A stretch of 64,000 bases of DNA from the NCBI RefSeq assembly GCF_030684315.1, contig NC_081369.1:18187754-18251753 (forward strand), read 5' to 3'. The notes under the pieces were generated by a model. It worked only from the letters and a program-made list of their open reading frames with translations. It did not search any database and was not told the origin of the DNA. This stretch comes from Stegostoma tigrinum. Taxonomy: Eukaryota. Position 1 is the stretch's first letter. Every line of letters starts with the position of its first letter. This document shows, piece after piece, positions 1-64,000 of the stretch. The translations under genes and the position numbers were made by a program.

Positions 1-429
1 ATCATGCAGCCATGCTGACTCTGCTTGATTATTTTTCTCTGAAATGCACAATTACTTGTGTAATAATTGATTCCAACTTCTTCCAATAGACACTATTCTA
101 ACAAGCCTTCAGTAACCTTTTCATTGCGTAAACTTTCCTCAATAAATTTGATTTCCACCATTTGAAGGCCTACATTATATACAGCAAAGTTCCTCAGCTT
201 TAAACTATTAAAAGCCTTTTGCCTGCTCAAATGCATCATCCACCTCCAGAGCTAAATTAGCATATTGGATTTATTCTGTCGTTATCCTCCCCACTTTATA
301 TTCTATCCCTATCTTTCTCAAATGTCAGGAAGATTAAGGGCCCTAAAACTCCACTCTCAGAGTCATGTGGATTACCGACGTACAGGCCCAGACAGTGACT
401 CATTTGTGATTCACCCATTTTGAAAGCAA

Positions 430-1150
430 TTACAATCAGAATCACCTTTAGTGTCACGTGCACTCAAAAGGAACACAATGAAAGTTTGAAATGTCACAAC
501 TTATGATGCGTCTTAGGTACAAGATACCTAGGTCCAGATACTTAAGTATTTAGTACAAAACTGAAAGAATAAATAAAAGTCCACATAAGAATAAAACAAA
601 GAAATAAAAAAGGATTTGTATTAGTGATAATGGGAACTGCAGATGCTGGAGAATCCGAGATAACGAAGTGTGGAGCTGGATGAACACAGCAGGCTAAACA
701 GCATCTCAGGATTACAAAAGCTGACGTTTCAGGCCTAGATCCTTCATCAGAAGGCCCATCTGATGAAGGGTCTAGGCCCAAAATGTCAGCTTTTTTACTC
801 CTGAGATGCTGTTTGGCCTGCTGGGTTCATCCAGCTCCACACTTTGTTAACTTGTATTACAGTCCTTTTCACCCAAGTCCATGCCAGCACTTGGCCTCCA
901 AACCACACTGGGCAAAGTCGCCTGACCACACCAAGTTTTAAAACTCAAGGCTACATCTCCCACCCCACAACAGCCTCCAATCGGGATCCGTCTTCCCGCG
1001 CCGCCCTCCGGTTCAGGAATTGCACCTCCATTCACCTGAGAAAGTTGTTAGAAGCTTGAAAAAAGAAAAGAAAGAAAAAGAACAGGCGGGGCACAGAAGC
1101 TCCAGCTGAGCATCCTACTCTGCCACCATCTTGGACTAGAATCAGAGAAT
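430..1150 (-). mobile_element. Non-autonomous retroposon with short-repeat tail, interrupted by a Penelope palindrome
   Basis: Shares TCTTAGGTAC/GTACC blocks and tail structure with 17740-18450 and 60490-60790. Confidence 0.45.
626..850. mobile_element. Palindromic Penelope-derived short insert
   Basis: Inverted arms (about 657-751 and 759-850) around a 7-nt spacer; TTGTATTA on both sides. Confidence 0.8.
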
Positions 1151-2329
1151 CCCTGAGTGAGGGTAGTCTCTCATTCACAGATCCCACCGATACAGCACTC
1201 CAGCAGCTTAATGTGAACTCCAACTCAAACAGTTCCATCACCACAGGTCAATTAAAGATAGGCAACAAATGTCAGTCATGATAGTGAACAGGGAAATGCT
1301 ATTATCTCTAAATGCTGAATCCATCCAAAAGGATTTATTCACCTAACATTATCACAAAAAATCTGGAACCAAGACAAATTTCCTCAGAGCATCACTACAC
1401 ACATTTATGTGCATATGCTCCAAACGCAGCTTCAAATTTGAAACAGTCCATCTATTCCTTCCCATTTCATAACTCTAACTTCTGATCTTGCAAGCATCCT
1501 TTTTCATCCTTCTGAAATCTCATGCTTACACATTTGCCTATACCAAATTAAACCAAAGCCCAAAAGTAATAATTAACCTACCGGTTACAAATTTTACAGT
1601 CTAGCTAGATACTAGAGCAAAATGGTAAAGTAGTGAAACTGGTAAAAGGAAAACATATGACAAAAGTCAAAGAATTCCAGAGGAAATTACGAATATTACT
1701 AGTCAGAAAGTAGCTGATAGGTGGTAATAGGCAAATACTACCTGAAATAAAATGTAAATCTAATTAATTAAATTCACTGATAATGCCCTCATTTAACTTT
1801 TAGTTCTGAGTAGAGGAAAAAAAGGTCAAATAGTCATTTTTTTTAGAAAAATCATCAAGGAATCATTTACAGAATAAGATCAAAATGGATAAATTATTGT
1901 TCTTCGCCATTAACTATTTCTTGTCTCGACAGTTGTCTTCTAATAAGCAACGTCAGGCAACCAACCCTGAAAAAAGTCACATTATACTGAGCGGCGTAGA
2001 ACTTCCGAAGATCAAGAGGAAGCTACAACTACAGATATTTAAACATACTTCACTTATCCAAGTTTACTGTAGACTTCGGGTGAATTGTCGATAACTGGAA
2101 AAACAAAGTGCGCAAGAAAACCCCTAAGCATTAGAGTACATTCAATGCATTGTACTTTAAAATAAAACGAATTACAGATGGGAAAGTGAAAATTCAGCAA
2201 CAGCCCACGGGAGTATGAACGGCAGGCTTCTTGCAGTGATGTGATCACGCTAAAAGGAAAATAAAAGTTCTAATAAAAATCAGCAGAATCTTATTCATTT
2301 ATTTCAGCATTAAATAATTGGTTTTAAAC

Positions 2330-3330
2330 AAACGAACCGCGGGGTGGGGAGGGGGAATTGAGCGAGATAGCGATTGGCGATGAGACTGAAAAATCGGAGA
2401 GTCTAGTCTTCGATCGTCAAACAGAGGTAAGATTGTCTAAATCATTCCCTTAAACAGGACGAGTAAGAGGGCAGCATTGCAATAAGGGAAAGGGTGGGGG
2501 AATTTAAATTGAGAGCTGAGATGAGCCCAGGTTTGAACGGGGATAACTCCTAAGTCACTTTCTCCATCCGACAAACCACAGGGAAGGCGCAAGAGGCCGT
2601 TCCCTCACGTTCGTCCGGTTCTTTCAAAAGAAATTCAAACTTAATAGCGAAAAGCGCAGCGTCATTACCGCCGGCAGCCTGTTACTGGTGGCCCGCCTGT
2701 CTTTCTCGCACCTGGATCCCGGGGAGAGATCACTGCGCATAGACTCCCGACCAAGGTGCATGCCGCCATCATTTAGCCTAAAGATATCTGCCTTTTTCTT
2801 CCATTTACAGCACCCGCCCCTTAATCAAGCCAGGCCCAAAGCCCCCCTCCATCCGTTCGAGTCGACACAGCGGCCGCCTCACACCGCATTGTCATGTGCG
2901 CAGCGCACCCAATAAATCCGCCTGCACGACTCTCATTCCGGACCCTCCCCCGCTTCGCCGCCATTTCAGATCCTGACCATCAGAACGCTTCGGCGAATTA
3001 TCGAAAAGAAGGGAGGGGGAACAAACACTTACCCCCAAAGCGCCCCAAACTCCGGCTGATCGCAGTATGGCGACCAACGGCTCCAGGCCCCTCCCAGCCC
3101 CTGCGTTGGGGGGAGGGGAAGTAGGTGGAACCAAAGGGGCCGCTGCGGGAGGACGCATGCTCGTGGCGGGACGCAGCGCACTGCACCACGGTATCTGTAG
3201 TCCTGTCAAAACCTCAGAGTCGAGACTGGGTGAGTGAAGGAACTACAATATCTACAGTGCAATACAAGTGCACGTATGTGGGAGCGTTTGTAAGAAAGTG
3301 GGGGATAGATTTGGATGGTGTAAGTGTTAA
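2330..3330. promoter_or_regulatory. Bidirectional CpG-island promoter; minus-strand gene exits the window to the left (NUTF2 suspected from synteny only)
   Basis: CpG island with GC box (2813-2820) and YY1-like GCCGCCAT (about 2762 and 2957). ACTACA motifs at 3196-3201 (-) and 3242-3247 (+). Minus-strand donors GGG|GTAAGT (3033/3032) and CAG|GTGCGA (2712/2711); plus-strand donor TGG|GTGAGT (3229/3230). No NUTF2 coding sequence is visible. Confidence 0.7.
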
Positions 3331-4419
3331 GTTGGGAGTAGACTTGATTTTAACCTTTTACGTTCAAGAAATAAATATTTGGAAGCATGTAGAGTCAACC
3401 TTGTTTTTAAGCTTTTGTCCCAATCGATCCCTTTGAATTTCACCGTGCTCAACAATTCATAACCTAGTAAATACAAACTGGGGATAGTTACAGGCCTGTA
3501 TGGCATAGCAGCTAAATATTTGATGCCTTTGTATGTATTGTAGAGGACATTTGAATCTTAAATTTCCGGTATCTTTTTATTTTCACTTCGTTAAAGAATC
3601 TGTGCCGAGTTATTTTCATCAGTTTCAATCGAATAGCCTTAAAAGCAAATGAAAGCTGTTCCGTTTTATGTACTTTAAATTCAGTGCAGCTCATCCTGGT
3701 AACCCAGTGAACGTCCGAGTTGCGTATGTAAGATTTGAGGGTTTTTGTAAAGTCCCTCAGTCCAATCTTCTCCGAAAAATGCCCTCAGTGATTTCAATTT
3801 TAATGAAGTCTGTTATGTTTCAATAGCAAACTGCTGCTTGAATCATACAGAAATGGCAAGTCGCTAATTTTGAATGTGGTTTTTATATATTTTATATATG
3901 GAGAAAATGGAGGAGAATAATGGGCATCTGCAACTCAGTATAAGTCAACTTATTTAGGAGACATAGGAAGAAAGTCATACTGGAAACTGTTTTTAAAAAT
4001 TAAATGTATTGTGTTGCTGTAGTGTCAAATAAGTATATATGAATGATAAATAATGTCAGTGCAGTTTTGGTCCATATGAAAACCTTTGCCTCTGTGTTGA
4101 ATGGTTATATCGACCAAAAAATACTAAAGTGGGACATAAGGTCTTCAATATGAAAAGATTGAAATTTATATAGAGCCTTTCTTAAACCTCAGAATGACTG
4201 AAGTTATTCCCAATGATGAAGATAAACATCCCAAAGTGCTTTGACAAGTGCTATCAAGTAAACATGCTTCAATGAACCGAAGAAGAAGAAAATATTTGGG
4301 CAGGTGACCAAAGTTTTCTTCCAAAGAACTAGGCCTTAAGGGATATCTTAAAGGAGAAGAGAGTGGTATTATTGAGGTTAGTTCAATAGTTCAGGGCTTA
4401 AAGAGCTGAACGCATAGAG

Positions 4420-6050
4420 TAACAGTGTTATACAGTTCAGAAGCAGACCTGTCAGTGCAACTTGTCCGTGCCGACTAGCTATCTTAAATTAATCTAGTCC
4501 CATTTGGCCTATATCCCTCTTAAACACCTCTGAGTCCTATACCTATCCAGATGCCTTTTAAATGTTGTAATTGCAACAGCTTCCATCACCACCTCTGGCA
4601 GCTTGTTCCATACATGCACCATGGTCTGTGTGGAAAAAGTGCCCTTTAGGTCCTTTTTAAATCTTTGCCTTCTCATCTTAAAGCTATGCCTTCTAGTTTT
4701 GGACTACCCCCACCTTGGAAAAAGATCTTTGCTATTCAGTCTATCCATCCCCTTCTATAAGATCACCCTCAGCCTCCGATGCATCAGGAAAAGTAGCCCC
4801 AGCCTATGCAGCCTCTCTTTATAGCTCAAGCCCTCCAACCCTGGCAATATCCTTGGAAACACTCAAGTTTCATCACATCTTTCCTATAGTAGGGAGACCA
4901 GAATTACATGCAGTATTCTAAAGTGGCCTAAGCAATGTCCTGTGTAGCCGCTACATGACATCCCAATTTCTATACTGAATGTACTGACCTATAATGGCAA
5001 GCATACCAAAAACTTCCTTCACTACCTCCTTTAGCTGTGATTCCACTTCCAAGGATCAATGAAAGTGCAGCCCAAGGTCTCTTTGTTCGGCAAAAACCCC
5101 CAGGGCTCTACCATTAAGTGTGTTAGTCCTGTCCTGAATTTCAATTCCAAAACGCAGCACCTCATATTTACCTAAATTAAACTGCATCTGCCACTCCTCC
5201 ACCCATTTGACCAAGGCCCTGTTGTAGTCTGTGATAGCCTTTTTCACTGTCAACTATACCACCAATTTTGATGTCATCTGCAAACATAATAACCATACTT
5301 GTCATGCTCATGTGCAAATCAGTTATAAATGACAAAAGCAGTGGATCCAGCACTGGTCATTGCAGCATGTCGCTGATCACAGGTCTCCAGTCTTAAAAAC
5401 CAACCCTCCATCACCACCACCATCTAGCTCCAACCTTTGAGCCAATTTTGTATCTAAACGGCTAGCTGTCCCTAGATTCCATGTGGTCTAACCTTGCTAA
5501 CCAGCCTACCATGTGAAACCTTGTTGAACATGTTGCTGAAGTCTATATAGACAATGTCCACTGCTCTATGTTCATCAATCTTCTTTGTCACTTTGAAAAA
5601 CTAATTAGTGAGACAATTTCCCACACACAAAGCTATGTTGAATATTCCTAATCACATGTTGCCTTTCCAAGTACATGTAAATCCTGTCTCTTAAAATCCC
5701 CTCCAACAACCTACCCACCCTTTACGTCAGGCTTACTGGCCTACAATTCCCTGGCTTTTCCTTACCACTTATCTGAAATAATGACATCACATTAGGCACC
5801 CTGCAGCCTTCTAGCACCTTAGCCATGGCTGTTCATGTTCTCAGCAAGGAGCCAGCAGTTGCTTGTCTGGCTTCCCACAAAGAGTTGGGACACATCCGAT
5901 GAGGTCCTAGGGTTTTCTTCACCCTTTACGCATTTTAAGACATCCAATGTTTCCTCCTCTGTAATTTAGACACTTTTCAAGATATCACTATCTATTTCCC
6001 TAATTTCTCTATCCTCCATATCCTACTCCACAGTAAATACTAGGGCAAAA
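4420..6050 (-). mobile_element. CR1 (HER1-like) LINE, 3' part with RT
   Basis: WVEEWQMQFNLGKYEVLRFG fragment; typical shark CR1 3'UTR at the left end. Confidence 0.85.
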
Positions 6051-6054
6051 TAGT

Positions 6055-7320
6055 CCCTCTTCTGCTGCTACACTAATAGAACAGTCCTTCTTCCACTACT
6101 AGACTAGCACTATCCCTCACCTCTTCCTCCGCTACCCTGATGACTGTATCTGTGCTGCCTAATGCTCCCATGAGGAGCTTGAACAGTTCATTAACTTTAC
6201 CAACACCTTTCACCCCAATCGCAAATAAACCTGGATCATCTCCGATACCTGCTTCCCCTTCTTGGACCTCTCCACCTCCAACTCTGGTAACCATCTCAGC
6301 ATTGACATCTGTTTCAAACCCACCAGGTCTCATAGCTACCTTGATTGCACCTTCTCTCACCCATCCTCCTGCAAGAATACAATCCCTTACTCCCAATTCT
6401 TCCATCTCCACCCCATCAGCTCCCAGGATGGAGCATTGTACTCCAATTTCATTACAACTCCCAGATATCGTAGATCTCCTCCTACTTCAATGTCTGCAAC
6501 TTCCTGCCTCCGTTGATCCAAAATGCTCTCAACTGCATCTCCTGCATTTCCCGCGCTTCTCCCCTGAAACCCCCAACCCCAACAAAAATAAGGACAAAGT
6601 CCCCCGGTCCTCACATACCACCCCACCAACCTTGGCATCCAGGACATCATCTGCCACTTCTACCACCTATAATCCAACCACATCACCAAGGAGATATTTC
6701 CGCCCCCACCTTTATCTGTCTTTTATGGGGACCGCTCACTCTGCGACTCCCTCATCTGCTCCACACTCCTCACCAACCTCACTGCACCTGCCACCTTTCC
6801 CTGCAACCACAGGAGGTGTCACACTCGCACCTACGCCTCCCCCTCACCTCCATCCAATGCCCGAAATAAACTTCCCTATCTAACAGAGGTTCATCAGTAC
6901 ATCCTCCAACCTGGTCTACTGTATCCATTGCTCCCAATGTGGCCTCCTCTGCAACAGTGAGACCAAACGCAGACTTGGTGACTGATTCGCGGAGCTCTGT
7001 ACGTTATGATCAACAACACCTTCCAGTTGCTAAACATTTTATAATGCTGTCTCCCACTCCCTTGACGACATGTCCACCTGGGCCTCTTCCAGTGCCACAA
7101 AGGTGCCACACGCAAACTGGAGGAGCAAAAACACCTCATATTCCTCTTTGGGAGTCGACAGCCCGATGGTCTGAACGTAGAATTCACCGGTTTCAAAATC
7201 TCCCCATCCCCAGCCATATGCCATGTCCAACCCTCTCTCTCATCTCTGCTTTCTTGAACTGATACAACCGGCCCAGTTTCTTTTCCACCGAGTTGCCCCC
7301 ACTTTCCAACGGACAATTCC
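6055..7320 (+). mobile_element. Penelope-like element (RT C-terminus + GIY-YIG) inserted into CR1
   Basis: KPTRSHSYLDCTFSHPSSCKNTIPYSQF; DNA at 6890-6990 encodes the GIY-YIG motif TSSNLVYCIHCSQCGLL. Confidence 0.85.
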
Positions 7321-7324
7321 AACT

Positions 7325-8555
7325 TTTAGATCAGGTCTATCCTTTTCCAAAACTATTTTAAAACTAATAGAATTATGATCACTGGCCACAATGTGTTCCC
7401 ACACTGACACCTAAGTCACTTGCCCTGCCAAGTTTTGCTGCTTCTCCAGTAGGTACATCCACATACTGAATCAGAAAATTTTCTTGTACACACCTAAATT
7501 CCTCTCCAACCAAGCCCTTAACACTACGGCACTCCCAATCAATGGAAAGTTAAAATCCAATTTCATTACAACTCTAATTCTTATAGATATCTGAGATCTC
7601 CTGACAAATTTGCTTCTCAATTTCCTGCTGACAGTTGGGGGAGCTGTAATACAATCCTAATAAGATGATCATCCCTTTCTTATTTCTCCGTTCCACACAA
7701 ATAAATTCACTGGATGTTCTCCCAGAAATATCCTCCCTAAGTACAGACATAGATTTAACCCTAACCAAAACGCCACTCACCCTTCTCTCTTGATCCTCCC
7801 CTTTCTATCCTTCCTATAGCATCTATACCCTGAACATTGAGCTGCAAGTCATACCCTGCCCTGAACGATGTTTTTGTACAAGCTATGATATCCCAGTCCC
7901 ATGTTCCCGACCACATCAGGAGTTCATCTGCCTTACCTGTCAGGCCTCTTGCATTGAAATAAATGTAGTTTAATTTCTCAGTTGTATCTCATTATCTGCC
8001 TTGCCTTGACAATTTGATGTACTCCTCTTTTCAACTGTACCAACCTCAAATTTGTCTCTTTTCTCAAAATCTCTTTGGGCCTTCTCCTCCTCCTCCTCCT
8101 CCTCCTCTTCACCCCCCCCCACCCCCATTTAAAGCCTCCTGAACAGCACTAGCAAATCTCCCCACCAGTATATCAGTCCCCTCCTAGTTGGAGTGCAACC
8201 TCTCCTCCTTAAAAAGGTTGCGCCTATCCCAGAAGAGATTCCAATGATTCAAAAATGTAAATCCCTGTGCCAAATCCTCAGCCATACATTCTTTAGCTCT
8301 ATCCACCTATTTCTACTATCACTAGCATGTGGCACCAGGAGTCATACAGATATTACTACCTTCAAAGCCCTACTTTTTAACCTTCTGCTTAATTTCCTTT
8401 ATTCTCTCCTTAGAACCTCATCCCTTCTTTCCCTATGTTATTGATACCAACGCGTACAATGATCACCTGCTGGTCATTCTGCCATTTGCGAACATTCTGT
8501 GCCATCTCTGGCACATCCTTGACCCTGGCACCAGGGAGCCAACACACGCGGAATG
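7325..8555 (-). mobile_element. CR1 LINE 5' part (APE endonuclease and ORF1 esterase remnants), continuing 4420-6050
   Basis: EFICVERRNKKGMIILLGLYYSSPN (APE); VCWLPGARVKDV...VRVGINNIGK (SGNH-esterase-type ORF1). Confidence 0.8.
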
Positions 8556-9028
8556 ACTGCCAATGGTGCACCCCATAAAATTGGAAATCCACAAGAACTG
8601 GAGGAACACAGATCTTAAACAATTGTACAAGGTTCCAGAAATTGAGAGACAAAACACAGAGGATTGAACACAAGAATCAGAATTTGAAAATCCACATGAC
8701 ATCGAGGTGGCAATGAAGGCTAGTGAGCATTGAGGAAGGAGGGAGAGGGTCTGTGATGTACATTTTGGAGTTTGGGTTTCTGGTTTTTGAATCAATAACT
8801 GGTCTAAACTTTTGTGTGGCTAAAGTTAATTATTAACTTGTAAGTATTTTTATAGCCAGGGTGTGTTCTTTAAAACTGTTTTTGAAGCCTGGCCTTAAAA
8901 TTAATGGATATTGAGCACCAGTAATGGACTTTAATTGTAGATTCTTTTGCTATCCAGCCTGGTAAATAATGGGATTTCAAATTTTGTTAATCAGTTCAGG
9001 AACTTCTTTTAAGCTTAAAGGAAATGTC

Positions 9029-9440
9029 TTACTTTTTACAGTTTCTTTTAAACAAAGCATTTGCAGTTTAATTTTAATCAAATTTGATTCTTTGCTATCA
9101 TTGTATGATATGCCAGGAACAAGGGTTACCAATCTATGGAGTTTGTTAGGGGAGTCCTCATTTTCATTGTGTTTTCTGAATAAAAGCATTATGCCTTTAG
9201 TACAAATAGCCTTGATCACACAAGTATCTCTCAGGAAACTGGGAGTACTCATTTCCTTCACTACAAATTTATGGATCTTCAGAGAAGTATATCTCTTCCA
9301 ACCCAATCCTTTGACATGCTTGTGGATATTTATTGTATATTCCCTCATAATCATCTTGTTGATAATAGAACAGCCCTTCTCTTTCTCCCCACCTTTCTTA
9401 GCGGGAGCCATCTGGTCATGAAAATGTCATAAAGAGAAAG
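9029..9440 (-). pseudogene. RPL31: Processed (intronless) RPL31 retrocopy
   Basis: MAPAKKGGEKEKG...REYTINIHK...KEMSTP...RKHNENEDSPNKL..LVT is a diverged eL31 with internal deletions. Pyrimidine-start (TOP-like) 5'UTR of about 29 nt and an A-rich 3' tract. Confidence 0.92.
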
Positions 9441-9542
9441 TTTACTGCATCTAGCATTCCCAGGCGGCCTGCCAGCCAAGTATGAAACTCAGCCTGCTTA
9501 GCTTCCATGATCAGACATCTTCTGATGCGTATGGCCATAGAT
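9437..9542 (-). pseudogene. Degenerate 5S rRNA copy fused upstream of the RPL31 retrocopy
   Basis: Minus strand ATCTATGGCCATAC...GTCTGATCATGGAAGCTAAGCAGG...TACTTGGCTGGCAGGCCGCCTGGGAATGCTAGATGCAGTAAACTTT aligns by eye to vertebrate 5S rRNA, with deletions (about 106 nt versus about 120). Confidence 0.9.
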
Positions 9543-10399
9543 ACTGGCTAAAGGAAATGTCCAACTGAGAGAGACTTTTGATTTTTGAGTGGGGCAATCC
9601 TGTGAAGCTCTTGAAATAAGATGACTGATTAGAATAGTGCTCCTGAGGAGAGAATATAGAGTAAACTACGTTGCCTTAGAGTTGAGAGTTGGTGTTAGCC
9701 CCAGACAAAACCCCAAGTGGTTACTTAAAGCTGAGTATAACCAAGCTCAGGTGTACGATAACTCCAGGAAGAAGACAGTTGCAGTACCAATCTAAAAGGT
9801 GAAATCACAAATGACCTGAACCTACCAAGGTGCTAGATACAGGGACACTGGTGTGAGAATGATGAGTTGTGTGTTTTGGCAGCTGTACCAGTGATCTATT
9901 TTGGGTTCTAAACAAAAGCTGTTTTGTTTCTTTTCAATTAATAAAGGAGTTTTAGATTTAATGGGATTATACTTTACCTTAAAATCTGTGCTTATATGAA
10001 TTTGTATTCTAAGTAGATCACTTGGATTATTCTATTTTACCTTTACTAATACATTTCCATTTTATTGATGAAGCAAAATCAACAGCATTGCACACACATG
10101 TTTCAGCAAGAGATGATTTCATTAAAATCAAAACAAATCCAGATGTGATCTATCAATCTAGGTTCCAGCAATAACGACAGATGGATTCATAAAGTGACAA
10201 AGATGGAAAAGGTCATGTTGCTGATGATGGATATGTGCTCTGGGTGCTCATCAGGTGAACACCATACCAAACAATTTGATTCAGCCTTGAACAGTTGCCA
10301 GGGCAAGGAACGGAATCCCGGGTACACGACATAGTTCTTTTTTGGTGAGGATCCGATAACAACTCTTCAGTCCAACTGGTATTTTGCCAGAGAAGAATT

Positions 10400-11100
10400 T
10401 CTGCACATCCAGCACTGAATCTCATACAAGCAAAGTGAAAATCAGAGATGGTGACACCTTGTGAGAGGTGGTAGTGAGGTGAAGCTGGGCATCAGCGTAC
10501 ATGTCACTGAGAAATTGCAGGTAAATGGGAAGTCAAAGGTAGCCGAAAATACATCATTTTGATACTTTTAAAACTGTAAGGAAGCAAAAGACAAGCTATT
10601 ATCAATGATTTCCTGGCTATGATTAGTTAAATCGGAATGTAACCAGGCAAGGCCAGTCCTGCAAAGCTTGACAGTAGTCAGGTGATGCTAGAGGAAGATG
10701 CCATGTTCAACAATGTCAAAAGCTGCAGACAGGTCAGGAAAGATGACAAGGAATAGTTATGGCAGTCACAGTTATATTGTATGTAATGTATGACTTCTTT
10801 CTGAACTATTTAGTAATGTGGACAGGTGGAAACCTAACTGTCGGAAATTAAGAATGGAAAGATGGCAGATTTGGGAGGTGAAAATGAAGTCAAGCACCTT
10901 GGATAGTAAAGGGAGGTTGGAGATGAAGCAGTATTTAGTGAGTGCAGAACAGTTAAGGATAAGATTGTTTTGAAGAGGAGTTGATGGCAGATATGAGGGA
11001 AAAGAGGTGGTTCATGAAAAGAGGGAACTGTTAACAATATCAGTTCACACAGAAATGAAGAAAGGAAATTGCCGTGTCAAAAGGTTGTCAAGGAAAGGAA
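10400..11100 (-). mobile_element. Old L2-type LINE fragment
   Basis: Decayed RT segment (DLSAAFDIVEHGIFL on minus strand near 10690-10740). Confidence 0.55.
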
Positions 11101-11399
11101 ATTTAAATACAACATTTCGCATTATTTTGTTTGTTCATGGAATATGGGTGTCACTGCTATGACATTGCCTATCCAAAAAATCCCTTGAGAAAGTCCATCT
11201 AGCATCGCGACACCAACATTGCTGTTGGGGTCGGATTTTCAGGATTTTGAACCAGTGGCAATCAAGAAATTATGAAATAACAATTTGCTGTATTACTCCA
11301 AGAGGAACTTAGACATGGTGATGATATTGGTCACATGCACTGCTGTTCTTCTAATTGGAATGTAGAGGTTTGGAAGTTGTTGTTGCAAGAGTTTAGGTT

Positions 11400-11970
11400 T
11401 CAAAGGATTAAATTCTACCACTTATACCACCTCTTGCAGGATATTACCACCAAATACAGCTTCCTCTCCCCTCCACTGTGACCATTCTACAGGGACCATT
11501 CCTTCTGCGATATCCTGATGCATTCCACCATCATTCCTAATACTTCTTCACTCCCCCATGGCACCTTCTCATGCCATCGCGGAGCATGTAACACTTGCCC
11601 ATTGACCTCCTCCTTCCTTACCATCCAAGATCCCAAAGAGAATTTCCAGGCAAAGCACTGTATTACTTACAGTAGTCTACATTGTTATAAGTGTATTAGC
11701 TGCTCACAATGTGGTCTCCTTTACATTGACAAGACCAAATGCAGACTAAGAGAACATTTGCAGTATACTTCCATTCTGGCTGTAGGAATGACTCCACTCT
11801 ACCAATTGCTTGCCACTTCAGTAAACTATCTTGTCCCCAGGCTAATATTACTGTCCTGGGCCTGCTACAGTGTTTCTGTGAAGCACAATGCAAGCTTGAG
11901 GAGCAGCATTTAATTTTCCACTTAGGTACTTTACAGACTCCGCAACTTCAGAGCATAACCTTGTCTGAAT
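11400..11970 (+). mobile_element. Decayed Penelope-like GIY-YIG fragment
   Basis: CISCSQCGLLYIDKTKCRLREHL; CKLEEQHLIFHLGTLQ. Confidence 0.75.
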
Positions 11971-14329
11971 CTTTTCATACATTCTACTCCTGTCTCCCCC
12001 AAACACACATTTACACACAGACACAGCTTTGTTTTGTTTACTTTGCTCTGAGAAAAGGGAACCATTTGATCCTTTCACACCTTCAAATGCACCCATTGTA
12101 CATCCCCATCATAACACATTGCCATCATAACCCTTGTGCCTGGGCACCCTCTCTATTAACCATATAAAAAAAACTATAATTTACCATTAACATTCTATTT
12201 CATAAATACGTATTCTTTAAGCATTAAATTTTCAGTAGGGCACTCACTTCTCAGCCGTATACCTGTTTTGTGTTTGCATTAGAACAACTTGGAGGGGCAC
12301 AATCTCCAAAATTTCAACTATGATGTTGTCAGGGCCCATAGTTTTACTGTATTCAGTTTGTTCAGTCATTTTTTGAGATTGTCGAATTGGCTAAAGCATG
12401 GGATGTGTGATGCTGTAATCTTCAGGGGATGCTGAATATGTCATAAAATCAATTCTCTTGATGGAAGATGATTTCAAAAGATTCAGTATAACATGGCACT
12501 CGTGTTATTGTTCTGTGTAGGCACTTCATTTTTATACTGACTTTGTAAATCTTCCACACCGCATGTTGAATCAAGTTTTGGCTCCTCTCTTAAATATGAG
12601 TCTGGGCCAAGTATTAGGTTACAGATTGTGGTTAGATACAATTCTGTTTCTAATGATGCCCCATGGTGCCAGTTTGTAGCTGCTGGATCACTCACAATTA
12701 GTTTTAATCCATCCCATGCAGCATTATTGTCATACCAATCACATAATGTGAAGACGAGACTTTGTCTCCACAAGGACGATGCCATGGTCACTCCCATGTC
12801 GCTATTGTCACAAACACATGCATCTGTAACAGGTAGATTGGTGAGAACAAGATGAATCAGGTTTTTCCTTTCTTTTCCACCACCAGGAAAACACCCGTAA
12901 TTGGGTATTTGCAAGCCAAGCTTGTTAAGGGAAACACTAACATCGAAAAGTGGGGAGAAGGGGAGGATGTGGAAACTAAATCAAAATGGAGGAGGAAATA
13001 AAGCACTGTATCCAGCAGTGCCCACCTCTCTCTTAAGGCATTGAGAGCATTGATGGATACTGTATCACTAATTAGGTTTTTGTCCCATGATTATTCTCTT
13101 TTTCACCTGCTGTGTGGTACATCTGTCAATTGTGTGTCCTTCAGGACTCTGAGAGCTCTTGTTACTGAGCCACTCTTTATCATTGGCATTCAAGTTCACA
13201 TAGAGTATATTCTGTGGTTACTACAGTACCTCTTCCAAGCATCCATGTCGCAGTTCATGATTATTTTTGTTCATTTTTCTGCAGAAAAGATTTTGGAAAA
13301 TAATTACTTTGAATATGTTTTTAAACTTTCATTAAAAAGTAACCAAATGCATAATGATTAAATACTTGAGCTAAAGCTGACTTCTGCAAACATTGAAAAT
13401 AATAAGGGATAAAAATTAATTCAGTAATTGCTAAATACTATATGGCTAAATTGTTTGTTCCAAAAAGTGGATGGAGTAAAGCAAGCCTGAACTGAGAAAG
13501 ATAAAAATAGAGGAGGTGAAACAGAATTAGGTTCAGCCATAGATTTGACAGCAGTCAGTTTTTAAACAGGACAAACAATGAGGACTTCTGACTAGACGAA
13601 GAAATCGGCAATGTGGAGGACAGTTAGGTCACTATTCTATTTTCAGATTACTAAATTAAGAGATATGCATGGAAGTTTTTCACTTTGCAGTCATTAGGAC
13701 AGAACAAGAATGCCAAAGAAAACAATCATTTATTCCTTATAAGGGTGCTGACTCACTGGCACATCAATTCTAATTGATTGAGGCATTGCTACAGAGAAGG
13801 GACTAAGGAACTATTGTATCCTACATTCGAAAGGTTGCAGTGCTTGGATATGTTCATGTGTGCTGCAGAAGACAAAGGCCCCTGAGCGGGAGTACATGTA
13901 GCTTTGAAGTGAGGTGGGTGAACCACTTTGTAAGCCTGACTGATGATTTTAAATTGGTTCTTGGTGTAATTTTTAGCATACTCAGAATTCTTCAGTACAT
14001 GCTGTCAAATCATGGCTTCATGTCTAATTCGAAATAGATGCTCTGAGCTTTGCAAGCAGAGATTGGTTGAGTATGGCCAGTATTCTGCCTGTTGCACATA
14101 GTTGGTGGGACAGGTTTAAAAACAAAGTTGCTGGAAAAGCTCAGCAGGTCTGGCAGCATCCGTGGGGAAGAAAACAGAGTTAACGTTTCGGGTCCTGTGA
14201 CCCTTCCTCAGAATATGTTGGTGGGACATGTTGTTTGATACAATCCACCAGATGTTGGGATGTATAGCAAATGTAGCTGGCATTACACTGGTACTGAGTA
14301 TTGTACTGCAGTCAAATATGGCAAGATAG

Positions 14330-14840
14330 CTGGAGATAGCAAGAACTGCAGGTACTGGAGTCAGAGTGAATATAGTGTGAAGCTGGAGGAACACTACAGG
14401 CCCAGCAGCATCAGAGGAGCAGGAAAGTCGACATTTCAGGTTTACACTCTTCATCAGGACTGGGGAGGGCGACAGGAGCTCAGAAATAAATGGGGAGGTG
14501 GGGCTAGGGGAAGATAAATGGGATGGTGATAGGTGGATGCAGGTAAGGGGTAGTGGAGATTGGTCAGTGGGAAGGGTGGGGGAATAGGTGGGGATGAAAG
14601 GGAAGGTTGGACATGGGATGAGGCCTGGGGTGGGGAGATTTTGAAACTGGTGAATTCTACATTTAGGCCAACGGGCTGTTGGCTCCTGCGTGGAATATGA
14701 GATGTTGTTCCTCCAGTTTGCATGTGGCATCATTGTGACATTGGAGGAGGGTCAGGATGGAAATTTCACCAAGGGAGTGGGAGGGTGAGTTAAAATGGTT
14801 TGCAACCGGAAGGGGCTGTTGATTATAGCGTACATTGATA
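14330..14840 (-). mobile_element. Penelope-like 3' fragment (a short piece of a related family lies at 14115-14212)
   Basis: PVANHFNSPSHSL...ATCKLEEQHLIF, pyrimidine-rich 3'UTR and the conserved terminal segment. Confidence 0.8.
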
Positions 14841-15214
14841 AGCTGAAGTATGCACTTTATTTTTGGTGCCAATTGAATGAGATGTATTTGTGATTAACTT
14901 TTGTAAAAGCCAATTAATTTTTAAAATACCAATTGAAAATACCAGAAGAAATGGAATTCCAATTAACTGCCTTTACAAACTTTACATAATTTCACCTCAT
15001 GTTTCCTTCTCAAGTACTGATTGATGGCAGAATTATGTTAAAATAGAAATGGCCTTGTGCAGGATGTATTTAAGTAAATATACAAATCATAACATAATGA
15101 GAATGTAGGAGTAGATGAAATCCACAAATCAATTAAGTATGTGGTTTTTTTACATAAAACTGCTGCAAAATAAACACAAAGAATTCTTCAATTTATTTGA
15201 TATTTTCCAGACTG

Positions 15215-15550
15215 GGGGATATGGTAACCTAGCAGTGTTATTGCTAGGTTGTTAATCCGGAGACCAATGTAATGTTCTAGGCACCTGTGTTTGAATCCTG
15301 CTGTGTCATATGATGGAATTTGACTTCATTAAAAATCTAGAGTCCAGTGATGACCACGAAACCATTGTTGCTTGTCAGGAAAAACCCATCTGGTTTGCTA
15401 ATGTCCTTTAGGGAGGGAAATTGCAATCCTTACTGGGTTTGATCTACATATCACCGACGGGAAAACACTCTGAACTATTCTCTGGGCAATTACCAATGAG
15501 CAATATGAGCGTAGTCATCAATATTGATTGACATCTTGTGAATTCACTTT
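15215..15550 (+). mobile_element. tRNA-derived SINE (second family); related copies at about 20140-20500 (-) and 31400-31735 (+)
   Basis: B-box-like GTTTGAATCC; shared AAAACCCATCTGG...GTCCTTTAGGGAGGGAAA body in all three copies. Confidence 0.65.
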
Positions 15551-17534
15551 TTTCAAATCTCAGATTTTCACATGCATTTTCATTTCAGCAATTAAGGCGA
15601 TATTTGATACTGTTCACTACTGCAGCTTTATGTTGAACAGCACTTTTACTGTGTTATGTTGATTTATGCTTCCAATTTTATCCGAGAAAATTCAAATAAA
15701 GGTTCAATGTGACCTGAGCATTCTGTCCAATGTGTTGAGAATCTAACTGAGGTGTGTCTCCACTTGGAATGGATTAAAATCAGACAAAACTTCAGACAAA
15801 CACACCCCTTGCCATGGGCACAGATGAAATCCAGAGGTGGCAGTGTCTTGGTACAACTGGTGCCATTAGGATGTGCTCCCAAATCATGTAGCACAATCTC
15901 AACTCAACTCAATCATCTCAGCAATTCCTCAAAACTCATGACTCCCTTGCGATTAAAAATCTAACTTGCTTTCACTGTTTTTCTGTTGAACAGAATTCCA
16001 AGAATCTCTTATTCTCAAACTCTGTCCCTTATTTCCAGTCTCTTCCACAAAGAAAAATATTCTCCTTGTATCCACTCTATCAAGTCCCCACAGAATCTTG
16101 TGTGTATCTGTAATATCACCTTTCAACCATCTAAACTGCATGGATAAAGGCCCAAACTGTTCAATTCTTATTCAAAAGATAATCTTTTCATCTCAGCAAT
16201 GAGACTAGTGGACCTTTTCTGGACTTCTTCTAATGAACTTATATCCTTTCTCAAATAAGGAGACCAAAGTTATGCACTGTATTCTTTATGTGATCAGGCC
16301 CATACAACTGCAGTTAAATTTCTCTACCTTTATATTCCATTCACCTTGCAATAAGCCAATTTGCATTCCATTTGCGCTCTGAATCACTTGCTGTCCATGT
16401 AAACTAACATTTTATGATTCATGTACCAGGGCACACAAATTTCTCCCCAATTTCTGCAATCTTCACTGGAATAGGATATGCTTTGCTATTCTTCTTGCCA
16501 AAGTTGACAATGCTAGTTTGCATTCAATAGGGTAGTGGATGCAGTAGTATTCATGTTCTTCTTCCTTAATAACTATTATTTTGCAACTGCTGTTAACAGA
16601 TGACGGGTCTAGGCCCGAAACGTCAGCTTTTGTGCTCCTAAGATGCTGCTTGGCCTGCTGTGTTTATCCAGCTCCACATGCTGTTATTTCTGTATTATTT
16701 ATCAGGAACAGAGCATTCTAGCATTCTCCCTTTCTGCATTTTACTGCAGTGCTCTGCAGCTTGAGTGTACACCACCACTTTTTGTAGTTTTCATTAAATT
16801 AAGGTCATCTTAGAGATTTATTTTATGGTGATCTAAATTAGATTTTAATCATGAAGAAAATAGCTCAAGTTTTCTTGTCGGTTATGCCCTATTTTCAGAT
16901 CTGCACAGCCATCTATACTCTTAGAAACCTCTGCTGCTGCTTAAGGGTAAACTGACATCCTTTTGTCCAAATACTATGTTGTCCAAAGGTGCTGTTTATT
17001 AGTCTTCAATTAGTTTCCAAATATTTACCACCAACGTGACATGACATCACTGGTTGCCTCCAACACGGTGTTTTACTGATGTGGTAATGCCAATATTGTC
17101 TCTGTAATGTCAGAAACTGGGTGTGGATATTGGGGTATTGATGAATCTTACTTATTTTGATAACAATTAATTATTATGCACAAACATTACATTACTCAGG
17201 CCCACAAATGTTTGGACTAATATAACAACAGAGTTACAAGTTACAACAGAGTAGCATCCTTTCAGCAGAGTATCACGCTTCAAGTGATCATGGTAAGGTG
17301 GATTATGAGATTTACCAGTTCACATGTTGTTATGGAGTAAATATGAACACGTAATGAACAAATCCCTCTTAATGCAGACTGACCATGACACAGAACATGG
17401 ATCACGTCACATTTCCTCACATTACAACCATCTGCCAATTTTTCTTCCCATTCACTTAATCTTTCCATATCCTTTAACAGGTTTTCCACTCCTTTTGACA
17501 ACTCACTTTCTTGCCTCCTTGATGTCATCAACAT

Positions 17535-19285
17535 ATCGGCTCAATGGTCAGAGACAGAGGGTGATGGTAGAGGGTTGCTTTTCAATCTGGAGGCCTGGTC
17601 ACCAGCAGTGTCCCACAGGGATGAATACTCAGTCCATTTTTGTTTATCATTTAAATAAACAATTTGGATTAGAATTTAAAAGACATGGTTAGAAAGTTTA
17701 CAGATTATACCAAAATTGGTGGTACCTTGGACAATGAATAGAATAGGATATCCTTTGTTGTCACATGCTCACAAGTACATCTTAAATACAAAGTACCTTG
17801 GTACAAATCTTGGATACAAAAAGAGGAATTAAATAAAAGTTGTTGCATTACTTTACAGTAATGCATACTATAGTTACAAATACGACATAGTTAAAAGGAT
17901 AGTCATTACAGTCAGATAATCACATTACAAATAAACATTACACTGCAGTAACTCAGCACAGGAGCTTCCACACATGGTCTGACCACCCATGCCAGACCCC
18001 ACTCCAACAAACATCCTCACTCTGCTCCGTTCCACGCCTGCAGTCCGCTCCACACAGTCTCTCAGCTGCTCTGAGGTAGGTTTACTCCAGGACTGCTTTC
18101 CCCTTGGTGGCCTCCACTGAGGACTGCTTCCCTGCACCAGCTTCCACTCCAGAACTGCTCCTCCACTCTGGCACTGGTTCCTTGCACAAGCCTCCAGCCC
18201 AGGACTGCCTCCCCACACCAGCCTCCACTCCAGGGCTTGCTTCCCCACGGTGGCCTCCACCCCGGTACTCGCCTATTCGGCTCACCAGTTCCTCCATTCT
18301 CCTCTGGGTGTGTGAAAAGTCATTGGTTGGAGCGAGAAAATGCAGGAAGGAGAGGGAAAAAAAGAAAAAGAAAGAAAAAAGATGGGCAGAGCAGAGGAAC
18401 TCTGGCTGGAGCATTTTATTCTACAGCCATCTCCCTGATATTATATTGTTATAGAAGGTTATCTGAGATTGCAAAGAGATCTTGATCAATTGGGTCAATG
18501 GGCTGAGGAGTGGCTGTTGCAGATTAATTGGATAAATGCGAAGTGTTGCATTTTGGTAAAACAAACGAGGGCAGGACTTATACAATTAATGGTAGAACCC
18601 TGAGTAGTGTGGAACAGAAAGACTAAGGGATTCAGGTATGTAATTCTTTGAAATTTACATTACATGTAGCCACAGTGGTTAAGAAAGCATTTAGCACACT
18701 TGCCTTCATTGCTCAGATCTTTTGAGAATAGGAATTGGGATGTCATGTTGAGGTTGTACCAGACATTTGTGAGGCCTCTTCTGGAGTACTGTGTATAGTT
18801 CTGGTCACCCTGTTATACAAAGGATACTATTAAATTGGATGGGTTCAGTAAAGATTTATCAGGATGTTTCCAGGAATGGAAGGTTTGAGATATAAAGAGA
18901 GAATGAATAGATTGGGACTTTTTTCACTAGAATGTGGGAGGTTGAGGGGTCAACTTACAGTGGTTTATAGAATCATGAGTGTAAATATGAGGTGACTATC
19001 AAGGGTCTTTTCCCTAGGCTGGGTAAGTTCAAAACTAGGGGGCGTGTCTTTAAGATGAGAGGAGAAAAATTTTAAAAGGACATGAAGGGCAACCTTTTTA
19101 TGCAGGGTGTGGTTCATATGTGGAATGAACTGACAGAGGAAGTGGTGGATACAGATACAGTTACAACATTTTAAAAAGACTTGAATAAGTACACGAATAA
19201 GAAAGGTTTGGTTTGGGAACATGGTTGATGTGGACTAGTTGGACCGAAGGTTTAGCTTCCATGCTGTATGACTCTGTGACTCTAC
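17535..19285 (+). mobile_element. CR1 LINE 3' half, interrupted by a minus-strand element (about 17740-18450) carrying about 30-bp tandem repeats
   Basis: RQRVMVEGCFSIWRP; RT DNA resumes at 18450; repeats of GGACTGCTTCCC...GCCTCCACTCCA at 18085-18260. Confidence 0.8.
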
Positions 19286-20712
19286 CATACATTTGGTTCC
19301 TATGTTTGATTGTTGTTTGCAAATAGTTCAAGTCCCAGATTTTATCCTTGAGGTACTCCACTAGTTACATCTTGCCAACCAAAGAGCTATCCATTTATTC
19401 CTTCCTGGCTGGTAACCAATCTCTTTTCTCTGCTAAATCCAAGTGTACCACAGCAATAGATTTCCCCTTTATCACCCTAATTTTTACTTCTTGAAAACCT
19501 CAGAAAATTATGTACTATTTTTCTTTTGTCAAATCGTGTTGATACCATCTGACCATGTCATGATTTTCTAAGAATCCTGCTATAACCTGCTTAATATTTG
19601 ATTCTAGCAATTTCCCAATGACTGCTATTAAGCGAGCTTGCCTAGTTCCTGTTTCCCTCCTGTCCTGAATATTGATATTAGCTGCCTAATAATCCTATAA
19701 CTTGGCTTGAATTCTAAAAGTAAAGCACTACCCAAGCCGTCTTTAACTTATTACTGAGTACCAACTACACAGTTTCAGTCTATGTCAAATGGAAGTCTTC
19801 CCTCGCTCTTTCACATACTTACTGACGTTTGGTCTCTGTAATCTTTTGAACCACTTTTTTGTGACCTTGGAACTGTCCTAATTCACAAAACATCGCAACA
19901 GGCCTCTTCCCTATGTCTGGGCAGAATCGAATGTTGACAATGAACAATGCTTGGAACTGAATGTACACTGATGTTGCATTTCAAATAAAATGATAGCTTG
20001 TTGTTTACACAGAAAAAAATTACTTGAGATTTAAATTGCAAACTACTGGTTGTGTACTTTTAAACTACTCTACAAGTGACCTCTTACATTTCTTATTTCT
20101 ACATCTTGTTCCTTCAAACTCGGGTCCTCTCTCACGACTACTCAATTTTTTTTCATTCACCAAATCTGAGTGTCTCTGGCCAGTCTATTATTTTCAAGTC
20201 ATCCCTAATTGCCCAGAGGGCAGATAAGTCTCAACCACATTGCTGTGGGTCAAGAGTCACACATAGGCCAGGCCAGGTAAGGACAGCAGTTTCCTTTTCT
20301 AAAGGATACTGGTGAACCAGATGAATTTTTCTGACAATTAGCAATAGTTTCATCGTCATCATTAGATATCTAATTCCAGATATCTGTTGAATTCAGACTC
20401 CACTATTTGCCATGGCAGGATTCAAACCCGGGTCCCCAAACCATTACAGGTCTCTGGATTAATGGTCTAGCGATTATACCATGAGGTCATCATTTCCCCA
20501 ATAAACATCAGAAGAACATCATGGTTCATGGTTTTGGGCTTTAAACTATTTGTACCATCTCATTTTCAGTCTACATTAAGTTCTTGCTGTGGAACTGACT
20601 TATCCAACTTGGTGAGTTCAATCACAAATGATGAGGTTGTACAAATATCCAAATCCTCAAATGATAAAGGATCTAATTATGTTAATGCAAAAGACAAGGC
20701 TGAGTATTTGCA

Positions 20713-20897
20713 ACAACAAGGTGTAGAGCTGGATGAACACAGCAGGCCAAGCAGCATCAGAGGAGCAGGAAGGCTGACATTTCAGGCCTAGACCCTTCTT
20801 CAGAAAATCATTTTGATGCTGCTTGGCATGTTGTATTCATCCAGCTCTACACCTTGTTATCTCAGATTCTCCAGCATTTGCAGTTCCTGCTATCGCT
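20713..20897. mobile_element. Palindromic Penelope-derived short insert
   Basis: Inverted arms; flanks GCTGAGTATTTGCA and GCTAAATATTTGCA (degenerate TSD). Confidence 0.75.
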
Positions 20898-21269
20898 AAA
20901 TATTTGCATCCATTTTCAGCCAGAAGTGTCAAGTGAATGATCCATCTTGGCCTCCTCCTAAAATTTTCAACATCACAGATGCCTGTATGCGACCAATTTG
21001 ATCACTTCGTGTAGTATCATGAAATAACTGAAGACACTGGATACATGGAAGGCTATAGGCCCTGAAAACCTTCTGGCAATAGTACTGCAGTCTTGTTCTC
21101 CAAAACTAGCAATGCCCGTAGCCAAGCTATTCCAGTATAGCCACAACACCAACACCCAATAATATGAAAAATTATCTGCAAATGTATTGTGCAGAAAAAG
21201 GCAGGACAAATCCAAGCTGGCCAATTACTGCTGAAGAACACTATTCTCAACCATCAACCAAATGGTGGA

Positions 21270-23400
21270 AGGGTCATTAAACAGGTAACAGAGGTTGATA
21301 AAGAGAAAGGTGTTGTTGATGTGGTATCCATGAATTTCCCAAAGGCTGTCAATATGGCGCAACACAACAGGCTAGAGGAAATTTATTGGTTATAGAACAA
21401 AAGAGACAGTAGCAACTTGTCTACAAAATTAACTGAGGGGTAAGAAACATAGTAATTGTTAATGGATTTTTTTTCAAGCTGGAAGAAGGCTTGAAAAGGA
21501 CCTCTCCAAGAGTTAGTATTGAGACTTCTGCTTTGCCTGATATATATAAATGCCTAAGGTTGCAAACGACACAAAACTTGGAAATTTCTAAATTGTGGAG
21601 TGAACAGTGTAGAACTTCAAAAGGGCAATGGCATATTGGTGAAGTGGCTGGACGATTGGCAGATTAAGTTCAATGCAAAGAAGTTTGAGCTGATACACTT
21701 TGGTACAAAAAAATTGAAGATCTGGTGTAAAACAAATGATATTGTTCTAAAGGCTATGCCAGAGCCCAGAGATCTGGGCGTATATGCATGTAACTTACTA
21801 AAGATGGTCACAGAGAGAGAGAGCTGTTAATAGACCATACAGGATCCTAGGCTGAATAAATACGTGTATAGAATATGAGAGAGGTTATGATTTTATATGA
21901 GACTAATTAGATCTCAACTGGAGTACTGTGTGCAGTTCTGAGCATCACACTATGGGACGAAAGTGAATACATTGGAAAGAGTGTAAAGAATTTTATGAAA
22001 ATGGTTCCAGGGATGAGATATTTCAGTTATGAGAAAAGATTGGAAGAAGTTGAGACTATTTTCCTGAGAAAGAAGAAGGCTGAGGATTGATCAAAGCTCT
22101 CGAAATCATGAGGAGTCTCTTGAGTGGATTAGAAGAAACTTTACTTGATTGGAAGTAGATGAGAAAATAGAGAGCATGGTTTTAAAATGTTTTGCAAAAT
22201 GAAGCAAGTGTGAGGTTGCGGAAGATCTTTTTTTCAGACAGCAATAGTTAGGAATTACACAGATAGAAAATGATTTGGATATGAACCACTGGAGGTATGG
22301 TTAGTAAGTTTGTCAATGACACTAAAATTGGAGATGTGATAGACAGCGAAGAAGGTTACCTCTCAATACAAAGGACCTTGATCAGATGGGCTACTGAACT
22401 GGGGAGTGGCGGATGGAGTTTAATTTCGATAAATGTGAGGTGGTGCATTTTGGAAAGGCAAATCAGGGCAGGTCTTATACACTTCATGGTAAGGTCATGA
22501 TGAGGGTAGCTGAACAAAGAAAACTTGGTGTGCAGGTTCATAGTTCCTTGAAAGTGGAGTTTCAGGTAGACACAGTAATGAAGAAGGCATTTGGTATGCT
22601 TGTCTTTATTAGTCAGTGCACTGAGCATAGGAGTTGGGAGGTCATGTTGCATCTATACAGGACGTTGGTTAGGCCACTTTTGGAATATTGCGTGTAATTG
22701 TGGTCTCCCTACTATAGAGAGGATGTTGTGAAACTTGAAAGGGTTCAGAATAGATTTACAAGATTGTTCCCAGGGTTAGAGGGCTTGAGTGAGAGGGAGA
22801 GGCTGAATAGGCTGGGGCTGTTTCCCCTGGAGTGCCAAAGGCTGAGGGGTGATCTTATAGAGGTTTAAAAAATCATGAGGGGTATGCATAGGGTGAATAC
22901 CCAGGGTCTTCTCCCTAGGGTTGGGGAGTCCAAAATTAGAGGGCACAGGTTTAAGGTGAGAGGAGAAAAGTTTTAAAAGGGACCTAAGAGGCAATTTTTT
23001 CACTCGGAGGCTGGTGCATGTAGGGAAAGAGCTTCCAGAGGAAATGATGGAGGTGGGTACAGTTACAACATTTAAAAGGCATCTCAATGGTACATGAATG
23101 GAAGGGTTTAGATGGATATGGGCCAAATGCTGGCAAAAGGGACTAGATTAATTTCGGTATCTGGTTGGCATGGATGAATTGGACCGAAGACTGTTCCCAC
23201 ATTGTATAGGTCTATGACTGTATGGTGTGGATGGTTTCAATTAGGACATTCAAGTGCGTATTAGATGATTATTTAAATATTTACAATTTGCAGGGTTGTG
23301 GGGAAAAGGTAGAAGATTCGATTTAGAATGCTCAGAAATCCAGCGCAGACACGATGGGCTAGAATAATCTCGTTCTGCTCCATGATAATGCTGTGATGTT
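21270..23400 (+). mobile_element. Old CR1 with a younger CR1 (about 22260-23222) nested in its 3' end
   Basis: WQIKFNAKKFELIHFG (older copy); MEFNFDKCEVVHFGKAN...LYRTLVRPLLEYCV (younger copy). Confidence 0.85.
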
Positions 23401-24429
23401 GAAGCCTTTAATATTATTGACACTTGTAGTATATTTCTGTTAATGTGACAATATTACAATGGAAACCTACAAACTTGTTTTAAGTAGATATGCATTGATC
23501 TCTCTGCAGTAGTTTATGTCAATTTACCATGATCTATGAGTTTTGTTCCATGCACTTTGTGATAAAATTGCAAATTCGTTCTTTTAATATAGAAAATATA
23601 TCCAACATCTACAATCGGAAAGGGGGAAGATAGATCTTTTTCATCGTGTATAAAACTGCACCAGCTCTACCTTGCCAAAGCCAACCACAATCTAAGGATT
23701 ACCCTTGATGGAAAAGACATCTTTGTGATATCTTTGAGTTTTTCTTTTCTCTCTATTACTGACTGCTTTCCAAAACCCCTCACTTATATGCCCTTCATCT
23801 TAACAAGTGAGGTCAGGGGTTTATTCACCACCAAAGCAGAGACAATCCATCTTACTGCTCCTGCTGCATCCCCTTTCTGCACCACAACCGTCACCTGCCC
23901 CAATATGTAAACATTACAACACTCTTATGCTGGACTTCTCCATAATGTCTTCTTTATTTCTCTCCAACACATTCCAAGTGCAACTCATCTCAGCCAGTGA
24001 AGCTCCTCTTCGTCACTTTGACTTTCATTGACACCAAACTTCTCTCCATGCCCTTTTCTGTGTTCTCAAGCTAGCCGCAAGCAAACATGCATCATGTTGA
24101 TTTGCAAAATAGACCAGGATCAGTTCCTGGCTGGGGCACAGACCATGTTGTGCAAGAGAAGGGTACCAAGTGTCATAGAATAGTGCTGCAATGAACAATT
24201 TTGATCATTGTATCAGGTCAATCATGATTGTGCCCATTCCCATCCCACATCTGTTTCATGTTTTTTCTTTTAAATATTTACCCAATTTGCTTTAAATTTT
24301 TTTATTGAATCTGCTACCACTACTCTTAGGCAATGTACTCCAGATCACAACTCATTGTGTAAAAGCACACAGACTGTCTCTTGCTCTTTTGTCAATTACC
24401 TTAATTCTGCGACCCCCTGTTAGCTAACT

Positions 24430-24653
24430 AATAGACAGATCAAAGGAATGCAGACAGAATAACAACAAACGCCTCATTGCCGATGAAGCAGCACAGATCC
24501 CAGGCTTTGGTCTTTCTCTCAAAGATAGTAGATAGTGCTCAACCGAATCCACAGGGCATGAACGATGTGACTATCACTTCCAGAAGTGGAAGATGAGGAT
24601 GATCCAAAGTGCAATTACAGCTACGTATACATCACATTAACCTTTTCACTGAA
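24430..24653 (+). repeat. 224-bp direct repeat, copy 1
   Basis: Matches 25938-26161 with 3 substitutions by eye. Confidence 0.95.
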
Positions 24654-25937
24654 CAATGTTGTGCAAGTCAGTGTGATCTCCTGGACTCTTTTTCTTTATT
24701 CGTTTATGGGAACTGTGTATCATCATCAAAGTTAGAATTTATTTCCCATCTCTGATTGCCCTCTAGAGGGTGCTGTTTTGCCGTTGCAGTTCATATGGTG
24801 TGGGTACACCCACAGTGTATTTGGAAAGGAGTTCCAGAATTTTTTCACTGGGACAGTGATGGAACAGTGATATGGTTCTACATCAGGATGGTATGTGATT
24901 TTGAGGAGAACTTCAGGGTGGTGGTGTTCCATGTCCTTCTAGGTTGTAGAGCTTTGAAGATACTGTTAAAAGAGCATTGGTGGATTGCTGCTGTGTACCT
25001 TGTAAATGGTACACACTGCAGCCATGGTGCAGCAATCATGGAAGGAGTTAATGTTTAAAGTGGTGGATGGAGTGCGAATAAGGGGCCGCTTTGTCCTGAA
25101 TGGTGTTGGGCTTCTTGAGTGTTGTTGAGCTGCAGTGATCCAGCCAATTGAAGAGTATTCCACCATTCTGCTGACTTGTGCCTCTTCAATGGTGAACAAA
25201 CTTTGGGGAGACAAGAGGCTGGTTACCCACCACAGAATTCCCAACCTCTAACCTTTCATAGTTATTAGTTACTCCTGGACTAGACTATCTGGCAGAGGAT
25301 TAGAGCAGGTGTATTTTTCTTTCCCTGTAGATTAACATTGGATATGAAGTATCTGAATAAAGATCCTTATGGCATCCAGATTATAAGGGACAAGTAAGAG
25401 CAGTGTGATCAGATGTCAAAGGCAATTATTCAAGTATCAACAGAGAATGTCATTGAATCAGATCTGAAAAGGGTTAAATTATTTCATTCGTTGCCTGAGT
25501 TGGTGGCAGAAACAGAGACCCTAGACTCTTTAAGTACCTGGATCAGCAGCTTAAGTGCTATAAGATGTAGGGCACTCGTCAATGTGCAAGAAGATGGGAC
25601 CAGAAGGGGCATCTGGGATGCCTTTGGGCCAGTATAGACAAGATAGGCTGAATGGTCTCCTTCTGTGCTACATCATTTCTATGGTTTTCCCACTTCTAAT
25701 AATTTCCTGTGGAGGGAAAAGAAAACTTCTGTGGAGCCACTTGGTGGCCAGAAAGTGGAACTACAGTCAGACTTATTCCAGGTGCCTTGTGAGAGATTGG
25801 CAAGTTGTGAGATGTACTAACTTTCCTAATTGCAAAGCTTGGAAAAGAAACATGACCAACGAAGAGCTTGAATTTGCACCAGCACCCATTGGAAGCTGCG
25901 GCCAGTATTCTTGCAGTTGGTATCAATTCACAATCCA

Positions 25938-26161
25938 AATAGACAGATCAAAGGAATGCAGACAGAATAACAACAAACGCCTCATTGCCGATGAAGCAGC
26001 ACAGATCCCAGGCTTTGGTCTCTCTCTCAAAGATAGTAGATAGTGCTCAACTGAATCCACAGGGCATGAACGATGTGACTATCGCTTCCAGAAGTGGAAG
26101 ATGAGGATGATCCAAAGTGCAATTACAGCTACGTATACATCACATTAACCTTTTCACTGAA
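25938..26161 (+). repeat. 224-bp direct repeat, copy 2
   Basis: Matches 24430-24653. Confidence 0.95.
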
Positions 26162-27399
26162 GTTTGTTGTGGGAGGCACCTTATTTCTCTATTGGCTCTT
26201 GATTGAATGGATTACCAAAATTTAAATCCCCCGATGAGCTTTTACCATCATCAATAATTTGTAGCAGTATTTAGGAACAAAAATATAAAAAGCTGAAAAC
26301 ACACACAATGTCAGCCTCTGAGTTTGAATCACAGACTTCAGGCAAAATCAAGTTACTTACCTATATAGTCACCCAGGAAATATTAGACAGAAAATCCTAG
26401 ACAACTCCTAGGTGATTACAAAGCTGGCTTATCCTGACAACCTCTCCCAACCCTATCTGGGTTTGGAACACCTGACCAGAAATCTGGAACTCATCATAGT
26501 GCAGAAAAGTGGGAGTAGAGTGGTAACCTAACAAAGGTTTGGACAAGTGGATTAATCACTTTGACACAGGACTGTCGCAGATTTCCTTCATCACTGATGA
26601 ACTAAAGGGTATTTTAACCAGATTGTTTCCAGAAATTGTAAATTTCAAAACTTTCTTCTTGTTGTGGCTGAGTTTGAACTCTCTAGATTGGTCCAGATCG
26701 CTAATCCAATAACCATATTTATGTGCAAATGCAAGGGAGGTGGAGACCAATTCAGTACAAGAATGAATCGGGTTCAGAAGGAATAGTTATTTCCAAAATT
26801 AGGGGAGGGAGAAGAGGACATGTTTGATGATGCTCTCATGTAGTTGGCAAAAACAGTGGAACATGATTGTTACAACCAATGTGCATTTAATAGCTTCCAC
26901 AGACTGCACACCAAAAGCACTTCTAGCAGAGGTAAAGGTCACATGCCTTTGGCAAACCTGCCAGTATACAAAGGATACAATTGCATTTTTCCAAATATCC
27001 CCTCTTTTATAGACAAACACACAAAATTTGCTGCATTATCATTTGTATTAGAAATGTCACTCATTACAAATGGTCACAAGGAAAATTATCATTCTTTAAC
27101 AAAACAGTGTATTAACTCTAGTTAGTTCCATTTTTGTCAATCTCTGCATATGCGTTCCAAACATAGTCTTTAAATTGCACAGTGCACCTAATTATTAAGT
27201 ACACACATTGTCTATGGATGTCCCTCTGATTTCTACACCTATGGAGATGTTACAATTTCTGGGGAACAGTAGCCACTTGGGACTGAAGATTATTCTCTAT
27301 TCTGTGCAATGGTGAGATCACTTCCTCCTGATCCAGCACTTGTATTGAAGACACATTTCACTAGTTGAATGCAATATATGTTGGTTTACATTTATCAGT

Positions 27400-30300
27400 A
27401 AGATTGAGATGACAATTACTTATACAGGCTCCAAATTGCCACATAGTTGACCTTTTTTGAATGTTTGCACTCTTACTCGCTGTCCGCTGCTCAGCTTCAA
27501 CAATGACTTAATAATTTCATCAAAACTAAATTTGGTTTTACTTATTTCCATCTATTTATTTATTTTTGGTACCCAAGTGTTACTATTTCTTGAGTTAGTT
27601 CCATTTTTGCTATAAGAAAATTGGTTCGGGTGTAGCAATGACACCAGTATATGAACTGGACTGTTTTCCATGCCATCAGTGGATATATTTCTTCATAAGG
27701 ATTGCCATAGAGTTGCACTGTGTTGCATGGTTTGTTTGATTAGTTGCTTGCCTTTAGTTGCAAAATTACTTGCCTTTCAGATTCAATGTATCTGCTAGAC
27801 TGGTGACTTCCAGAGCGCACAGAGCTGTGGCTCCCTGTTGTGAAATCTCATCTGATTCATTAGCTTAGTATCCTCAACTTTACTAGGGAGTTCTGCTCTC
27901 AACAGCACTTTCGCAATATCAATCCTGTATGTCATGTTCAGATAATATTTCAGCAATCAAATTAACATTCCTCATGACATTTTGGAGTAGATAAAAGCAT
28001 TTAGAGGAATATGCTTTGAAGTTGCTTGTGTGTTTGATTCCACTCGTACTTTGTCCCTCGCAAACAGGCATTAAGTAGAATGCTCACCATCAAAGTGAAC
28101 AGATAGGCACGTTTGCTCTGGATGTACCTTTGTTCCGTTTTACATCCAGGTTGCAAATGCAGCTGGTTGTCCTGGCTGCATAAGGGTATCTCCAAGGCCT
28201 GTCTCGCTGGCATCTCTCTACTTGGGGACTTCATCATTGACATCATAGCCCCTCAGCACAAATGTTGTCATCACAAGTTATTTGATTTTAATGAAAGCTA
28301 TTTCTTGTACTCTGCTCATACCACCGCACATCCTTAGCAGTGAGCTTGCATGGAGATTCATATTCTGATAAATTAGGCAAGAACTTGACTAAACAATTCA
28401 CCAATCCAACAAATTGTTTTACTGTTTTCACCTCTGTTGGTTGCTGTGTATTGATTACAGCTTTTACCTTTTCAGATTCCGTGTGAAGGAAATCCTTTTG
28501 TTGATAGCACATGACTTTATGCACTTGACTTCAAGCATCTTCAATTGCATCTTTTCCTTGTTCAGTTTCGAGTTCATCTGACAAGCTGTGTAGCAGTCTG
28601 TATTGATGTTCTTCTGGAGCAGTAGAAATGCCAAATGGTATTATCAACCAAATAGCATCCAGAATGCAGTAAGAAGACTGCTTTCATCCAGCTTCATTTG
28701 CCAGTAACTATCCTTTGCATTAAGTAAAGACCATTGCCTTGGCAGGTTGATGCAAAATTTCTTTGATGTCTGACTTAGGATAGTGAAAATTGTGCAAAGC
28801 TTTTTTGAGATTCATTAAATCTACACATATCCTGAGTTCTCCAAGTTTATTACACCTCTACCATGCTGCTAATCCAGTCTATAAGAGCTTTCTTTTCCAG
28901 TTGTCTTGTTTCTTGGGCTGGATTTGAGAGCAGCTGGAATTCTCGTAGGCAAACGCTGTGTTAGTCTCACTGTCATCCATTTGGGGATGGTATTCGCTGG
29001 GAAGATATCCAAGACCTGTAAAATCATGTTTGTTATCTTCTCAGATCTGTTCAGTAATTAATGACATAGTGGACTGCAGAACAGTGCAAAGCTTTTCAGG
29101 AAAATTAGGGCTTCCAGTCCACATCACCTAGGACGCCAGCACTCTTCCAGATTCCGAGACCTAGGACTCTGTGCCCCACTCTGCAACTTCCTGACCCGCA
29201 GACCACAATCATTAAGGATAGGTGAAAACATCTCCTCCACAATAATCCTCAATACCTGTGCCCTGCAAGCCTGCATGCTCAGCCCCTTATTATACTCCTT
29301 ATGCACTCATGACTGTGTGGCTAAATTCAGCTCTAATTCCATGTACAAATTTGCTAATGACACCACCATAGTGGGTCAGATCTCAACCAGCAATGAGACC
29401 GAGTACCTGAAAGAGGTAGACAATTTAGTGCATGGTGTGAAGACAATAATGCCTCTCTCAATGTCAGCAAAACGAAGGAGCTGATCATCAACTTCAGGAA
29501 GTGGAATGGACGACACGTTCCTGTATGTATTAATGGTGCTGAGGTTGGGGTGGTTGAGAACTTCAAGGTCCTAGGAGTAAATGTCACCAACGATCTATCC
29601 TGGTCCATACACATCAATGCTACAGTCAAGAAAGCACTCCACACCTCTATTTCCTCTGAAGTCTAAGGAAATTTGGCATGTCCACAGTGACTCTTACCAA
29701 TTGTTTTCGACGCACCGAAGAATGCATCCCATCCAAATGCATCACAGCTTGGAAGGACAACTGCCCTATCCGTGACCACAAGAAATTACAGAAAGTTGTG
29801 AACAGCCTTCCTTCCATTGACTCCGTCTACACTTCCCGCTGTCTCGAGAAACCAACATAATCAAATACCCCTCCCAACACAGTTATACTCACTTCCACCC
29901 TCTTCCATCGGACAGAGGATACAAAAGTTTGAAAACATGTACTAACAGATTTAACAACAGCGTCTTCCCCACTGTTATCAAACTTATGACCAGACCTCTC
30001 ATATGTAAGAGTTGATCTTTCTCTGCACCTGTAACACAATAGTCTGCATTCTGTCCTATTACCCTGATGTACTTATGTAAGGTATGATTTATCCGGTTAG
30101 CATGCAAAACAAAACTTTCACTGTATCTCATAACATGTAACAATAATAAATCAAATCAAGTCAAAAATCAAACCTAAGCTTTAGAGTTCCCTCAGCTGAG
30201 AAAAGTGGATTTTGTTTAGTGTTTAACAACTGGAACTCCAGATAATCATTCTTTGCATTGCATTGGACTCTCAGTTTGATTTGTTCTCTAGGCATGAATA

Positions 30301-30830
30301 TCATTCTGTCATATATGGTTACAACATTACATCAGAGGTCTTTTTGTTCAGGGCACCAGTTGGAGTTATTTCACGCATGATTGTGAAACGCATGATGTTG
30401 CACTACGTACTGGTGTCTGACACTTCATGTTCGCTGATGCTGTCCACCTACATTCATAAATTCTAAAAGTCACAAACCATTTTTCAGGCAGCTTGTAACA
30501 TTCTACCCAGAACTGATAGCAGGTTGCTTCTCTTCTATGCTCATGTGATAAATTAATTCCATGGCTATATCATTGTTTCGCCAATGTGACTGAAAAAAAT
30601 TCCAATGCTCCTTTCATTTCTACAGCAGCAGGCAATGGATAACTTTCCACCATTTTGGCTCAGCTGGTAATTCAAAGTTATAGGCTATTTTTATTTTACT
30701 TCTTCCTTGCTGTTTCCTTCAGCAAATATTTTCAGCCAGACATTGCTTTCTGTCTTTTTCACAGGAGTTGGTTTTCTTACAGCTCTGAATTTGCACACAC
30801 TTTAAGAAGCAGCACTCTAACACCATGACA
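27400..30830 (-). mobile_element. Decayed Gypsy/Ty3 LTR-retrotransposon gag-pol, split by a Rex/Babar LINE
   Basis: Minus strand: protease-like VSDTST*CNIM (about 30400); RT LNAKDSYWQMKLDES...PFGISTAPEE (28610-28725); EKVKAVINTQQPTEVKTVKQFVGLVNCLVKFLPNLS; RNase H TEQRYIQ; integrase-like remnant near 27650. The order PR-RT-RH-IN is Gypsy-type. Confidence 0.8.
29120..30172 (+). mobile_element. 5'-truncated Rex1/Babar-type LINE
   Basis: LSPLLYSLCTHDCVAKFSSNSMYKFANDTTIVGQIS RT motif; AATAAA followed by an (ATCAA)n-like tail. Confidence 0.8.
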
Positions 30831-32580
30831 CAAGTAAAGTGTGCTTAATGGTTCTCACCAATTGCACACACATGCACTTTCAGCGAAGGTAGAGTCACAT
30901 GACTGCAGCAAACCTGCCAATGCATCAGCATATAACTATATTTCTCCAAGCAATTATCTGATACATGCAGGTGCTGGTGATATAAAATTAAGTACAAACA
31001 ATATCCAAGTCCTATTTCTGCAAGAAAGTGGTAGGGAGCTAGCAGAAGTGTGGAGAAATGGGATGGATCTAGGGCAACGACCCAATCAAGGGGGTTGTTC
31101 TGCTGAGGAAAAAATATTTCAGAAATCTTGGTATGGAAGTGGTGTCATCAGATACGATAGAGACACATCCAGGAAATAGCTCACATTACCTATAATGCAC
31201 AACATCCATTTTAACTTAGAAATGCAATATCTTATATAGTCAGCTGGAATGTGTAAAATGTAAACAAAATCACATAATATTGAGAGAAGTACATTTTGTG
31301 AAGTGAAGGAAGAAATTCAAATTTTAGTTATGATCTTTGCCAAGATAAACAAGACAAGCCAAAATATTAATTTCAATGTACTCCTCACAGATGTTTGTTT
31401 AGGGGAGTAACAGTGTTACAGCACTACAAATCCAGAACGATAAGATAACGTTCTAGGGTTATGGGTTTGAATCTCATGTTTGCACATGGCTAAATTCGAA
31501 TTCAATAAAAATGCTTGTGTAATGGCAAACATGTACCTATTGTTTATTGTTGTAAAAATTCATCTGGGTCATTAGTGGCCCTTAGGAGAGGAAATCTGCC
31601 ATCCTGGCCTACATGTGACTCCATGTTTGCAGCAATGTCTGATTGGCTCTTAACTAATTGTCCACAGGCAATTAGGGATGGGTGATAAATGTTGGTTGAG
31701 CTAGCGATGCCCACGTCTCATGAATGAAAAAATGTTAGTCAGAGCTTTATTTCTCATTCAAACATGCCACAAACTTCAACCACACTCATTGCTGGCTGTC
31801 TATATTTACAATCCCAGGTTGCACCCAATTACTGCTTAATTAATATATATTCATCACTGGTCTTATGAGGTCATAGGCCAGACCCTACAAAATGATAGAG
31901 ATGATTTTGCCACAAAGGTACTTTTTGCTACTCTTCTGATCTTTTCAGCTTCCCAAGTTAAAGTGAAATATTTACCTCCCTCTCGTCAAAGAAAAATTAT
32001 AAGTTCTCCTGCAACAAAAAATCCCATCACCATTTGCATAAGAAAGGTCACCAAAAGCAAAAGGTTTTTGTTTCTGGCATCTCTCAGCGATGGAAAGTTC
32101 AAAGCACAATGTCCATTTTGAAAATTTTTAATGTTTTGGCCACTAGAATAATATCTTCCACATTGGGATTTTTCATTTTGTAATTTCTCCAATATATTTT
32201 TGGACAATGCATCCTCATCTTATGAAACACTACTTTGATGACTAGCAAAGGACTAACCTTTCCAAAATAAGATAGCTAGTGTAAATTGACACTTAATCCA
32301 TTCTACCTGATTTCCAATCCAGTCTGCTTTAACCTAAAACATGACAGTAGGGTGCATAGTGGTGCCAGTAGCCTTGCTTTAGCCGTGTAAGTCCATCAGG
32401 AGGTATCTTTTCAGTGTCTGTCCACTGATGTAATAGGGCAGGTTGCCTCTATTTGCCACCTGTGCCACCAGAGCCGCTGTCTGAGTTTATACCACATTTG
32501 CTTGCGTTTTATTTTTGGATTTTATGTTTCTAATCTCTGGGTCTAATCTCCTGCTCCTCCTCCTGTACATTGAACCAATT

Positions 32581-32815
32581 CATAGAATCATAGAATCCCT
32601 ACAGTGTTGAAACAGGCCCTTCGGTCCAACAAGTCCAAGCCAATCCACCTAACCTGTATAACCTGTGGGAGGAAACCGGACTACCCAGAGGAAACCCACG
32701 CAGACACAGGGAGAACCTGCAAACTCCAGACAGACAGTCGTCCGAGGGTGGAATTGAACCCGGGTTCCTGGCACTGTGAGGCAGCAGTGCTAACCACTGA
32801 GCCACCATGCCACCC
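32581..32815 (-). mobile_element. HE1-like tRNA-derived SINE; other copies at about 37269-37590 (+), 53735-54088 (-), 61035-62110 (+, interrupted) and 62783-63130 (-)
   Basis: GGTGGCTCAGTGGTTAGCACTGCTGCCTCACAG...GGTTCAATTCC (A and B boxes) and a CR1-like (ATTCTATG)n tail. Confidence 0.85.
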
Positions 32816-33769
32816 TTTTTTGCTTTATTTTCTAGTGGCCTGCTCTGTTCTACTTATAATAATTCTATTTCTCCACAGCTGAGCCAGTTCTGATAAATAT
32901 TTGACTTTAGTACCCACTTCTGGAAGTTGTTTTTTGGGATTGATGGTTCCATTTAGATCTTAGAACCACAAAAAGAGGCCATTCACCTCACTGTGTCTGT
33001 GCTGGCTGAATAAACTAGCGGTTTGTTTAAATCCCTCTTCCTAGCACCTGGGCCATACCCTTGTAAGCTACAGTGGTTCAGGGCAGTTCCCAATTTCTTC
33101 TAAATGAATTGAGGGTTTCTGCCTCAACTACCTAGCAATTGAGCTGTCAGTGATGGATAACAGACCTTCCCCATGCACTCTGAGGTAACAAGGTGTAGAG
33201 CTGGATGAATACAGCAGGCCAAGCAGCATCTTAGGAGCAGGAAAGCTGACGTTTCGGGCCCACACAATTGTAGGAGAGAGAAAAATCTCTCTCCTCTCAC
33301 CTTACAAATGTGCCCCCGAGTCTTCAAATCCCCCATGCTAGGAAAAAGCAACTACTATTAACCCTATCTATACCCCTCATGGTTTTATAAACTTTTATAA
33401 GGTCATCTCTCAACCTCTCACGCTTCAATGAAAAACGCCCTGGTCAATAGAAATCAGAAGAACAGCATCTCCAGCAACTTGTAAAAGGAAGGATTGTGTA
33501 AGTGACTGATTGGATGAACACAGCAGGCCAAGCAGCATCATAGGAGCAGGAAAGCTGACATTTCGGACCTAGATCAACTACCAACGTCAATGCTACTGGT
33601 AACCTCCACTGCAACAGCCCCAACATTCATTGATTCACTATTTCTGAACAATGCAGAGACTGATTTTTTTTTTACTTTTTTTTCTTACCCACCTCATTTC
33701 TAATAATGTGTATGTCATGGCACTAATTATTTCTGATGTTTCTTTGTCAACTCATTTAAGTCTGGGACA

Positions 33770-35090
33770 CCAAGACTAGTCTGACAAGTGGCAGATGAAA
33801 TACGAAATGCAGAGAATTGCAAAATGATTCATTTTGGTAGAAAAGGAAAGGAGAAACAATATGATTAAAGGTTGCAGTTCTAAATACAGTGCTGGAGCAG
33901 AGAACTCTGGGGTATATATCTGAAAATTGCTGAAAATGTCAAGGCAGTTTGCGAAAGACGTGGGCGAACATTTCGATTTCTGGGCCTTCTAGTGTAGTCA
34001 CAAAGAGCAAAAGCAGGAAGTGGTATAACATACTGGATTGGTCTCAAGTGTTTTGTCAATTCCTGCACACATTTTACGAAAGATGTAAAAGCATTCGATA
34101 TGGTTCGGAAATTAGTCATGAGAATGGTTCCAGGGTAAGGAACTACAATTATGTTGATGGATTGGAGAACCTGTACCTGTTCTCCTTGGAGAAGAGACAT
34201 TGAGAAAAGATTTGATAAAGATGTTCAAAACCATGAGAGATCTGAACAGCAAAAATGGGGAGAAACTGTTCCCACTGGTGGAAGGATTGAGAATCAAAGG
34301 GCACTGATTTTAGGTGATTGTCAAAAGAAGCAAAGGAAGCAAAGTTATTGTGTCCAGTTCTGGTTGCCCTATTATAGGAAAGATGTGGAGGCTTTGGAGA
34401 GGGTGCAAAGGAGGTTTACCAGGATGCTGCCTGGACTGGAGGGCTTGTCTTACAAGGAGAGGTTGACTGAGCTTGGACTTATCTCTCTGGAGAGAAGGAG
34501 GAAGAGAGGTGACCTGATCGAGGTGTACAAGGTAATGAGAGGCATGGATAGAGTCGATAGCCAGAGACTTTTCCCCAGGGCAGGATTGACTGCCATGAGG
34601 GATCATAGTTTTAAGGTGTTAGGAGAAAGGTATAGAGGAGACATCAGAGGGAGGTTCTTCACCCAGAGAGTTGTGAGCGCATGGAATACTTTGCCAGTGG
34701 AAGTCGTGGAAGCAGAGTCATTAGTGACATTTAAGCAACTGCTGGACATGCACATGGACAGCAGTGAATTGAGGGGAGTGTAGGTTAGCTTATTTTATTT
34801 TTGGATTAGGATTATTCCAGGGCACAACATCGTGGGCCGAAGGGCCTGTACTGTACTTTTCTATGTAACATGAGGAAAAGTTATTTTAAGTGGGTTGTGA
34901 TTAGGGTCTGGAATGTATTATCTGTGTGTATGGTTAAAGAAAATTTAGTCTTGACTTTCAAAGGAGAATTTGATAATTATCAGAAGAGAAGAATTTGTAA
35001 GGCTACATAACAGGGTGGGAGACTGAGGGCAAGTGAGTTACTGTTGCAGAGACACAATAGCCAAATATTCTCCCTTTGTGTTGTAACCAT
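33770..35090 (+). mobile_element. Old CR1 containing a young 5'-truncated CR1 (about 34345-34865) with an uninterrupted ORF2 C-terminus
   Basis: YCVQFWLPYYRKDVEALERVQRRFTRMLPGLEGLSYKERL...FFTQRVVSAWNTLP. Confidence 0.88.
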
Positions 35091-36952
35091 TCTAGTAATA
35101 GAAAATAGGAAACACTGGGGGAGAAAAAGCACCACATGTGAGTCAGCATTTCAAGAGAAACGACAGTTTGACATTTTAAGAATAGGTACTCTTCATCAAA
35201 CGTAAAACCAGCAATAACCTGTTACATATTTTAAAAAATCTTAATTTGGTGTCCTACATTTTCATGCCATTATTTTGAGCCATTAATTATGTTAATTTTC
35301 TTTGCTACATAAGAATTAAATGATATGGCCCTCATTTGTGAAATCCTGTATTACCTCAAAGCTGTCACTTTCCACCATGGGCCATTGAAAAATCTGAAAC
35401 GGGAGTAGATTGCAGATTGCCTAAGGTGTACTTCACTAGAGTTTCTGAGCAGTGTAGTTGTTGTCTTATGTTAACAACCAGTGCAGGATTCCTAATTTCT
35501 TTCAGATAATGCCATAATAACCCTGCACTGAGTTTTTTTTTAACACTACCATGATTCTGTTCTCAATCTTTAAAGTTTGCCTTGACATGCTAACCAGTTA
35601 TAGGAGGTCCCTTTAAGGGTCCAGGTAATTTATTTGAGAACAATACATTAATTTGTTTTTGTGTCGGATTCATTTCCCTCAATTGTATATTCACATATCT
35701 TTGGTTTGTCTAGGATTGCCTCCATCAGCCTCAACTTGTGTAAAGATTTGCCACTCAGTTCTTGTTTCCATTTCTTTTATTTCTGTTTGTATTAATACAG
35801 CACTATACAAGGAGTAAAGGACTGATGCAATCCTGTGGACTCTATACATTGTGTCAACAAAATGAAGAAGAGATGTTTATGACAGGCCTTACAGTCCAGA
35901 TGTAACTGCACCTAAGGTGAGGCCTTACCTGATACTGACTCCTGTAATCCACATTTGGATGTGTTAGAGGAATCCTATCTTTGGGACATCTGCCTCTGTA
36001 ACATGTTGCTTACTTCATTATCTGACTAGTGACTTGCTCACAAAATCTGAATCAAGAGCAGCTCCTCCTGAACAAATTAATGTTACTGTGCCGAACCTAG
36101 GTAGATGATGACTTCAGCATTAATATCAAAGAATGGATATGCAGAGGGTCACCACCTATATGGTTTGTCACATGGAAAAATGCACCAGCTGGACGGAGAA
36201 AACAGATTTCATTGGATACAAAACATTTCACCTAACACAATATAGGAATCACATCTATTGTTGTAAATCCTAGAGAAAGGATTTGCAAATAAGTAACATT
36301 CAAGTGCTATGTGACGAACATGATCTGTCTGTGCTTTACACCAAAACAAATTTACAGTAGTAAACAGTGAGAAATGGTGCAGTTGGAATACCAGCACATT
36401 TAATTTGGACAACTGTGGCAGGTTTCTAGAGAGTCCTACTATAACAAAATAACAAATGAACAATGAAATCAACATTTACGTTTATCTGATTACTGATAAG
36501 AGTAACTGAAGATAGGCAGACATAGATTATCTTGTCATATACCTTTGCTCTTTTGAGATTCTTACTGTGCACGAATTGGTTGTTGATCCATTCATTATAA
36601 CAATGACTACACTGGAGGACTCTGAAAGTCTTTGAGTTGTCCTGCATTGTGAAAAGTTAGGTCTACACATGTTTCTTATTTCTAACCTGGTTTTATAAAT
36701 CTCTCCAAATTCATTTTTATAAAGCAATAAGATGTAATGCAATGGAGTTTTTAAAACAAACTGGTTGGATGATATAATGTCACCATTGTAAAATAAATAC
36801 ATAAACGTAATATACACCATAGTACAACATGACATGTTGCTACTGTAATATATGAATTGCTGGTCAATTCTACACATGCCAATTTTTGGGTTTTTAAGTC
36901 ATGGAGACTGCACAGCTTCCCACAACAATTAAAACAAAGTATAACTTTCCTT

Positions 36953-37195
36953 GATAATAGGAACTGCAGATGCTGGAGAATCCAAGATAACAAAGTGTGG
37001 AGCTGGATGAACACAGCAGGCCCAGCAGCATCTCAGGAGCACAAAAGCTGACGTTTCGGGCCTAGACCCTTCGTCAGAGAGGGGGATGGGGAGAGGGAAC
37101 TGGAATAAATAGGGAGAGAGGGGGAGGCGGACCGAAGATGGAGAGAAAACAAGATAGGTGGTGAGGAGGTAGGGAGGGGATAGGTCAGTCCAGGG
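36953..37195 (-). mobile_element. Young Penelope 3'-end insert with TSD and hammerhead-like core
   Basis: TSD AACTTTCCTT (36943-36952 and 37196-37205); minus strand CTGACGA-AGGGTCTAGGCCC-GAAACGTC at about 37049-37077. Confidence 0.82.
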
Positions 37196-39263
37196 AACTT
37201 TCCTTTGTCACTTCTTCACTTATATTGGTAACTGTGTCAGCCCATTCTGTCACCTGAACGTGATAAATGGGTGGCATGGTGGCTCATTGATTAGTAACTG
37301 CTGCCTCACAGCACCAAGGACCCGGGTTCGATTCTAGCCTCAGGCTATGTAGAGTTTGTGCATTCTCCCAATGTCTGCGTGGGTTTCCTCCGGATCCTTT
37401 GGTTTTCTCCCACAGTCCAATGATGTGCGGGTTCGGTGGATTGGCTGTGGTAAATTGCCCAGTGTCCAGGAGCGCGAAGGCTAGGTGGAGTAGCCACGAG
37501 AAATGCAGGGTTACACGTATAGGGTAGGTGATGGGTCCATGTGGACTCACGCCAAGTGACCTGTTTCCACAATGTGGGGATGTTATTCTATGTAACGTGG
37601 TGGTTGGAGGCTAAAGAGGGAGAGAAAAATAAAGTAAATACATTTTAAATTTTAAAAATTGTTAGGCTATTGTGTCCCCTAATGGGTTGTGTCATGTGTG
37701 TTTGTGGGGTTAAAGTTGATTTCATTGCTTCACCTCCGTATCTAAGATGTAGTCACCAAAGGTAACAGCCGCACCACAAACCAATAAGCCAACACTGATA
37801 ATAGGAGCAATAGTAGGCCATTCAGCACTTCAAGCCAGCATGACTATTGAATATGGTCATAGCTCATCGTCCAATTCAATCTCTTGTTCCTCATATTCTT
37901 TGACCCCTTTTGCTCTAAAAAAATTTGTCTACCACCTTCTTGAAAACATTCAATGTTTTGACCTCGACAACTTGCAAATTTGGCAAAAGAAGGTGCAAAA
38001 TAGTCGGTAAAGAGTTTTTAACTTTCGACCAGATTCATCAAGGGCCAGGAGACACCACAAAGAAACTCTTAGGCTTCCCATTTCTCAGTCGGCCACCTTC
38101 TGCTCACCTCAAGGCCATCCCTGATGCTCCTCACATTACGCCAGTGATCATTACCTCCCCCACTTCCACAGAAACATTCTCCAATTGCCATGTAATCACT
38201 TGACAGCCCACTTTTGGGTTGCCTTGGCGATCTAATGAGGCCTGGCAGCTAACATCAGCTAAGGCTAACTGTTACCCCTCTTAGACAGGCTTGATCCTTG
38301 TTAGGCTAGAGCACCAGCCTGGAAGTGGTACTGGGCTCCTGCAGCTTGGGAATCAGATTCAAAACTGACTGAAGAGCTGAGTGAGTGAGAAACTGAAGGA
38401 GGTACTGGAAAATGCACTAGTCACTTTATAGAAACTCTCTTTAAAATATTTGACCAGTGTGAGTGCATTCTACCACTGCCCTTGAAAGATTTTACATTTA
38501 CTGGCTCTGAATTCTGTCCCGCTATGGAAGACTGCAAGGAGAGGACAGGCATTTATGTAGTGTCTAATAATGAGCTCAGCACCTCCCAAACTACTATAAA
38601 GGTCAAATAAGCTCCCATATTATCTTCTGATCCTTAGCATTTACTTGGGAGACAGGAAGTATCAGCACCAAGTAATTACGTAGATGGAATGAATCTCAAA
38701 GTTGCTGGTCTCTGACTTCAACTTTAAGAATACAGAAATTGGATTTGGGTACATGACGCCAAACAGGTGAGTTCACAACAGCAGCTCTTCAAGCCATCAC
38801 TTTGAAGGACTAAGTCTACAGTATTAAAAATCAGAGCTGACACTGAGCAGTCTGAGTTCATGTTCTAAGCAGTTTATTCACATTCAAGGGGGAAGCAGCT
38901 CATAGGTGAGCTCATAGCTCACTGAGTTCCAAATAGTGACCTTATAGAGGTTTATAAAATTGTAAAGGGCTGGGATAGGGTGAATAGACAAGATCTTTTA
39001 CCCAAGGCAGAGGAGTCCAAAACTCAAAACTATGCCTTTAAGGTAAGAGGGCAAGGATTTGAAAGGGACCTGAAGGGTAACTTTATTACACAGAGGGTGT
39101 AATAAATGAACTGCCAGAGGAGGTGGTGGAGATTGGTACCATCACAACATTTAAACGGCATGTGGATGGGTATAAGAAGAGGAAGGGTTTAGAGGAGTAT
39201 GAGCCAAATGTTGGCAAATGGCACTAGATCAGTTGGTTGGCGCAGATGAGTTGAACTGAAGAG

Positions 39264-41069
39264 ATAACAAGGTGTAGAGCTGGATGAACACAGGAGGCCA
39301 AGCAGCATCAGAGGAGCAGGAAAGCTGACGTTTCAGGTCTGGACCCTTCTTCCAGAAATGGGGGAGGGGAAGGGGATTCTGAAATAAATAGAGAGAGAGG
39401 GGAAGGCGGATGGAAGGTGGATAAAGGAGCAGATAAGTGGAGAGGAGACAGACAAGTCAAGGATGTGGGGATGGAGCCAGGAAAGGTGAGTGTAGGTGGG
39501 GAGTTTTGGATGGGGGTTGGTCAGACAAGGGAAGACAGACAGGTCAAGGAGGCAGGGATTAGGCTGGGAGGTAGGAGGTGAGGGTGGGGTGGGGGTTGAT
39601 GTGAGATAAAAGGATTGGTGGGAGAAAAGATGGACAGGTCAAGGAGGCGGGGACGAGCTGGGCTAGTTTTGGGATGAGGTCGGGGTGGGGACGAGCTGGG
39701 CTAGTTTTAGGATGAGGTCAGGGGTGGGAAGATTTTGAAGCTTGTGAAGTCCACCGGGAAACCGATATCCATTTCAAGCCTTCCGACTCCCACAGCTACC
39801 TAGAATGCACCTCCTCTCACTCAACTTCCTGCAAGAATGCCATCCCCTATTCCCAATTCCTTTGCCTCTGCCGCATCTGCTCCCGGGTTGAGGCATTCCA
39901 CTCCCAGGCTTCCCAGATGTCCCCATTTTTCCAGGACCACAACTTCCCCTCCAGTGATCGAAAATGCCCTCAACCGCATCTCTCGCATTTCCCGCAACTC
40001 ATCCCTCACAACCCCCTCTGCAATAACAACAAAAACAGAATCCCCCTTGTCCTCATGTACCACCCCACCAACTTCCGGATTCAACACATCATCCTCCGCA
40101 ACTTCCACCACCTGCAATCTGACCCCACTACCAAGGACGTTATTCCCTTCCCACTCTTATCTGCCTTCCCAAGGAACCAATCTTTCCGTGACTCCCTTGT
40201 GCACTCCACACTCCCTGGAAACTTTTCCCTGCAACTGCAGGAAATTCTGTACCTGCCCCTACACCTCCCCTCTGCCACCCCCCCCCTCCCATGCCCATCC
40301 CAGGCCCCAAGAAAACCTTCTACATCAAATAGATGTTCACCTGCACATCTGCTAATGTGGTATGTTGTATCTGCTGTTCCCAATGTGGCCTCCTCTACAT
40401 TGGGGATTCCAAGTGGAGGCTTGGAGACCACTTTGTGGAACATCTACGCTCGGTTTGCGACAAATGACTGCATCTCCCAGTCGCGAACCAATTCAGTTCT
40501 CCCTCTCACTCCTCGGACAACATGTCCATCTTGGGCTCTGCCAGTGCCTCAGTGAGGCCACCCGAAGGTTGAAGGCACAGCATCTCATATTTTGCTTGGG
40601 AACCCTTCAGCCCAATGGTCTCAATGTGGACTTCATAAGCTTCAAAATCTCTCTTCCCTTGTGCCCCCCCACCTCATTCCAAAACCAGCCCAGCTTTTCT
40701 CCCACCTATCAGCTCCTCTCACTTCAGTCCCCAACCCCCCACCTCCTACCTACCAACCTCATCCTGCCTCCTTGACCTGTCCATCTTCCCTTGACTGACC
40801 CACGCCCATTCTAACTCCCCACCTACACTCACCTCTTCTGGCTCCATCCCCGCCTCCGCTCCACCTATCTGCTCCTTCATTCATCTTCCATTCGCCTCGC
40901 TTCACTATTTGTTTCAGAATCCCGTTTCCCTCCCCTATTTTCTGAAGAAGGGTCCCAATCTAAACGGTCAGCTTTCCTGCTCCTCTGATGCTGTCTGGCC
41001 TGCTGTGTTCATCCAGCTCTACACCGTGTTATGTCAGATTCTCCGGCATCTGCAGGTTCCTACTATCTC
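39264..41069 (+). mobile_element. Penelope-like element with inverted pseudo-LTR, inserted in a CR1 3'UTR
   Basis: TSD TTGAACTGAAGAG (39251-39263 and 41070-41082). 39264-39755 is the inverted copy of about 40630-41035. GIY-YIG DNA at 40335-40450. CR1 sequence flanks both sides. Confidence 0.88.
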
Positions 41070-43102
41070 TTGAACTGAAGAGGGTCTGTTTCCATTCTGT
41101 ACAGCTCAACGCCTCTAATCTGATTGCATAGTGGAATAGGTTACAAGGCCTGAACGGTGAACTCCTAGTCCTCTGTTGAGCTTAATTTAGAATAAAGGAG
41201 AGAACGCAATTTTAAAAATAAATCACACACCGTTTCTAAGCCAACCGGTTCTCTATGCGTCGCTGCGCAACGAGTGGGAAAAGTTATTGTGGTAACACGG
41301 TGTAGAGCTGGGCGTGCTGTGTTCGTCCATTTCTACACCTTGTTATCTCAGATTCTCCAGCATCTGCAGTTCCTACCATCTCAGAAAAGTTACTGTGTTC
41401 TCGAACTGCCGGAAATATGCACAAACACTTTTTTTTCCTTGGGGTTTTCGTGCTCAACCCACAGCGTTCTTCGCGCGATCATACTGTCATTGTAATTTAC
41501 AATTAGCATTTTATAAGATTCCTCTCAACCATCTTTCTTCTGAATGAAAAATCTTTCAGGTTTTCAATCGACGGCACTACATGACTGATTTGTCCAGCCG
41601 TACTGGTCTCCAAGTTCTATCTATTTAATCTACAATATACCCAGTTATTCAGCATTGCATTTTTTTTAGTGACAATACCGCTCCATAATTCCATGTGCAG
41701 AATCCACGGTCTAACGGTTATTGTTCAATTTTAGGAACAAAGCAAGAGTATCTGCTTCTTCGACACGCCCAGAACGAACTTAATGCTACACAGGAAGTCG
41801 AAGGCTTGCCGGGGTGTTTTTAAAATGCAACTTCCCGCTAAATTAGAGCTATGCCGTAGTTGCTTAATCCTAACCACTCTTGAGATTGCCCACATGAGAC
41901 GATTTTGCATTTCTTATTTGAGTATTTGGAAACTCGGAACATTGACTAATTCTTGTTCATGCATTGCTGCACGTTAGAAGCGTTCGCACCAGACTGAAAT
42001 TAGAATTGCAATTGCAGCCTGTGGTGTTACAACAGAGAGATTAAATTTATGTTTTCAAACTTTGGCCCAGATTACCAACATTTGGGAAGTGTCACACTAA
42101 TCCACTCTCCATACCATATGTCACAGTTCTTATAACTGTTCAGGAAAGTTTCTGACACGTTTTAACATTGACATGGATGGTCTTGCATAGCAGCCTTTAT
42201 AAAGGCTGACAAGTAATATTTTGATGGAGGCGAAAGTTTGAACAGAATGAGGCATTCAGTGAATGTGAGCAGTTTCTGTTCAGTAGTCTCTGTGTCTACT
42301 ATTATCAATACTCAGGCATTATATGGTATGATATTTTTCCAGCCCTAATGTGGCTGAAATGGCAGAGTCAGAAAATACAAGAGAAGGAATGGCTCCCCAA
42401 CACATTACCACAACTAGGAAAATTTTTTGTCTGCTCACCAGAGGTGGATATTGAAATTATATATCTAAGGTGCCAACTAACCATGAGCTCGAGGGCTTGG
42501 CGGCATTTTGCCTGATGTAGGGAAGCTGCCAGCTCAAAGTACTTTCCCTGTCACTCAGGCTGCATTTGCAGTCCAAACATTGTGGCCAGAGGGCCCTACC
42601 TGCTCAACAGTTTGAATTTTCGCCTTGAATATATGCCCCTGAGGATGCCTCTGCGTTCTCATCTGGACAGGGCTGCAGAACTGCTAACCCTTCATTCAGC
42701 TAGCAGCATTCTGGGGGGTTGTCCTTTTTTGTACATATTGATTTCTGCTTGAACCATCTAGGATATCTTGGGTAGATTTGTTGCCACTATTCTTGTTGCT
42801 AGTACTGCATTAGTCTGGGCTACTGCTACTATGTGAGGTAGAATGCCCACAGGCAGCTGAGACAGAGCAGTGAATAGGTTGATTATGTATTTATTAACAG
42901 CTACTTACACTGCATTTGAATGACAGTCATTTGTGAGACATTAGACCCAAGCTATGAATGGGTCCATAATACATTCTCATTCAACACGGATAACAAACAC
43001 ATAACTCTTAACAACTCTTTACAATTCTTAGAGAACTGGCTCACTCCTCCCAGGAACAATCTTTTATATCCTGATGGGCAGAATTTATTTTGAGATGTAA
43101 GA

Positions 43103-43326
43103 GAGATAATGGGAACTGCAGATGCTGGAGAATCCAAGATAACAAAGTGTGAAGCTGGATGAACACAGCAGGCCAAGCAGCATCTTAGGAGCACAAAAGT
43201 TGATGTTTTGGGCCTAGACCCTTCATCAGAAAAGGGTTTGAAGGGTCTAGGCCTGAAACATCACCTTGCGTGCTCCTAAGATGCTGCTTGGCCTGCTGTG
43301 TTCATCCAGCTCCACACATTGTTATT
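43103..43326. mobile_element. Palindromic Penelope-derived short insert
   Basis: TSD TTATTTTGAGATGT (43085-43098 and 43322-43335); inverted arms. Confidence 0.85.
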
Positions 43327-45139
43327 TTGAGATGTGCCTTGTGGGGCACTATTATACAGCTGGAGTGATTACTCTGAAAGTCAAAGTGGCCTCCTGTGCA
43401 TGTTCAGAAACCGGTTGTGACATCAACTGGCTATGACTGCATCTGTATATGTGTTGCTGATATCACCATATTCCAGGTTCTGTAACATCACCTGCACACA
43501 TGCAGGTGACACCTATCATGGGGGTAGAGGAGTAGAGGTGTGGGAGGAGACAGGTACGGGGGATGGAGGTGAGGTGGAGCTTCCATTCCCTGATGGAATA
43601 GTGCTCTTCTGCCTTGCCCTCAACCATCATCTGCCACAGCAGATGGCTTTGCACAGGTGGAGTGCCCAACAGCATTTGTAACATGCACAGTGAGAGTGCT
43701 GACAATGGACAGTCACTCATTTGTCAGATCCATTATTGGTGTTTTTGGTCAGGTAGAGTGAGCGGCAGGACAATGCAATTTTGGAAACTTGTGGGTCACA
43801 AATCCCAGAAAATAACTTTAAACAGAAAATGCAAGTGATGTTTGTGGCATCTGCTGTTTTGGCACTGCAAATCAATGCTCCTATACATGTATGGGTACTA
43901 CAGCACCAAGCGATGGAATTCACAATAAACACAGCCTTAGACAACACTCTCCTTTAAAGGATATCAAGAATGAAGGTACTAATTATGAGGCTACAATTAG
44001 AAACAGTAATAGATCTCTTGGCCTCATTCATCTGCTCTGCTATTCAATAAGGTTGTAGTTGATCTGATTGTGGATTCTTATGGAGTTTAGAAGAGTCAGA
44101 GGTGGCTTAATAGAAGTATGCAAGATTCTGAGGGGATTCAACAGGTGAATGTGCAGTAGTGTTTCCTGTTGTGGGAGAATCTAGAAAATGGGTCATTATT
44201 TAAAAACAAGGGTTCATCCATTTAAAACAGAGATGAGGATTTTTTTTCTCTCTGCAAAGTTTGTCAACTTTAGAATTGCCTTTATCAAAAAGCTGTAGAT
44301 GCAAAATCTTTCAAGATTTTTCAAAGCAGCAATGATTAACTGGGGTTCTTGTGAAGATTTGTAGCTCGGGTTGTGGATGAGGTTATTGGATTGCTCGCCA
44401 AGCTGGCTGGTTATTGTACAGATGTTTTGGCACCATGTTGGGTAACATGTTGATGTTAGCAACAAGCCAACAACCTCAGCAGTGATAATTGTCAGGAGTT
44501 TGCAGGAATGTGCATTTGAGGTTAAAATTAGATTAGCCACAATCTCATTAAATGGCAGAGCAGACTACTACTGATTGCCTACTCTTGTTCCTTGTTTGTA
44601 TGTTGAAGTAACCCTTATAATCAATCGTGATTATATTAAAATAAAGGTGATTACAGTAATACAATAGTTACAAAATTAAGACACCGAAAGGTTTAGTCTT
44701 TTAAATTGGTCACTCAAACCCTGAATAAGATTCAAAATTTATTATTTCAGTGTGTGTATTGGCTTTGTCAAACTGTGGGCCACTTTACTTCAGTGAGTCT
44801 TTATTATTACAGAAATGAATAGTGAAAGTTAACCCAAAGGCTACCTCGTCATTGTGACCACATCAAGTGGAGAAGGGGACCTTAAAAAAAATCTTATCCC
44901 AACCTGCATATTCACCATGTTAATATTATACTTCACATATTGGTGAGAAATCTTTATAATTACCATGTTTCATACTGTTGATACGTGATGTTTGACAGTG
45001 AAAGCTCAATATTTGTGACAATGCTGCTGCATGCTTATGAAGAATTAACTTGTAGTTAATTACTAGGTTGTTCTGCTCCCAGTACAGAAATATGTTTCTT
45101 CTCTTAGTCATCATCATTTATTTAAATGTATATATAAAT

Positions 45140-45610
45140 TTACAAGGATGCTGCCAGTACTGAAGGAACTGAATTATAGGGAGAGGTTGGACAAGGGACG
45201 ACTTTTTTATTTAGCGTGTAGGAGATTGAGGGATGATCTTATAGAAATGTATAAGATTGTGAGATACATGGATAGGGTGAACACACTCTCAGTCTTTTTC
45301 CCAGGATTGGGAAATTGAGGACTGGAGGGCATCAGTTTAAGGTAAAAGGGAAAGAATATATGGGAACCTGAGGGGCAACTTTTTAACACAGAGGATGATG
45401 TGCATGTGGAACGAGCTGCCAGCATAAGTGGTTGAGGCGGATATGTTCACAACATTTAAAAGGCATTTGGATGAATACATGGATAGAAAAGGTGTAGAAG
45501 GATATGGGCCAAGTGCAGGAAATGGGGTTAGCGTGGACAGACATGTTGGTTGGCATGGACCAGTTTGGGGGAAACGGAGTGTTTCCATGCTGATGGACTT
45601 TGTGTCTCTA
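45140..45610 (+). mobile_element. CR1 3' end fragment
   Basis: ORF2 C-terminal DNA (VEADMFTTFKRHLDEYM) and 3'UTR. Confidence 0.8.
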
Positions 45611-46427
45611 TCATTTGGTATTCTTATCCTTTTGTGAATGTTATCAGAACTTAATGAATGTTAGTTGTTATCAAAATGTAAACTCTAAACAGAATGAGAG
45701 CTGTAAAAACTGTGTATTATAACCAGAATCAAAGAGGGGTAACAGTGAAATAGAGACTTTGTTTTATTTGAACAGGACTTAATTACAGCAAGTGATTAGT
45801 TAGCTTTAGAGACACTGTCAGTTTAAATTGAACTCACTGGCAGCAACTGTTTATTTTAAATGATATATATTCAATTTATCACTGTTGCTGGCATGGTAGA
45901 AAAATGACTTTTATTTACATAGCACCTTAAAGTGCTCTGGACATCCCAAAGCATTTTACAACCAATGATGAATACATTGAGAATTAAGAGGCAGAACAAT
46001 ATAGGTCAAAAGTTAATAAAGTTGATTGTGATGGTTATACTCATGGCATTTGGCACACCATGAAACATCCAGGTAATCAGCTACAGATTATTTCAGACTA
46101 ATGCTGCAGTAATGATGTCACAATCATTAATCCTTCAAAGTGAGACTCCTCACTTAACAATTACCGCCACTGGAGTCAGTATTTTAAGTCATTAAAATAA
46201 AAACAGAAGATGCTCAGAATACACAGTAGCTCAAGATTGCATTTGAAAAGAGAAAAAGCAGATTCTGATATGTCAGATAGATGCCATTTTTTCTGAATAA
46301 TAATAACACTATCACAAATGAGCTAGTCCATGAGTCCAAATGAGTTGGCCAACAGGATGAAAGAGAACAATAAAATTAGCCATTGATGAATAGAACCTCT
46401 CTGGAACTGACTTTCTGAATGTTTCAG

Positions 46428-46550
46428 AGATAATGGGAACTGCAGATGCTGGAGAATTCCAAGATAATAAAATGTGAGGCTGGATGAACACAGCAGGCCA
46501 AGCAGCATCTCAGGAGCACAAAAGCTGACGTTTCGGGCCTAGACCCTTCA
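46428..46550 (-). mobile_element. Short Penelope 3'-end insert
   Basis: Perfect TSD TCTGAATGTTTCAG (46414-46427 and 46551-46564). Confidence 0.88.
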
Positions 46551-47474
46551 TCTGAATGTTTCAGTGCTTTCCAAAATTTGCATTCAAAGATGTAAATATT
46601 TCTACTGAAAACCACTGCAACTTTGAAAATTATAACTTAAAAAATCCTTCTCTCCAGCAATATTTTGTGTCTGATGTAGTTACCGGGGCAGGAAGATAAA
46701 ATTATTTGAACTTTGTTTCAATCTTGTTATCCAAATTCTCATTAAGGGTAATGATTTGTGTTCATCAGCAGATATCTGTTAATGCTATTTATAGCGTCAG
46801 GTTATTGAAATAATTATTTGCAATTTTACAGTAATTCTTCAAGGTGCAAGGTGTTCACTATGCAGATTAAGTAGTGTACTGTTGTAATATTTGGGAATCA
46901 TTTAAGATCTAGCCAACAACTGATAACCATTTTAATTATTTGTAGGTTTATGAAATTGTTGTTTATTTCAGTATGAGAGATGAAAGCAACGTTGGCATTA
47001 TTTGACCTGTTTGAATAAACTTAGTACATTATTGTGAAGAACTTTCTGTAGTGATTACATGATAAATTACTTATTCAGCATTCTGTTTAACTTTTGGAAT
47101 GTATTTCTGTGAAATTTCATTTAGAATTGTGTTTTTCAAACAGTAAATGACTGAAAAGTTTTCACTTTATAGTTATAGTGCTTTATAGAGGTGACGTAAA
47201 AAATGGATACAGAGCAAAAGAAGGAAGTATTAGAAGGGGTGACTGAAAGGTTTTTTAGACCTATGTTTAAAGGAGGGATTTAGATGAGGAAGGTCAGTTG
47301 GAGAGGTTGAGGAAGAGAATGCCAACACCAGCCTAACCAATATAACTGTTTGAGAGTATTTAAGTATTGTTCTATCTCTTTGTTTGTTTGTGTTTAAAGT
47401 CTCACAATTGTATTAAAAACACTAAAAAAGTAAAAATCTTTTAAATCAATTTACAAAGTGTAACCATGAGAGGA

Positions 47475-47480
47475 TTTATT
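47475..47480 (-). terminator. Candidate polyadenylation signal of THAP11
   Basis: TTTATT on + (AATAAA on -), about 510 nt downstream of the stop codon after an AU-rich 3'UTR. Confidence 0.4.
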
Positions 47481-47990
47481 ATACTTTTTATGGTTATTGT
47501 TGTACAGTAACTTAATGTAGAGGGCAATATACAAAATAATAGGGAACTACTAAATTTATAGCATCATTATAATGGAACAAAAACATTGATTCGTAACACA
47601 GAATACATTGGATTGTGAATGCACTGTTGCTCGAGTGGAATTTGGACCTTTTGTGGTGCCTTGTTGCTTCACTACTTCCTAAAGTTAATTTTAGTACTGC
47701 ATCCATGCAGAATGTCCCTCGGATTTGACCTGTCGTATGAAACACCCGGTAACTAGGGGTGCATATCGTTTGGGATGCGCGCACACACACACACACAGAT
47801 TAAGCAAGTGGTCTCACACTATTTTATCACATCTGAAATATCACACGAAAAGTCCTAACATCCTGTGCCATGACGGCACATGATCCTCGTATTTGTCTTT
47901 TTTTGTTAAATTCTATTCTTCCTCGGGTTCGGTAGCTGCGAAATGTTTGTGTAATATATATAATATATATATTATTTATAAAACAGGCAG

Positions 47991-48644
47991 TCACATTCCA
48001 TGTTTCTTCCTGATGACCGACATGGACAGTAATTTCTCCTTATTCCTCAGCTCCTCCCGCAGGATGGCCTCGCTGACCTTCAGTTGCCGGATGGTGCCTT
48101 TCATCTCCTTGATCTTCACCTCCATCAGGGCGATAATGTCCTTCTGCTCGTTGAGTTTCCTGAGCAGCTCCTCGGAGGTGGTGGTGGAGGAGAGTGAGTA
48201 GGAGTGATCTAGGCACTCGGGAGCCTCGGGGCGAGGGACAGCGGCGGCGGCGGCCGGGAGGGAAGGCGAGGACGAGGAGGACGAGGACGAGAAGAAGTAA
48301 GGTCCGGACAGGTCGATGGGCTTGACGTCCTCCTGGCCGGCGGCGGCTGCCGGCAGCTTCTTGCGGGAGCGCCTGATCTTCCTCTCGTTGACCCCTCGGA
48401 GCGGGAAGATGGTCGGGACCTTGACTGAGTAGGTCTTCCTGCCCCCGGGGAAGTGGGCGCTGCACACCCGGTGTCCGGTGGTAGGGTAGAAGGTGCTGAA
48501 GCAGCCCGACACTCCGGTGCGGGAGATGTTCTGAAGCCAGAGTCGGCGCTGCTCCTCATCCTTGGGGAAAGTGTAGAAGCGGAGCTCCCGGTCCCGGTGC
48601 GAGTTGTTGTAGCAGCCGGGCACGCAGCAGGTGAAGCCGGGCAT
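47991..48644 (-). CDS. THAP11: THAP domain-containing protein 11 (Ronin), single exon, 217 aa
   Basis: N-terminus [18 protein letters not shown] matches THAP11. C2CH THAP zinc finger (CVPGC...RVCSAHF...VPTIF), HCF-1-binding motif DHSY, and C-terminal coiled coil ([31 protein letters not shown]). GC/CpG-rich and intronless. Confidence 0.97.
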
Positions 48645-48649
48645 CCTGC

Positions 48650-48900
48650 CGCTACGATCCCCAGGGCCAGCGCTGCCCGAGAGGCCTCTTTAATCGCAGG
48701 CCTGGCTCCCCGGACTCTCCTGTTCACACAATGCCCCCTCTTCCCCACTCAAATCCCCCCGGGTTTATTTATTTTCCCCCCAAACACCGAGTTGGCTGCA
48801 AAGCGCAGGCCGCGCGGCGGAACTACATCTCCCAGGGTGCAGCGCGACACACACAGCCACTTCCGGTCAAACAAAGAAACTGCTGCGAAAAAGGAGCATT
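48650..48900 (-). promoter_or_regulatory. THAP11 CpG promoter/5'UTR with ZNF143/THAP11 composite site and ETS site
   Basis: ACTACATCTCCCAGGGTGCA at 48822-48841; ACTTCCGGT at 48859-48867; high CpG density. Confidence 0.75.
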
Positions 48901-49250
48901 AACTTTCAAAAATAATGAATGCATCGTTGAAACATCTTCGCACGTTTCTGCTGATTTGTATATAGTTATTATTACAGCAATCAACACTCACAAATTCCAC
49001 TTAGTGTTTCCATTTTATTATATATTTTGCATCGTACCATCGCATTTTTGTGTTACTGTCACTCTGCACCCAAAGCAATAGCATTTTATTATACGAAAAT
49101 AAGCGAGAGCTTGCTACCAAAGTTCACAGAAATAGCTAAAAACTGCATTTATAAATGATGTAAACCAGACCGTATATTTTATCTATTTTGTTCACAGGAG
49201 GTACATGACAATCCTGTTTGAAAATTGATCAATAAATTAATTTTACTGAT

Positions 49251-49490
49251 ACAAAAACAAAATTGCTGGAAAAGCTCAGCAGGTCTGGCAGCATCTGTTA
49301 AGGAAAAAGTTGAGTTAATGTTTAGGTTCCGATTACCCTTCCTCAGAATTGGATCATTTTGAAAGAATCACTGGACCCGAAAAGTTAACTCTTGTGTTTT
49401 TCCTCCACAGATGCTACCAACCTGCTGAGCTTTTCCAGCAACTTTGTGTTTGTTCCTGATTTACAGCATCCACAGTTCTTTTGGTTTTTA
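49251..49490. mobile_element. Palindromic Penelope-derived insert (second subfamily)
   Basis: Inverted arms TTGCTGGAAAAGCTCAGCAGG and CCTGCTGAGCTTTTCCAGCAA; degenerate TSD ATTA(A/G)TTTTACTGAT. Confidence 0.78.
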
Positions 49491-51614
49491 ATTAGTTTTA
49501 CTGATGATGTTTATCACATTTAAGGTGTTATCTCAAAGCTTTTTTCCGATTGAAATTTTGAAAATTGTGGTTGAACTCATCCACCGCCAATAAAGTTACA
49601 AAAGTCAATTTCTGCCAACAGTAGAAGTGATATCAGTGAAAGTGACTATGATGTGGGTGAGCCGGTGTTGGACTGGATGAACAAAGTCAGAAGTCACACG
49701 ATAGGTTTATTTGAAATCACAAATCAGGTGAAGTGGCCACAGTCCCAGACTCTCATTAGAGAGAGAGAGAGACAACTATTGGTGCGTTTAACCTGAGGGT
49801 CACCATGCCTCAGTCAAAGGGTCAGTTCAGGAAGGTGGAACCTTCACATGATCTAAGCTGACGCAGGAATTAAACTGACGTGGTTGGTAACACTATGCAT
49901 GATAAACCAGTTATCCAAACGACTGAGCTCACCAACTTCAAATGGTAGATTTGCCAATGGAAGATGAAGTTAATGCATAGTTGTTGAAGATAATTGTGCA
50001 TCCTGAAATTAACATAATTGAAAAAAAATTAAATTTTTAAGTATGCCATCATCTGATAAAAAACTTCTTTATTTTATAAGAAAACACTCCCGTCTCTTAC
50101 AAATAACAAAGAAGATGAATAAACATGAGGCTGTATGTTCATCCACCTGCTGTTTACAGGATGTGCAGAGCCCTTGGGTTTGAAAATTATTTTATTAGTA
50201 GAAGGACAAGTATCCCGCAGTATAATTTTAAACAATCTATTCTGAGTATGCATGGAACTTTTTAACAGTGCATATCACATTGATTTCAAATCTCACTGTA
50301 ACTCATTGGAATTTAAGTATAGGTAGTGTGACAATTTATAGGCTGGCACCAAATGAAATAATCATGAAAATGCTGCATTATTGTAAGAATTCTAATAACA
50401 CTCATGTTCTGTCTGGATCCATACATTTGTTGCTTTGAGGGCAACTATGACTAGGTGAAAAATGTAACATTGCTCCTATTCTGAGGACAAATTATGTATA
50501 TACTATATATTTAATACTAGTCTGTCAAAGAAGTGGAAATATTTATTTACTGTGATCATGATAACCATTCAGGACTGCCAGCAGGCTAGCATCCCATGGA
50601 TTCACAATTTGATCACAATATTTTGCACGTCGTTGCTTAGTCGGCTTAACATTAGCTCCACATTGTCAGACAGTATTGTTCAAGCTAAAACCAGAACCAG
50701 TAATTGTTTTAATATTTTTAATTTACACAAAAATTAATTCTGGAGAATCAGTTTTTACAATTATTGATACTGAATATTTAAAATTTGCCTTGAGATTTAA
50801 ATAAGTCATTTTGTAATGGAATTATTTTAACTGAGATGCCAACAGACATAATGGGCCCTTTGTTTTTATCGCCAAATTTTGTCTCATTGCAACAAGATGG
50901 AAACAAAAGGTTAAAATGAGGGAACTGCAAAATCTCAATACTTGGCTTCATTTATACGCCTCCAAGGTTGGGGGTATGTGCATTCGTCTAATCTTCCTAT
51001 CACGGATATTCTGCAGCACAGAAGGAAGTGATTTTCCTCATTATGCCTATGCCTGCTTTTCAAATGAGCATTATGACATTGTGCCATTCTCTCACTTTTT
51101 TCCATACACTTCACATTGTTTCTATTCAAATAATCAGCTAATTGTCTCTTGAATGCTTTTCTTATACCTGCTCTAATATACTTTGATGCAGTGCATTCCA
51201 CTCATTGAGTAAAAGTCTTTTCCTCACTTCCCATTTGCAAATCACTTTAACTCTGTGCCCTGTCATTCTTGATCCTTTACAAATGGAAACAGTTTCTTCC
51301 TAATTATTGTATCCATACACTTGCGGTTTTGAAAGCTTCAGTTAGATCTCCGCTTGGCCTACTTCCCTCCAAGGACAACAGTCCCAAATTCTCCGAGCTG
51401 TACTCATAACTGAAGTTTCTCTTCCCTGGAACCATTTTTGTAATGATGTTCTGCATTCTTCTTCATGTGCATTCACACCCTTCCTACAGGTAGGTACCTA
51501 GAACTGCAAAATTACTTCATCAGGGGTTGAACAAGTATCTTGTATAATTTCAGCAAATTGCCCCTGCTGTTGTATTCCATGCCTCTATCAAATAAAGCTC
51601 GGGTTACTGTAAGA

Positions 51615-52925
51615 TCAGAGATAGCAAGAGCTGCTGATGCTGGAGTCAGAGTCAACACAGTTGAGCTGGAGGAACATAGCAGGTAAGGCAGCATCAGACG
51701 AGTAGGAAAGTCAACATTTCAGTTCGGGACCCTTCTTCAGAACTGGGGAGGGAGAAGGGAGCTGGGAAATAAATAGAGGGAGGAAGGATGGGGCTGGGGA
51801 ATGATAGGTGGGATGGTGGTAGGTAGTTGCAAGTGGGGGAGTTGGGATTGATCAGTGGGAAGGGTGGGAAAGAAGATGGGCCAGTTGTGTCAGGACATGG
51901 AGGTCGGGATGAGAGGGAGGTTTGGACATGGGATGAGGTCAGGGCTGGGGAGATTTTAAACTTGGTAAAGTCTGTGTTCAGGCCGTCGGGCTGTAGGCTC
52001 CCGAGGTGGAATATGAGCTTTTGTTCCTCCAGTTTGCGTGTGGTGTCATTGTGGCACTGGAAGAGGCCCAGGATGAATATGTCATCAAGGGAGTGGAAGG
52101 GGGAGTGAAAATGGTTAGCAACTGGAAAGTGTTGTCCATAATCACATATAGAGAGCGCAGATGCTCCATGAAAGTCTGTGCTTGGTCTCTCCGATGTGGA
52201 GCAGGAGCAACAAATACAGTAGACCAGGCTGGAGGATGTACTAGTGAACTCCTGTCTGATATGGAAAGCTCACTTTCGGCCTTGGATGGAGATGAGAGAG
52301 GAGGTGTAGGGCAGGTGTAGCACTTCATGTGATTGCAGGAAAAGGTGCTGGTGTAGTGGAGAGTGTGTGGAGGGGATGAGGGAGTCGCGGGTGAGCGGTC
52401 TCTACAAAACGCAGATAGGGGTCTCCTCTCACCCATGCCCCCCATATAAGAATGTGATCCCTTACACCTAATTCCTCCACCTCCGCCTTATCTGTTGCCA
52501 GGATGGAGCGTTCCACTCTTGGACATCCCAGATGTCCTCAGGACTGCAACACCACACCCCCCTCCCTGTGATTAAAAATGCCCTCAACCACATCTCTTGC
52601 ATTTCCCACACTGCTGCCGTAAAACCCTCTTTCCCCCCCAAACAAAAATAAAGACAAGTCCTCCTAGTCTTCAAATACCACCGCACCAACCTCTGCATCC
52701 AACATATCATTCTCCACCACTTCCGCCACCTACAATCCAACCCCACGACCAAAGAGTTTTTTTCCCTCCTTACCCCTATCTGCCTTTTAACTCCACCTCC
52801 CAATCCTGGGTGACATGTCCATCCTGGGCCACCTCCGGTGTCACAATGATACCACACACAAACTAGAGGAGCAACACATATTCTGCCTCAGGACCCGACA
52901 GCCCAATGGCTTTAACATTGAACTT
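51615..52925. mobile_element. Penelope-like element with internal inversion, adjacent to a CR1 remnant (about 50990-51610, -)
   Basis: 51615-52420 reads as Penelope on the minus strand (GIY-YIG, 3'UTR); 52420-52925 reads as Penelope on the plus strand. Confidence 0.75.
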
Positions 52926-54739
52926 CTACCACACAGATGAAATAATCTGGATGTAGGTTTGCTTGCTGAGCTGGAAGGTTCGTTTTCAGACGTTTCGTCA
53001 CCAGTACCTCAACCTGAGCTACAAATCTTCTCAAAACTCGCTAGATAAAATAATTCCAGCAATCCTAAATGTACCATTTCACCAACTCTCTTGTGCCTCA
53101 ACTCCTATTGTGTTATCAGCCTGGATAAGTCACAATTAATCTAAGTTAAAAATTGGACAGAGCACTGTGCATATTGTTGAGTTCTCAGAATAATATCCCA
53201 TCTGAATGCAGCAGCTTCCAGAATGCAGCACTCCATTTTCAGGTTCTGTAGAAGGGTTTCAGATTTGAAATGTTAACCCCATCTCTCTCCACAGTGGTAC
53301 TGCTAACTCTTTGAGTTTCTTCAGCAATTCTGTTTTTATTCACTCATTATCCTAGGTTGTACATTCAAGTTCCCTGAATTCTGTAAGTTAGGTTTCCGGG
53401 AGTATAAGGTCAGATGTACGCACACATCATACTACATCATCTCTTAGTTTGTTCCATTCTATATATAGTCAAAGGCAATGTAGAAGACTTGATGTAACAT
53501 GTTGATAAAGGCATTGGACATAAATTGAAATCATGACACTTCTGAACTTTAATTTTCCCAGCAACAACAAAAGACAATCAACTGGCACTGAGGTATCCAT
53601 CTTGACATGATGTTTTGCACTTGGAATATGGTATACCATTGTGCATCCTGGAAAATAACCTTCATTAAGTCGTTCCAGCTTCTGGGTTGATGTCCTGAAT
53701 GATGAAGCAGTACTTCTGCCAGGTGTGGATGCCTAGAATCACAGAATCCCTACAGCATGGAAGCAGACCATTTGGCCCATCAAATCTACACTGAAGAGCA
53801 TTCCACCAGACCAATTCCCTAACTTATCCCTGTAACCTTGCATTTCTTATGGCTAGTCCGCCTAACCTACACACCCCTGGACACTATAGGCAATTTAGCA
53901 TGACAGATCCACCTAACCTGCACATCTTTCAACTCTAGGAGAAAACCAGAGCACCTGGAGGAAACCCATACAGACACCAGGGAGAACTTGCCAACTCCAC
54001 ACAGATGGTCGCCAGAGGATGGTATCAAACCCAGGTGTCTGGCACTAAGAGGAAGCAGTGCTAATCACTGAGCTGCCGCGTTGCCCTATTAAAAGAAAAT
54101 GAAAGAAGTTTATTGAGTTGCAGGTATAATTTAATGAATTTGGTCAAACCCACATTAAAGCATATTGGTCATTTTTAACAATCTCAATCCTTATAAAAGT
54201 ATAATTTTTAAAATTGGGTTGTCAATCCTTCATCATTGTCCTGAGGTTTCCAGGAAATAAAGATTAATCTCCTCAAGACTGGCTCAAGGAACATGCAAGA
54301 AAATGTCACAGATGCAAGAATTATTTTCACATTTTCTTTAAACATTTTAATTTATTAATTAAAAAGGTAACGAATTGGAGGAAAGGATTGTTTTACTGAG
54401 TGGACCATTGCGAGGTGAGAGCTCTTGATCCCTCCTGGAATATGTCCAACAAAAGCCAGCAATCCTAGATCCTGCAGTTTTGGGAAATTAATTAAAGTAG
54501 TGTGAAATAGGTGAGGGAGTGGCCCAATATGAAGAGTATTTCTTTTAACAGCGACGATAGTTAGAACATGTTCTTTGTCATGGGTAGAATCTATAAGTCC
54601 TTTCCAATGGAATGAGTTAATTGCATTATTTAGTGAATATTAATGAGTATTAAACAGATAAGTAGTCCTCAGCTAGAGTGCTTACATAGGGATGATAATA
54701 ATTTGACTGCTTGCAAGGCAGCAAATTACCACTTCAGAT

Positions 54740-55130
54740 CTGTAATGTAGGAATTTGTCCTCTCGCGGCTGTTCCCTGGACAGCTGAGGTAAACATCACC
54801 TGCACCTGGAGGACCACCAACTTGTTGAAAGATGCACTTTGTCCTGTCTGAAACCTGTTGAACTTCCAGTGTAGTGTTGTCCTCGACCAAGTATTGTGGC
54901 ACTGGCACATTTCAAAACCTAACTACTGGGTGATGCACTAAAGCTTAAAGCAGCTGCTGCCAAAGCATTGTGGGAAAAGGCCACTGTCTCAGGCCTTTTA
55001 TTGCCATGTTATCCTGAGGGTCTGTTAACATATAGAAACCCTCATGACTTGTATTAGGTATGTAAATAGTTCCTTGTCATATTTGGTAAATGTTCCAATT
55101 TTGCATTTGGGTGAGGGCACCTAAAATTGC
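54740..55130 (+). mobile_element. Tx1/L1-clade LINE 3' fragment; a related inverted piece lies at about 56850-57135
   Basis: EVNITCTWRTTNLLKDALCPV*NLLNFQ resembles the W..RN...F C-terminus of L1/Tx1 ORF2. Confidence 0.55.
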
Positions 55131-55539
55131 AATTCACAAATGAGAAATTTTTTTTGTATTTTCTGAAATGTCTGACTTAAAACCTGTTTTGTGCTGTACT
55201 TATAATTGATTAAAAAAGCATATTTTTGGAAAAAAAACATTTTTTGCTGCAATACACAGAATGTGACATCAACCCAGAGTTCTAACAGCTCTTCAACTAA
55301 CTTGGCAATTGTGTATTCATAAGACACACGTATAAAAAGCTATAGAACTTTATTAAAATCTGACGTAGCTCAGTATGTTAAGTTTCTAAATTGTGCCACT
55401 TCTGCCATTCTGCTCCCAAGTATCTAAAACGGTTAGTCAACCAGTGTCTTTCGCTAAGAGCGAAGAGAACTTCTGATTGACAACTGATAGCCTCTTGAAG
55501 GGAAAATGGGCCTGAACACTGATAGAGAATCTTGGATGA

Positions 55540-55766
55540 GCAGAAATGATTTGGGTCGCTGGCGGAAACTTCAGGAAATGAACTACATTTTCCAATGGCC
55601 ATTGCGGGAATAGATGGTATCGTGACCTTGTGCTTCCGGTTGCAGGCTATCGCGACAAGTAGTTGAACGCTGAGGCGGGACGGGCGGTTGTTCGGGGCTC
55701 GGCCGTTATCAGCAGGCGTTACTGGGCCTCGTTAATACCCGGTTTATATTTGACAGCGCAGAGCAG
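55540..55766 (+). promoter_or_regulatory. CENPT: CpG promoter and non-coding first exon of probable CENPT
   Basis: CpG cluster; ACTACATTTTCCAATGGC at 55582; ETS CTTCCGGT near 55634; E2F-like GGCGGGA near 55674; donor GCAG|GTGAAT at 55766/55767. Confidence 0.6.
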
Positions 55767-58357
55767 GTGAATTAAAAAAAAAACACGGGCTAGATTGTAA
55801 CTGATTCAAAATCCCTTAATTTACGGAGAGTTCAGATTGAACGTTTTATTCAATTTCCTGCAAATACGCGCAGGTCGTTAAAGTAATCTAAACTTCCGAA
55901 AAATGACGGGAATATACGATGTTGTACTCAGGCTCGACTTTTTCTCACGTTATTGGAGGAAAAGCAGGAAAGTGGAGTTGAGATAATAAGGTGTAGAGCT
56001 GGATGAACACAGCAGGCCAAGCTATTTATCCGAGCAGTGGTGATCTCATTGAATGGCTGAGCGGACTCCATATGGTGAATGGCAGCTCCTGAGGACAGTT
56101 GTGTTTTTCGTTACCAGTGAAACTCACCGCATTACAAAGTCGGGGCCATTGAACTGAAACAGTGACGGTGATTATCTTTGGCTGTTCACCGTGTGAATGT
56201 TACTATTGCTATTCATGTCGTGTGCAGCCTGTAAGAGTATAGGTTACTGGGGTGAGCCTGGAGGATGCAACCACTGCTCAATGGAAATTGCTGGAGAAAC
56301 TCAGCAGAATCTGACAGCACGTGTGGAGAGAGAGAGAAAACAGAGTTGACATTTCGAGTCCAGTGACCCTTCTTCGGAACCGTTTTCTCTCAATGGCTTC
56401 TCCAGCGCCCACCCGCAGCTCTTTGTTTTATCTCACTGCTCGGCAGACACTGATCCTGTGGACTGACCCAGTAGCCAAGTCATGACTCCCAAAGTGGGTA
56501 AACTAACCTGATAACCAGTACCCTGACTGAGAGAATTGACCTTGTCAACCTGCGCACCAAGCAAACTTTGATGAAGGGTCTAGGCCCGAAATGTCAGCTT
56601 TTGTGTCCCTAAGATGCTGCTAGGCCTGCTGTGTTCGTCCCGTTCCACACTTTGTTACCACCAAACCTGTGATTAGGGAATTAACCTCGGAGCTGAAAGC
56701 CAACTGTGTAACCGTGGTAGTGATCTTGTAAAAAAGTGTGAATTGGTAATCTTGCCGCTGAATAATACCCAGGGCCCACTGAGCTAATTCTCACCTGGGC
56801 ATTTATTGTGTAATAGTGTCCTAGTGATTCTCTGATTCTGGCACCAAATTTTTATGTCAACATTGTACTTTATTTAGAAAAAAGTCTACAAGTACATACA
56901 AAAGACCCTAAAAACAGTTCTGTGCAGTGTTCGCAGAGCAAAAAAGAGACACAATACGTCAGAATTTGACATTCTTTAGAGTTTCCCTGCGGGTTGCAAA
57001 ACAAAGGTGTTTTCTACTTATACAGGAGCCTATTTACTTTTAGTTTGAGTCAATTTGGGATCTGGCAACTGAATATTCCCTTGTTATACTTTGGCCAAAA
57101 GATCTTAGCTGGTTGACTTTCCCCACTGTGTTCCAGTTTGCAACACACAATTTGGGCACCAAAACAAACACCCCAAGGAGCTGACTGCACGTTTTGGATT
57201 CTGACTCAATGAACTAATGCCACAAAACAGGCTTTGACCAATCAGTGAATGGGCACTGACTACTGCCAAAGTGTTTTTTAATCTTTACTTCACAAAAATT
57301 GACTGCAGTGTTTACCATCACAATTAGCTGCTCTTCCAAAATAACTGTACAGAAACTTCAGACATTCCTCCAATTATGCAGGAGATAAATGGTAACATTT
57401 TCATGAAAATGACTTGAAATTAGCTGCCTATTCTTTGGCCAGTATTGCATTAAAGATCAGATCTGTTATTACAGAAAATTCCTGTTTGCAGGCATGTTTA
57501 CAGAGGGCAGGTAATTTCAATGCAAAGTAATTAGTTTCTCAAATATTCAAAAACTATGGCAGTTTAGAATGTTTTTTTTCAGACATTGTGTTCTTTTACC
57601 AGTATATTTGCAGATTTATTTTGTTTAAAATACTGCCCCTTCAAATCAAACCTTTTGTTCTCCAATCAGGGAACTTTAAGTTCAATTTCATGAGTGCTCC
57701 TTGACTTTGCTTCATTTAACTGCCTATTTGTTTGGAGCAAGAAACGAGAATGGTGGTAGAATTTCAAATATGATGACCTTACAGTAGAATTATTAGGATG
57801 TAAATCCCATCCAAGAGCACTCCTAACAGCACTCACTAGATAATGATGAGCAGTGGAGGTGCGAGCAGTTTTTTTTTCACCTATCTTACAGGCTGAGTTA
57901 GATTTTTGTATCTTTGCCTTATTTTTGTCAGTTAAAATATTTCTCCGGCATAATAATATCAGGTGTCAAAATACCTTTAAGTGACAAAAATAAAGGCATT
58001 TCAGTTTTATTTTGGTGGGTATCAAGACAAACTGGATAATCTGAAAATTAAGCAAGTTTAAGCCTTGAAAGAACAGTCTATACATGGATTGTGTTTTGTG
58101 TTTTTGCTACTTTTTATAGTGCAGTCCATTTATGATGAATAAATGACAGGATTGAAAATATGGTTTCCAGATCAGCAAATTAGGCAAGTGATCTGATAGA
58201 AGTAGTGCTGATGCAGAGTTTTTAGTGAAAATCCAATATGCTTCTAAATTCCAAGAAGATATGAGGAATCTTCAAATTTTCTGATACAGGTCACAGGCTG
58301 GTGAAAATGATTTATGTTTATGGTTTTATTTCTGCAGACATTTTCAACACACAAGAA

Positions 58358-58455
58358 ATGGATTCTTTACCTGAGGATATGACGATGCGCACCCTAATTA
58401 AAGGCATGATTGCCGAAGAGGTTCCACAGAGCATAGTGCGTCCAGGGACACACAG
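58358..58455 (+). CDS. CENPT: Centromere protein T, first coding exon (MDSLPEDMTMRTLIKGMIAEEVPQSIVRPGTH)
   Basis: Acceptor ttttatttctgcag at 58337, donor CAG|gtaag (phase 2). T-x-RTL(I/L)(K/R) resembles the CENP-T N-terminal Ndc80-binding helix. Divergent from THAP11, as in the mammalian locus. Confidence 0.75.
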
Positions 58456-59651
58456 GTAAGAATGATATCTTGCCACGTTATATTCATCTGCTGCCTGCTT
58501 CAAGACCACCGATATAAGTTATCGTTGCTAGCAAAAATGCCTGCTCAGGCCCACACAAACGAATGAAGCATTTGAGGATACTTAATGAAGGGTCTAGCCT
58601 GAATTCATGCTTGATTTTGAATCTCCCCACTGTCAGAATTTATCAGCTGCACAGACTGCGAGGTTAAGGCATTGTCTTGAAATCCTATAGGATTCTGCTG
58701 TACAGAATCAAATTTTTCTCTCGACGTTTCTGTTTCAAGCTCTCTTGAATGTTCAAATCTGTAAACTTGGGCTGCCTTTCAGATTTTTATCTCTTGTGGT
58801 CTGAGAGCAACTTTGTTCAAGTAAATGTTTTTAACTGGGAGTTTGCCAGGTTTCGAAAGAACCAGCTCAAATGACTCCTTATGGCTTAGTTGCAGATTTT
58901 ATGGTATTTCCCCATGTCTCTGATGTTTGAGTTTTGTGTGCAATTTAGTCTGATGCTGCTATCCAGTCTAAGAATCCGAAGAAAATTGATGTTTTACTGA
59001 TGAACTCATAAATAACAGTGTAAATTGTGCATTTCTTTCTTGAGCTGCTTGTGTGCTAATGTTGCTACACAGGTCTGTGGTGCTGTGAGACGTCTGAGCC
59101 TTAACATCCCAACAAATTGAAGAAGAACTAAGAGCAGTGAATGTAACATTTTGTGCTACCTCAGAGGACAGCATGTGGGGCGCTGCAACAGTCAAGTCTA
59201 GGCTGTTGTGTATATTGATAATTTGACATTGTTGATGGGAAAACCAAGATTTTTTCTGTCACTGCCACAATATGACCATTAAAAGTCCACTTGCGCAACC
59301 GCATCAGAATTTACTGCTCAGTAAAGTTGCTGTTGAGTCCCTTCCAAAAATATAAAATCAAGTTAGCTTGTCATGTGTTATTTTCCATCGAGTACTGAAT
59401 TCAATGGTGCAAAAACGTGTGGCCACAGTGATTTGACTCAACATTTTTCAGAAAGTCTGATCAGTGGTATAGTCAGCATTGAAGGTGCACAGACAGCCAT
59501 CATGTATTCCAGTAAGAAATGTTTTTTTTCAACAAGGCTTAACAAAAACTCTATGCAGATGTAACTTAACCCACAGTTAGTGAGTTATGACATCCACAAA
59601 TCATTCTGCACCAATTATTTAGATCTTAATTATTTTTCTCTTTAAACATAG

Positions 59652-59775
59652 GCTACGGAAAAAAACAAGTACTCCCAAAAAACTCATTGATGTTCCTATG
59701 CAACAGTCTCCAAGTATGGTTCTCCGCAGTCAAATGAAAGCAAAAGTTAAAAGTTCTCAGCTAGCTGTTGCTGCT
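59652..59775 (+). CDS. CENPT: Centromere protein T, second coding exon (RLRKKTSTPKKLIDVPMQQSPSMVLRSQMKAKVKSSQLAVAA)
   Basis: Acceptor tttttctctttaaacatag, donor GCT|gtgagt. Phase-compatible with the previous exon, open frame, basic and S/T-P rich. Gene continues beyond the window. Confidence 0.72.
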
Positions 59776-59944
59776 GTGAGTAATGGACCATTTTCTGTTT
59801 CTGAATCACATCATTTTGTTTTAATGTATTGTTATAAAGAAGTTGGGTATTTAGTTATTTGAAAGTAAAATTTTCAGTAAAGTGTCTCATCATGCAGTAT
59901 ATGGTGTCATATCATGTTCTAGGATGCTTCTCTGCAGTAAACTG

Positions 59945-60110
59945 GTAGTTTGGCTCAGTTGATAGCACTCATGTCTTTGAGTCAGAGGTGATGAGTAGCC
60001 ACTGAAATGCAGAAGAGCAGCATTATTTGAAGCATTAAAACAAGGCCCCATCCACCTAATCAGTGAAGTAAGATCCTGTGACACTGAAGATAAGGAGTGA
60101 ATTTAATATC
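59945..60110 (+). mobile_element. Old Deu-domain-like SINE; related piece at about 63285-63560
   Basis: tRNA-like head plus TTAAA(A/C)CAAGG...AAGATCC core resembling DeuSINE/SacSINE1. Confidence 0.45.
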
Positions 60111-60294
60111 CATTACTTTACACTCTGATGCTTGAAATAATGGGCTTTGGAGTATGGAGAATATTAGAAACTGTCTATTTCAAGATATTTGTGTTGCAGT
60201 AGGTAACTTTGTGGAGCATATTTTGGTATCCTGGGGGCAGTGCAAGCAAGCGTAGTTATGATCTAAAAGAAACAATGCATGAGTTCATTAAACA

Positions 60295-62715
60295 ACAATT
60301 TCTAAAGAATTGCAGATGCTGAATGTCAGAAACAAATAGAGAAATTGCTGGAAAAACTCAGCCAGTCTGGCAGCATCTGTGGGAAGAAAGTAGAGTTAAC
60401 ATTTGGATCCACTAACCCTTCTTCAGAATTGATTTTAGCAAAGTAAAGCTAGGTGTATATGCTGAAGGTGGGTTGGGGACAGGAATAAATCAGCAGTGAG
60501 AATGGGAGCAGGCACCCTGAGGCAGCAGTCAGGGCAGTGTCAAACCTTGTGATGAATGCGAGCCTAGGACTGTGATGTTGAACTATGAACTGTGTTTCTT
60601 TGTTTTTTCTATGCTTTAGTAAGAAGGACTGTAATGTTTAAATTCTTGGCTTGCTTTCTTTGTTTTTCTGCTTTGTACTAAGATTCTAGGTACATTTGTA
60701 CCTAATATGGCATCGTAAGTGGTAGCTTGTAAACTTTTCACTACTCATGTGAGTGATTACATATGACAGTAAAAGCTAATTCTAATTCTAAATGATAGTG
60801 GAGAAGGAGCCCAGAGAGAGGGAAATACAAGCACACAAAGGAATGAGAAAAGGCCAGCATAGGAGAATCAGTAGTTACTAACGAAGACTATTAGTTGCTG
60901 GCAATATGTTATTTGTGGTAGCAGCCCATGTGATGTCAAGGCCTGGCTTGTGGATGTTGGAGGTAAGGTCATGGGAGAAGATGCTGAGGCCTTAAAATTT
61001 TTGAATTCTAATGAGTTCCGAAGGTTGCAGGGTCTCCAAGCAGAAAATGTGCTGGTGGCATGGTGGCTCAGTGGTTAGGCGCAGAATTGTAATTCACAGC
61101 GCCAGGAATCTGGGTTTGATTCCAGCCTACGGTGACTGTGCATGGAGCTTGCATGTTCTCCCGGTGTCTGTGTGGGTTTCCTCCCAGTGTCCAAAGATGT
61201 GCAAGTGAGGTGGTAATGTCAAGTTTGTTTTTGGAGACCCTCACGGACTTGCTGCAATAACAAGACACTGACCTGTTTAGAAAAACACAAATCCTTTATT
61301 ACCAAGCAAGTACAAGCTGTGGAGGATCACTGTACTTAACCCGGCACAGAGTGCAGCGTCTCGCAAGTAATTCTCCCCGAGTAGCAGACAGTCCCCGCTT
61401 TGTATACTTTGCTAAGTACATGATACATTAAAAAATTTCACATTTCACAATGACATGATACGTGAAACAATTATTACAACAGTCAAAGACAGGATACCAA
61501 ACAATTATTACATCAAGAACATAAAAGACCAGGATATAGTATTGATTGCTAGTGAAGTGTCTGCTAATGGCAGGACGCGATTTCACGTTGTAATCGGGAC
61601 AGATTGTGATTTCAAGTTGATGGTGTGTCTGGCTAGAGCAAAGTCAGTGCCCTGGCCCTGGCCCCTTTGTCATGCTTCAGAAGTCTCACACCTTTACAAA
61701 TGTTCCTTACTTAACCTTATTTGAGACAGTTTAATTCTGATTTTATTCAGTCAGGAAGATTAAGACAGTGTCTGCATACCGATGTGTGGGAAGATAAAGA
61801 GTTACAAAGTCTTACACTGAGTTCCTAGCTGGGCAGGAAGCTTCAGGGCAGTGCCTGCATACCTATGTGTAGGCAGATAAAAGACTTTAATTTATAAAGT
61901 ATAAAAATCAATGGGATGTTATCCCATTAACATCTCAGTATGGCCATTCTAAATTGCTCTTTGTGTCAATGGATCTGCAGGCTGTTTGGATTAGCCAGCA
62001 TAAATGTGGGGTTTATGGGGATAGGGTGAGGGTCTGGATCTGGGTCGTGTGCACTTTGCAAGGTTGGTGAAGACTTGATGGACGAAATTGCCTCTTTCCG
62101 CATTATAGGTGTTTTACAATTCTGTGAAAATGAGATGCTGTTCTTCCAGCTTGTGCTGCGCTTTGCAGGGGCAATGCGGCAAGCCTGAGACGGTGATGTT
62201 GACCAGACAACATAATTGTGTGTTGATGTGGCATGCAACAGGAAGCTCAGGATCGTTTTTGCAGACACAACGTAGGTGTTTTGCAAAGCAGTTGCTCTGT
62301 CTGTGTTCATCTCCCCAGTGTAGAGGAGACTAGATTGAGTGAAGTGCAAGTAAATTGTTGCTTCATCTGGAAAGTATTCATCTAGGCTCTTGGATAGTGA
62401 GGAGGGAGGATAAATGAGCAGGGATTTCACCTTCTGCAATTGCATGGGAAGGTGCTGTGTGGGGAAGTGTTGGGAATGGAGGAGGAGTGGATCAAAGTGT
62501 CTTGGAGGGAACGGTACTTGTAGAATGCTGACGAAGGAGGGGAGAGGCATATACGTCTGGCCATGGCATCCCACTGTGGATGGTAGAAATGGCAGCTAAT
62601 GATCCTTTTCCTTGCTTCAATCAGTTCTGAACTTAAAACGTTAACTCTGCTTTCTTACCACAGATGCTGTCTAATCTGCTGAGTTTCTCCAGCAATTTCT
62701 GTTTTTGTTTCTGAG
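60295..62715 (-). mobile_element. Penelope-like element with inverted termini hosting nested insertions
   Basis: Terminal segment at 60305-60428 is inverted at 62625-62715; GIY-YIG remnant at 62125-62400. Confidence 0.7.
61217..61937 (-). mobile_element. Solo LTR of an endogenous retrovirus-like element
   Basis: TGAGA...TGACA termini on the minus strand; 4-bp flanks GTAA/GTAT; AATAAA (about 61295) and a TATA-like box (about 61402) on minus; duplicated 35-bp unit in U3; cleanly splits a SINE. Confidence 0.75.
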
Positions 62716-63887
62716 TTCATTCTGTTCCATTATAATACGTCAAGATGGAAGTGTGAATATGTTGAAAGTGGGTCCGGAGTTTCATAGATCATAGAAGATC
62801 ATCGAATGCCTACAGTGTGGAAACAGGCCATTCAGCCCAACAAGTCCACGCCGTCCCTCCGAAGAGCATCCCACTCAGACCCATCTCCTGCCCCTACATT
62901 TCCCATGTCTAACCCACCTAATCTAAACATCCCTGGACACTATGGGCTATTTAGCATAGCCAATCCACTTAACCCGCACATCTTTGGACTGTGGGAGGAA
63001 ACCGGAGCACCCAGAGGAAACCCACACAGACACAGAGAGGATGTGCAAACTCCACACAGTCGTCCGAGGGTGGAATGGGACCCGGGTTCTTGGAGCTGTG
63101 AGGCAGCAGTTCTCACCACTGAGCCACCGGTGTACAGGTTTCCGATAAAGATGTTGCAATCCCTCCCTTATTAAGTGAGCACAACTCAAGAAAAACAAAA
63201 CAAAACTAGAAATTGTGCTGTGCTATCAAATGAAATCAACTGCATTGACCCTTTATAACTGTTAAATTTTTATTATTAATTGTTGTCCTTGGCTCAGGGA
63301 TCGTTCACTCCACTCTGAGTCAAGAGATTTTTGATTTTGATTTTGATTTTCCAGATATTTGAGCAAATAAATTAGGCTGCTACTTTCTTGCTGTCCAAAG
63401 TAAAGCTTCATTAAACCAAGGTTTCATTGCTGGCTCAGATAAAAGATCCCAAAAGCACGCTCTCAATATCTATTTACCCCTTAGCACTCAATATTAAAAT
63501 CACCTGATCATTTATTTCATAACTATTTGTGGAAAGTTACATGAGGAAATTGGCCATCGCCTTTAGGGTTCTGTAAATTATTCAGATTTTTATTTGAGTT
63601 CCTATCTCGGCAATAAGTTGACAGATAGTAGTTTCAGTGTATTTTTTAGTCAAGCTGTTCAAAGATATTATAGCACACCTTTGGAGCAGGTGGGATTTGA
63701 ATTTAGGCCTTGCTGACTCTTGGCTAGAAGTAGGGACACTACCATTGCACTACAAGAGCCCTACAGTAGTTTTGGTGCATCAGATTAAGATAATTTATTG
63801 AGTATTAAAGCAATTCTTAACAATCAGCCAATAATTTGAATCACATATGGCTTTTACTTCCTGAAACAGCTTGCACACAAGTTGGGG

Positions 63888-64000
63888 TAAAAGGTGTCGA
63901 GCTGGATGAACACAGCAGCCCAAGCAGCTTCAGAGGAGCAGGGAAGATGACGTTTCGGGCCTAGACCCTTCTTCAGGTGCGAAATGTCAGCTTTCCTGCT
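63888..64000. mobile_element. Penelope-derived palindromic insert, cut by the window end
   Basis: Same terminal sequence followed by the start of an inverted arm (CGAAATGTCAGCTTTCCTGCT). Confidence 0.75.

What the first reader, a model, noticed from the sequence alone, without database searches (positions are those of the whole stretch)
9016..9561. Chimeric 5S rRNA-RPL31 retrocopy inserted as one TSD-flanked unit
Seen on the minus strand, in order: GACATTTCCTTTA (9561-9549), about 6 nt, a near full-length 5S rRNA (9542-9437), the RPL31 TOP-like 5'UTR and intronless CDS, an A-rich tract, and GACATTTCCTTTA again (9028-9016). The 5S 3' end CTTT is also the first four bases of the RPL31 pyrimidine leader (microhomology). 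Known: small-RNA/mRNA chimeras (U6, 5S) with TSDs and a poly(A) tail arise in mammals through L1 target-primed reverse transcription, by template switching or RNA ligation. Inference: this is one such event in a shark genome dominated by CR1/Penelope, possibly driven by an L1-clade Tx1 element (remnant near 54.7 kb). Both partners relate to the 60S subunit, and 5S brings an internal Pol III promoter, so the unit has a SINE3-like architecture.
Basis: partly seen in the sequence, partly recalled or inferred. Interest (0 to 1): 0.82.

Follow-up and report, generated by a model that had tools for sequence, protein, structure and literature searches.

The report
5S rRNA fused to ribosomal-protein retrocopy
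A decayed 5S ribosomal RNA copy is joined end to end to an intron-free copy of the RPL31 messenger RNA between matching direct repeats, likely because a jumping gene's reverse transcriptase hopped from one RNA to the next during one insertion; it is likely a dead by-product of a known kind, and this probable shark genome holds many other fusions headed by small RNAs.

Summary
The unit is real. On the minus strand, an exact 13-bp direct repeat flanks a near full-length 5S copy (79% identical to the genome's own 5S array) joined directly to a spliced, five-exon RPL31 copy that starts in its pyrimidine leader. Both halves have decayed equally (19.4% vs 19.3% at non-CpG sites). A related species carries the same unit between the same flanks, so it is old and most likely one insertion. 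New context: 64 of 106 dispersed 5S/U6 copies sampled in this genome are fused at their 3' end to the 5' end of a tRNA-like SINE (about 0.5 expected). There is also a second 5S...RPS27-like candidate and a U6-histone H4 fusion. [quoted passage not shown] This is a known class (mammals, platypus, anole); I found no report of it in sharks. Interest is modest.

The parts
9549..9561 (-). 5' copy of the direct repeat (target site duplication), 13 bp exact, 16/18 extended to 9566
   Evidence: two substitutions (9552, 9556) in organism B
9543..9548 (-). 6-nt spacer: eroded end of the TSD, untemplated bases or both; not resolved
9437..9542 (-). 5S rRNA copy, +1 to the oligo-T end, 79% identical to the array gene, 15 nt deleted (5 of them present in organism B)
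9412..9436 (-). RPL31 exon 1 (pyrimidine-rich leader), spliced to exon 2; holds T4 at 9424-9421
9068..9411 (-). Intronless RPL31 coding region: in-frame deletions of 9 and 24 nt, 1-nt deletion near 9096; dN/dS 0.72 against the parent; 2-nt deletion at 9400 in organism B
9031..9067 (-).
9029..9030 (-). AA, possible remnant of the poly(A) tail (a longer A run in organism B)
   Evidence: inference
9016..9028 (-). 3' copy of the direct repeat
   Evidence: two substitutions and one insertion in organism B
54735..54998 (+). Remnant of the ORF2 3' end of an A-tailed L1-clade (Tx1-like) LINE; candidate driver family, not part of the unit

Best explanation
This is a chimeric processed pseudogene, a 5S rRNA copy fused to a spliced RPL31 mRNA copy inside one pair of direct repeats, likely made in a single target-primed reverse transcription in which the enzyme copied the mRNA to its 5' end and then likely jumped onto the oligo-U 3' end of a 5S rRNA, and it has likely decayed without function since. 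Shown: both parts, splicing, near full length of both, the direct repeats, equal decay, presence in a relative, single copy. Inferred: (1) priming on the mRNA 3' end; (2) an end-to-end jump, aided by a few untemplated or complementary bases, rather than prior RNA ligation; (3) the enzyme being the A-tailed Tx1-like L1-clade LINE of this genome; (4) an age roughly five times that of the split from organism B.
For: The direct repeat sits at both exact borders (0 of 4974 random pairs reach 13 nt), and there is no inner repeat at the junction. Non-CpG divergence is 20/103 for 5S and 76/394 for RPL31, Fisher p=1.0. Single contigs of organism B span 8514-9937 with both parts and both flanks (runs X5, X7; X11 spans the junction). 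The mRNA copy reaches the pyrimidine leader and the 5S ends at its oligo-T, which is the geometry of an end-to-end jump. The same geometry recurs across the genome: 28 of 40 dispersed 5S and 25 of 42 dispersed U6 copies have an intact SINE head within -12..+35 nt of their 3' end on the same strand, against 0.4 expected; a separate sample gave 11 of 24 against 0.12. Junctions vary, some carrying short A runs. RtcB needs a cyclic-phosphate 3' end and a 5'-OH; a 3'-OH or a 5'-triphosphate strongly reduced ligation (PMC6789731, passages). 5S normally lacks the cyclic phosphate (same paper); that mRNA is capped and SINE RNA triphosphorylated is established knowledge. Human L1 ORF2p adds untemplated bases and jumps templates in vitro (PMC10830420, passages). 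Driver: relatives of the 54.7-kb remnant match L1 ORF2p (E 9e-12), end in A-rich tails, and 1 of 8 copies checked has an 18/19-bp TSD. Neutral decay: dN/dS 0.72; the chance of no stop at this divergence is 0.18; frameshift in organism B.
Against: No empty allele was seen: both species carry the unit. No clear poly(A) tail remains. The repeat is perfect here but differs at five places in organism B, more than 6% divergence predicts, so its true length (about 10-18 bp) is uncertain. The TSD does not start with the A run typical of mammalian L1 sites. A long TSD was found in only 1 of 8 Tx1-like copies (one had no recognisable 3' end), and no exact repeat longer than 8 bp was found around the 5 other RPL31 retrocopies. 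No mammal-type L1 ORF1 was found (a search with no positive control). Sequence alone cannot separate a jump from ligation to a decapped mRNA. The tree test for independent origin of the SINE fusions has little power (0 well-supported branches).
Confidence: 0.68

Rival explanations
1. 5S rRNA was ligated to a decapped RPL31 mRNA at the RNA level (RtcB or another ligase), and the fused RNA was then retrotransposed as one template, as shown for human U6/L1.
For: It gives the same DNA anatomy. RtcB joins U6 to L1 and to other mRNAs (PMC6789731, passages). The junction is flush, without extra bases.
Against: It needs a cyclic-phosphate or 3'-phosphate 5S end and a 5'-OH mRNA end, and it predicts variably 5'-truncated partners. 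Here the mRNA reaches its leader, and dozens of SINE partners begin at their 5' ends.
Confidence: 0.12
2. One insertion by a template jump, but driven by another LINE (CR1, L2, RTE or a lost L1 lineage) rather than the Tx1-like family.
For: U6 chimeras form with L1, L2 and RTE clades in anole and platypus (PMC4476161, passages). In this genome small RNAs are also fused to CR1-like ORF fragments (L103, L106, L113, L141, L155, recognised by recalled motifs). The target lacks the mammalian L1 pattern.
Against: L2 chimeras have TSDs of 1-9 bp, and stringent LINEs rarely mobilise mRNAs. The SINE fusions here mostly lack long TSDs (4 of 83 loci scored 11 or more, equal to the control), whereas this unit has a long one, as does a Tx1-like copy.
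Confidence: 0.12
3. Two independent insertions: a 5S retrocopy first, then an RPL31 retrocopy into its 3' end (or targeting of 5S by a site-specific Tx1).
For: Both classes are common on their own: 6 RPL31 retrocopies and dozens of dispersed 5S copies. Tx1 families that target 5S exist (PMC4494074, figure legend passage). No empty or intermediate allele was seen.
Against: There is no second pair of repeats and no 5S or spacer sequence beyond the RPL31 3' end. The one repeat encloses both parts, and their decay is equal. It needs base-exact abutment of two complete ends.
Confidence: 0.06
4. The unit is a working SINE3-like element, or a Pol III-driven retrogene kept by selection.
For: The 5S head keeps most of box A, and the frame from the ATG is open for 144 codons in this species.
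Against: No second copy among 40 scored matches. A 5-nt deletion before box C, substitutions in box C and a T4 run before the ATG (box positions recalled). dN/dS is 0.72, an open frame is expected by chance 18% of the time, and organism B has a frameshift.
Confidence: 0.02

Closest known systems
Bipartite chimeric retrogenes of mammals (U6, U3, U5, 5S or 7SL fused to L1, Alu or processed pseudogenes; Buzdin 2002/2003, Garcia-Perez 2007, as summarised in PMC4476161, PMC6789731, PMC2104539, PMC1802619; passages read, originals not seen)
   Same: Small RNA 5' of an mRNA copy, same orientation, direct join, one TSD pair.
   Different: Human 5S/L1 chimeras are mostly antisense and truncated (PMC11838501), and non-U6 partners tend to be 3'-truncated. 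Here 5S is sense and 3'-complete, the mRNA is full length, the poly(A) is not preserved, and the host is a probable shark.
U6-L2, U6-Mon-1 and U6-AnolisSINE2 chimeras of platypus and anole (PMC4476161, passages)
   Same: Non-mammalian-L1 template switching onto a small RNA; closest to the many U6/5S-SINE fusions found here.
   Different: That survey used U6 only and no cartilaginous fish (0 occurrences of 'shark'); platypus U6 parts are mostly 5'-truncated. Here 5S is as common a head as U6, and 62 of 82 heads are close to 5'-complete.
SINE3 / AmnSINE1 / OS-SINE1 (5S-headed SINEs; PMC3747384, PMC4494074, passages)
   Same: A 5S-derived head in front of another RNA-derived body; thought to arise by such fusions.
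   Different: This unit is single copy, has no LINE tail and has a Pol III stop just after the head; it never amplified.
Processed pseudogenes of cartilaginous fishes (bioRxiv 10.64898/2026.06.26.734816, passages)
   Same: Retrocopies are common in this lineage (14,081 counted) and are attributed to CR1 or Tx1 in non-mammals.
   Different: That text has no occurrence of 'chimer'; fused small-RNA heads are not treated in the main text (supplements not seen).

Membership tests
Chimeric retrogene (small RNA-mRNA) | Two different cellular RNAs joined directly, in the same orientation | tested here: met
Chimeric retrogene (small RNA-mRNA) | mRNA part is processed (introns absent) | tested here: met
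   four junctions of five exons
Chimeric retrogene (small RNA-mRNA) | One TSD pair around both parts | tested here: met
   13/13 here; eroded in organism B
Chimeric retrogene (small RNA-mRNA) | 3' poly(A) tail | tested here: inconclusive
   only AA remains; the A-rich stretch is 3'UTR; a longer A run in organism B
Chimeric retrogene (small RNA-mRNA) | Both parts arrive together (empty orthologous site with one repeat) | tested here: inconclusive
   the relative has the filled site; equal decay; no empty allele available
Mammalian L1-driven insertion | L1 endonuclease site (A-rich start of the TSD; pattern recalled) | tested here: not met
   TSD starts GAC
Tx1/L1-clade driven insertion | An A-tailed L1-clade LINE making long TSDs exists in the genome | tested here: met
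   the Tx1 label itself is recalled, not tested on a tree
Tx1/L1-clade driven insertion | That enzyme made this insertion | not testable with these tools
   needs a genome-wide TSD census or a retrotransposition assay
SINE3 (5S-headed SINE) | Multiple copies sharing head, body and junction | tested here: not met
   0 of 5 other RPL31 retrocopies have 5S
SINE3 (5S-headed SINE) | Intact type-1 Pol III promoter and read-through to the 3' end | tested here: not met
   deletions and substitutions; T4 at 9424; box positions recalled
RtcB-ligated U6/L1-type chimera | Small RNA with a 2',3'-cyclic phosphate joined to a 5'-OH, variably truncated partner | not testable with these tools
   end chemistry is not visible in DNA; the full-length partner argues against

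The most novel reading that the evidence does not exclude
Shark LINE reverse transcriptases routinely finish an RNA and jump end to end onto oligo-U-ended Pol III RNAs. On this reading most dispersed 5S and U6 copies in this genome (probably hundreds) are independent, ligase-independent fusions to full-length SINEs, LINE fragments and mRNAs (RPL31, an RPS27-like mRNA, histone H4), some with three parts. The genome would be a large, unreported fossil record of template jumping and a standing pool of proto-SINE3 elements.
Probability: 0.5. Interest if true: 0.55.

Novelty: new member of a known kind. Interest (0 to 1): 0.38.

Why it matters
The locus itself is a dead pseudogene. Its value lies in the mechanism. 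In humans it is open how much of small-RNA chimera formation is RNA ligation and how much is template switching. A 3'-complete 5S joined to a full-length mRNA, together with dozens of 5S/U6 copies joined to native SINE 5' ends, are cases that RtcB chemistry explains poorly, and they can be counted in one genome. They extend the class to a probable cartilaginous fish and show the raw step by which 5S-headed SINEs are thought to arise. The shared insertion is also a usable presence/absence marker for shark phylogeny.

Tried and rejected
Rfam alone does not call this 5S (below gathering score), so identity rests on alignment to the genome's own gene. Expression: no RNA holder was listed. The one contig of the guessed RNA run that lay on 9292-9410 differs at 21 of 119 letters and continues as the parent gene, so it is the parent mRNA. 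Joints skipping about 8973-9920 have sides under 30 nt and were set aside as repeat matches. An empty-site proxy through a repeated flank was sought in 598 kb of held loci: nothing useful. Host-gene context: 150 of 154 non-repeat ORFs in window 1-34,000 gave no Pfam hit, so no host gene was identified; the only gene seen is a THAP-domain gene at 48 kb. Pfam did not recognise the 54.7-kb remnant, and the L1 ORF1 family search was empty with no positive control. ARAGORN found no tRNA in 6 chimera loci, so 'tRNA-like' and 'HE1' are recalled labels. A shared tail between the main SINE and CR1-like ends was inconclusive (a 16-nt match, near shuffle maxima). A 10-bp repeat first seen around L161 lies inside the parent's 3'UTR and was dropped. 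No TSD was supported for the U6-H4 fusion. A DNA-level copy of a 5S gene was rejected: there is no spacer sequence on either side beyond 3-4 chance bases. Buzdin et al. 2003 is not held, so I could not check whether it lists a 5S-mRNA case. Earlier-finding look-ups in this genome and in relatives were empty.

Full report
Setting. The window is G000:C19:18187754-18251753 of a 3.2-Gb assembly. The closest proteins to a LINE family in it come from sharks, so 'shark' is an inference from homologues.

Observation. The minus strand reads, in order: a 13-mer (9561-9549), 6 nt, a 5S-like stretch (9542-9437), an RPL31-like stretch, and the same 13-mer (9028-9016). The genome's 5S genes form an array on C35. 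The window copy matches them at 89 of 113 columns from +1 to the oligo-T end with 15 nt missing; the score is 116 against at most 46 in 2000 shuffles, and no other tile among 1826 in the window exceeds 46. Rfam spans the whole model but at 16.9 bits, under its cut-off. The RPL31 parent lies on C6 with five exons. The window copy joins all five, starting in the pyrimidine leader of exon 1, at 332 of 427 columns. The repeat is far beyond chance at those borders: 0 of 4974 random pairs reach 13 nt.

Corrections. The A-rich stretch before the 3' repeat aligns to the parent's own 3'UTR and poly(A) signal; only two A are unexplained. The parent's leader does not begin with CTTT, and the join falls in a pyrimidine run that either RNA could have supplied, so microhomology is neither shown nor excluded.

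One event, and old. Non-CpG divergence is 20/103 in the 5S part and 76/394 in the RPL31 part. A related species, organism B, holds the whole unit with both flanks on single contigs of 1434-1436 nt with 88 differing letters (runs X5, X7); a third study confirms the junction region (X11). Of 30 listed differences inside the unit, 16 arose on this lineage, 10 on B's and 4 could not be polarised. That is about 3-4% since the split against about 19% in all, so the insertion is roughly five times older than the split (rough; part of the mRNA divergence is the parent's own). Against the neat picture, B differs at five places in the two repeats. At each, three of the four copies agree with the window's version, which is the simplest ancestor, but a shorter TSD preceded by an A tail cannot be excluded. 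No empty allele was available.

Dead. dN/dS against the parent is 0.72 over 110 codons, and an open frame at this divergence occurred in 18% of simulations; B has a 2-nt deletion at 9400. A DNA search with the 5S and junction returned only the locus itself and array genes among 40 scored of 64 candidates. None of the 5 other RPL31 retrocopies and none of 5 other RPS27-like loci tested has a 5S. A T4 run 15 nt before the ATG, inherited from the parent's leader, would stop Pol III. The SINE3 comparison is therefore architectural only.

Genome-wide context. Dispersed 5S copies were sampled with CpG-decay patterns (46 hits; dropped 3 array copies, 1 array-like orphan and 2 duplicates) and U6 copies with Rfam (48 hits; dropped 6 in the gene cluster). 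Profiles were built from free SINE copies (13, 1 and 3 copies, found with seeds taken from three chimeras). With them, 28 of 40 5S and 25 of 42 U6 copies have an intact SINE head within -12..+35 nt of their 3' end on the same strand, mostly within 6 nt; 0.4 would be expected. A further pattern (28 hits, 4 duplicates dropped) gave 11 of 24 against 0.12. Junctions differ, some with short A runs, and the fused SINEs mix with free ones on a tree, though no branch is well supported. These samples are biased to younger copies and are not a census. Other partners: CR1-like fragments (label recalled); a U6 fused to the 5' part of a histone H4 sequence (L132; E 3e-11; no TSD); a 5S-5S tandem inside a 13/14 repeat (L172); and L161. 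L161 is a 5S copy followed by about 190 nt of unknown origin and a full-length, spliced, A-tailed RPS27-like retrocopy; the 14 nt after its tail match best (12 of 14, next best 9, among 1740 positions) at the 5S 5' end. It is a candidate second 5S-ribosomal-protein unit, but two separate insertions are possible there.

Driver. The remnant at 54,735-54,998 has at least 40 relatives at 70-76% identity. They end in A-rich tails, and one of eight checked has an 18/19-bp TSD. A shark homologue matches human L1 ORF2p (E 9e-12). So an L1-clade, Tx1-like (label recalled) LINE able to make long TSDs existed at a comparable age. That it made this insertion is inference. The SINE fusions mostly lack long TSDs and probably had another driver.

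Mechanism. The likeliest path is priming at the mRNA 3' end, copying to the 5' end, a jump onto the oligo-U end of a 5S rRNA, copying to 5S +1, and second-strand joining with a staggered cut. Human L1 ORF2p adds untemplated bases and jumps templates in vitro (PMC10830420, passages). RNA ligation is the main rival, but RtcB needs a cyclic phosphate and a 5'-OH, works poorly with a 3'-OH or a 5'-triphosphate, and the authors leave 5S cases open to switching (PMC6789731, passages). The pairing of 5S with a 60S protein mRNA is best read as abundance.

What is known. Small RNA-L1, -Alu and -mRNA chimeras are established in mammals and fungi (PMC2104539, PMC4476161, PMC1802619, PMC4494074; passages). 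Human 5S/L1 cases are mostly antisense and truncated (PMC11838501, passages). U6-SINE chimeras occur in platypus and anole. Retrocopies are common in cartilaginous fishes (bioRxiv 10.64898/2026.06.26.734816, passages). PMC3747384, PMC7245038 and PMC5499810 (passages) describe shark and hagfish SINEs without such fusions in the passages seen. Seven searches (listings only for the papers not named above) showed no report of 5S/U6 chimeras in sharks, nor of a 3'-complete sense 5S on a full-length mRNA. The library lacks most subscription papers and Repbase, Buzdin 2003 was not held, and no supplements were read, so absence from print is not established.

Verdict. A real, old, single-copy chimeric processed pseudogene: a new member of a known kind, in a lineage where I found it unreported. 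The more interesting result is the frequency of such fusions across the genome. Interest 0.38.

Noticed in passing
G000-wide; loci L076-L084, L100-L163, L168-L179, L195-L222: 64 of 106 sampled dispersed 5S/U6 copies are fused at their 3' end to the head of one of three tRNA-like SINE types (about 0.5 expected); several more look so by eye.
   Followed up: partly
L161 (G000:C33:26794486-26797503, minus): 5S copy, about 190 nt of unknown origin, then a full-length spliced RPS27-like retrocopy with an A tail, inside a 12/14 direct repeat; candidate three-part chimera.
   Followed up: partly
L132 (G000:C11:6225344-6228447, minus): 5'-truncated U6 joined to the leader and first about 65 codons of a histone H4 sequence; no TSD supported.
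   Followed up: partly
L172 (G000:C20:36316752-36319769, minus): Two 5S copies end to end (62-117, then 1-117) inside a 13/14 direct repeat with no A tail.
   Followed up: partly
L079 (G000:C13:26159021-26162042, minus): 5S followed by a tRNA-like stretch and then a SINE head: possible three-part chimera (ARAGORN did not call the tRNA).
   Followed up: partly
L035-L039; L181-L185: Five more RPL31 and at least four more RPS27-like retrocopies, 69-83% identical to the parent or the query, with short or eroded tails.
   Followed up: partly
window 54735-54998 (+); L086-L094: A-tailed L1-clade (Tx1-like) LINE family, mostly short 3' fragments; L090 has an 18/19-bp TSD.
   Followed up: partly
window 47991-48689 (-): Single-ORF THAP-domain gene of 232 aa (THAP11-like by recalled motif; Pfam PF05485).
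   Followed up: no
L092:2-1288 (+): Long uninterrupted 429-aa CR1-like reverse transcriptase frame (label recalled), suggesting a young copy.
   Followed up: no
G000:C35 about 3.09-3.27 Mb and 4.95 Mb; C34 about 37.84-37.87 Mb: 5S rDNA tandem array with a repeat of about 3.5 kb, and a cluster of U6 genes.
   Followed up: no
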